DNA of 64,000 nt from Gemmatimonadales bacterium (GTDB lineage: Bacteria; Gemmatimonadota; Gemmatimonadetes; Gemmatimonadales; GWC2-71-9). Below, piece after piece: positions 1 through 64,000 of the stretch; the first letter of the stretch is position 1; each line of letters begins with the position of its first letter. The stretch covers positions 544,001 to 608,000 of the forward strand of contig JBBCJC010000005.1 of NCBI GenBank assembly GCA_037189525.1, in the 5' to 3' direction. Below the pieces are notes generated by a model, which saw only the letters and a program-made list of their open reading frames with translations, was not told the origin of the DNA and made no database searches. The translations under genes were made by a program, and so were the position numbers.

Positions 1-1
1 T

Positions 2-1285
2 CGCGCCAATATCCTCAGCAAAATCGCCGACCGGCTCGAAGCCAATGTCGAGACCTTGGCGTTCATCGAAACGATGGACAACGGGAAACCGATTCGGGAA
101 TCGACGTATGCGGACCTGCCGCTCGCCGTCGACCACTTCCGGTACTTCGCCGGTGTGATTCGTGCGCAGGAAGGGACCTTGAGTGAAGTTGACCAGGACA
201 CGGTCGCATACCACTTCCATGAGCCGCTGGGCGTCGTCGGACAGATCATTCCGTGGAACTTCCCGCTGCTGATGGCCACCTGGAAACTGGCCCCCGCGCT
301 CGCAGCCGGAAATTGCGTCGTCTTGAAACCGGCGGAACAGACACCGGTCTCGATCATGGCCTTCATGGAGCTGATTGCCGACATTCTGCCGAGCGGCGTC
401 GTCAACGTCGTACAGGGCTTCGGCATTGAAGCCGGCAAACCGCTCGCGTCGAGTCCGCGCATTGCCAAGATCGCCTTCACGGGCGAGACCACGACCGGCC
501 GCCTGATCATGCAGTACGCATCCGAGAACCTGATTCCCGTCACACTGGAACTCGGGGGCAAGTCGCCCAACATCTTCTTTGCCGACGTCATGGAGGCCGA
601 CGACGACTTCTTCGACAAAGCGCTCGAAGGATTCGCGATGTTTGCCCTCAACCAGGGCGAGGTCTGTACCTGTCCGTCGCGCGTGCTGGTACAGGAATCG
701 ATCTTCGACCGCTTCATCGAACGCGCCGTCGCACGGACCCGGAAGATCGTCGAAGGCAACCCGCTCGACCCCGCCACGATGATCGGTGCGCAAGCCTCCA
801 ATGACCAGCTCGAGAAGATCCTGAGCTATATCGACATCGGGAAGCAGGAGGGCGCGGAAGTGCTCACCGGCGGAGCCCGCCGGGTACACGACGGTGAGCT
901 CAAGGAGGGTTATTACGTGCAACCGACGATTTTCCGGGGGCACAACAAGATGCGGATCTTCCAGGAAGAGATCTTCGGTCCGGTGGTTGCCGTCACCACG
1001 TTCAAGGATTTCGACGACGCTCTCTCGCTCGCCAATGATACGCTCTACGGCCTGGGCGCCGGTGTCTGGAGCCGCGACGTCAACACCTGCTATCGAATGG
1101 GACGCGGGATCAAGGCCGGACGGGTGTGGACCAACTGCTACCACGCGTACCCGGCCCATGCGGCATTCGGAGGTTACAAGCAGTCGGGTATCGGCCGGGA
1201 GACGCACCGGATGATGCTCAACCACTATCAGAACACCAAGAACTTGCTGGTGAGCTACAGCCCCAAGAAGCTCGGGTTCTTCTGA
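2..1285 (+). CDS. NAD-dependent aldehyde dehydrogenase (AldB/ExaC-like), 5'-truncated by window edge
   Basis: [21 protein letters not shown], catalytic Cys in QGEVCTC, EEIFGPV; frame open back to base 2. Confidence 0.95.
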
Positions 1286-1713
1286 TGCAGGTATCCCGGG
1301 TGGACATTACGCCCGAGGCCCAGGCTGTGCTGCGCCAGCTCGTGGTGCAGCACGGCCCGTTACTCTTCCATCAATCGGGTGGCTGCTGCGACGGGAGCGC
1401 ACCGATGTGCTATCCCCAGGCCGAGTTTCGTGTCGGCCAGCGAGATGTCCACCTGGGTGACGTGGACGGCGTGCCCGTCTACATCGGCGGCCACCAATTC
1501 CCCGCCTGGGAGCATACCCAGCTGGTGATCGACGTAGTGCCCGGACGCGGCAGCGGTTTTTCCGTCGAGGCGCCGTTGGGTGTCCGGTTCCTCACCCGGT
1601 CCCGCGTATTCGATCCCGTCGAGCAGGCCTGGCTCTCCGGCTGCCCTCCGCGGATCGGCCCCGACGAGAACCAGACCGCTTCGCCCGGCGACGTCACCAG
1701 TCCGACCCGCTGA
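1285..1713 (+). CDS. DUF779 family protein
   Basis: FHQSGGCCDGSAPMCY and GRGSGFSVEAPLGVRFLTRSR signature; TGATG coupling to ALDH, its usual neighbour. Confidence 0.9.
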   Translation: MQVSRVDITPEAQAVLRQLVVQHGPLLFHQSGGCCDGSAPMCYPQAEFRVGQRDVHLGDVDGVPVYIGGHQFPAWEHTQLVIDVVPGRGSGFSVEAPLGVRFLTRSRVFDPVEQAWLSGCPPRIGPDENQTASPGDVTSPTR

Positions 1714-1829
1714 TCGGACAGCGCCGTCTCAAATCGTCGTGACAATCCGTTGGCGGCGTTAGTATTGAAGGACCGTTCGTCCGATCGGTCATTGCCACGC
1801 CCAGCTTCGTCCCGAACCCGTACCTGCTC

Positions 1830-3305
1830 ATGAAACGGCTCCTCGTCGTTCTTCTGGTTGTCCTGATCGCCCTTGCCGGCATGATGGTAGTGCGCGCGCT
1901 GCGCATGGCTCCCGCAGCCGCGCTGGCCGAGACGGACGGATTCAGTCCGATCAGCTTCGACACGACCGGGGCGGCTACCCGATTGGCGGGGGCAGTCCGC
2001 TTCCCGACCGTGTCAATGAGTTCCGGCGGGCCGATCGACACCGCCGCCTTTCTCGGCTTGCACGAATACCTCGAGAGCGCATTTCCGCTCGTTGCGCAGC
2101 AGCTGACACGCGAACGGATCGCCGGTTTGAGCCTGATCTATACCTGGCCGGGTACCGATCCATCGCTCGATCCGGTGGTGCTGATGGGGCACGTAGACGT
2201 GGTCCCCGTTCCGGAACCGACGCTCGATCAGTGGGCCCATCCGCCGTTCGACGGCGCAATCGCCGACGGGTTCGTCTGGGGCCGCGGCACGCTGGACGAC
2301 AAAACGACCGTACTGTCGATCCTCGAAGCCGTCGAAGCGCTGCTTCGCGCCGGCTATCGTCCGCCGCGAACCGTGTATCTGATGTTCGGCCACGATGAAG
2401 AGGTCGGGGGACGATTCGGCGCCGGCGTCGCCGTAGACACGCTGGTCAATCGGGGCGTCAAACCGGCCCTGATTCTCGACGAGGGCGGCTTCATGGCGGC
2501 CAATCTGATGCCCGGCATCGAGCGGCGCATCGCGATCGTCGGCGTGGCCGAGAAGGGGTATCTGAGCCTGCGGCTTCGCGCCAAGGCGGCGGGCGGACAT
2601 TCATCGATGCCGCCCGGTCGCACCGCCGTCGGAGCGCTCAGTCGCGCTATCATGCGGCTCGAAACCAATCCGTTCCCTCGAAGTCTCGAAGGTCCAACTC
2701 GTCACATGCTGGAGGCCATGGCGCCCTACATGGCGTTCGGCCAGCGCGTGGTGCTCAGCAACCTGTGGCTGACTGCGCCGCTGGTCAGCCAGACGCTCGC
2801 TGCGAACCCGTTGAGTGCGGCGCTGCAGCGCACCACGACGGCCCCGACGATGCTCCAGGCCGGCATCAAGGACAACGTACTGCCGCCCGAAGCAACCGCG
2901 GTGGTCAACTTCAGGATCCGGCCCGGTGAAACGTCCGCATCAGTGACGGCGCGCGTGGCCGAAATCATTGCGGACTCACAAATCGTGATCGAACCGGTCG
3001 ATCCCGGGGTCGATCCCTCGCCCGTTTCCGATGTGAAGTCCGCTGCGTATGAACTGGTGCGTGAAACGATCCGGCGGATGATTCCCGGCGAGGATACTCC
3101 GGTGATTCCCTACCTGGTGATGGGCGGCACGGACGCCAAGTACTGGGCCCGGCACAGTGACAAGACATTCCGTTTTCTTCCGATTCCGCTCGGCGATGGC
3201 GACCGGGAACGGATCCATGGCGTCAATGAGCGTGTGTCGCTCGGTGATTACGCCATGTCGGTCGGATTCTTCGGCCGATTGCTGCAGTCGCTCGATCGAC
3301 TGTAG
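1830..3305 (+). CDS. M20 family peptidase (Gly-Xaa carboxypeptidase/PM20D1-like), N-terminal anchor
   Basis: GHVDVVP, GRGTLDDK, HDEEVGG, GGTDAK, IHGVNE motifs. Confidence 0.9.
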   Translation: MKRLLVVLLVVLIALAGMMVVRALRMAPAAALAETDGFSPISFDTTGAATRLAGAVRFPTVSMSSGGPIDTAAFLGLHEYLESAFPLVAQQLTRERIAGLSLIYTWPGTDPSLDPVVLMGHVDVVPVPEPTLDQWAHPPFDGAIADGFVWGRGTLDDKTTVLSILEAVEALLRAGYRPPRTVYLMFGHDEEVGGRFGAGVAVDTLVNRGVKPALILDEGGFMAANLMPGIERRIAIVGVAEKGYLSLRLRAKAAGGHSSMPPGRTAVGALSRAIMRLETNPFPRSLEGPTRHMLEAMAPYMAFGQRVVLSNLWLTAPLVSQTLAANPLSAALQRTTTAPTMLQAGIKDNVLPPEATAVVNFRIRPGETSASVTARVAEIIADSQIVIEPVDPGVDPSPVSDVKSAAYELVRETIRRMIPGEDTPVIPYLVMGGTDAKYWARHSDKTFRFLPIPLGDGDRERIHGVNERVSLGDYAMSVGFFGRLLQSLDRL

Positions 3306-3336
3306 CCGATCCGTCCCGGCGCCACGCCACGAGGCG

Positions 3337-3567
3337 CTATTCGATGCGCACCGAAATCGGGTCGCTGGTGGGCATCGTTTCCTGCAACGCCTCGTCGAGC
3401 CGGGCTTCTTCGTTCCGGCCCGGCCGGCCAAGCGGCGTATCCGCCGGCTGCGCGGTGATCTGCGACGGCGTGGTCGGCCCAGGTTCGCCGCACTCGGGCT
3501 GCCCCGAAAACCAGCGGCGGATTCGGGCGACCAACGACTGAAACACGCCTGAAGTACGATCAGTCAT
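3337..3567 (-). CDS. Small hypothetical protein (76 aa) with DEALxETxPxSDP motif
   Basis: ATG preceded by GGAGGA RBS; C-terminal LDEALQETMPTSDP resembles a recurrent small-protein motif. Confidence 0.6.
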   Translation of the reverse strand: MTDRTSGVFQSLVARIRRWFSGQPECGEPGPTTPSQITAQPADTPLGRPGRNEEARLDEALQETMPTSDPISVRIE

Positions 3568-3761
3568 CGCAACGTCCTCCTTCTCGACGATGGTAGTGGG
3601 AGGCCCTCGAACGCGCCCGCCCTTAAAACTCGGACGACCGACATCACACGGCCGCACACACGCCGCGATATGAGTCCTGCACGAAACGATCGGTTTCCGA
3701 GCCTCGGACCAATCAGGTATCATTCCTCCCCTACTCTCGTGCCCGTACCGGAGGCCGCGCG

Positions 3762-4592
3762 TTGACGATCGAGATCCGCCCCGCTGCAACCATTCTGCTG
3801 CTCCGTGATGCATCCGCCGGCCCCGAAGTCTTCATGGTCCGCCGCAATCGGAACTCGGCATTCGTCGGCGGCGCCTACGTCTTTCCCGGCGGCCGGGTCG
3901 ATCCAACGGACACCATCGATCCGCGTCGCTGCGTCGGACTCGACCCCGACACTGCCGATCAGCGGCTCGGCCTGTCCGGACAGGGCCTGTCGTTTCATGT
4001 CGCGGCCGTGCGCGAGTGCTTCGAGGAAGCCGGCGTCCTGCTCGCCTATGACCGTCATGGGACCTTGCTCGACTTCGGTACGCCGGACGCCGATGCGCAC
4101 TACCGGTCGCTGCGCGATCGCCTGAATGCCGGCACCCTTTCGTTCGCCGAGTTGATCGAGCAGGAAGATCTGTTCTTGGCCCTGGATCGTTTGGCCTATC
4201 TCTCCCATTGGATCACGCCCATGGGCGAACCTCGACGCTTCGACACCCGTTTCTTCGTTGCCGAAGCGCCCGCCCATCAGGTCGCGGCCCACGACGACTG
4301 GGAGCTGACGGAATCGGACTGGGTCGCGCCGAGCGAGGCGATCGAGCGGGCCCGGAAGCGGGAGTGGCAGGTCATTCTGCCCACGGTCGCCAATCTTCAG
4401 TCGGTCGCTGCGCATCGGTCGGCCGCGGATGCCGTCCGTTGGGCCCGCAATCAGGCATTGCCCTTGACCGCCTTTCTGCCCAAGGTCTATCAGGGGCGGC
4501 TGGTGCTCCCCGGCGACGACGACTACGATCTGGGCGAACCGGACATCTCCCTGCTCGATCGCGAAGGACGGGAACGCGCGTTCCTGCCATGA
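3762..4592 (+). CDS. NUDIX hydrolase (NUDT19-like, split Nudix box)
   Basis: VFPGGRVD...AAVRECFEEAGV, HWITP, RRFDTRFF; TTG start after GGAGG. Confidence 0.9.
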   Translation: MTIEIRPAATILLLRDASAGPEVFMVRRNRNSAFVGGAYVFPGGRVDPTDTIDPRRCVGLDPDTADQRLGLSGQGLSFHVAAVRECFEEAGVLLAYDRHGTLLDFGTPDADAHYRSLRDRLNAGTLSFAELIEQEDLFLALDRLAYLSHWITPMGEPRRFDTRFFVAEAPAHQVAAHDDWELTESDWVAPSEAIERARKREWQVILPTVANLQSVAAHRSAADAVRWARNQALPLTAFLPKVYQGRLVLPGDDDYDLGEPDISLLDREGRERAFLP

Positions 4593-5443
4593 CGCCACCA
4601 ATCCGCTACGACGAGGTCGTCGCCCTCTCGCCGTCGATCCGCCGCATCACCCAGCAGAATCCCGGACCGTTTACCGGCCAGGGCACCAATACGCACCTGA
4701 TCGGGACCACGCAGCTGGCCATTCTCGATCCGGGCGAAATCCGAGACGACGGCCACGCCGAACGGATCATCGACGCCGTGGGCAGCGCATCGGTCACGGC
4801 GGTGATTCCGAGCCATGGCCATCCAGACCATTGGCCGCTCGTTCCGCATCTTGCCGAGCGGCTGGGCGCTCCGGTCATGTTCTTCGGAACCCACCCCGAG
4901 TTCCGGGTCGACCGATCCCTCGCGGATCGCGACACGCTCCCGGTGGGTGACGCCCTGCTCCACGTCCTGCACACCCCGGGACACACCGCCGACCACCTCT
5001 CGTTCCACTACCCGGCCGAGCAGGCCCTCTTCCCGGGCGACACGGTCATGGCGTGGTCGAGCACCATCATCATGCCCCCCGAAGGCAATCTGCCGGACTA
5101 CCTCGCCTCGCTGGAGCGGATGCTCGAGCTGCCCAATCTTGCGGCACTCTACCCCGCGCATGGGGAAGCGATCGTCGATCCGTACGGTCGGATCAGGGCG
5201 TTGCGAGACCACCGGATGATGCGGACGCGCCAGGCGCTCGACGCGCTGGCGCAGCAACCGGACACCCTGGACGGGCTGGTTCACCGGATTTATACCGATA
5301 TCGACCCCGCGCTCCATCCGGCAGCTGCGCAATCGCTGCTGGCCCATCTGCTGGCGCTGGAGTCGTCGGGCGAGGTGGCGCGAGAGGAAACGACTGCGCC
5401 GCCATCCCGAACCGAGCGATGGCGGCGCCTCAGGACAAACTGA
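4589..5443 (+). CDS. MBL-fold metallo-hydrolase (LACTB2-like, C-terminal winged helix)
   Basis: NPGPFTGQGTNT, SHGHPDH, TPGHTADH, PAHG; ATGA overlap with NUDIX. Confidence 0.9.
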   Translation: MTPPIRYDEVVALSPSIRRITQQNPGPFTGQGTNTHLIGTTQLAILDPGEIRDDGHAERIIDAVGSASVTAVIPSHGHPDHWPLVPHLAERLGAPVMFFGTHPEFRVDRSLADRDTLPVGDALLHVLHTPGHTADHLSFHYPAEQALFPGDTVMAWSSTIIMPPEGNLPDYLASLERMLELPNLAALYPAHGEAIVDPYGRIRALRDHRMMRTRQALDALAQQPDTLDGLVHRIYTDIDPALHPAAAQSLLAHLLALESSGEVAREETTAPPSRTERWRRLRTN

Positions 5444-5448
5444 CCGAG

Positions 5449-6963
5449 CTACTTCCGCTTGAAGGTGATGTCCGAAACGTTAGGCTCGAGCGGAACCGCG
5501 ACCTGATCGATCTCGCCCTTGCCGTTGGTCAGGAACCGCAGCCGACCGCCGAACGGCACCACGTTGCCCGGATCATTGATCTCCCAGACATCGTAATGGA
5601 AGTGCTCCAGCGCCACGCGATGCGGATCGAGCGTCGCCGAGAGCTTGCCGCCGTCGACGGTCACCACCAGCGTGCCGTAACCGGGATGCTCGAAGCTTCC
5701 GGCATACGCGTTGATCGGATGGCTGGGCGAGGTGCCAGTCTTCCGCTCGGCCTTGCGTTCAGCCTCTCGCTTGGCCGCCCGGGCACGATCTTCGGCCTGC
5801 GCCGTGCGAACCCGCGCGGCCCAGTCCACCGTCGGCGCACCGAGCAAGCGATCATATAAGGTGCGCATCACCATCACCGGCACCGGATTGTCCCCGGAGA
5901 AGTTGGTCAGCACCATGATGCCGACCTTGCGATCCGGCAGCCAGGACATCGACGAGATGAAGCCGTCGATGCCCCCGCCGTGAACCAGAAGCTTGTGGCC
6001 GCGATAGGTCGACACCCCCACGCCGAGTCCGTAGTTGCCCAGGCCAAGTTCGGGATAGTCGAACCCGCCACCCGAGACCATGTGCGGGCTCTGCATCAAC
6101 CGCTCCTGGGCCTCGGAGACCAGGCGTTTCCCCCCCACCGTGCCCTGGTCGATCCGGAACTGGATGTACTTGAGCATGTCTTCCACGCTCGCATTGATCG
6201 ACCCCGCAGGCCCCACCGCATCGATGTTCCGGACCGGGACCCGGACCACCGAGTCGTTCCGCATCAGGTAGGGTTGGGCAAAGTCGCCGGCGCGCGGCAG
6301 ATCATTGGCCGACGGACTGGCGCGGGTCATGCCGAGCGGGGTGAAGATCCGTTCCTGGAGCTGCTGTTCCCAGGTCTTGCCGCTCAGCCGCTCGGTCAGC
6401 ACTCCCGCCGCCATGAACATCAGGTTCTGATACTGGTAGCGCGACCGGATCGATGCGCTAGGCTCGATGTAGTGAAGCCGCTGATAGAGTTGCTCCCGGG
6501 TAAACGGCCGCCCGTACCAGAGGTTGTCATGCCGCGGCAGCCCGGAGCGGTGGGTGACCAGATCCTTGGGCGTCAACTCCTGGGTGGCAATCTCGTCATA
6601 GAGGCGAAAGTCGGGGAGATAGGTTCGAACCGGCGTATCCCAGTCGAGCTTCTTCTCGTCCGCGAGCATGGCCATCAGCACCGCGGTGAAGGACTTGGAA
6701 TTGGAACCGATGGCCATCACGGTCTGCGGCGTGACGGGCAGCTTTGCCTCGACATCGCGGAGCCCGTACCCCTTCATGAACACGACCTTGCCATCCTGTA
6801 CCGCCCCCACCGCGAGGCCCGGGATCTTCCACTCGGCCATGACGGAGGTAACCCACTGATCGAACCCGGTAAGGTTGGGCGCCGACGACCGTTGCGCCGA
6901 GAGCGGCGCAATCAGGACGAAGAACGACGCCAGGAGGAACGTGACCCGGGAGAGGCGACGCAT
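5449..6963 (-). CDS. Exported serine hydrolase (beta-lactamase/AmpC-like) with C-terminal DUF3471-like domain
   Basis: Signal peptide; SNSK (SxxK), YQN, HGG motifs. Confidence 0.88.
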   Translation of the reverse strand: MRRLSRVTFLLASFFVLIAPLSAQRSSAPNLTGFDQWVTSVMAEWKIPGLAVGAVQDGKVVFMKGYGLRDVEAKLPVTPQTVMAIGSNSKSFTAVLMAMLADEKKLDWDTPVRTYLPDFRLYDEIATQELTPKDLVTHRSGLPRHDNLWYGRPFTREQLYQRLHYIEPSASIRSRYQYQNLMFMAAGVLTERLSGKTWEQQLQERIFTPLGMTRASPSANDLPRAGDFAQPYLMRNDSVVRVPVRNIDAVGPAGSINASVEDMLKYIQFRIDQGTVGGKRLVSEAQERLMQSPHMVSGGGFDYPELGLGNYGLGVGVSTYRGHKLLVHGGGIDGFISSMSWLPDRKVGIMVLTNFSGDNPVPVMVMRTLYDRLLGAPTVDWAARVRTAQAEDRARAAKREAERKAERKTGTSPSHPINAYAGSFEHPGYGTLVVTVDGGKLSATLDPHRVALEHFHYDVWEINDPGNVVPFGGRLRFLTNGKGEIDQVAVPLEPNVSDITFKRK

Positions 6964-7069
6964 CGAAACCTCGTGACTTGATGGAGGGAGGATTTGTATA
7001 CAATTCAAACATAGCGCCCGACTTCAACCGACGGAAGCGTTTCCCGATGAACGGCGATAGGTTACCCGC

Positions 7070-7948
7070 ATGATCGTCCATCTGATCGACGGAACCTTCG
7101 AGCTGTTCCGGCATTTCTACGCCGTCCCCTCCGCCTCCGACCGCGCGGGGCGCGAGGTCGGCGCCACGATCGGCGTCCTCAACTCGATGCTCCGCCTCCT
7201 CGAAAGCGGCGCGACGCACATCGGTGTCGCCACCGACCACGTGATCGAGTCGTTCCGCAACGACCTCTGGTCGGAGTATAAAACCGGCGACGGCATCGAC
7301 CCCGCGCTGTTTGCCCAGTTCCATCCGCTCGAGGCCGCGCTCCGCTCGATGGGCGTGGTAGTCTGGCCGATGATCGAACTCGAAGCCGACGACGGACTCG
7401 CATCGGCCGCGCGCCTCGCCGCCGCCGACCCGCGGGTCGAGCGCGTTATGATCTGCACCCCGGACAAAGACCTGAGCCAATCCGTCAGCGGCGACCGGAT
7501 CGTGCAGTTCGATCGGATGCGTCGCCAGGTGCGCAATGAGGAGGGCGTCCTTGCCAAGTTCGGGGTGCCACCCGCCTCGATTCCCGATTGGCTCGCGCTG
7601 GTGGGCGACACGGCCGACGGGTACCCCGGCCTGACCGGATGGGGAGAGAAGAGCGCCGCCACCGTCCTGGCGTACTACCGGCACATCGAAGCCATCCCGT
7701 CGGACCCGACGACCTGGGCCGTCACCGTTCGCGGCGCGACCCGGCTTGCCGCCACCTTGGCCGCTGAGCGGGAAACGGCTCTGCTCTTCCGTCGGCTCGC
7801 CACCCTTCGCGCCGACGCCGAGTTGTTTCGCGATGTCGAAGCGCTGCGATGGACCGGGGCAACGTCGGACTTCGAGGCTCTGGCCACCCAACTCGATGCA
7901 CCGGGGTTGGCCGTCTGGGCCGGACGGATCGCGGCAGCCCGCAGGTAA
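7070..7948 (+). CDS. Stand-alone 5'-3' exonuclease / flap endonuclease
   Basis: LIDG, EADD, PDKDL, H3TH motif LVGDTADGYPGLTGWGEKSA. Confidence 0.9.
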   Translation: MIVHLIDGTFELFRHFYAVPSASDRAGREVGATIGVLNSMLRLLESGATHIGVATDHVIESFRNDLWSEYKTGDGIDPALFAQFHPLEAALRSMGVVVWPMIELEADDGLASAARLAAADPRVERVMICTPDKDLSQSVSGDRIVQFDRMRRQVRNEEGVLAKFGVPPASIPDWLALVGDTADGYPGLTGWGEKSAATVLAYYRHIEAIPSDPTTWAVTVRGATRLAATLAAERETALLFRRLATLRADAELFRDVEALRWTGATSDFEALATQLDAPGLAVWAGRIAAARR

Positions 7949-8023
7949 GCCGCATCCGGCCTCGCGGCCCGTCACCGCCGTCCGTACTTTTCCCGGCAAT
8001 CATTCTTCATCACACGGCGTCTC

Positions 8024-10033
8024 ATGCTTGCGCTCCGCCTGTTCCTGCTGCTGCTCCTCTCCCTCACGGCATCGGTTCGTGCCGAAGTCGTCAAAGTCGA
8101 AATCACCCGCCGCGCCGACGTGGCGGGAGGGCGATCGTTCGGAAGCGCGGGCGCCTATGAGCTGATCGAAGGGCGTATCCTCTTCGCCTTCGACCCGGCC
8201 AACCGCTACAACGCGCGGATCGTCGACTTGGACAAGGCCCCGACGCAAAACGGTCGCGTCGAAGCCTGGGCCGATTTCGCCGCGCTCCGCCCCAAGACTC
8301 CGGTGCCGAATGGTGTCGCGCTTTTCGAGGTCTCCAACCGCGGTCTCAAGTACCTGCTGCAGGTGCTCGACTTCGGCACCATGGCGCCGCATCCTACCGA
8401 CGCCGCCGATCTGGGAGACGGGTTGCTGCTTCGGCAGGGGCTGACGGTGGTCTGGGTGGGCTGGCAGCACGATGTCCCGGTCGACGATCCCGACCGACTT
8501 GGCATCGAAGTCCCCATTGCGCGTAATCCCGATGGCTCGCCGATTACCGGCGTCCTCCGCGCCGATTGGGTCGTGGGACGGACCGTCAACTCGCTCGCGC
8601 TGGCCCACGGCAATCACCTGGCCTATCCCGCGATCGACCCGGATTCGGACCAGCACGTCCTGACCGTGCGCGATGGACGTTATGCGCCGCGACAGGTGGT
8701 GCCCCGATCGGAATGGCGCTTTGCTCGGGAGGTGAACGGTACCGCGGTTGCCGATCCGCGCTGGATTTATCGGGCACGAGGATTCGAGGCAGGACGGATC
8801 TACGAACTGGTGTATCGCAGTCAGGACCCGAAGGTGGCCGGCCTGGGTCTCGCGGCCATCCGTGACGCGATGAGCAACGCCAAATACGATGCGTCGAGCC
8901 CGTTTCCGGCGCGCCATGCCGTCGCATTCGGGATCTCGCAGACCGGCCGCTTGCTGCGTCACTTCATCTATCAGGGATTCAATACCGACGAACGGGGCCG
9001 GAAAGTCTTCGACGGGATGCTGATCCACGTCGCCGGCGGCGGACGGGGCAGCTTCAATCACCGGTTTGCGCAGCCGTCGCGCGACGGGCATCGGTTCGAC
9101 GCCTTTTTCTTTCCGACCGACCTCTTTCCATTTACGAGCGAGCCGAGCACCGATCCCGAATCCGGGGTGACGGACGGGATCAACTCGCACCTGTTCGATC
9201 GGAGTCACCTGCCCTATGTCTTCCAAACCAACTCGGGGTACGAGTATTGGGGCCGAGCCGCGTCACTGATCCACACCACGGCCGACGGCGCCCGCGACCT
9301 CGCGCCGCCGCCTAACGAACGGATCTACCTCCTCACCTCGGCGCAGCACGTGCCGGGCCCGTTCCCGCCGCCTGCGTCGGCCCGCCACCCGGGATCGCGC
9401 GTCTATCGCAATCAGCCGCTCGACTACCGCCTGCCGCTGCGCGCCTTGCTGATCGGTCTGGTCGATTGGGTGCGCGATGGTAAAGAGCCGCTGCCCAGCG
9501 CCTATCCGACGATCGCGCGCGGCGACCTCGTCTCGATCGACAAGGTGGCGCTCCCAACGGTCCCGGACCTCAGTCGCCCGACCGTCGTGCATCAGCCGGA
9601 TCGGCTCGACTTCGGCCCCCGCTGGAGCCAGGGCATCGTCGATCGTGAACCGCCCGCGCTGTCGAAGCCGTTTCCGGTCCTGGTGCCCCAGGTGGATTCA
9701 CTCGGCAACGAACTCGGCGGGATGCGGTCGGTCGAGTTGGAGGCGCCGCTGGCCAGCTACTTCTCGTGGAACCTGCGTCGCGGCCAGCCGGGCGATACCA
9801 CCGAACTGAGCCGGATCCTGGGCAGCTATCTCGCTCTGCCCCTCGATCCGCAGGCCCGGGCCGCCGCGCGCGATCCTCGGCCCGCCATCACGGCGCTCTA
9901 TCCGAGCCGCGATGCGTACCTGACAAATGTTCGCCGGGTAGCCGACGACCTGGTGACGCGACGGATGTTGCTTCGGGACGATGTCGACCGCGCGGTGCGT
10001 CGCGCGGCCGAGCATTGGGACTGGCTCCACTGA
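8024..10033 (+). CDS. Exported alpha/beta-hydrolase-domain protein
   Basis: Signal peptide; GISQTG nucleophile elbow; VGWQHD, EYWGRAASL blocks. Confidence 0.75.
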   Translation: MLALRLFLLLLLSLTASVRAEVVKVEITRRADVAGGRSFGSAGAYELIEGRILFAFDPANRYNARIVDLDKAPTQNGRVEAWADFAALRPKTPVPNGVALFEVSNRGLKYLLQVLDFGTMAPHPTDAADLGDGLLLRQGLTVVWVGWQHDVPVDDPDRLGIEVPIARNPDGSPITGVLRADWVVGRTVNSLALAHGNHLAYPAIDPDSDQHVLTVRDGRYAPRQVVPRSEWRFAREVNGTAVADPRWIYRARGFEAGRIYELVYRSQDPKVAGLGLAAIRDAMSNAKYDASSPFPARHAVAFGISQTGRLLRHFIYQGFNTDERGRKVFDGMLIHVAGGGRGSFNHRFAQPSRDGHRFDAFFFPTDLFPFTSEPSTDPESGVTDGINSHLFDRSHLPYVFQTNSGYEYWGRAASLIHTTADGARDLAPPPNERIYLLTSAQHVPGPFPPPASARHPGSRVYRNQPLDYRLPLRALLIGLVDWVRDGKEPLPSAYPTIARGDLVSIDKVALPTVPDLSRPTVVHQPDRLDFGPRWSQGIVDREPPALSKPFPVLVPQVDSLGNELGGMRSVELEAPLASYFSWNLRRGQPGDTTELSRILGSYLALPLDPQARAAARDPRPAITALYPSRDAYLTNVRRVADDLVTRRMLLRDDVDRAVRRAAEHWDWLH

Positions 10034-10049
10034 TCGTGGAGCCGGCAGG

Positions 10050-13000
10050 CTAGGACGAAGGACTCCGGGATCGTCGAGAGGCGGCCCGGACCGGTGCACG
10101 GCGACCGCCGGCATGGCCGAGGGCGGCGCGAAGTGCCGGGCCCAAACGTCGGCGCTGCAGGGCCTGAATGATCGGCGGCTGATCGTCTTCGGCCACGTCC
10201 GTCAACCAGCGGACCTCGCCGGCTTCGAATGCTGCGACGGCAACACCGTCGACGAACGCGATCCGATTGCCGGACAGTGCCGCCACCCGGCGCCCGGGAA
10301 CCAGCACACCGACCAGATTGAGCGGGTCGACCCCCGAGACGACGATCGGCTGGCCCGAACGCTCGGCGCGACGCACCGCCCGAAGCCGGGCGACCGCATC
10401 GGGTAGCGCAAACTGTTCACCGGTTGGCCCGGCGACGAACCGCCCGCCGCGAATCTCACCGCGCGCCTCCAGCCGCCGGAACACCTGTACCAGTTCACGC
10501 CAGCTGACCGGAATGGTTTCGTGGTCGAGCAAACGGTGGAACACCACGCCATACCGGGCCAGCAGCGCGCGACAATACCGCTCGATCAGCGCAACCCGTT
10601 CCAAACCATCCGGCAACCCGGTCGTGATGAGCCGCGACCAGCGCCCCGCGCTCGAGGCACGCGCAATGGGCGGCCGCTTCGACGATGTGATCAATAATGC
10701 GCGGAGGCCCGCGTAGCTGTCCGACGAGACCATGCCCGCTGCCACCAGCCCCGCCAAGCCCAGTTCCGCCTGGGTCGGGAGCAGCCCCGCAGCTGCCGCA
10801 AGCTCCGGAAGGAACGAGGCGCCCTTGGCTTCGAGCGCGGCCAGCACGCCACCTGCGTAGCCCGTCGGAGCCGCTCGCGTCACCGCCTCACGCGCCAGCC
10901 AGAGGTCGCTCTGTTCCCGCGGGAAGAGCCCGATCGGCGTGCTCCTGACCGGACGGGTCGGAGCCGGGCTATCGCTCGCGGCCGGCGGCGACAATCGCCC
11001 CCAGCCCACCCGGCCCGTCAGGCAGAGCATGTCGAGTTGCGAAGGATCGTATTCGACGCAACGGACGGCGAGGAGATCGGTTTCCCATGCCGCCGCCGCA
11101 GCCTCATATCCCTGTAGCTGATCGATGACGGTCGCCAGGCCCTCCAGGCCCTGAACGCGTTCGCCGCTCTCCACCCGCTGCCAGACGAAGAGGAACCGCA
11201 TCAGGTCGGCAGCCGTGACCGGTTCGATCTCGGCCCGCAGCCTGGTCAGCGTGTAGCGATGGATCCGCGCCAGCAAGCGGCGGTTACACCACTCCAGTTC
11301 GCCTCGGTCCGGAGTAAAGTAGCCGCGCAGTACCACCCCCTCGGCTTCGAGCGCGGCAAGCGCCGACTCGACCCCTCCCTGCTCCACGCCGAGAAGTCCG
11401 GCAACCTCGGCGGCGGTCGTAGGCCCTGACACCTCCAGGCGACCGCGGACGAGCTCTCGCAGGGTCGCCTCATCGTCGAGCGAAAACTCCCGCTGGAGCA
11501 TCTCGCCCGACACCCACAGGCCGTCCCGCCGTCCGGCGCGTCCATCGGCGAGCAACTCCTCGAAGAACGGCGTCCACGACACGCCGTCCCGTCCGGCGTT
11601 GCCCTCGGCCTCGGTCAGAAATCCCGACACCGTCAGGGCGTCGAGCAGTTCATCGGCGTCGGCAACGTCGGGCCAGACCTCCTCCCGCACCCGCTCGATC
11701 GCCGCGAGGTCGAGCGCACCAAGGTCTGCCGCCGAGGTGGGCTCGGACGCCCGTCGGGAGTATACGGCCTGGGTCCGTCGCTCTTCGAGGGGCGCATCGT
11801 CCAGAAACGCGTAGGGTTTGGCGTTGAGAATCTCCGCGGCAAGCGGCGACGGCTCGGGCAGGTCGCGGGCGACCAGGCGGATCTCACCCGCCTCGATCCG
11901 TTCGACGACGGCCAGGAAACGATCGAAGTCCATCGCCTCGTGGAGGCAATCGGTAACGACCTGTTCGACCAGCGGATGATCGGGCACTTCCCGGTCGCCC
12001 GGGATGTTCTCGAGGCAGGCCGCCGCATCCGGGAAGGCTGCGGCCAGCAGGTCGTCCGACTCCATCCGCTGAATCTGCGGCGGGACCTTTCGGCCGCTCC
12101 GAAAGCGGCTCACCGCGAGCGAGATACTGGCATTCCAGCGCCATCGGGTCGCAAACACCGGCGCGTCGAGCATCGCCTGGATCAGGGTGTCGCGCGCGGT
12201 GGCGGACGACACCATCCGGAAGACCGAGTCGAGCGGGAACGAATGCTGCGGACCGAGCGAGAGCAACACCGCGTCGTCGGTCGCCGCGGCCTGCAACTCG
12301 AAGTTGAACTGCCGGCAGAACTTCTTCCGGAGCGCCAGGCCCCACGCTTTGTTGACCCGGCTGCCGAAGGGCGCGTGCAGGATCAGCTGCATCCCGCCGG
12401 CTTCGTCGAAGAACCGTTCGGCGACCACGGTGTCCTGCGTCGGCAACGCACCCAGCAGGCGTTCGGCCTCCGCGAGATAGTCGACCACCTGCGTGGCTGC
12501 CGCAGGCGACACTCCTTCGGACACCAGCCACGCCAATGCGGCCGCGCGGTCCGGCAGCAACGCGGCGAGCCGCGCCCGCAGCTGGGCGACCTCGCGAGAC
12601 AGCTCGGCGCTCCGGGCCGGCGCTTCGCCGAGCCAGAACGGGATGTTGGGCGGCTGGCCCCTGGCATCCTCGACCCGCACGGTGCCGCGCTCCAAACGGA
12701 GGATTCGCCAGGAGGCGTTGCCCAACTGGAAGACATCCCCGCCACTACTCTCGACCGCGAAATCTTCGTTGACCGTGCCGACGAATACGCCCTCGGGCTC
12801 GGCCACGACCCGATAGTCGGCCGTATCGGGAATCGCACCACCCGACGTGACCGCAGCCAGACGCGCACCCCGACGTCCGCGAATCCGGCCGTTGACCGGA
12901 TCGAAGTGGACCAGCGCACCTCGGCGGCCTCGGCGCGTCACGAAACCGACAGCGAGCATCCGTACCACGGCGTCGAAGCTGGCCCGGTCGAGCTCACGAT

Positions 13001-14306
13001 ACGGATGCGCCCGCCGAAAAACCTGATGGAGCGCGTCGGCGTCCCACGGCTCCGCTGCGGTTTCGGCTACGATCTGCTGTGACAGAACGTCGAGCGGACG
13101 ATCGACCTGGACGATCCGATCCAACTCGCCGCGCTGGGTCGCGAGCAGGAGCGCGGTGCATTCGACCAGTTCATCGCGCGAAAGCGGGAAGACGCGCCCC
13201 TTGGGCAAACCGCCGACCGAATGTCCCGATCGGCCGACCCGCTGCAGCAAGGTTGCAATCCGGCGTGGGGTGCCCAGCTGACAAACCAGATCGACATGCC
13301 CGATGTCGATACCCAACTCGAGCGACGCAGTCGCGACGAGGACCCGAAGCGCGCCGTTCTTGAGACGCTCCTCCGCGTCGAGCCGCAGTTCCTTCGAGAG
13401 ACTGCCGTGATGCGCGGCTACCGCGGTCTCGCCGAGCCGCTCTGCCAGATGCCGGGAGACCCGTTCCGCCAGGCGCCGCGTATTGGTGAAGACCAGGGTG
13501 GTCCGATGCTCACGCACCAGTTCCGCCAGCCGGTCGTAAGTCTCCGCCCACACCTCGTGGGACATCACGGCTTCGAGCGGCGAGCCGGGCACCTCGAGCG
13601 TCAGGTCGACTTCCCGGCGGTGGCCCTCGTCGATCACCTCGGCGGAGCGTCCATCGCCGGACAGCCAGGCCGCGACCGTTTCGATCGGCCGCTGGGTGGC
13701 CGACAATCCGACTCGCTGCAACCGCCGGCCGGCCACATGATCGAGGCGCTCCAGCGACAACGCCAGGTGCGCACCGCGGCGGCTCTCGATCAGGGCGTGA
13801 ATTTCGTCGACGATGACGGTTCGCGCCGTCCGCAGGATCTTGCGCCCCTGCTCCGCAGTCAGGAGCAGATAGAGCGACTCGGGCGTGGTGACCAGAATAT
13901 GGGGTGGCTTCCGCAACATCGCGGCGCGTTCGGCAGGCGTCGTGTCGCCCGAACGAACTGCAGCCGTGACGTCAGGGGTGCCGAGCCCGGCCTCCTGGGC
14001 CAGTCGGCTGATTTCCCGGCGGGGCTCCGCCAGGTTCTTGTGGATGTCGGCGCCCAGAGCCTTGAGGGGCGAGACATAGATGACACGGACCTCGTCGGGC
14101 AGGCCCGTATCGAGCGACTCGCGCACCAGCTCATCCAACGCAATCAGAAATGCCGCCAGTGTCTTACCGGAACCGGTCGGCGCGGCGATCAGCGTATCGC
14201 GCCCCGAACGGATCGATTCCCAGCCACGGCGCTGCACCGCGGTCGGCGTTCCCAGATGGTCTTCGAACCATCGCGCAACGGTGGGATGAAAGGCGGCCAA
14301 TGACAC
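10050..14306 (-). CDS. lhr: Lhr-family ATP-dependent SF2 helicase with long C-terminal extension
   Basis: APTGSGKT, DEIH, LSAT, SLELGID, QRVGRSGH; C-terminal GEIRGGRFV...GEQFA region; GTG start inferred. Confidence 0.9.
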   Translation of the reverse strand: MSLAAFHPTVARWFEDHLGTPTAVQRRGWESIRSGRDTLIAAPTGSGKTLAAFLIALDELVRESLDTGLPDEVRVIYVSPLKALGADIHKNLAEPRREISRLAQEAGLGTPDVTAAVRSGDTTPAERAAMLRKPPHILVTTPESLYLLLTAEQGRKILRTARTVIVDEIHALIESRRGAHLALSLERLDHVAGRRLQRVGLSATQRPIETVAAWLSGDGRSAEVIDEGHRREVDLTLEVPGSPLEAVMSHEVWAETYDRLAELVREHRTTLVFTNTRRLAERVSRHLAERLGETAVAAHHGSLSKELRLDAEERLKNGALRVLVATASLELGIDIGHVDLVCQLGTPRRIATLLQRVGRSGHSVGGLPKGRVFPLSRDELVECTALLLATQRGELDRIVQVDRPLDVLSQQIVAETAAEPWDADALHQVFRRAHPYRELDRASFDAVVRMLAVGFVTRRGRRGALVHFDPVNGRIRGRRGARLAAVTSGGAIPDTADYRVVAEPEGVFVGTVNEDFAVESSGGDVFQLGNASWRILRLERGTVRVEDARGQPPNIPFWLGEAPARSAELSREVAQLRARLAALLPDRAAALAWLVSEGVSPAAATQVVDYLAEAERLLGALPTQDTVVAERFFDEAGGMQLILHAPFGSRVNKAWGLALRKKFCRQFNFELQAAATDDAVLLSLGPQHSFPLDSVFRMVSSATARDTLIQAMLDAPVFATRWRWNASISLAVSRFRSGRKVPPQIQRMESDDLLAAAFPDAAACLENIPGDREVPDHPLVEQVVTDCLHEAMDFDRFLAVVERIEAGEIRLVARDLPEPSPLAAEILNAKPYAFLDDAPLEERRTQAVYSRRASEPTSAADLGALDLAAIERVREEVWPDVADADELLDALTVSGFLTEAEGNAGRDGVSWTPFFEELLADGRAGRRDGLWVSGEMLQREFSLDDEATLRELVRGRLEVSGPTTAAEVAGLLGVEQGGVESALAALEAEGVVLRGYFTPDRGELEWCNRRLLARIHRYTLTRLRAEIEPVTAADLMRFLFVWQRVESGERVQGLEGLATVIDQLQGYEAAAAAWETDLLAVRCVEYDPSQLDMLCLTGRVGWGRLSPPAASDSPAPTRPVRSTPIGLFPREQSDLWLAREAVTRAAPTGYAGGVLAALEAKGASFLPELAAAAGLLPTQAELGLAGLVAAGMVSSDSYAGLRALLITSSKRPPIARASSAGRWSRLITTGLPDGLERVALIERYCRALLARYGVVFHRLLDHETIPVSWRELVQVFRRLEARGEIRGGRFVAGPTGEQFALPDAVARLRAVRRAERSGQPIVVSGVDPLNLVGVLVPGRRVAALSGNRIAFVDGVAVAAFEAGEVRWLTDVAEDDQPPIIQALQRRRLGPALRAALGHAGGRRAPVRAASRRSRSPSS

Positions 14307-14414
14307 GAATGGAATATAGTCCGCGCGAGGCAATCGCGGTTTCCATGTGGGCATGAGCGAGTGGCAGACGTCAGAAATTATATCAGCGCATTCCACTTCG
14401 ACCCGGAGGAACCC

Positions 14415-14648
14415 ATGGCCCAGCAGCGACGATCGACCCGGAAGTCGAGTACCAGCCGCTACGGCCCGGCTGCCAGCAAATCCGTCGAGAGCGCCATGCG
14501 GCGCCGCAAACGCGGCACCTTGCGCAGTGGGCCGGGAGGCAAAGGCGGAAAAGTGCGGAGCCGCAAACAAGCCATCGCCATCGGCCTGTCGGAGGCTCGA
14601 AAGAAAGGCGCCAAAGTCCCCAAACGCCGGAGCACCAAGCGAAGCTAG
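14415..14648 (+). CDS. Small basic protein, DUF6496-like
   Basis: GGAGG RBS; GTLRSG...KVRSRKQAIAIGLSEARKKGAKVP signature. Confidence 0.8.
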   Translation: MAQQRRSTRKSSTSRYGPAASKSVESAMRRRKRGTLRSGPGGKGGKVRSRKQAIAIGLSEARKKGAKVPKRRSTKRS

Positions 14649-14691
14649 CCATCCTTATCAGCCGGCCTGACGAGGGCCAAGGAGAAGACCG

Positions 14692-15498
14692 ATGTCGTAC
14701 ACGCTCGTCACAGGCGCTTCCAGCGGGATCGGAGAAGCGCTCCTTCACGAATTCGCCAGCCATGGCCACAATGTCATCGCGGTGTCGAACGATCAGGCCG
14801 AACTGGAGCGCACCGTGGAGCGGCATCGACCGATGCATCCCGGAGTCCACATCGTCCCGATGACCGCCGATCTCCGGTCGGAAACTGCGCCGAGCGAGTT
14901 ACACGCCGCCATCAAGGCGCGCAACATGACCGTCGATATCCTCGTCAACGACGCAGGAGAAGGTCAGCTCGGCCCCTTTGCCCAGGTACCGATCGAGCGG
15001 GATATCGAATTGATCCGGCTCAACGTGGAGGCGATGACCCGACTCACGAAACTGTTTCTGGTCGACATGCTGGCACGTGGACAGGGCAAGATCATGAATG
15101 TCGGCTCGGTTGCCGGTTTCCAACCGGGGCCGACGCTGGCCGTCTATCACGCCACCAAGGCGTATGTCGTCTCACTCTCCGAGGCGCTGGCGGAGGAGTT
15201 GAAGGACACGCCGATCACGGTGACCTGTCTTTGCCCCGGCCCGACCGACACCGATTTCTTCGAGACGGCCGACATGGAAGACACCCGGGTTTATCGGAAC
15301 AAGGACAAGACGATGATGGACCCGGCCGACGTGGCCAAAGCCGGCTACGACGCCCTGATGCGCGGCGACCGGGTGGTGATTCCCGGCGCGATGAACAAAA
15401 TCATGACGTTCACTCGGCGGGTCATGCCTGGCGCGCTCCAGGCCAAGATGCAGAAGCGCTACTACGAGACCTCGGCGGAGGCGGAGGTGAACGCATGA
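14692..15498 (+). CDS. Short-chain dehydrogenase/reductase
   Basis: TGASSGIG, VNDAG, YHATK catalytic motif. Confidence 0.92.
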   Translation: MSYTLVTGASSGIGEALLHEFASHGHNVIAVSNDQAELERTVERHRPMHPGVHIVPMTADLRSETAPSELHAAIKARNMTVDILVNDAGEGQLGPFAQVPIERDIELIRLNVEAMTRLTKLFLVDMLARGQGKIMNVGSVAGFQPGPTLAVYHATKAYVVSLSEALAEELKDTPITVTCLCPGPTDTDFFETADMEDTRVYRNKDKTMMDPADVAKAGYDALMRGDRVVIPGAMNKIMTFTRRVMPGALQAKMQKRYYETSAEAEVNA

Positions 15499-15743
15499 TC
15501 ACGCCGTTGACCGTCCGCCTGGTCTGTCCGCATTGCAGCCTGGGGTTCACCACCCTCGTTGCCGTTCTGCAGAGCAAACGGCACTCGACCTGCCCCGCAT
15601 GTGCCGCCGGGATCGACACCCGGCCTCTGGTGGCCGAACTGGCCCTGGCGGATCGGCGCCTCCAGCCGGCACCGACACCGCGACCGCGCAGCACCCGGCG
15701 CGTCCAGCCCGCGCCCGGCAAAGTCTCTCTCAGCACCTGGTAG
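15495..15743 (+). CDS. Small putative zinc-ribbon protein (82 aa)
   Basis: CPHC...CPAC pairs; ATGA overlap with SDR stop, GGAGG upstream. Confidence 0.55.
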   Translation: MITPLTVRLVCPHCSLGFTTLVAVLQSKRHSTCPACAAGIDTRPLVAELALADRRLQPAPTPRPRSTRRVQPAPGKVSLSTW

Positions 15744-15854
15744 CCCGACGGGCATCGAACGAGGTGGGGTGCTATTCACCCCACCATCATTCGATTGTCA
15801 CGGATCGACCACGCCGGTCGAATCAAGCACGACATAGCGGGACCGGCGGTCTCG

Positions 15855-17759
15855 TCACTTCATCACCGGGAGCCGGATACCGGACGGGTATTCGGGGCCG
15901 CGATGCAGCGTCACCGTCGGACGACCGGTGACCGGCGGCCGCTCGGTGTTGTCGGCATCGGCGCCCATGATGGTGACCCGCAGCCGATGGCCCGCATTGA
16001 AAACCGTAGCTGTCGGATGCAGCGCGATCTGCAGCGTCGCCACCTGGTTCGGCACTAGCGGTTTCCGATCTGCCTTGTTGGCGCGATGCCAGGGCAGCCC
16101 CAGGAAGTTGTAAGGCGGTGTGGTGGTGTCGCGATAGGAGGCTCGCAGGATTCCTTCGGTGACGTAGCGGGAATACCCGGCACTGTCGACCTCGGTGAGC
16201 ACGGCGTAGAAGTCGCCGTCGGTCTGGTTGGAACTGACATGGAGCGTCACCACCGGATGCCCAACGATGGTCAGATCCGCAGCCAACGGCTCGGTCGTGT
16301 AGGTCAGCGCCTTGGCCTCGTTAGGCGCCAGGTCCGGATAGCGCATCGGCCCCTGCCCGACCGCGTTGTCCCAGCGGCTCGCAGTGCCGGTGGTGGTGGT
16401 CAGGTCGACCAGATATCTGTCGCTCCCGGCGGCCGAGGGCGCGGTGCCGAGCACACCGTCGTTGACCGACTCGATGCTACCGGAGCTACCCGCCCCGAAG
16501 AAATAATCGACGTTGCTGACCCCCTTGGCCGGCCATTCGTCAGCCGAACGCCACTCCCATTTGCCCGGATCGATCATCAGGGCGTAGTTGATCCGCGCAC
16601 CGGAATCGACGCCGTTCCGGATACCCTTGAGCCAGCGATCGAACCAGCGATGCTGCTCTGCCCCATAGACCCGGACGAATTCGACGTTGACGATGCTGTC
16701 GTGCGCCGCATGGGCCCAACCGCCCATACCGACTCGCTGCGGTCCCTTGTAGTTGGCAAACCAGAGCATCTCGTCGGTGGCAAAGATGTCGTACCAGCCT
16801 CCGAAATGGTACGCAGGTACCGAGGCCCGATTGATCGCGTCCAAGACACCGGCCGGGTCGTGGCGCGACCAGGCGAAGTCGGGCGTGTCGTAATCGCGGT
16901 TGACAGCCCGGCGATACTGCTCCACCACGTCCCAGTTCTTCTCGTGCATGGCAAGCGCTTCGCCGCGCAGCGCGCCGCTGGTGTCGGCATCGACCGGCGG
17001 CTCGGGAAAGACCTTGTCGAGGCTGTGCGTCAGGATGCCCCAGTGCTGCATCGTGTTCTCGCGATAGATGCCGCCCTCGTACACCAGGTTGTACATGTCG
17101 AACGCCGCCACGTTCGGGAAGATCGCTTTGAGGGCGGGATGCGCGGTGCTCGCGGCCATGTACTGCGTGATGCCCAGATAGGATCCCCCGAACATGCCGA
17201 GGTTGCCGTCGCTCCAGGGCTGCTTGACCATCCAGTCCATCACATCGTAGGCATCGCGCGTCTCGGTCGGCGAGAACAGTCCCTCGTAGCGGCCGAACGA
17301 CGCCCCGCCACCGCGGACCTGAACCGCCACGATCACGTAGCCGTGCCTGATCAGGCGTTGCAGCGTCGGATTGACATCCACCATCGATGGCGCGTTGCGG
17401 CGCGCCAGCGCTTCCTCGGTGGCGCGCGCGGCCGACCCGAGATTGCGAACGTCCCGGCTGGCGAGAAGTGCCGCCGCGTCGGGCGTGCCGCGATGGTAGC
17501 GTGAATGCGTCCACACCACCGGAAACTTCCCGTCGGCCGGCAGGCCGTTGACCGAGGGGCGAATCACGTCGACGGCCAGACGCGTCCCGTCGCGCACGGT
17601 AACGTACTCGGAAGTCCGGACCCATTCGGTGAACCGGGGCTCGTCGTACCCTTCGTACTGCCCGAAGCTGGAAATCCGGCTGCTGTCCTGATCGGCGCTC
17701 CGGGGGGCACAGGCGGCCAGCATCAGCACCGCCGCGGCGGCAAGACTGCGCTGTAGCAT
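15855..17759 (-). CDS. CocE/NonD family hydrolase (lipoprotein)
   Basis: LAAC lipobox; RDGTRLAVD, GGSYLG, PepX_C-like C-terminus. Confidence 0.9.
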   Translation of the reverse strand: MLQRSLAAAAVLMLAACAPRSADQDSSRISSFGQYEGYDEPRFTEWVRTSEYVTVRDGTRLAVDVIRPSVNGLPADGKFPVVWTHSRYHRGTPDAAALLASRDVRNLGSAARATEEALARRNAPSMVDVNPTLQRLIRHGYVIVAVQVRGGGASFGRYEGLFSPTETRDAYDVMDWMVKQPWSDGNLGMFGGSYLGITQYMAASTAHPALKAIFPNVAAFDMYNLVYEGGIYRENTMQHWGILTHSLDKVFPEPPVDADTSGALRGEALAMHEKNWDVVEQYRRAVNRDYDTPDFAWSRHDPAGVLDAINRASVPAYHFGGWYDIFATDEMLWFANYKGPQRVGMGGWAHAAHDSIVNVEFVRVYGAEQHRWFDRWLKGIRNGVDSGARINYALMIDPGKWEWRSADEWPAKGVSNVDYFFGAGSSGSIESVNDGVLGTAPSAAGSDRYLVDLTTTTGTASRWDNAVGQGPMRYPDLAPNEAKALTYTTEPLAADLTIVGHPVVTLHVSSNQTDGDFYAVLTEVDSAGYSRYVTEGILRASYRDTTTPPYNFLGLPWHRANKADRKPLVPNQVATLQIALHPTATVFNAGHRLRVTIMGADADNTERPPVTGRPTVTLHRGPEYPSGIRLPVMK

Positions 17760-17840
17760 CGAGTTCTCGGCTGGGAGGTGAGACCAAGGATTCTACGGCT
17801 GCATCCAGACAACGCAAGGACCGCCGCTTAGATTGCGACT

Positions 17841-19502
17841 ATGACTCGCTCTCTCATCGCCGTCTCGCTGCTGCTGGCCACCCCCGCGGCCGCCCAGCCC
17901 CGCGCCGCCGTCTATGCGCCTAACGGCGTCGTCGCCACCGCCCAGCCGCTGGCCAGTCAGGCCGGGCTCCGGGTCCTGCAGAACGGCGGCAACGCGGTCG
18001 ACGCCGCCGTCACCGCCGCCGTGATGCTCGGCCTGGTCGAGCCGATGATGAGCGGGATCGGCGGCGATCTCTTCGTGATCATGTGGTCGGCCAAGGAAAA
18101 GCGGCTGATCGGTCTCAACTCGAGCGGTCGGGCCGGCGCCCTGATGACGCTCGAGGAACTCAAGCGCCGTGGGCGCACCCGGATGCAAACCGCCGGCGCG
18201 GAAACGGTCACGGTGCCCGGCGCGCTGGCCGGATGGCAGGCGCTGCTCTCGCGCTACGGTACCATTTCACTGTCCGACGCCCTCGCGCCCACTATCACGC
18301 TGGCCGAGAAGGGCTTTCCGGTCAGCCCGATGATTGCCGCCGAGTGGGAGGTGTTCGCCGAGACGATCCGGCGCGACCCCGGGGCCCGGCAGGCCCTTCT
18401 GATCGACGGCGCGCGTCCACCCAAAGTCGGCGAGTGGTTTACCAATCCCGATCTGGCCAGGACGTTACGCACGGTCGCAACCCAGGGTCCTGGGGTGTTC
18501 TACGGCGGCACACTCGGGCGCCAGGTGGCGGACCACGTCCGGTCACTCGACGGGTTCCTGACGGTCGAAGACTTTGCCCGTCACGAGGTCGAATGGGTCA
18601 ATCCGGTCGGCGTGCCGTTCAAGGGGTATCGTCTCTGGGAACTGCCGCCTAACGGTCAAGGCATTGCCGCGCTCGAGATGCTGCGGATCCTGGAACCATT
18701 CGACTTGGCCGCGATGGGCCACAACTCGGCGCCGTATCTCCATCATCTGATCGAAGCCAAGAAGCTCGCCTACGCCGACCTCGACCGCTACGTGGGCGAC
18801 CCGCGTCACATGAAGGTCAAGCCTGAGCAGTTGCTGACCGACCGGTTCATCGCGGCCCGGCGCGCGCTGCTCGACCCGAACCGCGCCTCCGACGATCCGG
18901 CGCCCGGCAACGTTCCGGGCAGCGGCAACACGACCTACCTTACGGCCGCGGACGCCGAGGGGAACATGGTGTCGCTGATCACCAGCGTGGCAAGCGGGTT
19001 CGGGTCGGGCGTGGTGGTGCCGGGCACCGGCTTCCCGTTGCAGAACCGTGGGGTCGGCTTCAGCCTCGAGCCGGATCAGCCCAACACGGTGGCGCCGGGG
19101 CGGCGACCGCGTCACACCATCATCCCGGGCTTCGTCACCAAAATCGGCGCCGATGGCACCGACGAGCCGTGGATGAGTTACGGCGTGGTCGGCGGTGCGC
19201 AGCAGCCCCAGGCCCACATCCAGATCCTGCTCAACATCCTGCTCTTCGGGATGGACGTGCAGGCTGCGCTCGATGCGCCCCGCTTCAATCACGTCCGCGG
19301 CAAGTCGGTGGCGCTGGAGTCGGCCATTCATCCCGACGTGATTGCCCGGCTCCAAGCGATGGGTCACGAACGCTTCGATACCAAAACCGTTTTCAACGGC
19401 CTGCCGGTCTTCTTCGGCGGCGCGCAGGCCATCATGCGGGGCAAGCGAGGCTACATAGGCGCGACCGAACCGAGACGGGATGGCGTGGCAGCGGGCTACT
19501 AG
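17841..19502 (+). CDS. ggt: Gamma-glutamyltransferase family protein
   Basis: GGNAVDAAV, SGIGGD, ELPPNGQG, nucleophile Thr in GNTTYL, RPRHTIIPG. Confidence 0.92.
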   Translation: MTRSLIAVSLLLATPAAAQPRAAVYAPNGVVATAQPLASQAGLRVLQNGGNAVDAAVTAAVMLGLVEPMMSGIGGDLFVIMWSAKEKRLIGLNSSGRAGALMTLEELKRRGRTRMQTAGAETVTVPGALAGWQALLSRYGTISLSDALAPTITLAEKGFPVSPMIAAEWEVFAETIRRDPGARQALLIDGARPPKVGEWFTNPDLARTLRTVATQGPGVFYGGTLGRQVADHVRSLDGFLTVEDFARHEVEWVNPVGVPFKGYRLWELPPNGQGIAALEMLRILEPFDLAAMGHNSAPYLHHLIEAKKLAYADLDRYVGDPRHMKVKPEQLLTDRFIAARRALLDPNRASDDPAPGNVPGSGNTTYLTAADAEGNMVSLITSVASGFGSGVVVPGTGFPLQNRGVGFSLEPDQPNTVAPGRRPRHTIIPGFVTKIGADGTDEPWMSYGVVGGAQQPQAHIQILLNILLFGMDVQAALDAPRFNHVRGKSVALESAIHPDVIARLQAMGHERFDTKTVFNGLPVFFGGAQAIMRGKRGYIGATEPRRDGVAAGY

Positions 19503-19524
19503 CGCCGGGCGATCGGCGCGGGCG

Positions 19525-21360
19525 TCAGGGTTCCGAGGCGCGGAACAGCGAATCGTATTTGCCGCTCGCAAGCGCCTGGTCGAACCGGCGAGCAACTTCC
19601 GGGATCAACTCCGGATCTTTCTCGCCGGTTTCGAGCGACACCATCACGTATCCGTCAGCCGAGCTGCCGGTGGCCATGATGCTCACCGTACGCTCGCCGA
19701 TCCGAACCTTGTCCCAGGTGATGTACTCCCCACGGGGCACGACCGTTCCGCCCAGATCCGATACCAGAAACGCAACCACGGCATCCGCCAGCGGCTGCCC
19801 GGCCGGTTTGAGGGTGTAGTAGTAGCCCCCATCATGCGACGTCGATAGCTGGCCTCGATACGGCAGCGGCGTGAATCGCTCTCGGCGCTCGAGATGATCG
19901 GCCCCGTCGTCCCTGCGGACCCAGTGGAAATGATGATCGACCCAAGCAGGGTCCAGATCGGTCGGTTCGCCGTACCGCATCCGGCCCCGGTCGATCGGCA
20001 GCACCGTCGTTGTCCCTGACACGACATCCACCACCAGGAGCGCCGGCGTGCTGGCCAAGTGGCCTTGATAGATGATGCGCACCAGACTGCGCTGGTCGGG
20101 GGAGAGCGACAGTGGCTTCAGATAAGACAGTTCCGTGATGTCCTCGGGGAACGCGGGCAATGGCCGAATCGTGAGGTGGCGGGTGTCGACCACGGCTTGT
20201 CCCACCTGATACAACCCCGGCTCCCGATAGGTGACCCGGTCGATCGTGCCGCGCACCGTGACTCGTGACCGGTGCGCGTGGAACCGCGCCGAGTCCGCAG
20301 TCAGCAGATCGGCATCGGCAGCATAGCCGCACTCGCCGACTCGTTCGATCCGGGCCGACTCGCCAGCTGCGGAAACGAGATAACACTGCCCGGCGTTGGA
20401 TCGATCGCTTGCCACCACCATCAGCGCCGGTACCTCGCCGGCCACCACACCCACGGCCTCCGCTCTACCCGCACGATCCGGCGACGACGGGCCGGAATCG
20501 GCATCGAAATCCAGGGCCTGTCCGCGATAGCGAATGTCGAAGCGGGCGCTGGCTGCCATAGCGCCATGCTCGTCGCGCATGAAACCGGATGCGATGGTGG
20601 CGATCTCGAAATCACCGACCCGCTCGACCCGAACCGGCTCGTTGCGTGGTTGGATCCGGTAGCGAATCGAGAATTTGTCCACCGGCCACTCGGCCGAACC
20701 GGACGGCGGCGCCGGATACCAGGGACTCCATTCGAACGACTTGCGCCCGGGGCGGCGCGGAATCGGGAGCAGAAAGCCCGCCATGCTCGAGTCGCCGAGT
20801 TGGATGTCGAGGACTCGCTTGCCGCGCTCGGTGAACAGTTCGACCGCGCCCGGCACGACCCGACGACCGTCCTCGAGCCGGACATCTTCGAGCCAGAGGG
20901 GACCTTCGGAGGCGTCGCGCAGCACCCGGGTCATACCGATCGAACCGAGCACCACCCGCGCCCGGACGCTGTCGGCGGAGGGAACGGACTGTCCCTCCGG
21001 CCAGCGAACCTCGACGGCGACATGCAGCGGCTGCCCACCAACCGTCGGAGGCACGTCGGCCAGCAACCGGGCCACGCCACCGATGACGGCCCCGATGCCG
21101 ACGACCACGCCGAGGCAGGTCGCGAGCGCTTTGATGAAGCCGGGGTTCGGACCGGCGGCCACCATCCTTGCGCCGATCAAGCCGATCACCAGCCCGGCCA
21201 GGAGGCCCAGGATGATCATGGCGAGCACGAAGTAGCCGGACCCGCCTTCGAAGCTCGAGATCCGGTACCAGGAGACTGCCGCCGAGGCGATCAGGCCGGC
21301 GAGGGCCGCGCCGGCAAAGGCGGTGAGAATGCCGACCAGAATCGAAAGCAGCCAGGACAT
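19525..21360 (-). CDS. Hypothetical protein, three N-terminal TM helices plus large soluble domain
   Basis: Long ORF filling the gap; hydrophobic N-terminus around ISSFEGGSGY. Confidence 0.7.
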   Translation of the reverse strand: MSWLLSILVGILTAFAGAALAGLIASAAVSWYRISSFEGGSGYFVLAMIILGLLAGLVIGLIGARMVAAGPNPGFIKALATCLGVVVGIGAVIGGVARLLADVPPTVGGQPLHVAVEVRWPEGQSVPSADSVRARVVLGSIGMTRVLRDASEGPLWLEDVRLEDGRRVVPGAVELFTERGKRVLDIQLGDSSMAGFLLPIPRRPGRKSFEWSPWYPAPPSGSAEWPVDKFSIRYRIQPRNEPVRVERVGDFEIATIASGFMRDEHGAMAASARFDIRYRGQALDFDADSGPSSPDRAGRAEAVGVVAGEVPALMVVASDRSNAGQCYLVSAAGESARIERVGECGYAADADLLTADSARFHAHRSRVTVRGTIDRVTYREPGLYQVGQAVVDTRHLTIRPLPAFPEDITELSYLKPLSLSPDQRSLVRIIYQGHLASTPALLVVDVVSGTTTVLPIDRGRMRYGEPTDLDPAWVDHHFHWVRRDDGADHLERRERFTPLPYRGQLSTSHDGGYYYTLKPAGQPLADAVVAFLVSDLGGTVVPRGEYITWDKVRIGERTVSIMATGSSADGYVMVSLETGEKDPELIPEVARRFDQALASGKYDSLFRASEP

Positions 21361-21456
21361 GGTGGCGAGAAGATATCCCGGCAAGCGGGCGACGCCAGCG
21401 GGGGAAGTTCACTCTGTTTTCATCAAACGCTCACGAATCCCCGGCTAGCATTGAGA

Positions 21457-22878
21457 ATGACTCCCTCATCCTTTGCACTCCCCGCGATCATTCAGGGCGG
21501 CATGGGGGTCGGCGTCTCCGGGTGGCAGCTGGCCCGGGCCGTCTCCCTTCATGGCCAACTGGGTGTCGTTTCCGGCACCGCGCTCGACACGACCCTCGTC
21601 CGCCGGTTGCAGGACGGCGATATCGGGGGCCATCTTCGCCGCGCGCTGGCGCGGTTCCCGATTCCCGGCGTGGCCGAATCCGTCATCAAGCGGTTCTTCC
21701 TGCCGGACGGACGGAAGCCGGATGCGCCCTACCGGCTCCTCTCGATTCACCATCACGCGGCCCGGCTCGAACGGCAGCTGGTCACGACGCTGGCCGCGTT
21801 CGCCGAGGTCTTCCTGGCCAAGGAAGGCCACGATCGGCCGGTCGGGATGAACCTCCTGACCAAGGTGCAGCTGCCCAACCTCGCGCTGCTGTACGGCGCG
21901 ATGCTGGCGGGCGTCGACGTGATCCTGATGGGCGCCGGTATCCCGCGGGAGATCCCGGCGGCGCTCGATCAGCTGGCACTCCACCAGCCGGCCTCGCTCA
22001 AGCTGGAGATTGCCGGCGGAGCGGCGACCGACACGGATCGGGTCACCTTCGATCCGAGGAGCATCTGGACCGACACCCCGCCTTCCCTCCACCGGCCGGC
22101 CTTTTTCGCCATCGTCGCCAGCAACTCGCTCGCGACGATGCTGGCCCGCAAATCGACCGGACGGGTCGACGGGTTCGTGATCGAAGGTCCCTTGGCCGGC
22201 GGGCACAATGCCCCGCCCCGCGGCGAGGCGCGGTTCAACGAGCGCGGCGAGCCGCTATACGGCGAGCGGGACGAGGTCGATCTGGCCGGCATTGCCGCGC
22301 TCGGCCTGCCGTTCTGGGTTGCGGGCAGCGCCGGAAGTCCCGAGGGGCTCGAGGCGGCTCGCGCAGCTGGCGCCGCGGGGATCCAGGTGGGAACCTTGTT
22401 TGCCTACTCCGACGAATCCGGCTTCGACCCCGCCATCAAACGCTCGGTGCTGGCTGCGGCGGCGGCCGGAGGGGTGGAGGTGTTGACCGATCCCAAGGCC
22501 TCGCCCACCGGGTATCCCTTCAAGATGGTCCATTGGGCGGATGAACCCGACCCGGCGGTGACCCGGGAGCGGATTTGTGACCTGGGCGGTCTGCGCACCA
22601 TGTACCGCACGCCCGAGGGCCGGATCGGCTACCGCTGCCCCGCCGAGCCGGTGGATCAGTACGTGGAAAAAGGCGGGCGGGCCGAGGATACCGAAGGGCG
22701 CCGGTGCCTCTGCAACGGCCTTACCGCGGCCATCGGGCTCGGCCAGATGCGTGACGAGGGTCGTCCGGAGCCGGCGGTTGTCACCAGCGGCGACGACCTC
22801 ATGATCATCGGTTCGTTTTTGAACGGGCGGGAATCGTATCGGGCGTCGGATGTGATCGACTGGCTGCTCCGGACCTAG
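21457..22878 (+). CDS. Nitronate monooxygenase/FabK-like FMN TIM-barrel protein
   Basis: IIQGGMGVGVS, MGAGIP, EGPLAGGHN, GIQVGTLF; C-terminal Cys cluster. Confidence 0.85.
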   Translation: MTPSSFALPAIIQGGMGVGVSGWQLARAVSLHGQLGVVSGTALDTTLVRRLQDGDIGGHLRRALARFPIPGVAESVIKRFFLPDGRKPDAPYRLLSIHHHAARLERQLVTTLAAFAEVFLAKEGHDRPVGMNLLTKVQLPNLALLYGAMLAGVDVILMGAGIPREIPAALDQLALHQPASLKLEIAGGAATDTDRVTFDPRSIWTDTPPSLHRPAFFAIVASNSLATMLARKSTGRVDGFVIEGPLAGGHNAPPRGEARFNERGEPLYGERDEVDLAGIAALGLPFWVAGSAGSPEGLEAARAAGAAGIQVGTLFAYSDESGFDPAIKRSVLAAAAAGGVEVLTDPKASPTGYPFKMVHWADEPDPAVTRERICDLGGLRTMYRTPEGRIGYRCPAEPVDQYVEKGGRAEDTEGRRCLCNGLTAAIGLGQMRDEGRPEPAVVTSGDDLMIIGSFLNGRESYRASDVIDWLLRT

Positions 22879-22908
22879 CAGCCAGTCACGTCGTTGCGGT
22901 GGAGCGGA

Positions 22909-23580
22909 TCAGAAGCGCAGGCCGACCGTGAGGCTCGGGATCAGGTTGATATGGAGTCCGCCCGAGTAGTTGTGGAGCACGGGCGTGGCGCGGGCTTCGA
23001 TCAGGAAAACTCGGCTGCCCCACGGCAGGGCCACGCCGGCGCCTAACGGAGCCAGCAGGGCGCCGTCGCTGGAGGTGCCCGAGACGGTAAAGTTGGGCAG
23101 GATGTTCCCGTCCTCATCGGTCCCGACCTGGTCCAGCTTGGTCCGCACCGTGGTGGCGCCGATGCCGACCAGCAGGTACGGGTTGGCGCCGGGGCCTTGG
23201 GGACCGAACCGGTTGACCACGGCGGCGGAGAGGACCAAGTCGCGGTTCCGGATATCGAAGAAGCACGGCCCGACCCCGCCGCCCGGGAGCAGACAGGATT
23301 CGTTGCTGCCCTGAATGCGAGACTGATTCAGCCGATCGACGCTTCCTTCGACCGACAACCGGGTCCACGAGTTGGAGAGCAGCTTCAGGTCCATCCGGAC
23401 CGTAGGGCCATGCTCGGACTTCAGGTCGCCGATCCGGCCAGGCATGTAGGTGTAGCCGGCGGAGACGGTGATCTGCGCGGCGGCAGAGGCCTGGGAAACG
23501 GCGAGGCCGGCTCCCGCGAGGACGAGGGCGGTTGCCAGGCGGCGGGCGATGGATGTATCGCAACGGTTACGAGTAGTCAT
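22909..23580 (-). CDS. Putative small outer-membrane beta-barrel protein
   Basis: Signal peptide, NPYLLVGIG strand, C-terminal LTVGLRF. Confidence 0.65.
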   Translation of the reverse strand: MTTRNRCDTSIARRLATALVLAGAGLAVSQASAAAQITVSAGYTYMPGRIGDLKSEHGPTVRMDLKLLSNSWTRLSVEGSVDRLNQSRIQGSNESCLLPGGGVGPCFFDIRNRDLVLSAAVVNRFGPQGPGANPYLLVGIGATTVRTKLDQVGTDEDGNILPNFTVSGTSSDGALLAPLGAGVALPWGSRVFLIEARATPVLHNYSGGLHINLIPSLTVGLRF

Positions 23581-23676
23581 GCCGCAAGATAGGACCAGGT
23601 CCGAGCCCAATCGTGACCTGCCCGTCCCACCTCGGAGGACCTCAGGGGACGCCCAGGGGACGCCTGATTCCACCCG

Positions 23677-25566
23677 TCAGAAACTCGCAGCAAGCAGCTC
23701 CAACTCCTCCCACCGGGCCGTCGCCGCGGCGAGTTCGCCGTCGAGGGCCGTCAGCCGCGCTTTGGCCGCGGCAGTGGCGGCGCCGTTCTTGAGAAACTCC
23801 ACGTCGGACAGCGAGCGGTAGAGATCGTCGCGCTCGCGCTCCAGCGCATCGATCCGGTCGGGCAGGGACTCCAGCTCGCGGGTTTCCTTGAAGCTCAGCT
23901 TGCGGCGCTTCGCAGGCGCTTGCTCCGCTTTGGGCGCGGGTGCCGGCGCCGGCTTCGGAGCAACCGGTACGGAGGCCGGCCGTTGCCGGAGCCAGTCGGT
24001 GTAACCGCCGGCGTACTCGCCCACCTTGCCGTTGCCCTCGAGCACCAGGGTACTGGTGACCAGGTTGTCGAGGAAGGCGCGGTCGTGACTCACCACCAGC
24101 AGCGTGCCGCTGAAGCCCAACAGCAGTTCCTCCAGCAGGTCGAGAGTCTCGATATCGAGATCGTTGGTCGGCTCGTCGAGGGCCAGGAAATTGAAGCTTC
24201 GGGTAAAAAGCCGCGCCAGGAGGAGCCGGTTCTTCTCGCCGCCCGACAGCACACCAACCGGGGTGCGGGCCCGATCGGGAGTAAAGAGAAAGTCCTGCAG
24301 GTACCCCAGCACGTGACGGCGGTTCTCGCCGATGTCGACGAAGTCGGCGCCGCCGGCAATCGATTCAAAGACGGTCCGCTCCGGATCGAGCTGATCACGC
24401 AACTGGTCGAAGTAGGCGATCTCGAGCCCGGTGCCGTGTCTCACGGTGCCGTCGGTCGGCGCCAGTTCACCGAGCAGCAGGCGGAGTAGTGTAGTCTTCC
24501 CCGAGCCGTTCGGCCCGATCAGCCCGATCCGATCCCCCCGCGCGATGGTGGTCGAGAGGTTGGAGACGATAGTCCGGCCGCCGATAGCGTAGCTGGCATG
24601 CTTCGTCTTCATCACCAGCTTGCCGGAGCGCTCTGCTTCCTGCGCTTGCATGGTCACCGTGCCGACCCGTTCGCGCCGAGCGCCGCGTTCCTGGCGCAAC
24701 GCCTGCAATGCACGAACTCGGCCCATGTTCCGCGTGCGCCGCGCCTTGATGCCCTGGCGGATCCAGGCCTCCTCCTTGGCGAGCTTCTTGTCGAAGAGGG
24801 CCCATTCCCGCTCCTCGTTTTCGAGCGCCGCCTCCTTGCGCGCCAGGTAGGTATCGTAGTCGGCGGCCCAGTCGACCAGGCGGCCGCGATCGAGATCGAT
24901 GACGCGGGTGGCCAGTCTGCGCAGGAAGGCACGATCGTGGGTGACGAAGACGAGGGTGCTGCCGCGTTCGATCAGATAGGTCTCCATCCACTCGATCGCG
25001 TCGACGTCGAGATGGTTGGTGGGCTCGTCGAGCAGTAGCACATCGGGTTCGCGGATCAGGGCCCGGGCCAGGAGCGCCTGGCGACGGCGCCCGCCCGACG
25101 CGGCGCGGAACGGCAGGTCCGGATCTAACCCCAGGTGGGAGAGCACGGTCTCGACCCGGGTCTGCAGTTGCCAGGCATCGCGGGCGTCGAGTTCGTGGTG
25201 GAGCCGGCCCATCCGTTCGAGGGCGGCGGAGTCACCCGAGGCGACCTGGTGGCTGGCTTCGTGATAGCGGGCCAGCAGGGTCCCGGCATCGCCGAGTCCA
25301 CCGGCGGCCACGTCATAGATGGATCCGTCGAGGTCGGACGGGATGGTCTGGCCCAGCCGGGCGACGGTGAGGCCCGAGCGGTGGATCACCTCGCCGTGAT
25401 CGGGAGGGATGGTGCGGTCGAGCAGACTCAGCAAAGTGCTCTTGCCTGCCCCGTTCCGGCCCAGGACCGCGACCCGTTCACCCTCATCGAGAACAAAGCT
25501 GGCGTTCTCGAGGAGCGGGGGACCACCGAATGCTACGGTAACTTCGCGAAGGCTGAGGGCGACCAT
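23677..25566 (-). CDS. uup: ABC-F family ATPase Uup
   Basis: Two ABC cassettes (GRNGAGKST, GPNGSGKTT), EEAWIRQGIKARRTRN linker, KLSFKE C-terminal domain. Confidence 0.92.
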   Translation of the reverse strand: MVALSLREVTVAFGGPPLLENASFVLDEGERVAVLGRNGAGKSTLLSLLDRTIPPDHGEVIHRSGLTVARLGQTIPSDLDGSIYDVAAGGLGDAGTLLARYHEASHQVASGDSAALERMGRLHHELDARDAWQLQTRVETVLSHLGLDPDLPFRAASGGRRRQALLARALIREPDVLLLDEPTNHLDVDAIEWMETYLIERGSTLVFVTHDRAFLRRLATRVIDLDRGRLVDWAADYDTYLARKEAALENEEREWALFDKKLAKEEAWIRQGIKARRTRNMGRVRALQALRQERGARRERVGTVTMQAQEAERSGKLVMKTKHASYAIGGRTIVSNLSTTIARGDRIGLIGPNGSGKTTLLRLLLGELAPTDGTVRHGTGLEIAYFDQLRDQLDPERTVFESIAGGADFVDIGENRRHVLGYLQDFLFTPDRARTPVGVLSGGEKNRLLLARLFTRSFNFLALDEPTNDLDIETLDLLEELLLGFSGTLLVVSHDRAFLDNLVTSTLVLEGNGKVGEYAGGYTDWLRQRPASVPVAPKPAPAPAPKAEQAPAKRRKLSFKETRELESLPDRIDALERERDDLYRSLSDVEFLKNGAATAAAKARLTALDGELAAATARWEELELLAASF

Positions 25567-25682
25567 GCCCGAAGATAAGGCGTACCAGGCATGCGGTGTC
25601 GCGCGAGCCACCCCTTGAAGAGTATTCCCGAGCGCCTAGCTTACGGACGGATCGAGAATCAGCCGCCTCAGAGGTCTCAGAC

Positions 25683-27782
25683 GTGCACATCCGACTCCGT
25701 TACCTGCTCGCCCTCGGGGCGTTGGTCGTAGGAGCCTGCTCATCGGAACCGACCGACAGCAACCCTACACCGGCGCTGTTCGCCATCACCCCCGATACGA
25801 TCAGTGTGGGGTCCGGCCCGCAGACCCTCGTGCTCACCGGGCGTGAGTTCGTCAGCGGGTCACGAGTTCGCTGGGACGGCACCGACATTCCCTCCGACTT
25901 CGTGTCGTCCACCGAACTTCGGGTCGCGATCAGTGCAGATCGGTTTGCGACCCCGGGCGCACCCAGGCTGGCGGTCGTCAACCCCGCGCCTGGAGGCGGA
26001 ACGTCCGGCGAGTACACTGTCGCCATCGTGTACCCGAAGCCCACGATCCAGTCGATTGCTCCGGAGCGGGTCCGGGTCGGTACCTCGGAGCCGGTGACGA
26101 TCGTGGTGCACGGCACGGGGTTTCTTGCCGAGTCGGCCATCCAAATCGAAGGATACGCCCTCCCCACCACGTTCGTGAGCCCGACGCAGCTGACTGCCAC
26201 CCTCCAGTGGTTTCTCCTCGGTTCTGCTCGGGTAGCGACCATCGATGTGAGAAACCCGGACCCGGGCGGGGGCGTGTCGACCACACATTCGCTGGTCGTC
26301 GAAAACCCGGCACCGGTGATCACGTCGATCTCGCCCGACTCGATCGACGCCGACGCCGGCGCGACGACGTTCCGGCTGGTGGGCTCGAGCTTCGTCAGCG
26401 GGGCCAAGCTGAGGTGGAATGGGCAAGAGCGTCCGACCCTGTACCATGGTCCGACCGAGCTCCGGGTGCAGCTGACCGAAGCCGATCTCGCGAATCCGGG
26501 CATCCAGCAGATCAGCGTGGCCAACCCGAGCCCCGCCGCGGGGGTGTCGCAAACGCTCAGCCTGCGCATCATGGCTGCGCCGCCTCGGATCACGGCACTG
26601 ACGCCGGCATCGCTCGTTGCCGGCTCGGCGCCGGTCACGCTGAACATTACGGGAACCAACTTCGCCTCGAACGACGAAGTGCGCTGGAACGGCGCCATCC
26701 GCCCCGTCATGTTTCAAACGCCCACGGTGCTCCGCATCACCTTGTCCGCTGCCGATCTCTCGGCACCCGGCCGGGGAGAACTGGTGATTCGATCGCCGGG
26801 GTCCGGACGATCATCGTCGCCTGCGTACCTGCCGATCCTTCCGTCGGCGGAGACGCCTCCCGCGATCGTGACCGTGGCCCAGGGCGGACGGAATATCGTC
26901 TACGACAAGACACGCGACCGCCTGTACGTCGCCGTCGGCGCCAACTCCCCGTCGCGGCGCCATACCATCACGGCGATCAACCCGGCCAATCAAGCGGTCA
27001 TGGAGACGTTTCCCGTTCACAACAACCCAACGGCATTGGCGATCTCCGATAACGATCGGTACCTCTATGTCGGGTTTGCCGGAACGCCGGTCGTCGTTCG
27101 TATCGATCTCGAATTGCAGGTCAAGGATCTGGAGTTTCCGCTCAGCGTGAGCGGAGATCACCGTTCCCAGACCTATGCCGAAGACATCGTGGTCCTTCCG
27201 GGTAACGGAACCTCGATCGCCGTGTCGTTGATGAACGACTGCTGCAGCCCCCGCCACGAGGGCGTGGCGATCTACGACAACGGCGTCCGTCGCCCGCAGA
27301 AGAGCCAGGGCCACACCGGGAGCAATCGCATCACCCGAGGCCCGACTCCAAACCGACTCTATGGCCTCAACACCGAGACGACCGAATTCGGGCTTCGCCG
27401 CCTTGCAGTCGATGCGCAGGGTGTCGTCGAAGAGCGGACGATCGGCGGTCTCGTCAACTATTTCGGGGCGAACATCGAATACGACAACGGCTATCTGTTT
27501 TCGACCACCGGTCAGATCTTCGATGCGGAGGGATTGCGTCAGATCGCACGGGTCAATGAACACGGTCTCGTGTTCCCCGATGTTCATAACGGCCGGGTGC
27601 ACTACTTCACCGGCAATACGCTCACCACCTATCACTACCTTGGCGGACCACCCTTGGGCACCGCCCCCGTCTACCATGCGGAAGGTGCTGCGGCGATGGT
27701 CCGGTGGGGCACCGATGGAATCGCATTGGTTACCCCCACCTCCGTCGTCCTGGCGCGGTGGTCGATGATCGGGACGCCCTAA
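25683..27782 (+). CDS. Lipoprotein with about four IPT/TIG domains and C-terminal beta-propeller
   Basis: VVGAC lipobox; repeated P-x-I-x-x-I-x-P...G-x-x-F...NP-x-PGGG units; GTG start after GAGG. Confidence 0.8.
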   Translation: MHIRLRYLLALGALVVGACSSEPTDSNPTPALFAITPDTISVGSGPQTLVLTGREFVSGSRVRWDGTDIPSDFVSSTELRVAISADRFATPGAPRLAVVNPAPGGGTSGEYTVAIVYPKPTIQSIAPERVRVGTSEPVTIVVHGTGFLAESAIQIEGYALPTTFVSPTQLTATLQWFLLGSARVATIDVRNPDPGGGVSTTHSLVVENPAPVITSISPDSIDADAGATTFRLVGSSFVSGAKLRWNGQERPTLYHGPTELRVQLTEADLANPGIQQISVANPSPAAGVSQTLSLRIMAAPPRITALTPASLVAGSAPVTLNITGTNFASNDEVRWNGAIRPVMFQTPTVLRITLSAADLSAPGRGELVIRSPGSGRSSSPAYLPILPSAETPPAIVTVAQGGRNIVYDKTRDRLYVAVGANSPSRRHTITAINPANQAVMETFPVHNNPTALAISDNDRYLYVGFAGTPVVVRIDLELQVKDLEFPLSVSGDHRSQTYAEDIVVLPGNGTSIAVSLMNDCCSPRHEGVAIYDNGVRRPQKSQGHTGSNRITRGPTPNRLYGLNTETTEFGLRRLAVDAQGVVEERTIGGLVNYFGANIEYDNGYLFSTTGQIFDAEGLRQIARVNEHGLVFPDVHNGRVHYFTGNTLTTYHYLGGPPLGTAPVYHAEGAAAMVRWGTDGIALVTPTSVVLARWSMIGTP

Positions 27783-27802
27783 CCGCAACCTGAGGCTGCG
27801 CC

Positions 27803-29314
27803 TCAGCGCGGCACGACGGCAACCTCCCGCCGGCGAGTCGACTGGGCGTAGCTCAGCGCCGAGTCGAGCATGGCGTCGAGGGCGACGCGGTCGAAGAAGC
27901 GGCCGTTCAGGAACACGGCGTCGATCCGCTTCACATTGCTGATATCAGCCAACGGGTCGGCGCCGAGCAGGACCAGGCTGGCCCGCTTGCCAGGCTCGAC
28001 CGTGCCCAGCGTCGTCAGCCGCTGAGCAGCTTCGGCCGAGTTGCGGGTGGCGGCCTGGATGGCCTGCATGGGGGTGAGACCCGCCTGGACCAGCAGTTCC
28101 AGTTCGCGATGGAGGCTGAAGCCCGGCACCAGCGGCACCACGGGTACGTCGGTCCCGGTGATCAGCTTGACCCCGTTTCGGATCAGGGGCGGAATGGTGC
28201 TCAGGTGGCGGGTCAGCCGGGCGCGGCCCGCCTCGAGTTGCGCGGGCGTAGCCTGCGCACCTGTTGGAATCCCCTCATCCATCGTGAGTGCCGCGGCCGG
28301 GGCGTACTTGAGTTCCGGTGGATTGCGGAAGGCTGAGTCGTTGGCGCGGAAGACGGTCTCCATCACGACCAACGTCGGGTCGAACCAGACCGGCCGTTCC
28401 GCTGCGAAGCGACCGAAGGCGTCGGCGGTGGCCGAGTCGTACGCGGCGAGCGCGGAGTCGGCCACGGCGAGACGGAGCCCGAAGAGCGGCCCCAGGATCG
28501 GCAGAGCGCGGTGGCGATCGAAGAACCGCTGGCTCAGCTGGAGAGCCCAGTTGCTCAGCTCTTCGCCACGCGGGGTCATGGCGAGTTCGACCCGGGTATT
28601 GTGCTCGATGGTGCGCTGCCCTGCCTCGATGGCTTCACGAACCGAGACGCTCTCCGGCACATGTCCGACGACCGGGATACCGTGCCGTTTGGCGGCGGCC
28701 AGGATCGTGAAGTACGCGACGCGCGGCGTCAGGCTGTGGACCTTGATCGCATCGATTTTGACGCGGGCGAGGCTGTCGACCATGGCCACGGCATACGCGG
28801 TGTCGTCCACCGCTTCCCGCGCCTCGGCGTAGGGGGTGCCCTGGATGGCGCGCAGCAGGTACTGGGCATCCAGGGTCGGACCGGTGATCAGGAATTCGGG
28901 GCCGGTCAAGCGTCCTTCCCTCACCGACTCGCGGAGCCAGAGGGAAATGGCCAGGTCGCTGCTCATGTCGCGCACGCCGGTCACGCCGTTGGCGAGGAAG
29001 AGCGGAAAGGCGTACTGCTCGTAACCGTAGGCGTGGGAGTGCATGTCCCAGAGGCCGGGGATGAGGAACTTGCCGGTCCCGTCGATCACGATGGTGCTGT
29101 CGGTGGTTTCGAAACGCCGGGTCGGGCCGATCAGGAGGATCGAGTCGCCCTGGATGGCGACGGTCTGTTCGACGAGCGGAGCGGCGCCGGTACCGTCGAT
29201 GACGGTGACGTTCCGGATGACGTAATCGGCGTCGAGGGTCTCGGTAGGGGTGCACCCGGCGGCGGTGGCAGCCAGGCAGAGGAGGACGGCCGTTCGAAAC
29301 AACGGAAGACGCAT
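27803..29314 (-). CDS. Amidohydrolase family lipoprotein
   Basis: AAGC lipobox; IPGLWDMHSH, GTD, GTVEPGKRASLV. Confidence 0.9.
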   Translation of the reverse strand: MRLPLFRTAVLLCLAATAAGCTPTETLDADYVIRNVTVIDGTGAAPLVEQTVAIQGDSILLIGPTRRFETTDSTIVIDGTGKFLIPGLWDMHSHAYGYEQYAFPLFLANGVTGVRDMSSDLAISLWLRESVREGRLTGPEFLITGPTLDAQYLLRAIQGTPYAEAREAVDDTAYAVAMVDSLARVKIDAIKVHSLTPRVAYFTILAAAKRHGIPVVGHVPESVSVREAIEAGQRTIEHNTRVELAMTPRGEELSNWALQLSQRFFDRHRALPILGPLFGLRLAVADSALAAYDSATADAFGRFAAERPVWFDPTLVVMETVFRANDSAFRNPPELKYAPAAALTMDEGIPTGAQATPAQLEAGRARLTRHLSTIPPLIRNGVKLITGTDVPVVPLVPGFSLHRELELLVQAGLTPMQAIQAATRNSAEAAQRLTTLGTVEPGKRASLVLLGADPLADISNVKRIDAVFLNGRFFDRVALDAMLDSALSYAQSTRRREVAVVPR

Positions 29315-29450
29315 GACCGCTCTCGGTTCGGGGTATTGCGGATCCCGGCGGCAGTCGGCGCTCGCGCGGAGGCCGAAGGTCGAGAACACGCTGTGGAAAC
29401 TAAAATATAGGTAGGGTCTTCTCCGGGCTGGCCGGCTCGATCCCCAGTCA

Positions 29451-29951
29451 CGTCGGGCGCAACGGCTGTCACCCGGCTCGTAACGATGGTCAGGTGGCTG
29501 GAACGGGCTGTCACCTCGGATAGAACGACTGTCAGGTCACGGAAAACGGCGGTCAGGTGTCCCGACGCGGCGTTCGGGGACACGAAACGGCTGTCAGATG
29601 ACCGGAAACGGCTGTCACTCGTCCCGCAACGGCGGTCAGGTGGCTGGAACGCCCTGTCACCTCGGACAAAACGACTGTCAGGTCACGGAAAACGACGGTC
29701 AGGTGTCCCAATGCGGCGTTCGGGGACAGAAAACGGCTGTCAGATGACTGGAAACGACTGTCACCCGTCCCGCAATGACGGTCACTCGTCCCGAAACGGC
29801 TGTCACGGTCCTCGAACGGGCGGTCAGACGACGGAAAACGGCGGTCACAGCTTCCGAAACGGCGTCCAAGTACAGACCCGGACGGTCAGGGAGCCCGAAC
29901 GGGCTGTCAGAGGACTCGAACGGACGTTTCAGGTGCCCGCAACGGCGTTCG
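29451..29951. repeat. Tandem array of ~24 degenerate 21-bp units (N10 + AACGRCKGTCA) with a 146-bp higher-order duplication
   Basis: Units aligned by hand end at 29471, 29492, 29513, 29534, 29555 ... 29909; 29493-29638 vs 29639-29784 differ at 14 of 146 positions. Confidence 0.92.
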
Positions 29952-30055
29952 GGACGAGAATCGAACGGATCGGCTACTGATTCGGGCGGACCTCGCTTCC
30001 GAACAGGGCCCGGAGAGGCTATTCTTGGCGCCGGCAAGCAGAACACCGGATAGTA

Positions 30056-30129
30056 CGGGACGTAGCGCAGCCCGGTAGCGCACCTGAATGGGGTTCAGGG
30101 GGTCGCGGGTTCAAATCCCGCCGTCCCGA
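30056..30129 (+). tRNA. tRNA-Pro(GGG), CCA not encoded
   Basis: Full cloverleaf: CGGGACG/CGTCCCG acceptor, GCGC D-stem, CCTGA/TCAGG anticodon stem with loop ATGGGGT, GCGGG-TTCAAAT-CCCGC T-arm. Confidence 0.96.
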
Positions 30130-30145
30130 TTCCATCTAAGTACGA

Positions 30146-30174
30146 GCCCCGCTCGACCTTACGTCGGGCGGGGC
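30146..30174 (+). other. 12-bp GC-rich hairpin after the tRNA (terminator-like or att-associated)
   Basis: GCCCCGCTCGAC-CTTAC-GTCGGGCGGGGC. Confidence 0.7.
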
Positions 30175-30264
30175 GTTCGCTTTCCCTCAGAGCGCGTGGA
30201 GCGATCCCACCGAAAACTCCATCGCACCACCCCATAACTTCAACCGTTTACCACCGCCGTCCTG

Positions 30265-30510
30265 TTAGAGCTTCGGCAGGAAATACCGAATCGGCTTCTG
30301 GTACACCTTCGCAAAGCGCGCCAGATCAATCGGGTCTAACCGGCGCTCACCCAGCTCGCATTTGGTCACGTAGGACTGAGGCCGGCGCAGCGCCTTCGCC
30401 ACCTGAACTTGGGTCAGCCCACAGGCGATTCGGGCACGCCGGAGCCGTGTGAGCAGGAACTGATACTCCGGCGTATGTACGGCACCGCGCTTGGGCTTGG
30501 AGGGCTCCAT
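30265..30510 (-). CDS. XRE-family helix-turn-helix regulator (81 aa)
   Basis: LRRARIACGLTQVQVAKALRRPQSYVTKCELGERRLD; GGAGG RBS. Confidence 0.88.
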   Translation of the reverse strand: MEPSKPKRGAVHTPEYQFLLTRLRRARIACGLTQVQVAKALRRPQSYVTKCELGERRLDPIDLARFAKVYQKPIRYFLPKL

Positions 30511-30530
30511 AGCCTCCACGCTCTCTTGCC

Positions 30531-30556
30531 TTGTACAATAACCCAACATGGGATAT
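30531..30556. promoter_or_regulatory. Putative XRE operator overlapping -10-like elements
   Basis: Inverted repeat ATAACCCA-ACA-TGGGATAT (30538-30556) and palindrome TTGTACAA just upstream of the HTH gene. Confidence 0.5.
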
Positions 30557-30731
30557 CATAGGGCCGTTTCCCCTGTCCGCTGACGCTCGTGGAGGATCGT
30601 ATGGTTCGTCTCAGCGGTGCCCTACTGCTCGTTGTTCTGATGTCCGGCTGAGCCTAGCCTGTGAGGCCCTGCATCTCTGCTTCGGTCCCACTCTAAGGGA
30701 CGTACAATCATCATAAATCGCGGGCGTTCGC

Positions 30732-31199
30732 ATGGTACACCTACGAATCGCAATCCTTCTTGCATGCATCTCTGGCTGCGCCGATCCGGGGCCGGCGACC
30801 ACCGCACCTCCACCAGCACCTGTGCCCCCCCCAGCGCCATCACCACCCCCGGCACCACCACCCCCGCCTCCGGCAGCCAAGTGCGGTACCAGCCAGCTGT
30901 GCGGGCAGGGAGTATCGGTGACCAAGGAGACGGACCCCAGCAAGCGTCCGGAAGGAGTCACCGACTTCTGGACCATCACCATCGGCCTTTGGAACGATGG
31001 GCCATCCTGTGCTGGCTCAGTCGAAGGGCGCGCCTACGTGATCGTACCCACACATTCTCACACCTTTCGAAGCGGTCGAGATGGCCCGGAACCAGTACCG
31101 CTGGGTGCGAGCTCGGTGCGCGTGGGGACGACCGATAGCCTATTCACTACGATTGACTCCATCGAAGTCCGGAGCTGGACCGCGATCAGCTGTCCCTAG
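30732..31199 (+). CDS. Hypothetical lipoprotein with proline-rich stalk
   Basis: ISGC lipobox, PPPAP low-complexity linker, four Cys in C-terminal domain. Confidence 0.65.
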   Translation: MVHLRIAILLACISGCADPGPATTAPPPAPVPPPAPSPPPAPPPPPPAAKCGTSQLCGQGVSVTKETDPSKRPEGVTDFWTITIGLWNDGPSCAGSVEGRAYVIVPTHSHTFRSGRDGPEPVPLGASSVRVGTTDSLFTTIDSIEVRSWTAISCP

Positions 31200-31226
31200 C
31201 TTGCTGTATCACCCTAAGGGGAATTA

Positions 31227-31265
31227 GGTCCAGGGGGTCGCGGGGTTCAAATTCCACCGTCCCAA
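31227..31265 (+). pseudogene. Degenerate 3' half of tRNA-Pro (attR-like)
   Basis: GGTCCAGGGGGTCGCGGGGTTCAAATTCCACCGTCCCAA vs GGTTCAGGGGGTCGCGGG-TTCAAATCCCGCCGTCCCGA. Confidence 0.8.
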
Positions 31266-31269
31266 CTTG

Positions 31270-31297
31270 AAAGTGCGGACCATCACCCGCGCTTTTT
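31270..31297 (+). terminator. Intrinsic terminator following the tRNA fragment
   Basis: AAAGTGCGG-N8-CCGCGCTTT stem running into TTTTT. Confidence 0.6.
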
Positions 31298-31373
31298 CGT
31301 GTCGTCGCCGAGCTTTGGTCGCCGCAGCTCACCTCCAGCTCGTTGCTTACCAGTCAAATCACGCGGTCTCAAC

Positions 31374-31424
31374 TCAATCTGAATACAAGCCCCGCTCGAC
31401 CTTGCGTCAGGCGGAGCTTTCGCT
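31374..31424 (+). repeat. Second, diverged copy of the post-tRNA trailer/hairpin (30131-30181)
   Basis: TCAATCTGAATACAAGCCCCGCTCGACCTTGCGTCAGGCGGAGCTTTCGCT vs TCCATCTAAGTACGAGCCCCGCTCGACCTTACGTCGGGCGGGGCGTTCGCT. Confidence 0.8.
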
Positions 31425-31581
31425 CTGTCAGTCTGCCGGGCCTCGGGACAGCAACCCCACGCCGCACTACAACGCCACCCCCCGAAAAACTTGCTCACGA
31501 CCGCAGTCGCCACCATACTGCGAGAAGGGGTCGTTTCCATTCGACTTCCCGCCAGATCTCAACGCGCGAACCGGATCCGCT

Positions 31582-33321
31582 ATGTCCCGCATCGCTCTGC
31601 TGTTTCTGATGCTCCTCGCCGCCCATCCATCGGCCGGCGCCGCCCAAGGCAACGTCCGTCAACTCTTCGGCGTCATGACCCCGATGCGCGATGGCGTCAA
31701 GCTCGCCTCCGATGTCTGGCTGCCCGAAGCGCCGGGGCAATACCCCGTGCTGCTGATCCGGACGCCGTACCTCAAATCGATGGAGCTCATCAACGTCCCG
31801 ACCCTGGCGGCCTGGTTTGCCTCACGCGGCTACGTCTTCGTCGTTCAGGACGTGCGCGGTCGAGGCGACTCCGAAGGCGAGTTCAATTTCTTCTTCCAGG
31901 AAGGCCCCGACGGATACGACACCATAGAGTGGCTAGCCAAGCAGCCGTTCTCCAACGGGCGCGTCGGCATGCTGGGCGTGTCGTATCTCGGTACCGTACA
32001 GTGGCTCGCGGCGCGGGAGCAGCCGCCCTCGCTCGTCTGTATGGCGCCGACCGCACCCGCCGGCCGCTATCTCGAAGAGCTGCCGTTCGTGGGCGGCGCG
32101 TTCATGCACCAGTGGGCGTTAGGCTGGATCAACGGCGTGTCCGGCAAAGTGGATCAGGGGCCCAATCTGCGCGGCACCGACTGGGACAAAGTCTTCCAGC
32201 ACCGACCGTTGCTGACATCGGATTCGGTGATGGGACGCCCGATGCGGCTCTATCGCGAGTTTCTCACCAATCCGCTGATGACGGACTACTGGAAACGGAT
32301 CCAGTTTACGGCGGACGACTTCACGAAGATTCGCATCCCGACACTGACCGTGACCGGTTGGTTCGATGGCGATCAGCCCGGCGCCTTGTTCTACTGGCGC
32401 GGGCTTGCGAACGGCGCGCCAGCAAAGGACCAGCACTACCTTGTCTCCGGCCCCTGGAATCACGTGCAGACCTTCCTGGGCGGCGCCACCAAGCAGGGCG
32501 AGATGGAGCTGCCAGCCGAGTCGATCGTCGACACCAAGGCGCTGCATCTGGCCTTCTTCGACTGGTGCCTGAAGCAATCCGCTCCCCGCTTCGAGGTGCC
32601 GCGCACCCGCCTCTATATCACCGGTGCCAACGAGTGGCGGACCGGTGAAGTCTACCCGCCGCGGGAGGCGACGCCCACGCCGCTCTACCTGCGGAGCGGC
32701 GGCCGCGCCAACTCCCTCGCCGGCGACGGCACGCTCAGCTGGGAACGGCCCGGTGCGGAGCCACCGGATCGGTTCACCTACGATCCGAAGCGACCGACCC
32801 CGGCCGACATCGGCGGGACGATGACCGCGATCGACCGGCGGCCGATCCAGCGCCGAGATGATGTGCTGGTGTATACGACCGACGAGTTGACCGAACCGGT
32901 CGAGATCATCGGCAACGTCACCGTTACCCTGGAGGCGGCGAGCGACGCGCGCGACACCGATTTCACCGCCGTCCTCACCGACGTCTATCCCGATGGCCGC
33001 GCAGTGAGCCTGGGGCCTAACATCGGAATCCGGCGCGCCCGCTACCGGCACGGGATGACTCGGGAGGAGTTGCTCACTCCGGGCAAGCCGGAGACCTTCA
33101 CGATCGAGCTCTACGACATTGCCCACCGGTTCCTGCCCGGTCATCGGATTCGAGTCGAGATATCGAGCAGCGCGGCGCCGCACTACAACCCCAATCAGAA
33201 CACGGGGAACCCGGTTGCCACCGATACCGAATGGAAGGTTGCCCGGCAGACGATCTATCACGACAAGTCCCGCGCCTCGGCGATCATCCTGCCGGTCGTC
33301 GGCAAGAAGCTCACGCCCTGA
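31582..33321 (+). CDS. CocE/NonD family hydrolase, exported
   Basis: MRDGVKLASD, RTPY, QDVRGRGDSEG, GVSYLG, GPWNH. Confidence 0.92.
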   Translation: MSRIALLFLMLLAAHPSAGAAQGNVRQLFGVMTPMRDGVKLASDVWLPEAPGQYPVLLIRTPYLKSMELINVPTLAAWFASRGYVFVVQDVRGRGDSEGEFNFFFQEGPDGYDTIEWLAKQPFSNGRVGMLGVSYLGTVQWLAAREQPPSLVCMAPTAPAGRYLEELPFVGGAFMHQWALGWINGVSGKVDQGPNLRGTDWDKVFQHRPLLTSDSVMGRPMRLYREFLTNPLMTDYWKRIQFTADDFTKIRIPTLTVTGWFDGDQPGALFYWRGLANGAPAKDQHYLVSGPWNHVQTFLGGATKQGEMELPAESIVDTKALHLAFFDWCLKQSAPRFEVPRTRLYITGANEWRTGEVYPPREATPTPLYLRSGGRANSLAGDGTLSWERPGAEPPDRFTYDPKRPTPADIGGTMTAIDRRPIQRRDDVLVYTTDELTEPVEIIGNVTVTLEAASDARDTDFTAVLTDVYPDGRAVSLGPNIGIRRARYRHGMTREELLTPGKPETFTIELYDIAHRFLPGHRIRVEISSSAAPHYNPNQNTGNPVATDTEWKVARQTIYHDKSRASAIILPVVGKKLTP

Positions 33322-33338
33322 ACCCGGACAGCTTACCC

Positions 33339-34814
33339 ATGGGCTTCGCTCGACGCTCCCTCACCCTGCTCCTCATTGCCGGCGCTGCTTCGGCTGCGTC
33401 GGCCCAGCAGTCCCGCGTCTACGATCGGGTCATTCTGCATGGCCGGGTCATGGATCCCGCGTCCGGGTTGGACGCAGTCCGTCACCTGGGCATCAGCGAC
33501 GGCCGGGTCGGAGCGATCAGCCGCACCCCGCTCCGCGGACGCGATACCGTCGATGCCCGCGGCCTCGTCGTCGCGCCGGGATTCATCGACCTCCACGCGC
33601 ACGGCCAGAACGACGAGAGCTACGGCTACTACGCCATGAACGGCGTGACCACGGCCCTGGAACTGGAGACGGGCATCGGCCCCGTTGCCCGGTTCTACGC
33701 CGAGCGGGCGGGAAAGGCTCGCGTCAACTACGGAGGGGCCGCTTCGCACTTTCACGCCCGCCGGATAGCATATGGCGATACGCTGATCCCGTACGAGCAG
33801 CGCGCCAGTGATACCTCGACGACCTGGTCACACACGCCAAGCAATCCGTCCGCCATTGCCACTGTCCGTGCCGAGCTTGGCAAAGCACTCGATGAAGGCG
33901 CACTCGGCATCGGGATGGGCATCGCCTACACTCCCGGCGCGTCGCACTTCGAAATTCTCCGCAACTTCGAGCTCTGCGCCGAGCGACGAGTCATCTGCTT
34001 TACTCACATCCGCGGGGCGGGTGGCGGCGTCGGCGGCTATCCCGGCCTTCAGGAGGTGCTGACCGATGCGATGACGACCGGCGCCGCGCTCCACGTGGTC
34101 CACATCAACAGCAGCAGCGGCGCCAATGCCGGGTCGCCCAACGTCCCGGACTTCCTCAGGGTCATTCACCAGGCGCGAGCTCACGGCGTGAACGTGACGA
34201 CCGAGGCCTATCCCTACACCGCAAGTTCGACTCTGCTCCAATCGTCGCTCTATGACCGCGCGCTCGACACGCCGGGCTACGACTTCAATCGCATCGTTTG
34301 GGCAGCCACCGGCGAACGTCTGACCCGCGAGTCGTTCATCAAGTACCGGCAACAGGGCGGCATCATCGTGCAAGTGGGCGGCCCCGACTCCCTGCTCTAT
34401 CCGATCTTCCGTGATTCGATCGTGATGGTAGCGAGCGATGCGGTGCCCTACGTCCAGCATCGCGGCAATCCGCGGCTCGCCGGCACCTTTGCTCGCGTGC
34501 TTGGCCGCTACGTGCGGGACGCGAAACTCTTTTCGCTGATGGAGGGGCTCCGGCGGATGACGATCATGCCGGCCAAGCGGCTCGAACCGTCCGTGCCACA
34601 GATGGCGCGCAAAGGGCGCATCGCCGTGGGCGCCGATGCCGACCTCACCATTTTCGACCCGGCCACCGTCATCGACCAGGCCACGGTCGAAGAACCGGCA
34701 CAATACTCCGCCGGGATCCTCCACGTCCTGGTCGGCGGCACTCCCGTCGTCAGAGACGCCAGGTTGGTGGAGGGTGTCTTTCCCGGCCAGCCGGTGCGAC
34801 GGCACGTCCGGTGA
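33339..34814 (+). CDS. Amidohydrolase (N-acyl-D-amino acid deacylase-like), exported
   Basis: APGFIDLHAH, ASD, GTFARVLG, KGRIAVGADADLTIFDP. Confidence 0.88.
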   Translation: MGFARRSLTLLLIAGAASAASAQQSRVYDRVILHGRVMDPASGLDAVRHLGISDGRVGAISRTPLRGRDTVDARGLVVAPGFIDLHAHGQNDESYGYYAMNGVTTALELETGIGPVARFYAERAGKARVNYGGAASHFHARRIAYGDTLIPYEQRASDTSTTWSHTPSNPSAIATVRAELGKALDEGALGIGMGIAYTPGASHFEILRNFELCAERRVICFTHIRGAGGGVGGYPGLQEVLTDAMTTGAALHVVHINSSSGANAGSPNVPDFLRVIHQARAHGVNVTTEAYPYTASSTLLQSSLYDRALDTPGYDFNRIVWAATGERLTRESFIKYRQQGGIIVQVGGPDSLLYPIFRDSIVMVASDAVPYVQHRGNPRLAGTFARVLGRYVRDAKLFSLMEGLRRMTIMPAKRLEPSVPQMARKGRIAVGADADLTIFDPATVIDQATVEEPAQYSAGILHVLVGGTPVVRDARLVEGVFPGQPVRRHVR

Positions 34815-34862
34815 GCGGACGAGTCCACCGGCTCGCGCCGACCGGCCTCTATCGCTGACGTT

Positions 34863-35429
34863 TCAGCGCTCTGCCGTGCGTTCCAAAAGCTGCACGATCT
34901 CCTCCAGCGTCGTGCGGCCGCGGTCACGGGCATACCAGCGGCGCGTCTCCTTGTATCGGTCTTCTTTGCTCAGCTGCCGAGCCTCATCCGACATCACCCA
35001 GCGCTGAAGAGGCTCGGGCCGGGAACCCCACCATCCGAGTTCCCGGTACCCCTCGTCCAAAACTATGACCACCGGGATGGCGCGCGACGTTCCCGTGAGA
35101 TGGGCGTCCATCAGGTCCAGGTTCTGATCGCGCTCGAGCACACGCAGATCGAACCCCGGCACCGACTCGACCAGGCGCGCCACGAACGGCAGAGAGTTCA
35201 CGGCATCACCACACCAGTCCTCCGTCAGCACCAACAGATGCCGTCGCACGGAAAGAGCGCGGGTCCGTTCCACCAGATCGGCGGGCGCCTGAGCCATTCT
35301 CCGCAAAGCAAGCCAGAGTTCCTGGTTGTCTTTCGCACCCTCGATGAACTCGTCCAGCGTCGGCGCCGAGGCATATCGGTCCGCGAGGGGGTCCAGGTCG
35401 AGCCCGTTCAGGGATTCTTTCGTCGTCAT
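34863..35429 (-). CDS. Thioredoxin-like protein (Thioredoxin_9 type, WCGD)
   Basis: TEDWCGDA, cis-Pro SRAIP, WGSRP. Confidence 0.85.
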   Translation of the reverse strand: MTTKESLNGLDLDPLADRYASAPTLDEFIEGAKDNQELWLALRRMAQAPADLVERTRALSVRRHLLVLTEDWCGDAVNSLPFVARLVESVPGFDLRVLERDQNLDLMDAHLTGTSRAIPVVIVLDEGYRELGWWGSRPEPLQRWVMSDEARQLSKEDRYKETRRWYARDRGRTTLEEIVQLLERTAER

Positions 35430-35521
35430 GTTCTGCCTGCCTGTTTCATGTTTTGGGCCCCGGCCTTCTCACAATTTGGTGAGGGACTCCGGCAGCCAAC
35501 AACTGGTACAACACTTCGTGC

Positions 35522-36112
35522 TCAGAACGACCAGTGGAACCCGACGTCGAGCCCGACGTAGCGCAGCTTGGCCGGCGTGGTAATCGAGCCGATCACGAGA
35601 TCGCGTGCAAGCGCGCGATAGCTCACCAGCGGCACGATCCGCCAACGGGTACCCAGCGGGAGCGACACCCCGGCCCCTGCCTCCCATCCGAGCCCGTGTC
35701 CCGAATCGGTAACGAGATCGCCGTTGGTATTCTTTACCTCGATGTGCGTGATCGTCGCCCCGCCACGCAAGACGAGCGCCGGCGACCCCGCGCCCGCCAT
35801 TGGATGTTCGAATCGAAGACCCAGCACATAGCCGGTTTCCTCCACGTCGACACCGATCCCCGCAAACGACGCGCGGTCCACATCGGTGCCAAAGTGACGC
35901 CATCCCCAGCCGGCGTAGGCGGACAGATGTTCCAGGAAGCGGTAGCCCACCGTCGCCTCGAATCCGGCGCCGGTCCCAAGCTGCGCATTGCCGAGATCCT
36001 GCGTCGGGAGTGAGATACCACCTCGGAAGGCCACATCCCCGCGCCGCTGGGCCGCCGCCGAGCCCGGCAATATCACGATCAAAGCAGTCAGTATTGTCAA
36101 CCAGGTACGCAT
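35522..36112 (-). CDS. Outer-membrane beta-barrel protein
   Basis: Signal peptide, alternating strands, C-terminal GFHWSF; AAGGAG RBS. Confidence 0.8.
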   Translation of the reverse strand: MRTWLTILTALIVILPGSAAAQRRGDVAFRGGISLPTQDLGNAQLGTGAGFEATVGYRFLEHLSAYAGWGWRHFGTDVDRASFAGIGVDVEETGYVLGLRFEHPMAGAGSPALVLRGGATITHIEVKNTNGDLVTDSGHGLGWEAGAGVSLPLGTRWRIVPLVSYRALARDLVIGSITTPAKLRYVGLDVGFHWSF

Positions 36113-36127
36113 GATGATCTCCTTGCG

Positions 36128-36730
36128 TCAACGAACAGTGAACGCGATCCCAGCGTGATAGGTGGAGGCGATCACGTCGTCGATCGGTGTACCCGGAAGG
36201 GCAATGTCGCCGATCGCGGCGAGCCGCGCCCCCAAGTCGAGTGTGATCGCGAAATAGCGAAAGACGGGCAGATCGAGCCCCATTCCGAAGGCCAGCCCCG
36301 ACCCGGTGCGTCTCGTCATCACCGGCGGCACGTCCGGCGGCGTCACGGTAAAGGTCCCGCGAGCAAGTCCAAGCCCGCCGGTCAGAAAGAATCCGCTGCC
36401 GCTCGGAAACCAGAGCACCGAACCCATGATCGATGCATTGCGCGCCTCCATGGGGTCGGCCGTTTCGGCCGGCTCGTCCGGAAACCGATCGTCGAACCCG
36501 AAGAGTTCGGCGCCGACCAGGACCCGCTGCGAAAGATTCGTCCCGATCCGAATCCAGCCGGTCCGGCCATACACGACCGACACATCCGTGCATGCGGAGC
36601 AGCCGACCCGCGCAACCCCGGTGCCCAGCCCCGTCTCCACCCAGAGCCCGCGCCGCCCCGATTCCTGCGCGCGGCACACGACGGGTATCACCACCAGCGC
36701 GGCGACAGCAAGCAGCAGCCTGGACCTCAC
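36128..36730 (-). CDS. Putative outer-membrane beta-barrel protein with CxxC loop
   Basis: GTG start overlapping upstream stop; signal peptide; CSAC; amphipathic strands. Confidence 0.65.
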   Translation of the reverse strand: MRSRLLLAVAALVVIPVVCRAQESGRRGLWVETGLGTGVARVGCSACTDVSVVYGRTGWIRIGTNLSQRVLVGAELFGFDDRFPDEPAETADPMEARNASIMGSVLWFPSGSGFFLTGGLGLARGTFTVTPPDVPPVMTRRTGSGLAFGMGLDLPVFRYFAITLDLGARLAAIGDIALPGTPIDDVIASTYHAGIAFTVR

Positions 36731-38097
36731 GGCAGGCCTCCGTGTCGCGCGGCATCGGTCCAGGTGAGGAAGAGCCGGCCTTCCAGATAGGAGCGCCGGT
36801 CCCGCGGGGCATCCGGATACCGGCTGGTCCGGCGGTCGTCGCTCAGGTAGAGGCCGAGCCCGATTCCCCTGGTGAGCGGGACCATTGCCGTCGTGCCCGT
36901 GAACAACAGGTGATGATCGGCCTCGGCGCCGCTCACCGTGCGGAGCGAACGCCACCGGTTGTAGAGCGCGAGATATCTCCTGCCCCGATGCTCCAGCGCC
37001 ACTTCGGCGTTGACGCCGACCCCGGGGCCGAAATCGTAGGCACGCTCGCCGATGCCCGCGTGAGGGCCGTCGATGGCGCCGAGCAGCGTGGCCCCGACGG
37101 TCACCTCGGTGCGCAGCGACAGATCGCCGTCTCCAAGCCGCCAGCGCGAGAGGACTCCAGCCTCGAGCCCTTGCTCACCGTAGCGGTAGGCGAGGTTGTC
37201 GACATAATCGAATCGCTGATTGACGGTCCAGAGATGGCGATGGCGCGCGTCCTGCGCCGAGAACTCGCCGCCGTAGAGACGGCCCAGGCTGCGCAGGAGA
37301 TTGAGTCCGCCGCCGCCCGGGCTCACCTGGAGGCGCAGGGTGAAGACGTCGTACGGCGCCCGATAGGCTCGCTCGAAGGGATCGCGATAATTCAGATCGA
37401 TCAGGAAGGTGCTGGAGTACCGGTTCGACGCTCCGGCCTCACGCACGCGCCGGGCGCCTGCCGCGAACCGGACCATATAATCGGCCGCCTCATAGCCGGC
37501 CGGATTGGGTCGCCGTCGGGTCCATTCACCGCGCGCCAGCCGGTTGAGACCACCGATCGGATCGAAAACGGCGGCGGCGAGTTCGCGGGAGACCCGCGCT
37601 CCCCCGGTGAGTTCGGTATCCCGGACACTGCTGCTCACCTGGTGCAGCATCTCGCCGAGCGCAATACCACCGAAGCTCGTCATGAAGAAATCGTTGAGCG
37701 ACGGCCGGTGCATCTCGCCGAAATATTCCCAGGTCCACGAACCGAGAAAGGCGAACGGAACCGCCTCCCAGAAGTTCAGGCAGTTGGCGCGGGCGGCATT
37801 GAAGTAGAGGTTCCCATGGATCGGATGGGCGAACATGTTGGTTCCGAACGCGTTCTCGTCCCACTCCCACCCGAGCCGCAGGTTGCGAGACCAGCTTTCG
37901 AAATCGACCCCGGCCCATTCAGCCTGAAGGACGAATGCGTCGAAACGGTTGACGACATAGTTGACGGCGAGGGTCTGCGCAGCCGCAAGCAGGGGACGGC
38001 CCCGATCGCAACCGTCGCGACTAACCTGCGCCGTTGCCGGAGACGGAACGGCCATGGCCAGAGCGGCCATCATGAGCACTCCAGGCCGAATCCCCAT
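36727..38097 (-). CDS. DUF3943-like outer-membrane protein
   Basis: WEWDENAFGTNMFAHPIHGNLYFNAAR, WEYFGE, PSLND. Confidence 0.8.
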   Translation of the reverse strand: MGIRPGVLMMAALAMAVPSPATAQVSRDGCDRGRPLLAAAQTLAVNYVVNRFDAFVLQAEWAGVDFESWSRNLRLGWEWDENAFGTNMFAHPIHGNLYFNAARANCLNFWEAVPFAFLGSWTWEYFGEMHRPSLNDFFMTSFGGIALGEMLHQVSSSVRDTELTGGARVSRELAAAVFDPIGGLNRLARGEWTRRRPNPAGYEAADYMVRFAAGARRVREAGASNRYSSTFLIDLNYRDPFERAYRAPYDVFTLRLQVSPGGGGLNLLRSLGRLYGGEFSAQDARHRHLWTVNQRFDYVDNLAYRYGEQGLEAGVLSRWRLGDGDLSLRTEVTVGATLLGAIDGPHAGIGERAYDFGPGVGVNAEVALEHRGRRYLALYNRWRSLRTVSGAEADHHLLFTGTTAMVPLTRGIGLGLYLSDDRRTSRYPDAPRDRRSYLEGRLFLTWTDAARHGGLP

Positions 38098-38229
38098 GGC
38101 TGTAACCTGCCATGCCCAGCCTGAAGTTAGCGTGAAGGCACCCGGAACCGTGGCTCAGCAACGACCGTCGACGTCTTTCCTGTGGGCTGCGTCACAGCGG
38201 TGCGTGCGGAGGATGAGTAAGTTCTCTCC

Positions 38230-40347
38230 ATGCGCCTCGTGCGTACCTCTCCCCGACCGTTCTACCGCTCGATCGGCGCCGCCGCCTGCCTTCTCGGAAC
38301 GGCATGCGGAGCCACAGACACTCCGCCCCCGCCGCCGCCTCCGATGCCGCCCTCGATTGCCCTGGTATCCGGTGACGGTCAGGAGACCCTCGTCGGCGAT
38401 CCGCTGCTCCCCTTCGTGGTCCGGGTTTTCGATGCCAACGGCCCACGCCCCGGCCGAGCGGTCACATTCGCGGCAGCGATCGAAGGCGGAAACTGGGGTA
38501 CGCTGGCCCTCGTCAACACCGGCCCCGACGGTGTCGCATCGTTGCGGTGGCAACCGGACCCGAGACCGCAAACCTGGTTCGTGCGCGCCTCGGTCTCGGA
38601 GCGTGACACGGTCAGGTTTTCGGTCCGGATATCCCAGGGACCGCCCCACCACATCGAGGGCTGCTGCCATTTCGAGTTTGCCCCCCTGAGCAGCACGGTG
38701 CCGTATCCTCTCCCCGTCACCGTCCGCGACAAGGGGTACAACCCCATCGCCGGCCTGACCGTGACTTTCCGCGTTGCATCGGGCGGCGGCACCATCGCCG
38801 ACAGTGTTCAGGTGACCAACGGGGAGGGCGTCGCCCGCCTCAGCCATTGGACCCTCGGCCCCGCCGACCCGATCCAGACCGTTTCGGCAACCGTCGAAGG
38901 CGGGCTCTCGACGACGATCACCATGCTGGGCGCCCCCCATGGGATCGAGATCGTCTCGGGTGACCACCAGCGCGGCAATGTCGCCACGTACCTGAAGGAA
39001 CCGCTGGTCGTCCGCGTCCTCGGCCCCACCGGCGCACCACTCGGCGCAGGCTTCCCGGTCAGCTTCGAGAGCCCAGGCCCGAATGTCCTGTCCAGCGCCC
39101 TGACCGATTCGACCGGTACCGCCAAGTCCGGCCAGATCCACTTGAGTTGGGAGCCCGGTACCACCACCGTGACGGCGCGTTCCTTCGACCAACGTGTCGG
39201 GTTTACCGTGTCGCACAGCGTGCCGACTCCGGCGCGGATCATTCCCCTGACCGGAAGCGGCCTCACCACCTTTCCCGGCAACCTGTTCGCGACCCAGCCC
39301 AGCTTCCGCCTGGTCGACTCGGTCGGCGATCCGATCAGCGGCCATCACCCGCTCACGTTCACGGCATCCGACGGCGGAACCGTGCAGGCGTTCGGCTACG
39401 AAAACCCGCCGAGGGTGACGTACACCAGCCCCGACGGGGTCGGCACCATCCTCGCCTGGCGGCTCGGCACGACGCTCGGTGAGCAATCGTTGCGCGCGGC
39501 CTACGACGGCGCCGAACTGCTCGGTCGGGTGACGACCACCGTCGTCTCCGCCCCCGTCACATCCCAGTTCGGCATCGAGGTCCGCTTTTCCGATACGCTG
39601 CTCGCCGATTCCGTTCGCCAGGCCATCCGCGACGCCGCACAGGAATGGACCAAGGGCATCGTGGGCGACCTGCCCGATGTGCCGCTCGACCTCCCGGCCG
39701 ACGAGGACGGGTGCTACCCTGCGCTGCGCGAAACGGTCGACGACCTGCTGATCTTCGTGAGCGTCGTCAGAGGAGACGGCCCGGGCGGCGCGCTGGCCGG
39801 CGCCACGCCCTGCCTGGTGCGCGAAGGCAGCTTACTCCCGCTGGTCAGCCTGATTCTGATCGACGAGGCCGACCTCGAGTTCCTGGGCAAGTTTCGCATG
39901 GGGCGGGTCGCCCTTCATGAAATTGGCCATACCCTGGGCTTCGGCACACTGTGGCAAGCCTTGGACTTGTTCCGTCCGCCACCGAGCGAGGACGGCTATG
40001 TGGGTCGCGCAGCCGCGGCAGCGTTTTCAGAGGCCGTCTCTCCCAGCCAGTCGGTTCCGGTCCAGTACAGCGGCGGCCCCGGCACGAGATACTCGCACTG
40101 GGCCAATGTGTTCCCCGATGTGATGGTGGGATACCTGATGACGGGCCACGTCCTGAGTTCGATCACGCTCGGCGCCATGCGCGACTTGGGCTATGTGGTC
40201 GATGACCGCGCCGCGGAGCCGTTCCCGCCTGTGGCGCTGCGGACCGGACCGGTCCGGAATGAGGGCTTCCGCGAATGGGTGCCGCAGGTCAGGCTGCGCA
40301 CGGTCGGCCCTCGCGGCGCCGTTTCGGCACCGCACAATCTCCGTTAG
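38230..40347 (+). CDS. Lipoprotein with Ig-like repeats and leishmanolysin(M8)-like zinc metallopeptidase
   Basis: GTAC lipobox; VSGDxQ Big_1-type repeats; HEIGHTLGFG, SHW, DVM. Confidence 0.82.
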   Translation: MRLVRTSPRPFYRSIGAAACLLGTACGATDTPPPPPPPMPPSIALVSGDGQETLVGDPLLPFVVRVFDANGPRPGRAVTFAAAIEGGNWGTLALVNTGPDGVASLRWQPDPRPQTWFVRASVSERDTVRFSVRISQGPPHHIEGCCHFEFAPLSSTVPYPLPVTVRDKGYNPIAGLTVTFRVASGGGTIADSVQVTNGEGVARLSHWTLGPADPIQTVSATVEGGLSTTITMLGAPHGIEIVSGDHQRGNVATYLKEPLVVRVLGPTGAPLGAGFPVSFESPGPNVLSSALTDSTGTAKSGQIHLSWEPGTTTVTARSFDQRVGFTVSHSVPTPARIIPLTGSGLTTFPGNLFATQPSFRLVDSVGDPISGHHPLTFTASDGGTVQAFGYENPPRVTYTSPDGVGTILAWRLGTTLGEQSLRAAYDGAELLGRVTTTVVSAPVTSQFGIEVRFSDTLLADSVRQAIRDAAQEWTKGIVGDLPDVPLDLPADEDGCYPALRETVDDLLIFVSVVRGDGPGGALAGATPCLVREGSLLPLVSLILIDEADLEFLGKFRMGRVALHEIGHTLGFGTLWQALDLFRPPPSEDGYVGRAAAAAFSEAVSPSQSVPVQYSGGPGTRYSHWANVFPDVMVGYLMTGHVLSSITLGAMRDLGYVVDDRAAEPFPPVALRTGPVRNEGFREWVPQVRLRTVGPRGAVSAPHNLR

Positions 40348-40388
40348 GGATAATCCGAACGTCCGGGCGGGACCGCTCGGCCCCGTCC

Positions 40389-41282
40389 CTACCTCCGCAC
40401 GTGCCGGTTGAAGAACGCCACCGTCCGATCCCATGCCAGCTTCGCAGCAGCGGCGTCATAGCGTGGCGTGGTATCGTTGTTGAAACCGTGCTGCGTTCCC
40501 GGATACAGGTACCGCTCGTAGTCGACCTTGGCCGCCTCGAGGGCCGCTTCGAAGGCCGGCCAGCTGGCATTGATCCGCGGGTCCTGCTCCGCCGACTGGA
40601 TCAGCAGCGGGCATCGGATCTTCGGCACATCCTCGACGTTGGGTGACGAGCCGTAGAACGCCACCCCTGCCGCCAGCTCCGCACCGAGCCGCGTAGCGAG
40701 GTAGTTCACCATCCCACCGCCGTAACAGAACCCCACCGCCCCGACCCGTCCGATCGACTCCGGCCGGCGCGCCAGGAGGCCCACCGCTGCCACGAAATCC
40801 TCCCGCGTCTTGGCCTGATCGAGCTGTGGAAACAATTCTCGGGCCTTGTCCTCGTTGCCCGGATAGCCGCCGAGCGGAAAGAGCGCGTCCGGAGCAAACG
40901 CAACGAAGTTGTCGACCGCGAGCCGCCGCGTGATATCCTCGATGTGCGGGTTGAGACCGCGATTCTCATGGATGACCAGAATGGCGGGCAATTTGGCCGT
41001 CGCCCCCGCCGGCGCCGCGAGATAGCCCCGCGCCCGTCCGTAGCCGTTGGGCGAGTCGTACTCGAGATACTCGGCGCTGATCCGCGCATCGGCCGGGGCG
41101 ACGACCTGCGCCTCGAGGAACTTGGGGCTCAGCTGCTCCAGCAACATCGCGGCGGTGACCCCACCCACCGCGAACTTGGCCGCCCGGTCGAGAAAGGTCC
41201 GGCGGTCGATGGTGCCGTGGACATACGCATCGAACAGAATCAGCAATTCCTGATCGAAGTCGTGGGCGGTCTTCCGGGTCAT
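40389..41282 (-). CDS. Dienelactone hydrolase family (YghX-like)
   Basis: FDAYVHGTIDRRTFL, HENRGLNPHIED, GFCYGG, HGFNND. Confidence 0.92.
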   Translation of the reverse strand: MTRKTAHDFDQELLILFDAYVHGTIDRRTFLDRAAKFAVGGVTAAMLLEQLSPKFLEAQVVAPADARISAEYLEYDSPNGYGRARGYLAAPAGATAKLPAILVIHENRGLNPHIEDITRRLAVDNFVAFAPDALFPLGGYPGNEDKARELFPQLDQAKTREDFVAAVGLLARRPESIGRVGAVGFCYGGGMVNYLATRLGAELAAGVAFYGSSPNVEDVPKIRCPLLIQSAEQDPRINASWPAFEAALEAAKVDYERYLYPGTQHGFNNDTTPRYDAAAAKLAWDRTVAFFNRHVRR

Positions 41283-41496
41283 GCGTCGCTCCGGGGTGGG
41301 CGGTCTCCCCCAATCTAGCACACAATCCTGAACTCACCCGTTGGAAGATGATGCCGGAGAGGAGGCCCCAAAGCCCCCGAGTCACCCGGAGCCGCTCGGC
41401 GTCGTTGTGGAATAACGGCATGAAGTGTGTTTCTGGTACACTCCGCCGTGTCCTGCTCACTACCTTGGATCAGGGGTTCGATTGCTCGCAACCAAA

Positions 41497-41525
41497 TTGA
41501 CAACCGTCACGTTACACGTTACGAT
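41497..41525 (+). promoter_or_regulatory. Sigma70 promoter of higBA with overlapping operator
   Basis: TTGACA(41497)-17 bp-TACGAT(41520); inverted repeat CGTCACG-N5-CGTTACG (41505-41523). Confidence 0.75.
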
Positions 41526-41528
41526 ATT

Positions 41529-41810
41529 ATAATCCGATCTTTTGCGGATAAACGTACAGCCAAGTTGTTCGTACGAGGGTGGGCGGCCGGATTGCCCCCC
41601 GACATCACACGGCGTGCCGTACGTAAACTCGAGTACGTTCACCTCGCGACCCGGCTCGACGACCTGCGGGTGCCAGCGGGTAATCGCTTTCATGCACTCC
41701 GTGGCGACCGGCAAGGGCAATACGCGATTGCCGTCAACGACCAGTGGCGCATCTGTTTCCGTTTCGTTGACGACGATGCGTACGACGTTGAGATCTGCGA
41801 CTATCACTGA
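41529..41810 (+). CDS. higB: HigB (RelE/ParE family) toxin; expected start codon reads ATA
   Basis: IRSFADK...DLRVPAGNRFHALRGDRQGQYAIAVNDQWRICFRF...VEICDYH. Confidence 0.85.
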   Translation: MIRSFADKRTAKLFVRGWAAGLPPDITRRAVRKLEYVHLATRLDDLRVPAGNRFHALRGDRQGQYAIAVNDQWRICFRFVDDDAYDVEICDYH

Positions 41811-41821
41811 GGCAAGATGTC

Positions 41822-42136
41822 ATGAGCATCTCCAATACGCGCCCACGGAAGCGGCGACCGACGCACCCCGGCGAGATGTTGCGCGAAGACTTCATGCCCG
41901 ACTACGGTCTCACGGTGGCAAGCCTCGCCGAATCGGCAGGCGTCTCGCGCCAATCCATCAACGAACTCCTGCGGGAACGGCGGGCCTTGAGCCCCGAAAT
42001 GGCACTCCGCCTCGCTCGCCTGTTCGGCAACTCGGCCGAGTTCTGGCTGAACGCGCAACGGGCCGTCGACCTCTGGGAGGCGGCGCACGCGCTCAAGGCG
42101 GAGATGGCCCGCATCAAGCCGTTGCGCGTGGCATAG
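41822..42136 (+). CDS. higA: HigA antitoxin (XRE HTH)
   Basis: PTHPGEMLREDF, SPEMALRLARLFGNSAEFWLNAQ. Confidence 0.93.
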   Translation: MSISNTRPRKRRPTHPGEMLREDFMPDYGLTVASLAESAGVSRQSINELLRERRALSPEMALRLARLFGNSAEFWLNAQRAVDLWEAAHALKAEMARIKPLRVA

Positions 42137-42271
42137 ACTGCCCTCTCCGTCGAACGCCGATTCAGCGTCCGAATTAATGCGGGGCCGGTCCCCCTCTCCG
42201 GGGACATTTCAGCGGATTGGACATCTATATATGCCTTGCCAGATTAACGGCAGCCGGGTAGAGTGACACCC

Positions 42272-45187
42272 ATGTCGCTCATTGTCCTCCTGCTCCTGCC
42301 ATTCCTGGGCAGCCTGGTCACCGCACTGCTCCCGACCCGCGCCCGGAACATGCTCGCCAGCTGGGCGGGACTCGTCTCGGCAGGCGCGGCGGCGTGGGTC
42401 ATCAGCCTGTTCCCCCATGTCCGGGATGGCGGGGTGATTCGGGAGGAGATCTCGTGGATCCCATCCCTGGGACTCGACCTGGTCCTCCGGGTCGACGGCT
42501 TTGCCTGGATGTTCGCGGGGCTGGTCACGGTCTTGGGCGCGCTCGTCTCGCTGTACTCGCGCTACTACATGTCCCCGGAAGATCCGGTGGCCCGCTTCTA
42601 TGCGTCCTTCCTGGCGTTCATGGGCGCGATGCTCGGCGTGGTGCTCTCGGGTAACCTGATCCAGCTGGTGCTGTTCTGGGAACTCACCAGCCTGTTCTCA
42701 TTCCTGCTGATCGGCTACTGGTACCATCGCGAGGATGCCCGGCGCGGCGCCCGGATGGCGCTGACGATAACCGGCGCAGGGGGCCTCGCCCTCCTGGGCG
42801 GCGTGATCCTGCTCGGGCAGATCGTTGGCAGCTACGACCTGGAGACGGTACTCGCCTCTGGCGACCTGATCCGCACCGACCCGCGTTACCCGGCGGCCCT
42901 GGTGCTGATCCTGCTCGGCGTGTTCACCAAGAGCGCCCAGTTCCCGTTCCACTTCTGGCTGCCCCGCGCCATGGCGGCGCCGACTCCCGTGTCCGCCTAC
43001 CTCCACTCGGCCACGATGGTCAAAGCCGGGGTCTTCCTGCTGGCGCGGCTCTGGCCGGCGCTGTCGGGGACCGATCTGTGGTTCTGGCTGGTCGGCGGCG
43101 TCGGCGTGACGACGCTTCTGATCGGTGCGTACGTCGCGATGTTCCAGAACGACCTGAAGGGCCTGCTGGCGTACTCGACCATCAGCCACCTGGGTCTCAT
43201 CACTCTGCTCTTCGGTCTCAACAGTCCGCTCGCTGCGGTGGCCGGCGTGTTCCACATCATGAACCACGCGACGTTCAAGGCGTCGCTGTTCATGGCCGCA
43301 GGCATCGTCGACCACGAGACCGGTACCCGCGACATCCGGCGCCTCAACGGCTTGCTCCGCGCCATGCCGATCACCGGGACGCTCGCACTGGTGGCCAGCG
43401 CGGCGATGGCCGGCGTGCCGCTCCTCAACGGGTTCCTCTCCAAGGAGATGTTCTTCGCGGAGACGGTGTTCCTCAAGTCGCGTCCCTGGATCGAGATCGG
43501 CCTGCCGGCGGCGGCCACCCTCGCCGGGATCTTTGCCGTCGTCTACTCGCTGCGCTTCGGCTACGACATCTTCTTCGGCCCGCCCTCGACCGACCTGCCC
43601 CGCGAGCCCGAGGAGCCGCCGCGCTGGATGCGGATTCCGGTCGACCTGCTGGTGTTCGCCTGCCTGGTGGTCGGCATCATCCCCTCCATGTCGATCGGTC
43701 CGTTCCTGGCCGAGGCGGCCCGGCCGGTGGTGGGCGGGGTGCTGCCGGCGTACAGCCTGGCCGTGTGGCACGGCTTCAATGCGCCCTTCATCATGAGTCT
43801 GGTGGCGGTGGCCGGCGGCATCGTCGGCTATCTGATCCTCCGCCGGTATCAGGAACGCGGGCTGCTCCTGGCCACGCCGCTGGTCAGTCGGCTCAACAGC
43901 AAGCGGATGTTCGAACGCACCCTGGCCTGGTTTGCGCGGCTGTCGAACAAAACGCTTCGGGTAGTCGGCACCGACCGTCTCCAGCCGCAGATGTTCGTGA
44001 TCATCGCGGTGGCGCTGCTGCTCGGCTTCCTCGCATCACAGACCGTACCGCTCGTCTGGGGCGACCGGGCGCGCCTCCCGACTTCGCCGGCGTTCGTACT
44101 GCTGTGGGTGACCGGGATCGTCTGCGCCATCGGCGCAGCCGCCCAGGCCAAGTTTCACCGCCTGGTGGCGTTGACCCTGCTGGGCGGCGTAGGGCTCGTC
44201 ACCTGCCTCACCTTCATCTGGTTCTCGGCGCCCGATCTCGCGCTGACCCAGCTGGCGGTCGAGGTGGTGACGACGATCCTGTTCCTGCTCGGCTTGCGCT
44301 GGCTCCCGATGCGACTGGAAACAGCGTTGCCGCGGCTCACCTGGCGCGACCGGGGCCGGCGAACCCGCGACCTGCTGCTCGCCATCGGCACCGGCAGCGG
44401 GCTCGCGGCGCTCTCCTACGCGATGCTGACCCGGCCCGCAACACAAAGCATTTCTCCCTTCTTCCTGAGCCGTTCGCTGCCGGAAGGGGGCGGCGCCAAC
44501 GTCGTCAACGTGATCCTGGTCGACTTTCGCGCCTTCGATACGCTCGGAGAAATTTCCGTGCTCTCGGCGGTGGCGCTGACGGTCTTCGCGCTCCTCCGCC
44601 GCTTTCGGCCGCCGGAGGAAAGCATCGGAGAGACATCGCAGCAGCAGGCCCTGCACGCCGAGACCGATACCGACCTGGTGAGTCCACGCGTCGCGCGGGA
44701 TGCGGGACGCGGCTATCTGATGGTGCCGATGGTGATTGCCCGGATGCTGATGCCGGTGGCCGTCATCGTCGCCGTGCACCTGCTGCTCCGCGGCCATAAC
44801 GCGCCGGGCGGCGGATTCGTCGCGGGGCTGGCCATTGCCATTGCGTTCCTGATCCAGTATCTGGTCGCCGGAACGCACTGGGTCGAGTTGCGTACCAAGC
44901 TACGGCCGGCCCGCTGGATCAGTCTGGGGTTGCTGTATGCCGCCGCCACCGGTCTTGGCGCCGTGGTCATCGGCTATCCGTTCCTGACGACGCACACACC
45001 GCACTTTACGCTGCCGCTGGTCGGTGAGGTGCACATTCCGAGCGCCACATTCTTCGATCTCGGAGTCTTCGGCGTGGTCGTCGGCGCCACCCTGCTCATC
45101 CTCACGGCACTGGCTCACCAATCGACCCGTGCCCACCGCCGGCGGACATCGCCCCCCGACACGTCGGAAAGCCGAGGAGCTGCCTGA
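42272..45187 (+). CDS. mrpA: Monovalent cation/H+ antiporter subunit A/B fusion
   Basis: TKSAQFPFHFWLP, AMAAPTPVSAYLHSATMVKAG; fused MrpB part GHNAPGGGF; alternative GTG start 42263. Confidence 0.95.
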   Translation: MSLIVLLLLPFLGSLVTALLPTRARNMLASWAGLVSAGAAAWVISLFPHVRDGGVIREEISWIPSLGLDLVLRVDGFAWMFAGLVTVLGALVSLYSRYYMSPEDPVARFYASFLAFMGAMLGVVLSGNLIQLVLFWELTSLFSFLLIGYWYHREDARRGARMALTITGAGGLALLGGVILLGQIVGSYDLETVLASGDLIRTDPRYPAALVLILLGVFTKSAQFPFHFWLPRAMAAPTPVSAYLHSATMVKAGVFLLARLWPALSGTDLWFWLVGGVGVTTLLIGAYVAMFQNDLKGLLAYSTISHLGLITLLFGLNSPLAAVAGVFHIMNHATFKASLFMAAGIVDHETGTRDIRRLNGLLRAMPITGTLALVASAAMAGVPLLNGFLSKEMFFAETVFLKSRPWIEIGLPAAATLAGIFAVVYSLRFGYDIFFGPPSTDLPREPEEPPRWMRIPVDLLVFACLVVGIIPSMSIGPFLAEAARPVVGGVLPAYSLAVWHGFNAPFIMSLVAVAGGIVGYLILRRYQERGLLLATPLVSRLNSKRMFERTLAWFARLSNKTLRVVGTDRLQPQMFVIIAVALLLGFLASQTVPLVWGDRARLPTSPAFVLLWVTGIVCAIGAAAQAKFHRLVALTLLGGVGLVTCLTFIWFSAPDLALTQLAVEVVTTILFLLGLRWLPMRLETALPRLTWRDRGRRTRDLLLAIGTGSGLAALSYAMLTRPATQSISPFFLSRSLPEGGGANVVNVILVDFRAFDTLGEISVLSAVALTVFALLRRFRPPEESIGETSQQQALHAETDTDLVSPRVARDAGRGYLMVPMVIARMLMPVAVIVAVHLLLRGHNAPGGGFVAGLAIAIAFLIQYLVAGTHWVELRTKLRPARWISLGLLYAAATGLGAVVIGYPFLTTHTPHFTLPLVGEVHIPSATFFDLGVFGVVVGATLLILTALAHQSTRAHRRRTSPPDTSESRGAA

Positions 45188-45528
45188 TGGAAGCCCTGCT
45201 CGCGCTCGTCATCGGAGTGCTCGGCGGAGCCGGCGTGTGGCTCGTGCTCAGGCCGCGAACCTTCCAGGTAATCCTGGGGCTCGCGCTCCTGTCGTACGCC
45301 GTCAATCTCTTCATCTTCAGCATGGGCAGCCTGGTCATCGATCAGCCGCCCATCGTCAAGCCGGGCGTGGCGCCCACACTGGACCAATACACGGACCCGA
45401 TGCCGCAGGCTCTGGTGCTCACCGCGATCGTGATCGGCTTCGCGACGACGGCGCTCTTTCTCGTCCTGCTGCTTGCTTCGCGCGGGCTGACCGGTACCGA
45501 CCACGTCGATGGTAAGGAACCGTCATGA
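45187..45528 (+). CDS. mrpC: Na+(K+)/H+ antiporter subunit C
   Basis: DPMPQALVLTAIVIGFA. Confidence 0.95.
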   Translation: MEALLALVIGVLGGAGVWLVLRPRTFQVILGLALLSYAVNLFIFSMGSLVIDQPPIVKPGVAPTLDQYTDPMPQALVLTAIVIGFATTALFLVLLLASRGLTGTDHVDGKEPS

Positions 45529-47177
45529 CCTGGGCCTTGCCACACCTCCTCATCGTCCCGGTCATCCTGCCGCTGCTCTCGGCGGTGATCATGCTCCTGA
45601 TCGGGTCCGAGCGCGGGCGATCGAAATCGATCGTCAACGTCCTGGCGACGCTGGCAGGCCTGCTCGTTGCGCTGGAAATTCTCCGACGGGTCGACGGAAG
45701 CGGCGGCTCCGGTGTCATCGGCGTCTACCTCGCCGCCAACTGGGAAGCTCCCTTCGGCATCGTGCTCGTAGCAGACCGCCTCGCCGCCCTGATGCTGGTG
45801 CTGACCGGCGTCGTCAGCCTGGGCGCAGCGCTGTACTCGATGGCCGGCTGGGGCCGCGCGGGCGTCTACTTCCACCCGCTGTTCCAGATCCAGTTGATGG
45901 GATTGAACGGGGCGTTCCTGACCGGCGACCTCTTCAATCTCTTCGTCTTCTTCGAAGTGGCGCTGGCCGCTTCCTACGGACTGCAGCTGCACGGCTCGGG
46001 ACCGACCCGAGTGCGGTCGGGGTTGCATTACCTCGCAATCAACCTGCTGGCGTCGTCGCTCTTCCTGGTTGGCCTCGCCATGATTTACGGCGTGATGGGA
46101 ACGCTGTCGATGGCCGACGTGGCCGCGAAGCTCCCGCACGTGGTCGAGGCCGATCGCGGCCTGCTGCATGCGGGCGTGGCCATTCTCGCGGTCGCGTTCC
46201 TCACCAAGGCCGCGATGTGGCCGCTCAATTCCTGGCTCGTTCCGGCGTATCTGTCGGCGAGTGCCCCGGTCGCCGCGCTCTTTGCGCTGATGACCAAGCT
46301 GGGCATCTACACGCTGCTGCGTCTCTGGACCCTGCTCTTTTCCGCCGATGCCGGCCCGTCGGCGCATTTCGGGGGGCCGCTCTTTCTCTACGGCGGTCTC
46401 GCAACCATCGGGTTCGGCGTCCTGGGGCTCATGGCGACACTGAAGCTCGGACGGATTGCGGGCTTCTCGATCATCGTGTCCTCGGGCACCCTGCTAGCCG
46501 CGCTCGGATTCGGCGCGGTGTCCGTCACGTCCGCTGCGCTGTACTATCTCCTGAGTTCTACTCTCGCAGCGAGCGCGCTGTTCCTCCTCGTCGAGCTGGT
46601 CGAACGCACCCGGAACGGCGAACCCGAACCGCTGCGCGAGGTCGATCTGGAGCCCGGCGAGGACACCAACCTCGACGACGACGAAGCCCCGCTCGTCGGT
46701 CGCGCCATCCCGGTCTCGCTGGCGCTGCTCGGCGTGGCCTTCATTGCCTGCGCCCTGCTGGTGGCGGGGCTGCCGCCGCTCTCGGGATTCATCGCGAAGT
46801 TTTCGATCATGGCCGCCATCGTGAGCCCCCCGGGCTACGGCGCACCGAGCGTACCCACGTCGATTGCGTGGGGGCTATTCGGCTTGCTGCTCCTTTCGGG
46901 ACTGGTGGCGACGATCGGGATGTCGAGAGCCGGAATTCGGCACTTCTGGACCGAGGCCGATCAACCGCCGCAGATCAAGGTCGCCGAGGCCGTACCGGTT
47001 CTCGCGCTCATCATCGTATGCGTGTGGCTCACGGCGCAGGCTGAACAAGTCATGCGCTACACCCATGCCACCGCCCGATCGCTGCATGCACCGACGGCCT
47101 ACATCGATGCGGTGCTGTCGACCCGACCGATCCCCGGGCCCACGCGACCCAATATCGACGGGGGAGGCGCGCCGTGA
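45525..47177 (+). CDS. mrpD: Antiporter subunit D
   Basis: GAFLTGDLFNLFVFFE, GLPPLSGFIAK. Confidence 0.95.
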   Translation: MTWALPHLLIVPVILPLLSAVIMLLIGSERGRSKSIVNVLATLAGLLVALEILRRVDGSGGSGVIGVYLAANWEAPFGIVLVADRLAALMLVLTGVVSLGAALYSMAGWGRAGVYFHPLFQIQLMGLNGAFLTGDLFNLFVFFEVALAASYGLQLHGSGPTRVRSGLHYLAINLLASSLFLVGLAMIYGVMGTLSMADVAAKLPHVVEADRGLLHAGVAILAVAFLTKAAMWPLNSWLVPAYLSASAPVAALFALMTKLGIYTLLRLWTLLFSADAGPSAHFGGPLFLYGGLATIGFGVLGLMATLKLGRIAGFSIIVSSGTLLAALGFGAVSVTSAALYYLLSSTLAASALFLLVELVERTRNGEPEPLREVDLEPGEDTNLDDDEAPLVGRAIPVSLALLGVAFIACALLVAGLPPLSGFIAKFSIMAAIVSPPGYGAPSVPTSIAWGLFGLLLLSGLVATIGMSRAGIRHFWTEADQPPQIKVAEAVPVLALIIVCVWLTAQAEQVMRYTHATARSLHAPTAYIDAVLSTRPIPGPTRPNIDGGGAP

Positions 47178-47671
47178 GGCTCTTCGCGAAGGTGCTCCCC
47201 GCGCCGTTGCTGTCGGCTGCGCTGCTCGCGCTCTGGCTGATGCTGGCGCGCTCGACCAGCATCGATCAGGTCATTCTCGGTCTGATCCTCGCGCTCGGCG
47301 TTCCGCTCCTGACCACGAGCCTCCGGCTGAACAATGTGCGGGTGCGCCGGCCGCTGGTCGTGATCCGTTTCATCCTCATGGTCGGATACGACGTGCTGCG
47401 GTCGAATCTCGAAGTGGCTCGCGGCGTCCTCACCTGGGGCTGGCGGCAGCCGAAGGCCCGCTTCGTCTTGATCCCGCTCGAACTCAATGATCCGGTGGGC
47501 CTCGCCGCGCTCTCGATGGTGACGACCGTGGTGCCGGGTACGGTCTGGTCGGAGCTGGCGCGCGATCGAAGCGTGCTGATGCTCCATGCCTGGGATGTCA
47601 CGGACGAAACGGCGTTCGTGGCCCGCTTCAAGGCCCGCTACGAAAAGCCTCTGCGGGAGATCTTCGAATGA
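47174..47671 (+). CDS. mrpE: Antiporter subunit E
   Basis: TVVPGT, YEKPLREIFE; operon position. Confidence 0.92.
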   Translation: MRLFAKVLPAPLLSAALLALWLMLARSTSIDQVILGLILALGVPLLTTSLRLNNVRVRRPLVVIRFILMVGYDVLRSNLEVARGVLTWGWRQPKARFVLIPLELNDPVGLAALSMVTTVVPGTVWSELARDRSVLMLHAWDVTDETAFVARFKARYEKPLREIFE

Positions 47672-47946
47672 GCCCATTGCTCTCGGGCGCCATCGTCTTT
47701 GCGCTCGGCTGCTACGCCGTCGCCTCGATCCTGGTTCTGGTACGGCTCGTCCGCGGACCGCGCGCGCAGGACCGGGTGCTCGCCCTCGACCTGCTCTATC
47801 TCCACGGCATGCTGGTCATGCTGGTACTCGGCATTCAGTACGGCAACGACACCTACTTCGAAGCGGCGCTGCTGATCGCCGTCTTCGGCTTCGTGAGTTC
47901 CTCGGCGATGGCCAAGTTCATCCTGCGCGGCGAGGTGATCGAATGA
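47668..47946 (+). CDS. mrpF: Antiporter subunit F
   Basis: RGPRAQDRVLALD, AKFILRGEVIE. Confidence 0.93.
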   Translation: MSPLLSGAIVFALGCYAVASILVLVRLVRGPRAQDRVLALDLLYLHGMLVMLVLGIQYGNDTYFEAALLIAVFGFVSSSAMAKFILRGEVIE

Positions 47947-48308
47947 CCGCCCAGGTCCCGTTCTGGGTCGAGGTGGTGGTGTCCGTACTGCTCGTGCTCA
48001 GCGGCATCTTCGTGGTCATCTCTGCCGTCGGCTTCCTGCGCCTGCAGGATTTCTTCCTGCGAATGCATCCGCCCGCCCTTGCCTACACATTCGGGAGCTG
48101 GTGCGTAACCCTGGGCGCCATCCTCTATTTCTCGATGCAGGAAGGGCGCCTCCAGCTGCAGCCGTGGCTCATCATCATCATGCTCTCGATTACCGTGCCG
48201 GTCACGACGCTGCTGCTCGCCCGCGCCGCGCTGTTCCGTCGCCGGATTGCGGGCGCCACCGACACGCCGCCCCCGCTCCGCTCACGCCAGCCGCCGGGAA
48301 TGCCGTAA
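47943..48308 (+). CDS. mrpG: Antiporter subunit G
   Basis: GFLRLQDFFLRMH, TVPV...LLARAA; ATGA overlap. Confidence 0.92.
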   Translation: MTAQVPFWVEVVVSVLLVLSGIFVVISAVGFLRLQDFFLRMHPPALAYTFGSWCVTLGAILYFSMQEGRLQLQPWLIIIMLSITVPVTTLLLARAALFRRRIAGATDTPPPLRSRQPPGMP

Positions 48309-48357
48309 GCCGCTCCGGCTGCTTGCCGCCGACAAACCATCACCCTACCTTGCCATG

Positions 48358-48388
48358 AAGCATCACCGGAGCACCGGTGGTGCTTTCT
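48358..48388 (+). terminator. Hairpin between mrpG and pyc (possible terminator)
   Basis: AAGCATCACCGG-AGCA-CCGGTGGTGCTT followed by short pyrimidine run. Confidence 0.45.
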
Positions 48389-48410
48389 CATGAAGGGGAG
48401 ATGACGTTCC

Positions 48411-51400
48411 GTGCCTTTGTCGACCGCATCGCAAGACCGTACCACCGCCGCGACCCGGCCAAAATCGATCACCAAGCTGATGGCCGCGAACCGGAGCGAG
48501 ATCGCGATTCGCGTCTTCCGGGCGGGCACCGAGCTGGGCCATCGCACCGTAGCCATCTACGCGCACGAGGATCGATTCTGCATCCACCGGTACAAGGCCG
48601 ATGAAGCGTACGAGATCGGAATCGGCAAAGGCCCGGTCGCCGCGTATCTCGACATCGAGGGCATCGTCGCGATCGCCAAGGCCAAGGGCGTCGACGCGAT
48701 CCACCCCGGCTACGGATTCCTCTCCGAAAACCCGGAGTTCGCTCGGGCGTGCGAGGCCGCCGGCCTGATTTTCGTCGGGCCCCGCCCCGAACTGCTCGAG
48801 ATGATGGGCGACAAAACCGCCGCCCGCGCGCTGGCCCAGCGGATCGGGGTGCCGACCCTGCCAGGTACGGAGGAACCGATCACCGATCGCGCCGAGGCGT
48901 TGAACGTCGCCCAGTCGATCGGCTTCCCGCTGATCATCAAAGCAGCCTTCGGCGGCGGCGGTCGAGGAATGCGGGTGGTCCGGCGCGCGGAAGACCTGGA
49001 GAATTTGCTGGACGAGGCACAGACCGAGGCGGAACGCGCCTTCGGCAACCCGGCCATCTTCCTGGAGAAGTACATCGAGCGCGCCAAGCATCTCGAGGTC
49101 CAGATCCTGGGCGACCGGCACGGCAATGTGATCCACCTGCACGAGCGGGACTGCTCGGTCCAGCGCCGGCACCAGAAGGTGATCGAGGTGGCCCCGTCGG
49201 TCGGGCTGCCGCAGGGCATCGTCGACGAGTTGTGCGAAGCGGCCACCCGGATGGCCAAGGAAATCCGGTACGACAACGCGGGCACGGTGGAGTTCATCTA
49301 CGACCTCGACCGGCACGAGTGGTTCTTCATCGAGATGAATCCGCGGATCCAGGTCGAGCACACGGTCTCCGAGGTGATCACCGGGCTCGATCTGGTGCGG
49401 GCGCAAATTCTGATTGCCGAAGGGCATGAACTGCATTCGGATCGGGTCGGGATGCCGCGGCAGGAGAACGTGCCGCGGAACGGCTACGCCATCCAGTGCC
49501 GGATCACCACTGAAGACCCCGAGAATCAGTTCGTGCCGGACTACGGACGGATCCTCGCCTACCGGTCGCCGGGCGGATTCGGGGTCCGGCTCGACGGGGG
49601 GATGGGTTTTGCCGGCGCGGTGATCACGCCGTACTACGATTCGTTGCTGGTGAAGTGCATCGCGAGCGGGCAGACCTACGAGAACGCGTTGCATCGGGCC
49701 CGCCGCTGCCTGGCGGAGTTCCGGATTCGCGGCGTCAAGACGAACATCCCGTTTCTGGAAAATGTCATTGCGCACCCCAAGTTTCAGAGCGGCCAAGCCA
49801 CCACGACGCTGATCGACACCACGCCCAAGCTGGTCAAGTTCAAGCCTCGGCGCGATCGGGCGACCAAGCTGCTCAACTTCCTGGCCGGCGTGATCGTCAA
49901 CGGCAATCCCCATGCGAAGGGGTACCGACCTAACGCTCCTCTCCCCGTAGCGCGGCCGATTCCGTTCGATCCGAGCACGGCGCCGCCGGCCGGCACGCGC
50001 CAATTGCTGCTGGAGTTGGGACCCCAGAAGTTCGCGGAATGGGCCCGCAGCCAGGAGCGGTTGCTGATTACCGACACCACCTGGCGCGATGCGCACCAGT
50101 CGCTGATGGCCACTCGGGTGCGCGGCTACGACATGCTGGCCTCCGCGGCCGCCGTGGCCCGCCGGACGCCGCAGCTCTTCTCGCTGGAGATGTGGGGCGG
50201 CGCCACCTTCGATACCGCGATGCGGTTCCTGAGCGAAGACCCGTGGGAGCGGTTACGCCAGCTGCGCGCGGCGGTGCCCAACATCTGCTTCCAGATGCTC
50301 TTCCGGGGCGCCAACGCGGTCGGCTACACCAACTATCCCGACAACGTGGTGGCGGGGTTCGTGCGGCACGCGGCGGCCGAGGGGATGGACATCTTCCGGG
50401 TCTTCGATTCGCTCAACTACCTGCCCAACCTGCGGGTGGCGATGGAGGCGGTCCAGGATACCCACGCCATCTGCGAAGCCGCCATCTGCTACACCGGCGA
50501 CATCCTTGATGACCGGCGCGACAAGTTCTCGCTCCAGTACTACATCCGGCTGGCCAAAGAGCTGGAACGGATGGGCGCGCACATGCTGGCCATCAAGGAC
50601 ATGGCCGGGCTCTGCCGCCCGTTCGCCGCCAAGAAACTGGTCGAGACGCTGCGCGGCGAGATCGGCCTGCCGATCCACTTCCACACGCATGACACGAGCG
50701 GCATTGCGTCGGCCAGCGTGCTGCGCGCGGCCGATGCCGGCGTGGACGTGGTGGACCTGGCATTGGCGTCGATGAGCGGCAGCACCTCGCAGCCCAACCT
50801 CAACTCGGTGGTCGCGGCGTTGCAGCACACGCCGCGCGAAACGGGGCTCGACCTCGACACCCTGAACGAGTTTTCCGACTATTGGGAGGCGGTGCGCACC
50901 TACTATGCGCCGTTCGACTCGGCCCCCAAGAGCGGCTCGGCGGAGGTCTACCTGCACGAGATGCCAGGCGGACAGTACACCAACCTGAAGGAGCAGGCCG
51001 CCGCGATGGGCGTCGGGCATCGCTGGCCCGAGATTGCCCGCACCTACGCCGAGGTGAACCAGCTGTTCGGCGATATCGTGAAAGTGACGCCGTCGTCCAA
51101 GGTGGTGGGCGACATGGCGCTCTTCCTCTTCAGCAAGGGAATCCGCCCCGCGGACGTGATGAACCTGGAGCCGGGTGCCACGCCGTTTCCCGAGAGCGTG
51201 ATCGACATGCTGATGGGCGGGCTGGGTTGGCCCGACGGCGGGTGGCCGGAGGATGTCTCGCTCGCGGTGCTGGGGCCGGAGCGCCACGCCACGGCGCGGG
51301 CCCGGTACGAAGCGGCCGTGAGCGGCCGTGCCGACGCGAGCGCGCCAGCGGCACTCGACCTCGGCAAGGTACGCGCCGAGCTCAAGGATCGCCTGCGCCG

Positions 51401-51950
51401 CGAGCCGACGGACGACGACGTATTCTCGTATCTGATGTACCCCAAGGTGTTCCTGGACTACGCCAAGCACCTGACCGCGTACAGCGACGTCAGCGTGTTG
51501 CCAACCCCAGCGTTCCTCTACGGACTCACGCCCGGCGAGGAAATCTCGGTGAATATCGAGGAGGGTAAGGTGCTGATCATCCGCCTCATCTCGGTGGGCG
51601 AACCGGATGAGGAGGGCCGGCGCGCGGTGAGCTATGACCTCAACGGCATCGGGCGCGACACCTTCGTGGTCGACCAGAAGTCGACGCCGAAGACCAAAGC
51701 GCGCCCCAAGGCAGACACCGACGATCCGACGCAGCTGGCGGCGCCGATTCCCGGATTGATCGCCGAACTCGTCGTGTCGGTGGGCAGCAAGGTCGTCAAG
51801 GGCGACAAGCTGCTGATGATGGAAGCGATGAAGATGCAGAGCACCGTGTATGCTCCGTCAGACGGGGTCGTGACGGAGCTCCACGTGGATGCCGGCGATC
51901 GGGTCGAGGCCAAGGACCTGCTCCTGCGGATCCGGCCTGCGGAATGCTGA
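48411..51950 (+). CDS. pyc: Pyruvate carboxylase
   Basis: ANRSEIAIR, GGGGRGMR, RDAHQSL, WGGATFD, HEMPGGQYTNL, biotin site EAMKM. Confidence 0.97.
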   Translation: MPLSTASQDRTTAATRPKSITKLMAANRSEIAIRVFRAGTELGHRTVAIYAHEDRFCIHRYKADEAYEIGIGKGPVAAYLDIEGIVAIAKAKGVDAIHPGYGFLSENPEFARACEAAGLIFVGPRPELLEMMGDKTAARALAQRIGVPTLPGTEEPITDRAEALNVAQSIGFPLIIKAAFGGGGRGMRVVRRAEDLENLLDEAQTEAERAFGNPAIFLEKYIERAKHLEVQILGDRHGNVIHLHERDCSVQRRHQKVIEVAPSVGLPQGIVDELCEAATRMAKEIRYDNAGTVEFIYDLDRHEWFFIEMNPRIQVEHTVSEVITGLDLVRAQILIAEGHELHSDRVGMPRQENVPRNGYAIQCRITTEDPENQFVPDYGRILAYRSPGGFGVRLDGGMGFAGAVITPYYDSLLVKCIASGQTYENALHRARRCLAEFRIRGVKTNIPFLENVIAHPKFQSGQATTTLIDTTPKLVKFKPRRDRATKLLNFLAGVIVNGNPHAKGYRPNAPLPVARPIPFDPSTAPPAGTRQLLLELGPQKFAEWARSQERLLITDTTWRDAHQSLMATRVRGYDMLASAAAVARRTPQLFSLEMWGGATFDTAMRFLSEDPWERLRQLRAAVPNICFQMLFRGANAVGYTNYPDNVVAGFVRHAAAEGMDIFRVFDSLNYLPNLRVAMEAVQDTHAICEAAICYTGDILDDRRDKFSLQYYIRLAKELERMGAHMLAIKDMAGLCRPFAAKKLVETLRGEIGLPIHFHTHDTSGIASASVLRAADAGVDVVDLALASMSGSTSQPNLNSVVAALQHTPRETGLDLDTLNEFSDYWEAVRTYYAPFDSAPKSGSAEVYLHEMPGGQYTNLKEQAAAMGVGHRWPEIARTYAEVNQLFGDIVKVTPSSKVVGDMALFLFSKGIRPADVMNLEPGATPFPESVIDMLMGGLGWPDGGWPEDVSLAVLGPERHATARARYEAAVSGRADASAPAALDLGKVRAELKDRLRREPTDDDVFSYLMYPKVFLDYAKHLTAYSDVSVLPTPAFLYGLTPGEEISVNIEEGKVLIIRLISVGEPDEEGRRAVSYDLNGIGRDTFVVDQKSTPKTKARPKADTDDPTQLAAPIPGLIAELVVSVGSKVVKGDKLLMMEAMKMQSTVYAPSDGVVTELHVDAGDRVEAKDLLLRIRPAEC

Positions 51951-51952
51951 GG

Positions 51953-53002
51953 TCAGGCCGCCAGCGAGGCGTTGTCGATCACGAAGCGATACTTGACGTC
52001 GCCTGCGAGCATGCGTTCGTAGGCATCGTTGATCTGGCCCGCTCGGATCAGTTCGATATCCGCCACGATACCCCGCTCGGCGCAGAAGTCGAGCATTTCC
52101 TGCGTTTCGGGAATCCCGCCGATCAGGGAGCCCGCGATACTCCGCCGCTTCATGATCAACCCGAAGACATTGGGCGAGGGGTGAGGCGTGGGCGGAGCGC
52201 CTACCAGCACCAGGGCCCCGTCCCGCTTGAGCAACGCGATGAACGGATCCAGCGGGTGCGGCGCCGACACGGTGTTGAGAATGAAGTCAAAGCTCTTGGT
52301 GTGCGCGGCCATCTCATCGGGGTTGCGCGAGACCACCACCTCGTGCGCACCAAGGGCAAGCGCTGCCTGACGCTTGGAATCCGAGGTGCTGAAGGCCACG
52401 ACATGCGCGCCCATCGCATTGGCGAGCTTGATCCCCATGTGCCCCAACCCGCCGACGCCGACGACGCCCACCTTCTGGCCCGGCCCGACCTTCCAATGGC
52501 GGAGCGGTGAGTAGGTGGTAATCCCGGCACACAAGAGCGGCGCCACCGCCGCCAGCTGCGCTTCGGGGTGGCGGACCCGCAGCACGTAGCGCTGGTCTAC
52601 CACGATCTGCTGCGAGTAGCCTCCCAGCGTGTGGCCTGGCGCATCCGGCGTGGCACCGTTGTAGGTCCCGACCATTTCGTCACAGTAGTTCTCCTGCCCA
52701 CCGGCACAGTCATCGCAGTCGCGGCAGCTGTCGACGATGCAACCGATACCGATCAAGTCCCCGACCGCAAAGGCCGACACATCGCGCCCCACCAGAGTCA
52801 CCCGGCCCACGATTTCGTGCCCCGGTACACAGGGATAGAGCGTACCGGCCCACTCGGAGCGCACCTGATGGAGGTCGGAATGACAGATGCCGCAGTAAGC
52901 AATGTCGATCTGTACATCGCGCGGGCCGGGCGTACGCCGGGTGATATCCAGGGACCGGAGGGGCTGGTCGCCCGCCAGGGCACCGTAGGCTTTGATGGTC
53001 AT
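51953..53002 (-). CDS. Zn-dependent NAD(P)H alcohol dehydrogenase (CAD/YahK-like)
   Basis: CGICHSD, PGHEIVG, structural Cys4, LLCAGITTY, GGLGHMG. Confidence 0.93.
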   Translation of the reverse strand: MTIKAYGALAGDQPLRSLDITRRTPGPRDVQIDIAYCGICHSDLHQVRSEWAGTLYPCVPGHEIVGRVTLVGRDVSAFAVGDLIGIGCIVDSCRDCDDCAGGQENYCDEMVGTYNGATPDAPGHTLGGYSQQIVVDQRYVLRVRHPEAQLAAVAPLLCAGITTYSPLRHWKVGPGQKVGVVGVGGLGHMGIKLANAMGAHVVAFSTSDSKRQAALALGAHEVVVSRNPDEMAAHTKSFDFILNTVSAPHPLDPFIALLKRDGALVLVGAPPTPHPSPNVFGLIMKRRSIAGSLIGGIPETQEMLDFCAERGIVADIELIRAGQINDAYERMLAGDVKYRFVIDNASLAA

Positions 53003-53150
53003 GATCTCGACTTTCTCGTACGGGAAATCCCGGGAGGGGGCACCGGCTCGGTGCCTGCACCAGGCGGAATAGACATCCGTCACGATCGGACAGCAAGCGC
53101 GGCACTCCCCGGTCCGTGACCTCCACGGACCAGCGAGGGTCATTCCTGCA

Positions 53151-54284
53151 ATGCACCCTGCCCCGCCGCGCCGAATCCTGCTGGTCAACTGGATGGACCC
53201 GACTCACCCCCGCGCGGGCGGGGCGGAGCGGCACCTACTCGAGATCTTCGGCCGATTGGCGGAGCGGCACCAGATCACGCTGGTCACGTCGGGATATCCG
53301 GGCGCGCGCCCTGTGGCCTCGGTCGCGGGTATGGCGGTGGTCCGGGTGGGCGGAACCTTCGACTTTGCCGTCCGGGCGCCCTTCGTGATCCGCCGCCTGC
53401 TGGCGCGGCGCCGGTTCGACCTCCTGATCGAGGATCTCAACAAGATCCCCCTCATCCTTCCCAGGTCGATTCCGCGGCTGATGCTGGCCCATCACCTCTG
53501 GGGGTCGGTCGCCTTCGCGGCGGCACCGTGGCCAATCGCCCTGCTCACCTGGTTGGCCGAGCAACCGCTGCACCTGATCTACGCCGGTGCGGAGATCGCG
53601 GCCGTTTCGCCGAGTACGCGGCACGAACTGATTGCGCGGGGGGTGCCGTCGGATCGCATCGTAGTAGTCGAGAACGCGGTCGACCCGCCGCCGGATGAGA
53701 CACCATCTCGCACCGAAGAGCCGCTCTTCGTCTACGTCGGGCGATTGCAGCGGTACAAGCGGATCGATTTACTGATCGAGGCAGCCCGGATGCTCCAGCA
53801 CGAGGGTCGAAGGTTTCGGGTGGCCATTGTCGGCAACGGCCCTGATCGTTCTCGGTTGGAGCGAATGGTACGGCGGAGCGATCACCTGCCGGTGGAGTTC
53901 TTAGGAGCCATTGGTGACACCGAACGCGACGACCTGTTGGCCCGCGCCTGGGCCAACGTGCTGATGTCGCGCAAAGAAGGATACGGACTGACCGTCCTCG
54001 AAGCCGCGCGGATGGGCACCCCATCGGTAGTCGCGTTTGCACCAGGTCTGCAGGACGCCGTACGGCACCTCGAAGACGGGCTCTGGGTACCATACCATCA
54101 CCTGCCCACCCTGGCAGATGCGCTGCGCTATCTTATCGATAATCCGGAAGCTGTTGCGAAGCTAGGCGGGGCAGCCCGTAAGCGGGTATCCAGCCGCAGT
54201 TGGGACCTGGCTGCCGAGGAAATGGATCTCGTCCTCCAACGGATCATCGCCCAGTCGTCTCCCCAGTCCGGATCAGGATCTTGA
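53151..54284 (+). CDS. GT4 family glycosyltransferase
   Basis: HPRAGGAE, VGRLQRYKR, EGYGLTVLEA. Confidence 0.9.
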   Translation: MHPAPPRRILLVNWMDPTHPRAGGAERHLLEIFGRLAERHQITLVTSGYPGARPVASVAGMAVVRVGGTFDFAVRAPFVIRRLLARRRFDLLIEDLNKIPLILPRSIPRLMLAHHLWGSVAFAAAPWPIALLTWLAEQPLHLIYAGAEIAAVSPSTRHELIARGVPSDRIVVVENAVDPPPDETPSRTEEPLFVYVGRLQRYKRIDLLIEAARMLQHEGRRFRVAIVGNGPDRSRLERMVRRSDHLPVEFLGAIGDTERDDLLARAWANVLMSRKEGYGLTVLEAARMGTPSVVAFAPGLQDAVRHLEDGLWVPYHHLPTLADALRYLIDNPEAVAKLGGAARKRVSSRSWDLAAEEMDLVLQRIIAQSSPQSGSGS

Positions 54285-54666
54285 GCATCTCGAGGATGTG
54301 GGATTGATTGATGCGTATCGGATCGCTGCTGGTTTCAAGTTAGCCGATCCAGCCGACACCGTGACAACCTCAGCAATTCTAATCGTCGGCTGCCTGACTT
54401 CGCGCGCGAGCTCGGCAATGACGAGCAGCGTTGCGATGGGTCGGATCGGTACTGATGTAGTGCTTGAGAGGACCAAGGATCATCCGGATGAGATAGTTGG
54501 CCCCGGCGTTACTCGGTCGTGCCGCGCTCCGGATGGCGTTCATTGCGGATGTCGGCACTAGCTTACTGGCGGCACGCGCATTACGAGTCTCCAATCCAAT
54601 CCCATTGGCCTACAACCGTTCCGGAATTACCTTTGGGGCGTACCCGTAGTGGACGTCGTGTCGATC

Positions 54667-55029
54667 GTGCGTACTGTCCTGTCGCGTCTGTTGACGCTCA
54701 TCATGCTCCTTTCCCTTACTGCTTCCTCCCTGGAAGCGGTGGCGGGAGAGTTGCGGGACGGTGCCGTTCACCACGAGACGTCCGAGCAAGCGGCGGCCCA
54801 CCCTCACTCCGAACGAGGGGAGCATGGGCATGAAGACAACGCATCGCACGGGCCCGAGCATCAGCACGGCACCTCGAGCGACCACTGCACTCATCAACAT
54901 GGTGAACAACTGGACGTAACCGGTCCGCTCGTCGTCGCCACCCGGAACGACACTCACGTCACTTATCCCGAGACCGCCCTGGCATCGGATCTGATTTCCA
55001 GCACCTTTTTCCGTCCTCCCCGGCAGTAG
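54667..55029 (+). CDS. His-rich exported/leader protein upstream of czcCBA (CzcI-position)
   Basis: Hydrophobic N-terminus, 13 His, DHCTHQH, C-terminal FFRPPRQ; alternative GTG at 54649. Confidence 0.75.
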   Translation: MRTVLSRLLTLIMLLSLTASSLEAVAGELRDGAVHHETSEQAAAHPHSERGEHGHEDNASHGPEHQHGTSSDHCTHQHGEQLDVTGPLVVATRNDTHVTYPETALASDLISSTFFRPPRQ

Positions 55030-55166
55030 TCGAACATTCCGGCCGCAGGATATCGCGCCGGCTATTACAACCAAAAACAATTGACGGCCTAAGGTCCTGA
55101 TCACGGACTCGCCCTGTGGCGAGCATTCGAGTCATTCCTGCCGTCGCTGAAAACGATGAGGCACAT

Positions 55167-56510
55167 ATGCAACGCACTTGGTTGCTCATGGCCTGGTTGC
55201 TGATGCTGTCGACGCCTCCCGACGGAGCGATCGCATCGGCACAGGCAATGAGCACTCCGACTCCCGCGGCGAGTCGGACGGATACACTCAACCTCTCGCT
55301 CCGGGATGCCCTGCGTCTGGCGCGGGAACAGAATCCCACACTGCTTGCCGAGTACGAGGAAATCGGGATTGCGTGGGGAACACTGCGCCAGGCACGCGTC
55401 GTGGGCGCCAATCCGAGTCTCGAGGTGCGAGCGCCGGGTGCCGGGTCCGACGGCCGCGTCGGCGAGTATGAGATCACGCTGCGGCAGGAAGTCGCGCTCA
55501 GCGGGCAACGTACGTTGCGTGTCCGGGCCGCGACCGCCGGGCTCGAACGGGCTCGGGCGCTCACCGAGAACGCGGCCCGTACCACCCTTCTGAGTGTCAG
55601 CCGGGCGTTCTACTCCGCTCTCGCAGCGCAACAGCGACTGGCTGTCGTCACCGAGCTCTCGAACCTCGGCCAAGAGTTGCTACGCACGACTCGCACGCAA
55701 GCCCGAGAAGGCGAGATCAGTGTCATGGATGCGAATCTGGCCGAAATCGAGGCCGGACGGGCCCGGGCACGCCAGCTAGCAGCCGAGCGTGAAGCGCTGA
55801 TCGCCGACTTCGAGCTACAACAGCAAGTGGGCCTTTCCCCGACGATACGAGTTCGAGCGGTGAATGAGGCGACCGATCCGGCGATGCCAATGGCATTGTC
55901 CGTCGATTCGCTCGTTGCGGTGGCCATGCAACGGCGGCCCGACCTCCAAGCCGAAGGGCTGAGCGTCCGCTACTTCGACGCCCTGAGCCGTCTGGCCGCT
56001 CGTGAAGCCATCCCAAATCCGACCGTCGGCGGGTTCCTCGCACGCCAGGAAGACGCCAATGCTCTACCAGCGACGCGATACGGACCGTCACGAATCGGTC
56101 TGGAGATCAGTCTCCCGATTCCGCTTTTTCAGCGAAATCGCGGCACTGTTGATGAGCAGCGCGCCCGGACCCGACAAGCCCAGCTCCGGCAAGAGGCTGC
56201 AGAGCTTGCAGTACGAACCGAGGTCGCGGCGGCGGTCCGTGCCTACCAGTCCGCCGTCAACGAGGCTCAGATCTTCGAACATGACGTCCTCACTCCCGCC
56301 CGCACCAGCCAGAAGCTGCTCGATACTGCATTCCAAGCCGGGAAGGTCGCCCTCCCGACGCTCCTGCTTCTTCGCAATCAGCTACTCGACGCAGAACTCG
56401 GGTCCGTCGATGCTTGGCTTGCTGCACGCCAGGCATGGATCGGCCTGCAAGCAGCGACGGCAACCTTTGACCTGATCTCCGCGCCACGGCCGCGAGAGGA
56501 ATCGAGGTAA
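55167..56510 (+). CDS. czcC: TolC-family outer-membrane efflux protein (CzcC-like)
   Basis: Signal peptide, NPxL repeats, ISLPIPLFQRNRG; first of CBA operon. Confidence 0.85.
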   Translation: MQRTWLLMAWLLMLSTPPDGAIASAQAMSTPTPAASRTDTLNLSLRDALRLAREQNPTLLAEYEEIGIAWGTLRQARVVGANPSLEVRAPGAGSDGRVGEYEITLRQEVALSGQRTLRVRAATAGLERARALTENAARTTLLSVSRAFYSALAAQQRLAVVTELSNLGQELLRTTRTQAREGEISVMDANLAEIEAGRARARQLAAEREALIADFELQQQVGLSPTIRVRAVNEATDPAMPMALSVDSLVAVAMQRRPDLQAEGLSVRYFDALSRLAAREAIPNPTVGGFLARQEDANALPATRYGPSRIGLEISLPIPLFQRNRGTVDEQRARTRQAQLRQEAAELAVRTEVAAAVRAYQSAVNEAQIFEHDVLTPARTSQKLLDTAFQAGKVALPTLLLLRNQLLDAELGSVDAWLAARQAWIGLQAATATFDLISAPRPREESR

Positions 56511-56512
56511 AT

Positions 56513-57682
56513 ATGTCAACCACGCACTTCGCGGCTCGCGTTGCCCTCCTGCTCGCGATAGCCGCTTGGGGATCTGGATGTGGCAAGGCCAGCAAGACGC
56601 CGGAGAATGGGCAGGAGTCGGAAACTGCCGAGGAAGAGCACGAGCGGGTCCGGCTCGATTCAACGGCAATTGCCGTGTCCCGGATCAGCGTGATCTCGGC
56701 TGATACTGTTCGAACCACAAGCCTCCCGGTAACCGGAACGATCACGTATGACGCCAATCGTCTGAGTCATGTCGGAGCGCGGGTCGACGGGCGTATCGTA
56801 CAAATCACCGTCGACCTGGGAGCCAGCGTTGTGGCAGGCCAGACGCTAGCCGTGCTGGAGAGCGCCGAGGTCGGTCAAGTCCGAGCGGACGAGGGCGAAG
56901 CGGCCGCGCTGGTCGATATCGCCCGAGAAAACTTCGAGCGTGAACGCCGACTGCAAAGCCAGGGCATCTCGAGCCGCAAGGAAATGCTCGACGCCGAGGC
57001 CGACCTCCGTCGCGCGGAGGCTGCGCTCAACAGCGCCCGCCAGCGCCTCCAGGTACTGGGAACGGAGCCAGGACAAGGCGGACGATTTGCGCTGACGGCC
57101 CCGTTTGCCGGCGTCGTGGTCGCGCGACACGCCACACTCGGCGAAGTGTCCACCTCATCCGGGCAGCTGTTTACCGTTGCCAACCTCGATCGCCTGTGGA
57201 TCGAACTCGACTTGTACGAGCGTGATCTCGCGCGGGTCCGTCGAGGGCAAGCTGTGCGGATTTCGACGGCCGCGTATCCCGGGCGTGTCTTTCCCGGAAC
57301 GATCGCGTATGTCGGGGACATCCTGGAGCCGGAAAAGCGGACCGTGCGAGTGCGGGTGGAGATTCCGAATCCCTCTCGCATTCTCAAGCCGGGAATGTTT
57401 GCCAACGCGCAGATCGATGTGGATGAGGGCGGTGCCCCGTTTGTGGTCATTCCCGAGGACGCGGTTCAACGCCTGCCCGGACGGACGGTCGTATTTGTCC
57501 CGGGCACGACTGCCGGCGAGTTCCTGGTCCGCACCGTAGAGCTCGGTGCGGCCGCCGACAGCGGGCGGGTCGTCGTCCTGTCTGGACTGGCGGCGGGTGA
57601 ACGGCTCGTCAGCACTGGCGCGTTCGCGCTGCGATCCGAGCTCGCTCGCAGCGAGATCGGTGAAGCCGGTCACGGTCATTGA
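56513..57682 (+). CDS. czcB: RND periplasmic adaptor (CzcB-like)
   Basis: Lipobox, APFAGVV, LKPGMF, C-terminal GHGH. Confidence 0.88.
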   Translation: MSTTHFAARVALLLAIAAWGSGCGKASKTPENGQESETAEEEHERVRLDSTAIAVSRISVISADTVRTTSLPVTGTITYDANRLSHVGARVDGRIVQITVDLGASVVAGQTLAVLESAEVGQVRADEGEAAALVDIARENFERERRLQSQGISSRKEMLDAEADLRRAEAALNSARQRLQVLGTEPGQGGRFALTAPFAGVVVARHATLGEVSTSSGQLFTVANLDRLWIELDLYERDLARVRRGQAVRISTAAYPGRVFPGTIAYVGDILEPEKRTVRVRVEIPNPSRILKPGMFANAQIDVDEGGAPFVVIPEDAVQRLPGRTVVFVPGTTAGEFLVRTVELGAAADSGRVVVLSGLAAGERLVSTGAFALRSELARSEIGEAGHGH

Positions 57683-57691
57683 GAGGCCTAT

Positions 57692-60600
57692 ATGCATCGC
57701 ATCATCGTGTTCGCGCTGCGCAATCGTTTGCTGGTGCTCTCGCTGACCGCAATCCTGGTCGGCGTCGGCCTCTGGTCCATGATTCGGCTGCCAATCGACG
57801 CCATCCCCGACGTAACGAATGTCCAGGTTCAGGTCAACACGAATGCTCCGGCCCTGTCGCCATTGGAGGTCGAACGTCAGATCACGCTGCCGGTCGAACT
57901 TGCCATGTTCGGGCTACCCAAACTGCAGGAGGTCCGTTCCCTCTCCAAGTTCGGCCTGTCACAAGTCACGATCATCTTCGAAGATGGGACGGACATCTAC
58001 TTTGCACGTCAACAGGTGCAGGAACGCTTGCAGGAGGCCCGCCAGCAGATCCCAGAAGGATTTGGCACACCGGAAATGGGCCCGATCTCGACCGGGCTGG
58101 GCGAGATCTTTCAGTATAAGGTCGTGGCTGATCCGGGGGCGAAGCAGAGTCTGACGGATCTGCGCACCCTTCAGGATTGGATCATCGCGCCCCAGCTGCG
58201 CAGCGTTCAGGGCGTTGCCGAGGTTAACTCATTCGGCGGCTTTGCCAAGCAGTATCAGGTGTTGATCCGCCCGGAAGCCCTGATCCAGTTCGGCGTGACC
58301 CTGGAGCAGGTCCTCGACGCCGTCGCTGCGAACAATATCAATGCGGGTGGCGGCTACATCACGCAGGGCGCCGAGCAACTCATCATCCGCGGCGTCGGCC
58401 AGATACAGGATCTCGATCAGATCCGCAGCATCGTCGTCACCAGCCGTGAGGGAACCCCGGTTCGAGTTGCGGACCTCGCCGATGTCGAGATTGGTCATAC
58501 CATCCGGCAAGGCGCTGTCACGGCAAATGGAACGGGTGAGGCGGTGATCGGGATCGTGATGATGCGGATGGGAGAGAACTCCCGGACGCTGCTGGATGCG
58601 GTCAAGGCTCGCTTTGCCACCCTCCAACAGATCCTGCCGGTGGGCGTGTCGGTCCGTCCGTTTTACGATCGCACCGAACTGGTCAACCGTACGATTGCCA
58701 CCGTCCAACGGAACCTGCTCGAAGGGGCCGTCCTCGTCATTGCGGTGTTGTTCTTTCTGTTAGGCAATCTTCGAGCGGCGCTGATCGTGGCGCTCGCCAT
58801 TCCGCTCTCCATGATGTTTGCCTTCAGCGGCATGTTGCAGGCGGGGATTGCCGGCAGCCTGATGAGTCTCGGCGCGATCGATTTCGGCCTCGTGGTCGAT
58901 GGATCCGTCGTCATGGTCGAGAACTCACTGCGACACCTGTCGGAGCGACATCGCACGAAGAAAGGATTTCTCGAGACTGTCGCCGAATCGTGCGCGGAGG
59001 TTGCCCGACCCGTTCTGTTCGGCGTGGGGATCATCATCGTCGTCTACCTGCCGATTCTGACGCTCCAAGGCGTCGAAGGCGAAATGTTTCGACCCATGGC
59101 TCTCACGGTCGTGTTCGCCCTTGCCGGGTCATTGATCCTGACCTTTCTCCTCACGCCCGTGTTGATTGCCTTCGGTCTGCGAGGCAAGGTGGAGGAAAAG
59201 GATGTTTGGCTGATGCGCCATGCCAAACGTCTGTATCAGCCAGCGCTCGAGTGGACGCTCAACCATTCGCGTCGGGTCCTCGCAACAGCCGGAGTCCTCA
59301 TCGTCGCGGCGATTGGCGCCATCCCATTTCTGGGTTCCGAGTTCATTCCGCGATTGGACGAGGGGGCCATGGCGATTCAGGTGCTGCGACTGCCCAGCGT
59401 GTCACTGGAGGAATCGGTTCGGCAATCGACGGTGATGGAAGCACGGCTGCGAGAAGCCTTTCCCGATGAGATCCGCGACATCATTTCCAAGACGGGGCGT
59501 CCGGAGATTGCCACTGATCCCATGGGAGTCAACATCAGCGACGTCTTTGTGATGTTGAACCCCGAAAAGCAGTGGACTAAGGCCGGAAACAAGACTGACC
59601 TCGAAGCCATGATGACCGAGGAACTCGAACGCATTCCGGGCCTGGTCGCGAGCTTCAGTCAGCCGATCGAGCTTCGGGTCAATGAACTCGTTGCAGGCGT
59701 GCGCAGCGATCTGGCGATCAAGATCTTTGGCGATGACCTCGAAACCCTGGCCAGCCTGGCCAATGCAACGGTAGCGGGGGTTGCCAAAGTGGAAGGGGCG
59801 GCCGGCTTTCGCGCCCAGCAACTGTCAGGACTGCCACAGCTCCAGATCATTGCCTTGCCGGAACAACTGGCGCGGTATGGGATCAACGCAGCTGACGTGA
59901 TGCGGACCGTCGAGGCGATCGGCGGTATCGAGGCGACCACCATCCTCGAGGGCCAACGCCGCTTTGCCCTTGCGGTGCGATTCCCCGAAAGCGTCCGTCG
60001 CGACCAGCAAACCGTGGCGGGCCTGCTCGTCAGCGCACCTAGCGGGGCTCGGGTTCCGCTGGGTCAGTTGGCTCGGATCGAGGCCGTTCAAGGCCCTTCC
60101 GACATCAGCCATGAGGCGGGGAGCCGCCTGGTGATCATCGAAGGCAACGTTCGCGGCCGTGACATGGGTTCCTTCGTGGAAGACGTCGAAACACTCTTTT
60201 CGACTGGCGCAATCAAGCTGCCGCCTGGGTACCGCGTCGATTTCGGCGGGCAGTTCGAGAATCTGGAGCGCGGCACGCGGCGCCTGATGCTCGTCGTCCC
60301 CTTGTCGCTCCTGCTGATCTTTGTGCTGCTCTATGCGACATTCGATTCGCTACGGCAGGCGGCGCTGGTCTTTACGGGCATTCCGCTCGCCATCGTGGGC
60401 GGCGTCTTTGCCCTGCTGCTGCGGGGGATGCCGTTTACCATCTCGGCGGGTGTCGGTTTCATTGCACTCTTCGGTGTGGCTGTTCTGAACGGGGTCGTGC
60501 TAGTCTCGTACATCAACCACCTGCGCCATGAGGGCCAGCCGCTCGAGCAGGCCGTTCGTGACGGGGGCACGACTCGCCTACGGCCGGTCCTGATGACAGC

Positions 60601-60826
60601 GTTGGTCGCGAGTCTAGGCTTCCTGCCCATGGCGCTGTCCAGTGGTGCCGGGGCTGAGGTCCAACGCCCGCTGGCCACCGTGGTCATTGGCGGTCTGATT
60701 ACAGCAACTCTGCTGACGCTGCTGGTCCTGCCGCTCCTGTATCTTGCGTTTGAGCGCAAATCCTCCCAGAAGTCGTTCGACAATGCAGATTTTTCGGACC
60801 CGATCCCAGGGGTGTCGACCTCGTGA
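57692..60826 (+). CDS. czcA: CusA/CzcA heavy-metal RND permease
   Basis: LPIDAIPDVTNVQVQVNT, MSLGAIDFGLVVDGSVVMVEN, RLRPVLMT. Confidence 0.95.
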   Translation: MHRIIVFALRNRLLVLSLTAILVGVGLWSMIRLPIDAIPDVTNVQVQVNTNAPALSPLEVERQITLPVELAMFGLPKLQEVRSLSKFGLSQVTIIFEDGTDIYFARQQVQERLQEARQQIPEGFGTPEMGPISTGLGEIFQYKVVADPGAKQSLTDLRTLQDWIIAPQLRSVQGVAEVNSFGGFAKQYQVLIRPEALIQFGVTLEQVLDAVAANNINAGGGYITQGAEQLIIRGVGQIQDLDQIRSIVVTSREGTPVRVADLADVEIGHTIRQGAVTANGTGEAVIGIVMMRMGENSRTLLDAVKARFATLQQILPVGVSVRPFYDRTELVNRTIATVQRNLLEGAVLVIAVLFFLLGNLRAALIVALAIPLSMMFAFSGMLQAGIAGSLMSLGAIDFGLVVDGSVVMVENSLRHLSERHRTKKGFLETVAESCAEVARPVLFGVGIIIVVYLPILTLQGVEGEMFRPMALTVVFALAGSLILTFLLTPVLIAFGLRGKVEEKDVWLMRHAKRLYQPALEWTLNHSRRVLATAGVLIVAAIGAIPFLGSEFIPRLDEGAMAIQVLRLPSVSLEESVRQSTVMEARLREAFPDEIRDIISKTGRPEIATDPMGVNISDVFVMLNPEKQWTKAGNKTDLEAMMTEELERIPGLVASFSQPIELRVNELVAGVRSDLAIKIFGDDLETLASLANATVAGVAKVEGAAGFRAQQLSGLPQLQIIALPEQLARYGINAADVMRTVEAIGGIEATTILEGQRRFALAVRFPESVRRDQQTVAGLLVSAPSGARVPLGQLARIEAVQGPSDISHEAGSRLVIIEGNVRGRDMGSFVEDVETLFSTGAIKLPPGYRVDFGGQFENLERGTRRLMLVVPLSLLLIFVLLYATFDSLRQAALVFTGIPLAIVGGVFALLLRGMPFTISAGVGFIALFGVAVLNGVVLVSYINHLRHEGQPLEQAVRDGGTTRLRPVLMTALVASLGFLPMALSSGAGAEVQRPLATVVIGGLITATLLTLLVLPLLYLAFERKSSQKSFDNADFSDPIPGVSTS

Positions 60827-63210
60827 TGAAGCATATCGAGCTCAATCTCCCGCTGCTTCTTCCTGATACGCCGGACGCACGCGACGCCTGCGTGTCCCGA
60901 CTGCAGGCGCTGTTAGCCGAGACCAAGGGGATTATCCGCACTCACCTCGTTGAGCCTACCAGCGACGAAGGCACGGCGCTCTGCGTCGACTACGACCCGG
61001 ACCAGATCAGCCTGGCTGAAGTCGAGCGTCGTGCTGCGGCAGCAGGTGCAGAGATCACCACCCGATTCGGACATCTCCTGATCCCTATCCGCTTGATCGG
61101 CAGTGAAGATGCTCCGCTCCGAATCGAATCCCGATTGCGGGGCCTACCCGGCGTTCTGAGCGCATCGGTCAGCCTTCCGGCGCAGCAGGCCCGGATCGAG
61201 TTCGATCTCCGAACTGTATCGGCTGATCAGATACGGTCGCAGGTCCATGAGTTCGGGTACGGTGCGGCGGAGCCCGGCGATGTACCACTTCCCTCATCCG
61301 AAGTCAGCCCAAAACCATCATCATGGTACTGGCGAAACCGGGAGCTGGCGTGGAGCCTCATTGCTGGCGGACTGCTCATAGTTGCCTGGGCCGGGGGGAG
61401 GTGGTTCGAGGTCACGACGACTGTGGCCATCGTGCTTTATGTGATCAGCTACGCGTTCGGGGGCTTTGACCTCGTTCGTCACTGGGTCAAGGATGCACGG
61501 CAAGGGAAGCTCGCCTTTGATATCGACCTTCTGATGCTCCTTGCGGCGCTGGGAGCTGCCGTACTGGGGGAATGGGCCGAAGGCGCGTTTCTGTTGTTCC
61601 TCTTCTCATTGGCACACGCGTTGGAACACTACGCGCTCGGGCGCGCCCGTAACGCGATTCGGGCACTGGCGGATCTTGCCCCACCGATAGCTAGGGTGCA
61701 GCGCAACGCGCGGGAATTTGAGGTCCCTATTGAATCGGTCCTTGCCGGCGACCTCGTCATCGTTCGTCCAGCAGAACGCATCCCTGTCGATGGAGTGATC
61801 GCGCGCGGCAAATCGGCAGTCAATCAGGCGCCCATCACTGGAGAATCAGTTCCAGTCGATAAGGCCGAGGGTGATGAGGTTTTTGCGGGAACCGTCAACG
61901 GCGAAGGAGCACTCGAGATTTCGACTACCCGCGCCGTGGGAGATCGCACCCTCGATCGCGTCGTCCGTCTCGTCGAGGAAGCCCAAACTCAAAAGGCACC
62001 AACTCAGCGCTTTACGGAGCGGTTTGAACGGATCTTCGTCCCGGTCGTTTTGATTGCCGATATCCTACTCATCGTACTACCCCCACTGCTCGGGCTCTGG
62101 GACTGGAGCACCAGTTTCTATCGCGGGATGGCTCTGCTCGTTGCGGCCTCGCCGTGTGCACTCGCCCTGGGGACTCCTGCGACAGTACTCGCCGGTATTG
62201 CCCAAGCTGCGCGAAAGGGTGTCTTGATCAAAGGCGGTGCGCATCTCGAGCATCTCGGTACTCTGCGCGCTATGGCCCTCGATAAAACGGGAACGCTCAC
62301 TCGAGGGGAGCCGGAAGTAACAGACCTCCGTCCAGTAGCTGGCGTTGACCTCCAGGAGCTTCTGACGGTTTCGGCGGCCGTCGAGCAGCGAAGTCAGCAC
62401 CCCTTGGCTCAGGCCGTCGTACGCCGAGCCGCGGCCGACGGACTTGCACTGCCGACGGCTGGAGCGCTCGAAAGCGTCACGGCGCGGGGGGTTAGATCGG
62501 AGCTGAATGGTCAGGTCGTAGAGATCGGAAGTCTGCGGATGTGGGAGGAAGCCGGAATCACTGTTCCGGCAGAGGTTCGTGACGCCGTCGAGGCGCTGCG
62601 CAGCACCGGTCAGAGCACGATGTCCGTTCGCTACGGCGATCGGTGGCTCGGAACGATCGGGCTCGCCGACCAACCACGCGAAGGTGTTCGCACAATCCTC
62701 GATCGGCTTCGAGGGCTCGGAGTCTCGCCCCTCGTCATGCTCACGGGAGACAATGCGGGAGTCGGCGCCGCAATCGGACGCGATGTCGGAATCGACGAGG
62801 TCAAAGCTGACTTACTTCCGGAGGACAAGGTCGATGCGGTTCAGGAACTCATTGCCATCCACGGACAAGTTGCCATGGTCGGTGACGGAGTCAACGACGC
62901 TCCGGCACTGGCCAACGCAACGGTAGGAATTGCCATGGGCGGGGCAGGAACAGCCGTCGCACTCGAAACAGCGGATATCGCCCTCATGGCCGACGACCTG
63001 GGCAAGCTACCATTTGCGGTCGGCCTGTCCCGACAAGCGCGTGGAATCATCCGACAAAACCTCTTCGTCTCCCTTACGGTTATCGGCCTCCTGATTCTTG
63101 CGACGATATCGGGTGTTTTCGGCATTGGAATCGCCGTCGCAGTGCATGAGGGAAGCACGCTAATTGTGGTGGGTAACGCGCTCCGACTGCTACGCTACGA
63201 CCCCGAGTAG
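60826..63210 (+). CDS. Heavy-metal P1B-type ATPase (SPC/HEG, P1B-4-like)
   Basis: TGES, ASPCAL, DKTGT, GDGVND, HEGST; two N-terminal HMA-like folds. Confidence 0.92.
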   Translation: MKHIELNLPLLLPDTPDARDACVSRLQALLAETKGIIRTHLVEPTSDEGTALCVDYDPDQISLAEVERRAAAAGAEITTRFGHLLIPIRLIGSEDAPLRIESRLRGLPGVLSASVSLPAQQARIEFDLRTVSADQIRSQVHEFGYGAAEPGDVPLPSSEVSPKPSSWYWRNRELAWSLIAGGLLIVAWAGGRWFEVTTTVAIVLYVISYAFGGFDLVRHWVKDARQGKLAFDIDLLMLLAALGAAVLGEWAEGAFLLFLFSLAHALEHYALGRARNAIRALADLAPPIARVQRNAREFEVPIESVLAGDLVIVRPAERIPVDGVIARGKSAVNQAPITGESVPVDKAEGDEVFAGTVNGEGALEISTTRAVGDRTLDRVVRLVEEAQTQKAPTQRFTERFERIFVPVVLIADILLIVLPPLLGLWDWSTSFYRGMALLVAASPCALALGTPATVLAGIAQAARKGVLIKGGAHLEHLGTLRAMALDKTGTLTRGEPEVTDLRPVAGVDLQELLTVSAAVEQRSQHPLAQAVVRRAAADGLALPTAGALESVTARGVRSELNGQVVEIGSLRMWEEAGITVPAEVRDAVEALRSTGQSTMSVRYGDRWLGTIGLADQPREGVRTILDRLRGLGVSPLVMLTGDNAGVGAAIGRDVGIDEVKADLLPEDKVDAVQELIAIHGQVAMVGDGVNDAPALANATVGIAMGGAGTAVALETADIALMADDLGKLPFAVGLSRQARGIIRQNLFVSLTVIGLLILATISGVFGIGIAVAVHEGSTLIVVGNALRLLRYDPE

Positions 63211-63414
63211 CAAGCCTCCCGACATCACGAATTAGAAACAAGACGGATCCCAGATTAGATGTGCGTCTGGGTTCATCGCACAACAATATTCGACGATCGA
63301 TTCTCGATGCCGAGCTCTCGCGGATCGTTCGGATTACCACGACCAGGTGGCGGAGGCTCGGAGCCGAGTTGATTGCCCGGCTCCGTCCCACCGAACGGCC
63401 TCAAGTCCTCGCGA

Positions 63415-63999
63415 CTAATTGGACGTCCGAGCCGTCCACACCGGAGTCCGGCCTTCACCCAGCGTGCCGATCGCTCCGGTTTCCAGTTCGATCACGTGGA
63501 TCGAGGTCTTGTCCTCACCCATCCGGTCGGACTGGAAGACCAGCATCTTGCCGTCCGGTGACCAATCAGGCGACGAGTCGGAGAAGCCGTCGCTGGTCAC
63601 CTGCGTCACCGCACCGGTCGCCACGGTGACGATGTAGAGATCGCCTCCCGCGGCCAGTACGATCCGCTGCCCGTCCGGCGACCACCGGGGCCCGTCGTGT
63701 GAGTCAGTGACGCCGGCCGCAAGCCGCGTAACGGCCGAGGTCGCGACGTCGATCAGATAGGTCGAGAAGGGGAACAGGCCAGCCACGTCTCGATTGGATT
63801 GGAGCACCAGCCGAGTCCCGTCCGGCGAGTACGATCCCGCCGCGTTGATCTTGCCGGCGTTATCGGTCAGTTGGACCAGTGCGCCGTTGGCGATGTGCTG
63901 ACGGAAGAGTTCATACCCGATCGTGAAGTTGCCGCGCTGGAACACCACTTCTGCGCCGTTCGGCGTCCATGAGGCGCGCTGATCCTCCAGCGGGCCGTC
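63415..63999 (-). CDS. TolB-like PD40 beta-propeller protein, 5'-truncated by window edge
   Basis: Repeated WTPNG/YSPDG/WSPDG motifs; frame open to window end. Confidence 0.85.
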   Translation of the reverse strand, partial: DGPLEDQRASWTPNGAEVVFQRGNFTIGYELFRQHIANGALVQLTDNAGKINAAGSYSPDGTRLVLQSNRDVAGLFPFSTYLIDVATSAVTRLAAGVTDSHDGPRWSPDGQRIVLAAGGDLYIVTVATGAVTQVTSDGFSDSSPDWSPDGKMLVFQSDRMGEDKTSIHVIELETGAIGTLGEGRTPVWTARTSN

Positions 64000-64000
64000 C

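Follow-up and report, generated by a model that had tools for sequence, protein, structure and literature searches.

We found that the degenerate tandem array of 21-bp units at positions 29451–29951 of the window, the 64,000-nucleotide stretch of a Gemmatimonadales genome analyzed here, is with good confidence an orphan, or solo, member of a class of gene-linked arrays. In this class, 21-bp arrays normally lie 5' of genes encoding an uncharacterized superfamily of helical-bundle proteins, in which we distinguish family A (helical plus FN3) and family B (all-helical). The same genome holds three family-B genes, each with its own upstream array, and one of these arrays is the closest relative of the window copy.

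Parsed in phase, the window array, to which we assign no strand, consists of 24 units with the plus-strand consensus ggtgnCncgAAaCGgCgGTCA, and the spacing between units is 21 bp in 20 of 23 cases and 20 bp in the remaining three. A previous sequence-only reading had counted about 24 mostly 21-bp units, which agrees with our parse, and the four 20-bp units and one of 22 bp that it gave result from an alternative register near unit 23. The core it proposed, AACGRCKGTCA, is exact in 12 of the 24 units. When a profile of this core was scanned over the 4.65-Mb genome, as had been suggested, the window array alone stood out, with a chain score of 97 against 12 for the runner-up place, and its period-21 statistic of 0.522 (background mean 0.343) was equaled or exceeded in none of 2000 random 1-kb windows. 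The array itself had thus been described correctly, but a higher-order repeat within it had been overlooked: a 146-bp block of seven units, one of them of 20 bp, at 29482–29627 (+) recurs at 29628–29773 (+), also 146 bp long, with 132 of 146 positions identical. The array contains three 1-nt slips, and given that both 146-bp copies share one 1-nt slip, this slip is older than the duplication.

The approximately 10 nt per unit that had been regarded as variable turned out not to be independent of one another, with a mean pairwise identity of 4.09 of 10 positions compared to 2.79 after shuffling (268 pairs; as high in 0 of 2000 shuffles). Core identities at lags of one, two, and three units were 7.74, 7.59, and 8.0, and the only peak in periodicity between units was at lag 7, with no two-unit alternation. 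Given that the 10-nt parts are mutually related and no such alternation is present, they represent diverged copies of one 21-mer and not spacers. The near-dyad character ascribed to the core was recovered with 4-bp arms (P = 0.03) but not with 5- or 6-bp arms, which were not significant, and dyad symmetry of the whole unit was not either (p = 0.57); in essence, the units repeat directly and lack the palindrome of a dimer site.

Contigs of a related strain, obtained from two runs of another study, span the window array at ∼97% identity with zero indels inside it, and 301 bp of the array are present in the data of a third study. The array is therefore not an assembly artifact. In this comparison, run X6 had no coverage of the array, those joints of X4 at which some of the region is bypassed were left out, and runs sharing few words with the stretch were excluded, including the sole RNA run (at most 5% of the stretch's words). 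At least 14 substitutions separate the strains within the 501 bp. Of the 14 differences listed, one falls in the seven most conserved columns (P = 0.027), and six fall in the 11-nt core of the sequence-only reading, where 7.3 were expected and no depletion is therefore apparent. As a test of column conservation this is weak, given that gene conversion would produce the same pattern.

The window array is lineage-restricted. A BLAST search with the array and its flanks in 40 relatives returned practically nothing but tRNAs, the array alone gave five matches of 22–34 nt in 400 genomes of the order, none of which extended, and a three-unit pattern gave three matches in 400 genomes of the family, namely one 7-bp repeat and two different 21-bp arrays. 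When the tRNA-Pro loci of 19 relatives were screened, no 21-bp array was seen among the loci listed, to which L011 does not belong. The intergenic spot 5' of tRNA-Pro is a variable insertion hot spot among relatives. Searches of viral sequences yielded 23 matches, mostly homogeneous repeats and none resembling the window array, and the whole array had no phage or plasmid match. Elsewhere in the same family, further 21-bp arrays were observed at positions 1433–1665 of L092 (G426:C1) and 1–170 of L093 (G498:C27), with no obvious partner gene in the DNA covered; an assembly gap borders one of the two, and the other lies at the end of its contig.

As the sequence-only reading had placed it, the array lies between a divergent amidohydrolase gene (27803–29314, minus strand; PF01979) and tRNA-Pro(GGG) (30056–30129, plus strand), and ends 104 bp before the latter, close to the ∼100 bp estimated. 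It would be situated upstream of two divergent promoters, judging from -10-like boxes recognized by eye: a putative box at 29404–29412 (−), between the array and the amidohydrolase gene that it faces, which a consensus scan missed, and another at 30018–30025 (+), downstream of the array and before the tRNA. A GCTA-N3-T text similarly precedes tRNA-Pro in some relatives. The 14 amidohydrolase homologue loci in the genus had no clear upstream array (highest period-21 value 0.406). Upstream of tRNA-Pro(GGG) in two relatives, L005 (G023:C11) and L016 (G038:C66), parts of the 5' half of the tRNA are copied in tandem, and L005 additionally has 14-bp repeats there, with the second block inverted.

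A small island follows tRNA-Pro(GGG) (30086–31424), comprising an XRE/HTH gene (30265–30510, −) and then an ORF for a Pro-rich lipoprotein-like product (30732–31199; no Pfam match). It also includes the 3' half of the tRNA in degenerate, att-like form (31221–31263, +; 86% over 43 nt) and, in another degenerate copy, the tRNA 3' end with the downstream hairpin (31354–31424, +; 82% over 71 nt). An integrase was absent among the island ORFs scanned, and nothing tested connects the XRE gene with the window array. The XRE region is identical, with zero differences, to a 269-nt contig of another study. No Rep, Par, or Cas domain was detected by Pfam in 12 neighboring ORFs and the ORF over the window array. 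Two ARAGORN calls elsewhere in the window, a 97-nt tRNA-Thr(GGT) at 46609–46705 (−) and a 69-nt tRNA-Cys at 15999–16067, are below the Rfam threshold and may be false.

The gene-linked class came to light through a two-unit core pattern, which occurred at 41 loci in GTDB genomes. Ten of these were long degenerate 21-bp arrays, distributed over five genomes, and two of the 10 lay directly 5' of a ∼220-aa gene without a Pfam family, one of them belonging to family A and the other to family B. Such genes were deliberately sought next to the arrays, since similar arrays occur beside genes of this kind. Given that the searches used the window core itself, the presence of the same core in other phyla was not taken as conservation.

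Family A has a predicted fold of three helices and an FN3 domain (pLDDT 96.5), for which a fold search with the whole protein gave a best Z of 11.8 (rmsd 2.2, 93 aligned). It comprises 5,269 clusters at 50% identity, and 29 matches were found in one 2.2-Mb Dysgonamonadaceae genome (G730). Among the Dysgonamonadaceae loci with enough flank, out of 28 fetched and with two loci representing the same gene, a strong 21-bp array was present upstream in 20 of 26 and downstream in none of 25, mostly with a different unit per copy. At the G730 loci L140, L142, and L144–L169, most genes have a palindromic 21-bp array ahead of them, its unit differing between copies. Across the arrays compared, 17 of 21 family-A arrays were palindromic, compared to 0 of 22 family-B and solo arrays; two of the family-A spans included neighboring repeats. 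This difference indicates that there may be two mechanisms. Many family-A arrays end within ∼60 bp of the start codon, and given that they abut start codons and leave little room for a promoter, a layout in which the array lies upstream of the promoter may not apply throughout the class. For family-A arrays, an upstream Bacteroidota -7 promoter was considered and rejected, with 8 sense versus 8 antisense occurrences in 20 arrays. Family A had zero matches in the genome of the window, and its only match in 300 genomes of the phylum was L139 (G281:C93; gene at 1255–1860 on the minus strand, array upstream at ∼2220–2620). By profile, the relation between families A and B is weak (5.5 and 26.8%).

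The three family-B genes of the genome, at C1:493355–494065 (−), C5:1106533–1107228 (−), and C11:3729–4388 (+), were found with a 14-sequence profile after narrower profiles had missed them. They encode all-helical proteins of ∼220–235 aa with no Pfam family, homologous over their full length to Ignavibacteria and Bacteroidota proteins (HHalign 97.6%), and several of the genes in these groups have arrays and others do not. Upstream of each of the three genes is a phased, very degenerate 21-bp array (B1, B2, and B3; period-21 values 0.451, 0.480, and 0.492, matched by no more than 3 of 2000 random windows). The intact loci, L184, L185, and L186 (G000 C1:493355–494795, C5:1106533–1107943, and C11:3260–4388), comprise array, sigma54-type motif, and gene. 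Family B occurs in 19 of 21 genomes of the genus, often in multiple copies, and in 43 of 96 genomes of the family, a count that includes G101, whose locus was excluded from all later counts. Among the best-scoring 53 loci of relatives, those with full-length genes and enough flank had a 21-bp signal above the 99th percentile of background upstream in 28 of 37 cases and downstream in 2 of 42.

A fold search with family B retrieved generic bundle matches only (best Z 9.6) and no clear structural match, and the proteins had no HTH or other Pfam domain. A homodimer prediction for one member scored 0.00, which is evidence neither way. The nearest named ESM Atlas cluster to one family-B protein was DUF6261 (PF19775; 0.87), which we treat as a lead only, and PF19775 had no match in the genome or in 46 family-B members. 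At L111, the gene next to the array is family-B-like by eye and had no profile match. Two further period-21 stretches of the genome, at C3:450310–450904 and C9:26270–26505, were rejected as arrays and read as coding heptads, i.e., 7-residue repeats. The C3 heptads, located in the linker of a protein that is TPR-like by eye, were the best non-self match when profiles of the B2 and B3 arrays were used, a match that could be due to composition or to an array captured into a gene.

The kinship of the window array to this class is reciprocal. With a profile of its 24 units, the best non-self match among 9,318 bins of the genome was the B1 array (C1:494463), which scored 9.2 against a mean of -95 (sd 11) and a next-best score of -42.6. 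Conversely, the B1-array profile had the window array as its best non-self match (23.0; mean -17.9, sd 7.6). The minus strand of the window array corresponds to the sense strand of the B1 array, and when the two are set in register a common pattern can be seen. With the arrays of B2 and B3 the window array has a weak relation only, at ranks 78 and 112. The sequence-only reading had no access to this kinship with gene-linked arrays elsewhere in the genome. A tblastn search with 46 family-B proteins revealed no family-B remnant in the window; given this and the kinship to the B1 array, the window array is a solo relative of a gene-linked array. No family-A or family-B gene lies directly downstream of it, and it was therefore counted as a solo copy, not as an intact locus. 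Solo arrays were also found in Ignavibacteriales, Mangrovibacterium, and Thermoanaerobaculia genomes, at unrelated loci. The solo arrays L052 and L055 (G731) and L067, L071, L081, and L089 (G732) share units within each genome, some with a common flank, which suggests that solo arrays spread within genomes, and those of G731 also share units with the gene-linked array L053.

Family-B genes are additionally associated with a sigma54-type promoter motif, TGGCA-N7-YGC, for which the consensus is given as TGGCACG-N4-TTGC(T/A) (PMC9765219). Within 320 nt 5' of family-B genes, the motif was present in sense orientation in 24 of 44 cases, compared to 0 of 44 in antisense and 1 of 46 downstream, and it was mostly located ∼130 nt ahead of the start codon. 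Given that the motif scoring profile was trained on the same sites, only these sense, antisense, and downstream counts are independent. The array was centered upstream of the motif in all 16 loci with both, and in one orthologous family-B trio the motif and the ribosome-binding region were conserved and the array had diverged. The genome encodes rpoN and has ∼14 strong activator-domain matches; among its three family-B loci, the motif is strong in B3, weak but in the usual place in B2, and reduced to the first half in B1. A common register of arrays with the sigma54-type motif was not significant (P = 0.054, or 0.10 when the nearest 63 nt were disregarded), and around the window array the motif was absent, with best scores of 3.8 and -2.0 on the two strands and a background 95th percentile of 5.1. 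A GGCACG..CGTGCC-type hairpin was observed to recur between promoter motif and ribosome-binding site in several family-B leaders, among them L224, L228, L229, and L232.

We lean towards interpreting the window array as an orphaned, putative platform for phased binding or bending at the DNA level, belonging to the gene-linked class. The arrays would act as double-stranded DNA, in which one site per two helical turns would place all sites on one face, and could form a multi-site platform where a sigma54 promoter would have its enhancer, at which proteins bind cooperatively or the DNA is bent. Since each paralogue has its own unit, the binder would either be specific to its locus, as the gene product or a dedicated activator might be, or read spacing and shape, not sequence. 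The window copy would have lost its promoter and gene, or moved without them, and subsequently grown by slippage, including the 146-bp duplication; upstream of the two divergent promoters, it may now serve as a decoy or as a binding site cut off from its gene, or be no more than a relic. The phased lattice for a dimeric protein proposed by the sequence-only reading survives in part: the fixed period, the free unit, and the kin upstream of a promoter motif appear to fit such a lattice, but a direct repeat is not the site expected of a dimer palindrome. Several observations sit poorly with a lattice. Besides the lack of a significant register with the promoter motif, the absence of that motif and of a family-B remnant at the window copy, its restriction to one lineage, and the family-A arrays that abut start codons, the three 1-nt slips in the window copy count against a working lattice, which should resist slips. 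Additionally, calculated pI values were 4.8–5.4 for 11 of 14 Ignavibacteria and Mangrovibacterium family-B members, and the acidic character predicted for most members in these groups would be a poor fit to direct DNA binding; the family-B proteins here were basic (median 9.7).

The main rival to the lattice reading is neutral decay, in which the window array would be a functionless, drifting minisatellite of gene-linked-array origin, and the arrays in general by-products of slippage and duplication with a preference for 21 nt. We consider this less probable, but it draws on much of the evidence above: the restriction of the array to one lineage, the recent 146-bp duplication that copied a slip, the strain substitutions, the insertion hot spot 5' of tRNA-Pro, and the recurrence of solo arrays at unrelated loci elsewhere. 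Moreover, the core is not enriched in the genome, with 11 copies outside the window array compared to 5–14 for controls. However, neutral slippage leaves unexplained why a fixed period with unrelated units is always found 5' of one gene superfamily, and the B2 and B3 arrays have kept their register, with 0–1 slips, even though consensus identity is only ∼60%. Purely neutral drift is also opposed by the strain comparison, with zero indels inside the window array and a weak shortage of changes at its conserved columns.

A role at the RNA level is improbable. Under this alternative, one half of the sequence-only inference, a transcript of the array would be processed into short repeat/spacer RNAs for a trans-encoded effector, as in CRISPR or TIGR systems, or into small RNAs. 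It draws on the alternation of constant and variable parts, on 12 CUGA tetramers on the minus strand of the window array, on the palindromic family-A arrays near their genes, and on the reported transcription of 52-nt repeats in Bacillus (PMC8625621). The evidence from the window array itself points the other way: its supposed spacers are related copies, the two-repeat alternation is missing, RNA folding of neither strand beats shuffles (z = +0.61 and +1.38), no box C was found in it, and across the stretch Rfam matched the tRNA alone and nothing over the array. PF01798 (Nop) had zero matches in the 98%-complete genome, although divergent Tas proteins could escape this model, and Cas1 was found on contig C13 only, i.e., on another contig. 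Furthermore, the related arrays in the genome lie upstream of their promoter motif, and phage or plasmid matches to the whole array are lacking.

Even less plausible is a relic or leader ORF for a heptad coiled coil, with the minus strand, taken in unit register, giving [LV]T[AV]Vxxx. Read this way, that strand is stop-free in 23 of 24 units and true coding heptad genes can give the same core (L116, L138), but this reading is largely refuted by frameshifts and stops: the three slips break the frame, each of the three minus frames has 7–8 stops over the array, and among all six frames the single one without stops has no consistent heptad. The third codon positions of the heptad frame are also among the most conserved columns, and Mangrovibacterium arrays with the same core carry stops in that frame. 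Across 30 gene-linked arrays, open frames were as frequent in antisense (17) as in sense (18) and encoded unrelated peptides, and a leader peptide for these arrays was rejected on the same counts. Equally hard to sustain is an origin as an iteron or centromere-like remnant of a mobile element that had inserted at tRNA-Pro, with the XRE protein as a potential binder. The two-turn period, similar to iteron spacing, and the att-like tRNA 3'-end copies as traces of integration next door would speak for it, but the array lies 5' of the tRNA and beyond the att-bounded island, the 12 neighboring ORFs scanned lack Rep and Par domains, a plasmid match is likewise missing, and the closest kin of the array is a family-B array.

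Plasmid iterons and parC/parS-type centromeres are, like the present arrays, helically phased direct repeats that precede the gene for a potential binder. Unlike these, the gene-linked arrays lie on the chromosome in multiple copies, and the unit changes from paralogue to paralogue; their partner has no Rep, HTH, or RHH match, no ATPase or filament gene was seen, and the window copy has no adjacent partner. Closer to the layout of family B are sigma54 enhancer (UAS) clusters such as the Nla28 sites of Myxococcus xanthus, where imperfect direct repeats likewise precede a promoter of the TGGCACG-N4-TTGC type (PMC9765219). However, such clusters have 3–5 short sites at irregular spacing, in contrast to 10–45 units at a strict 21 bp here, and the window copy differs from them in lacking the sigma54 motif. 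TIGR arrays share with the present arrays conserved blocks of 8–12 nt, variable blocks of 9–12 nt, and a small gene adjoining intact loci (PMC12045711). They are nonetheless described with two alternating repeats (edge and loop) and with 36-nt guide RNAs as processing products, whereas the window array has one repeat type, related spacers, and no Pfam Nop match, and the partner proteins of the present arrays are helical bundles or helical plus FN3, unlike the Nop-domain Tas of TIGR. CRISPR arrays have repeats of 25–36 nt and spacers of similar size (PMC12045711), compared to an 11-nt degenerate core and 10-nt related parts here, and no adjacency to cas genes was seen, with Cas1 confined to C13 and Cas domains absent from the neighbors scanned.

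The window array instead belongs to a known but unexplained class of repeats, and an RNA-guide reading is unlikely. Constant-size tandem repeats of 20–21 nt in bacteria have been described as without obvious function, with a protein polymerizing on DNA or small RNAs suggested (Subirana and Messeguer, PMC8161180). Like the window array, they have a 20–21-nt unit of variable sequence with a short conserved motif, and they are species-specific and generally non-coding; all 23 spacings of the window array are 20 or 21 bp, and it likewise has a conserved motif, is species-specific, and is not protein-coding. It differs from the repeats of that study in being more degenerate, single-copy, and with identifiable gene-linked kin. 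The portion of PMC8161180 covered connects them with neither sigma54 promoters nor any gene family, and its repeat tables could bear on such linkage; among the titles and abstract openings of the open-access literature, the scope of our search, which left subscription papers aside, no paper tied such arrays to a helical family or to sigma54 promoters.

Repeats that are enigmatic in print (PMC8161180) thus now have a link to one protein superfamily and, within this lineage, to one promoter type as well. A broader extension is possible but doubtful: each helical-bundle paralogue may be paired with its own 21-bp lattice for a polymerizing protein or factor, under sigma54 control here, with solo arrays serving as docking sites in trans (decoys or chromosome-organizing anchors), and this might explain much of the 20–21-nt class. 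Just as tentatively, the putative paired system could be widespread, with thousands of clusters and up to ∼29 copies per genome. If the lattice reading fails, the window copy is a decaying minisatellite, of note only as a pointer to the class. The three intact loci and the related solo copy within one genome provide cognate and non-cognate pairs together with a natural gene-less control, and therefore make the question of function testable by binding and phase-shift reporter assays. The interest of the window array lies in the gene-linked system behind it and in this ready test set; if each protein does read its own lattice, DNA would here be recognized in a novel way, through a fold without a known DNA-binding domain.
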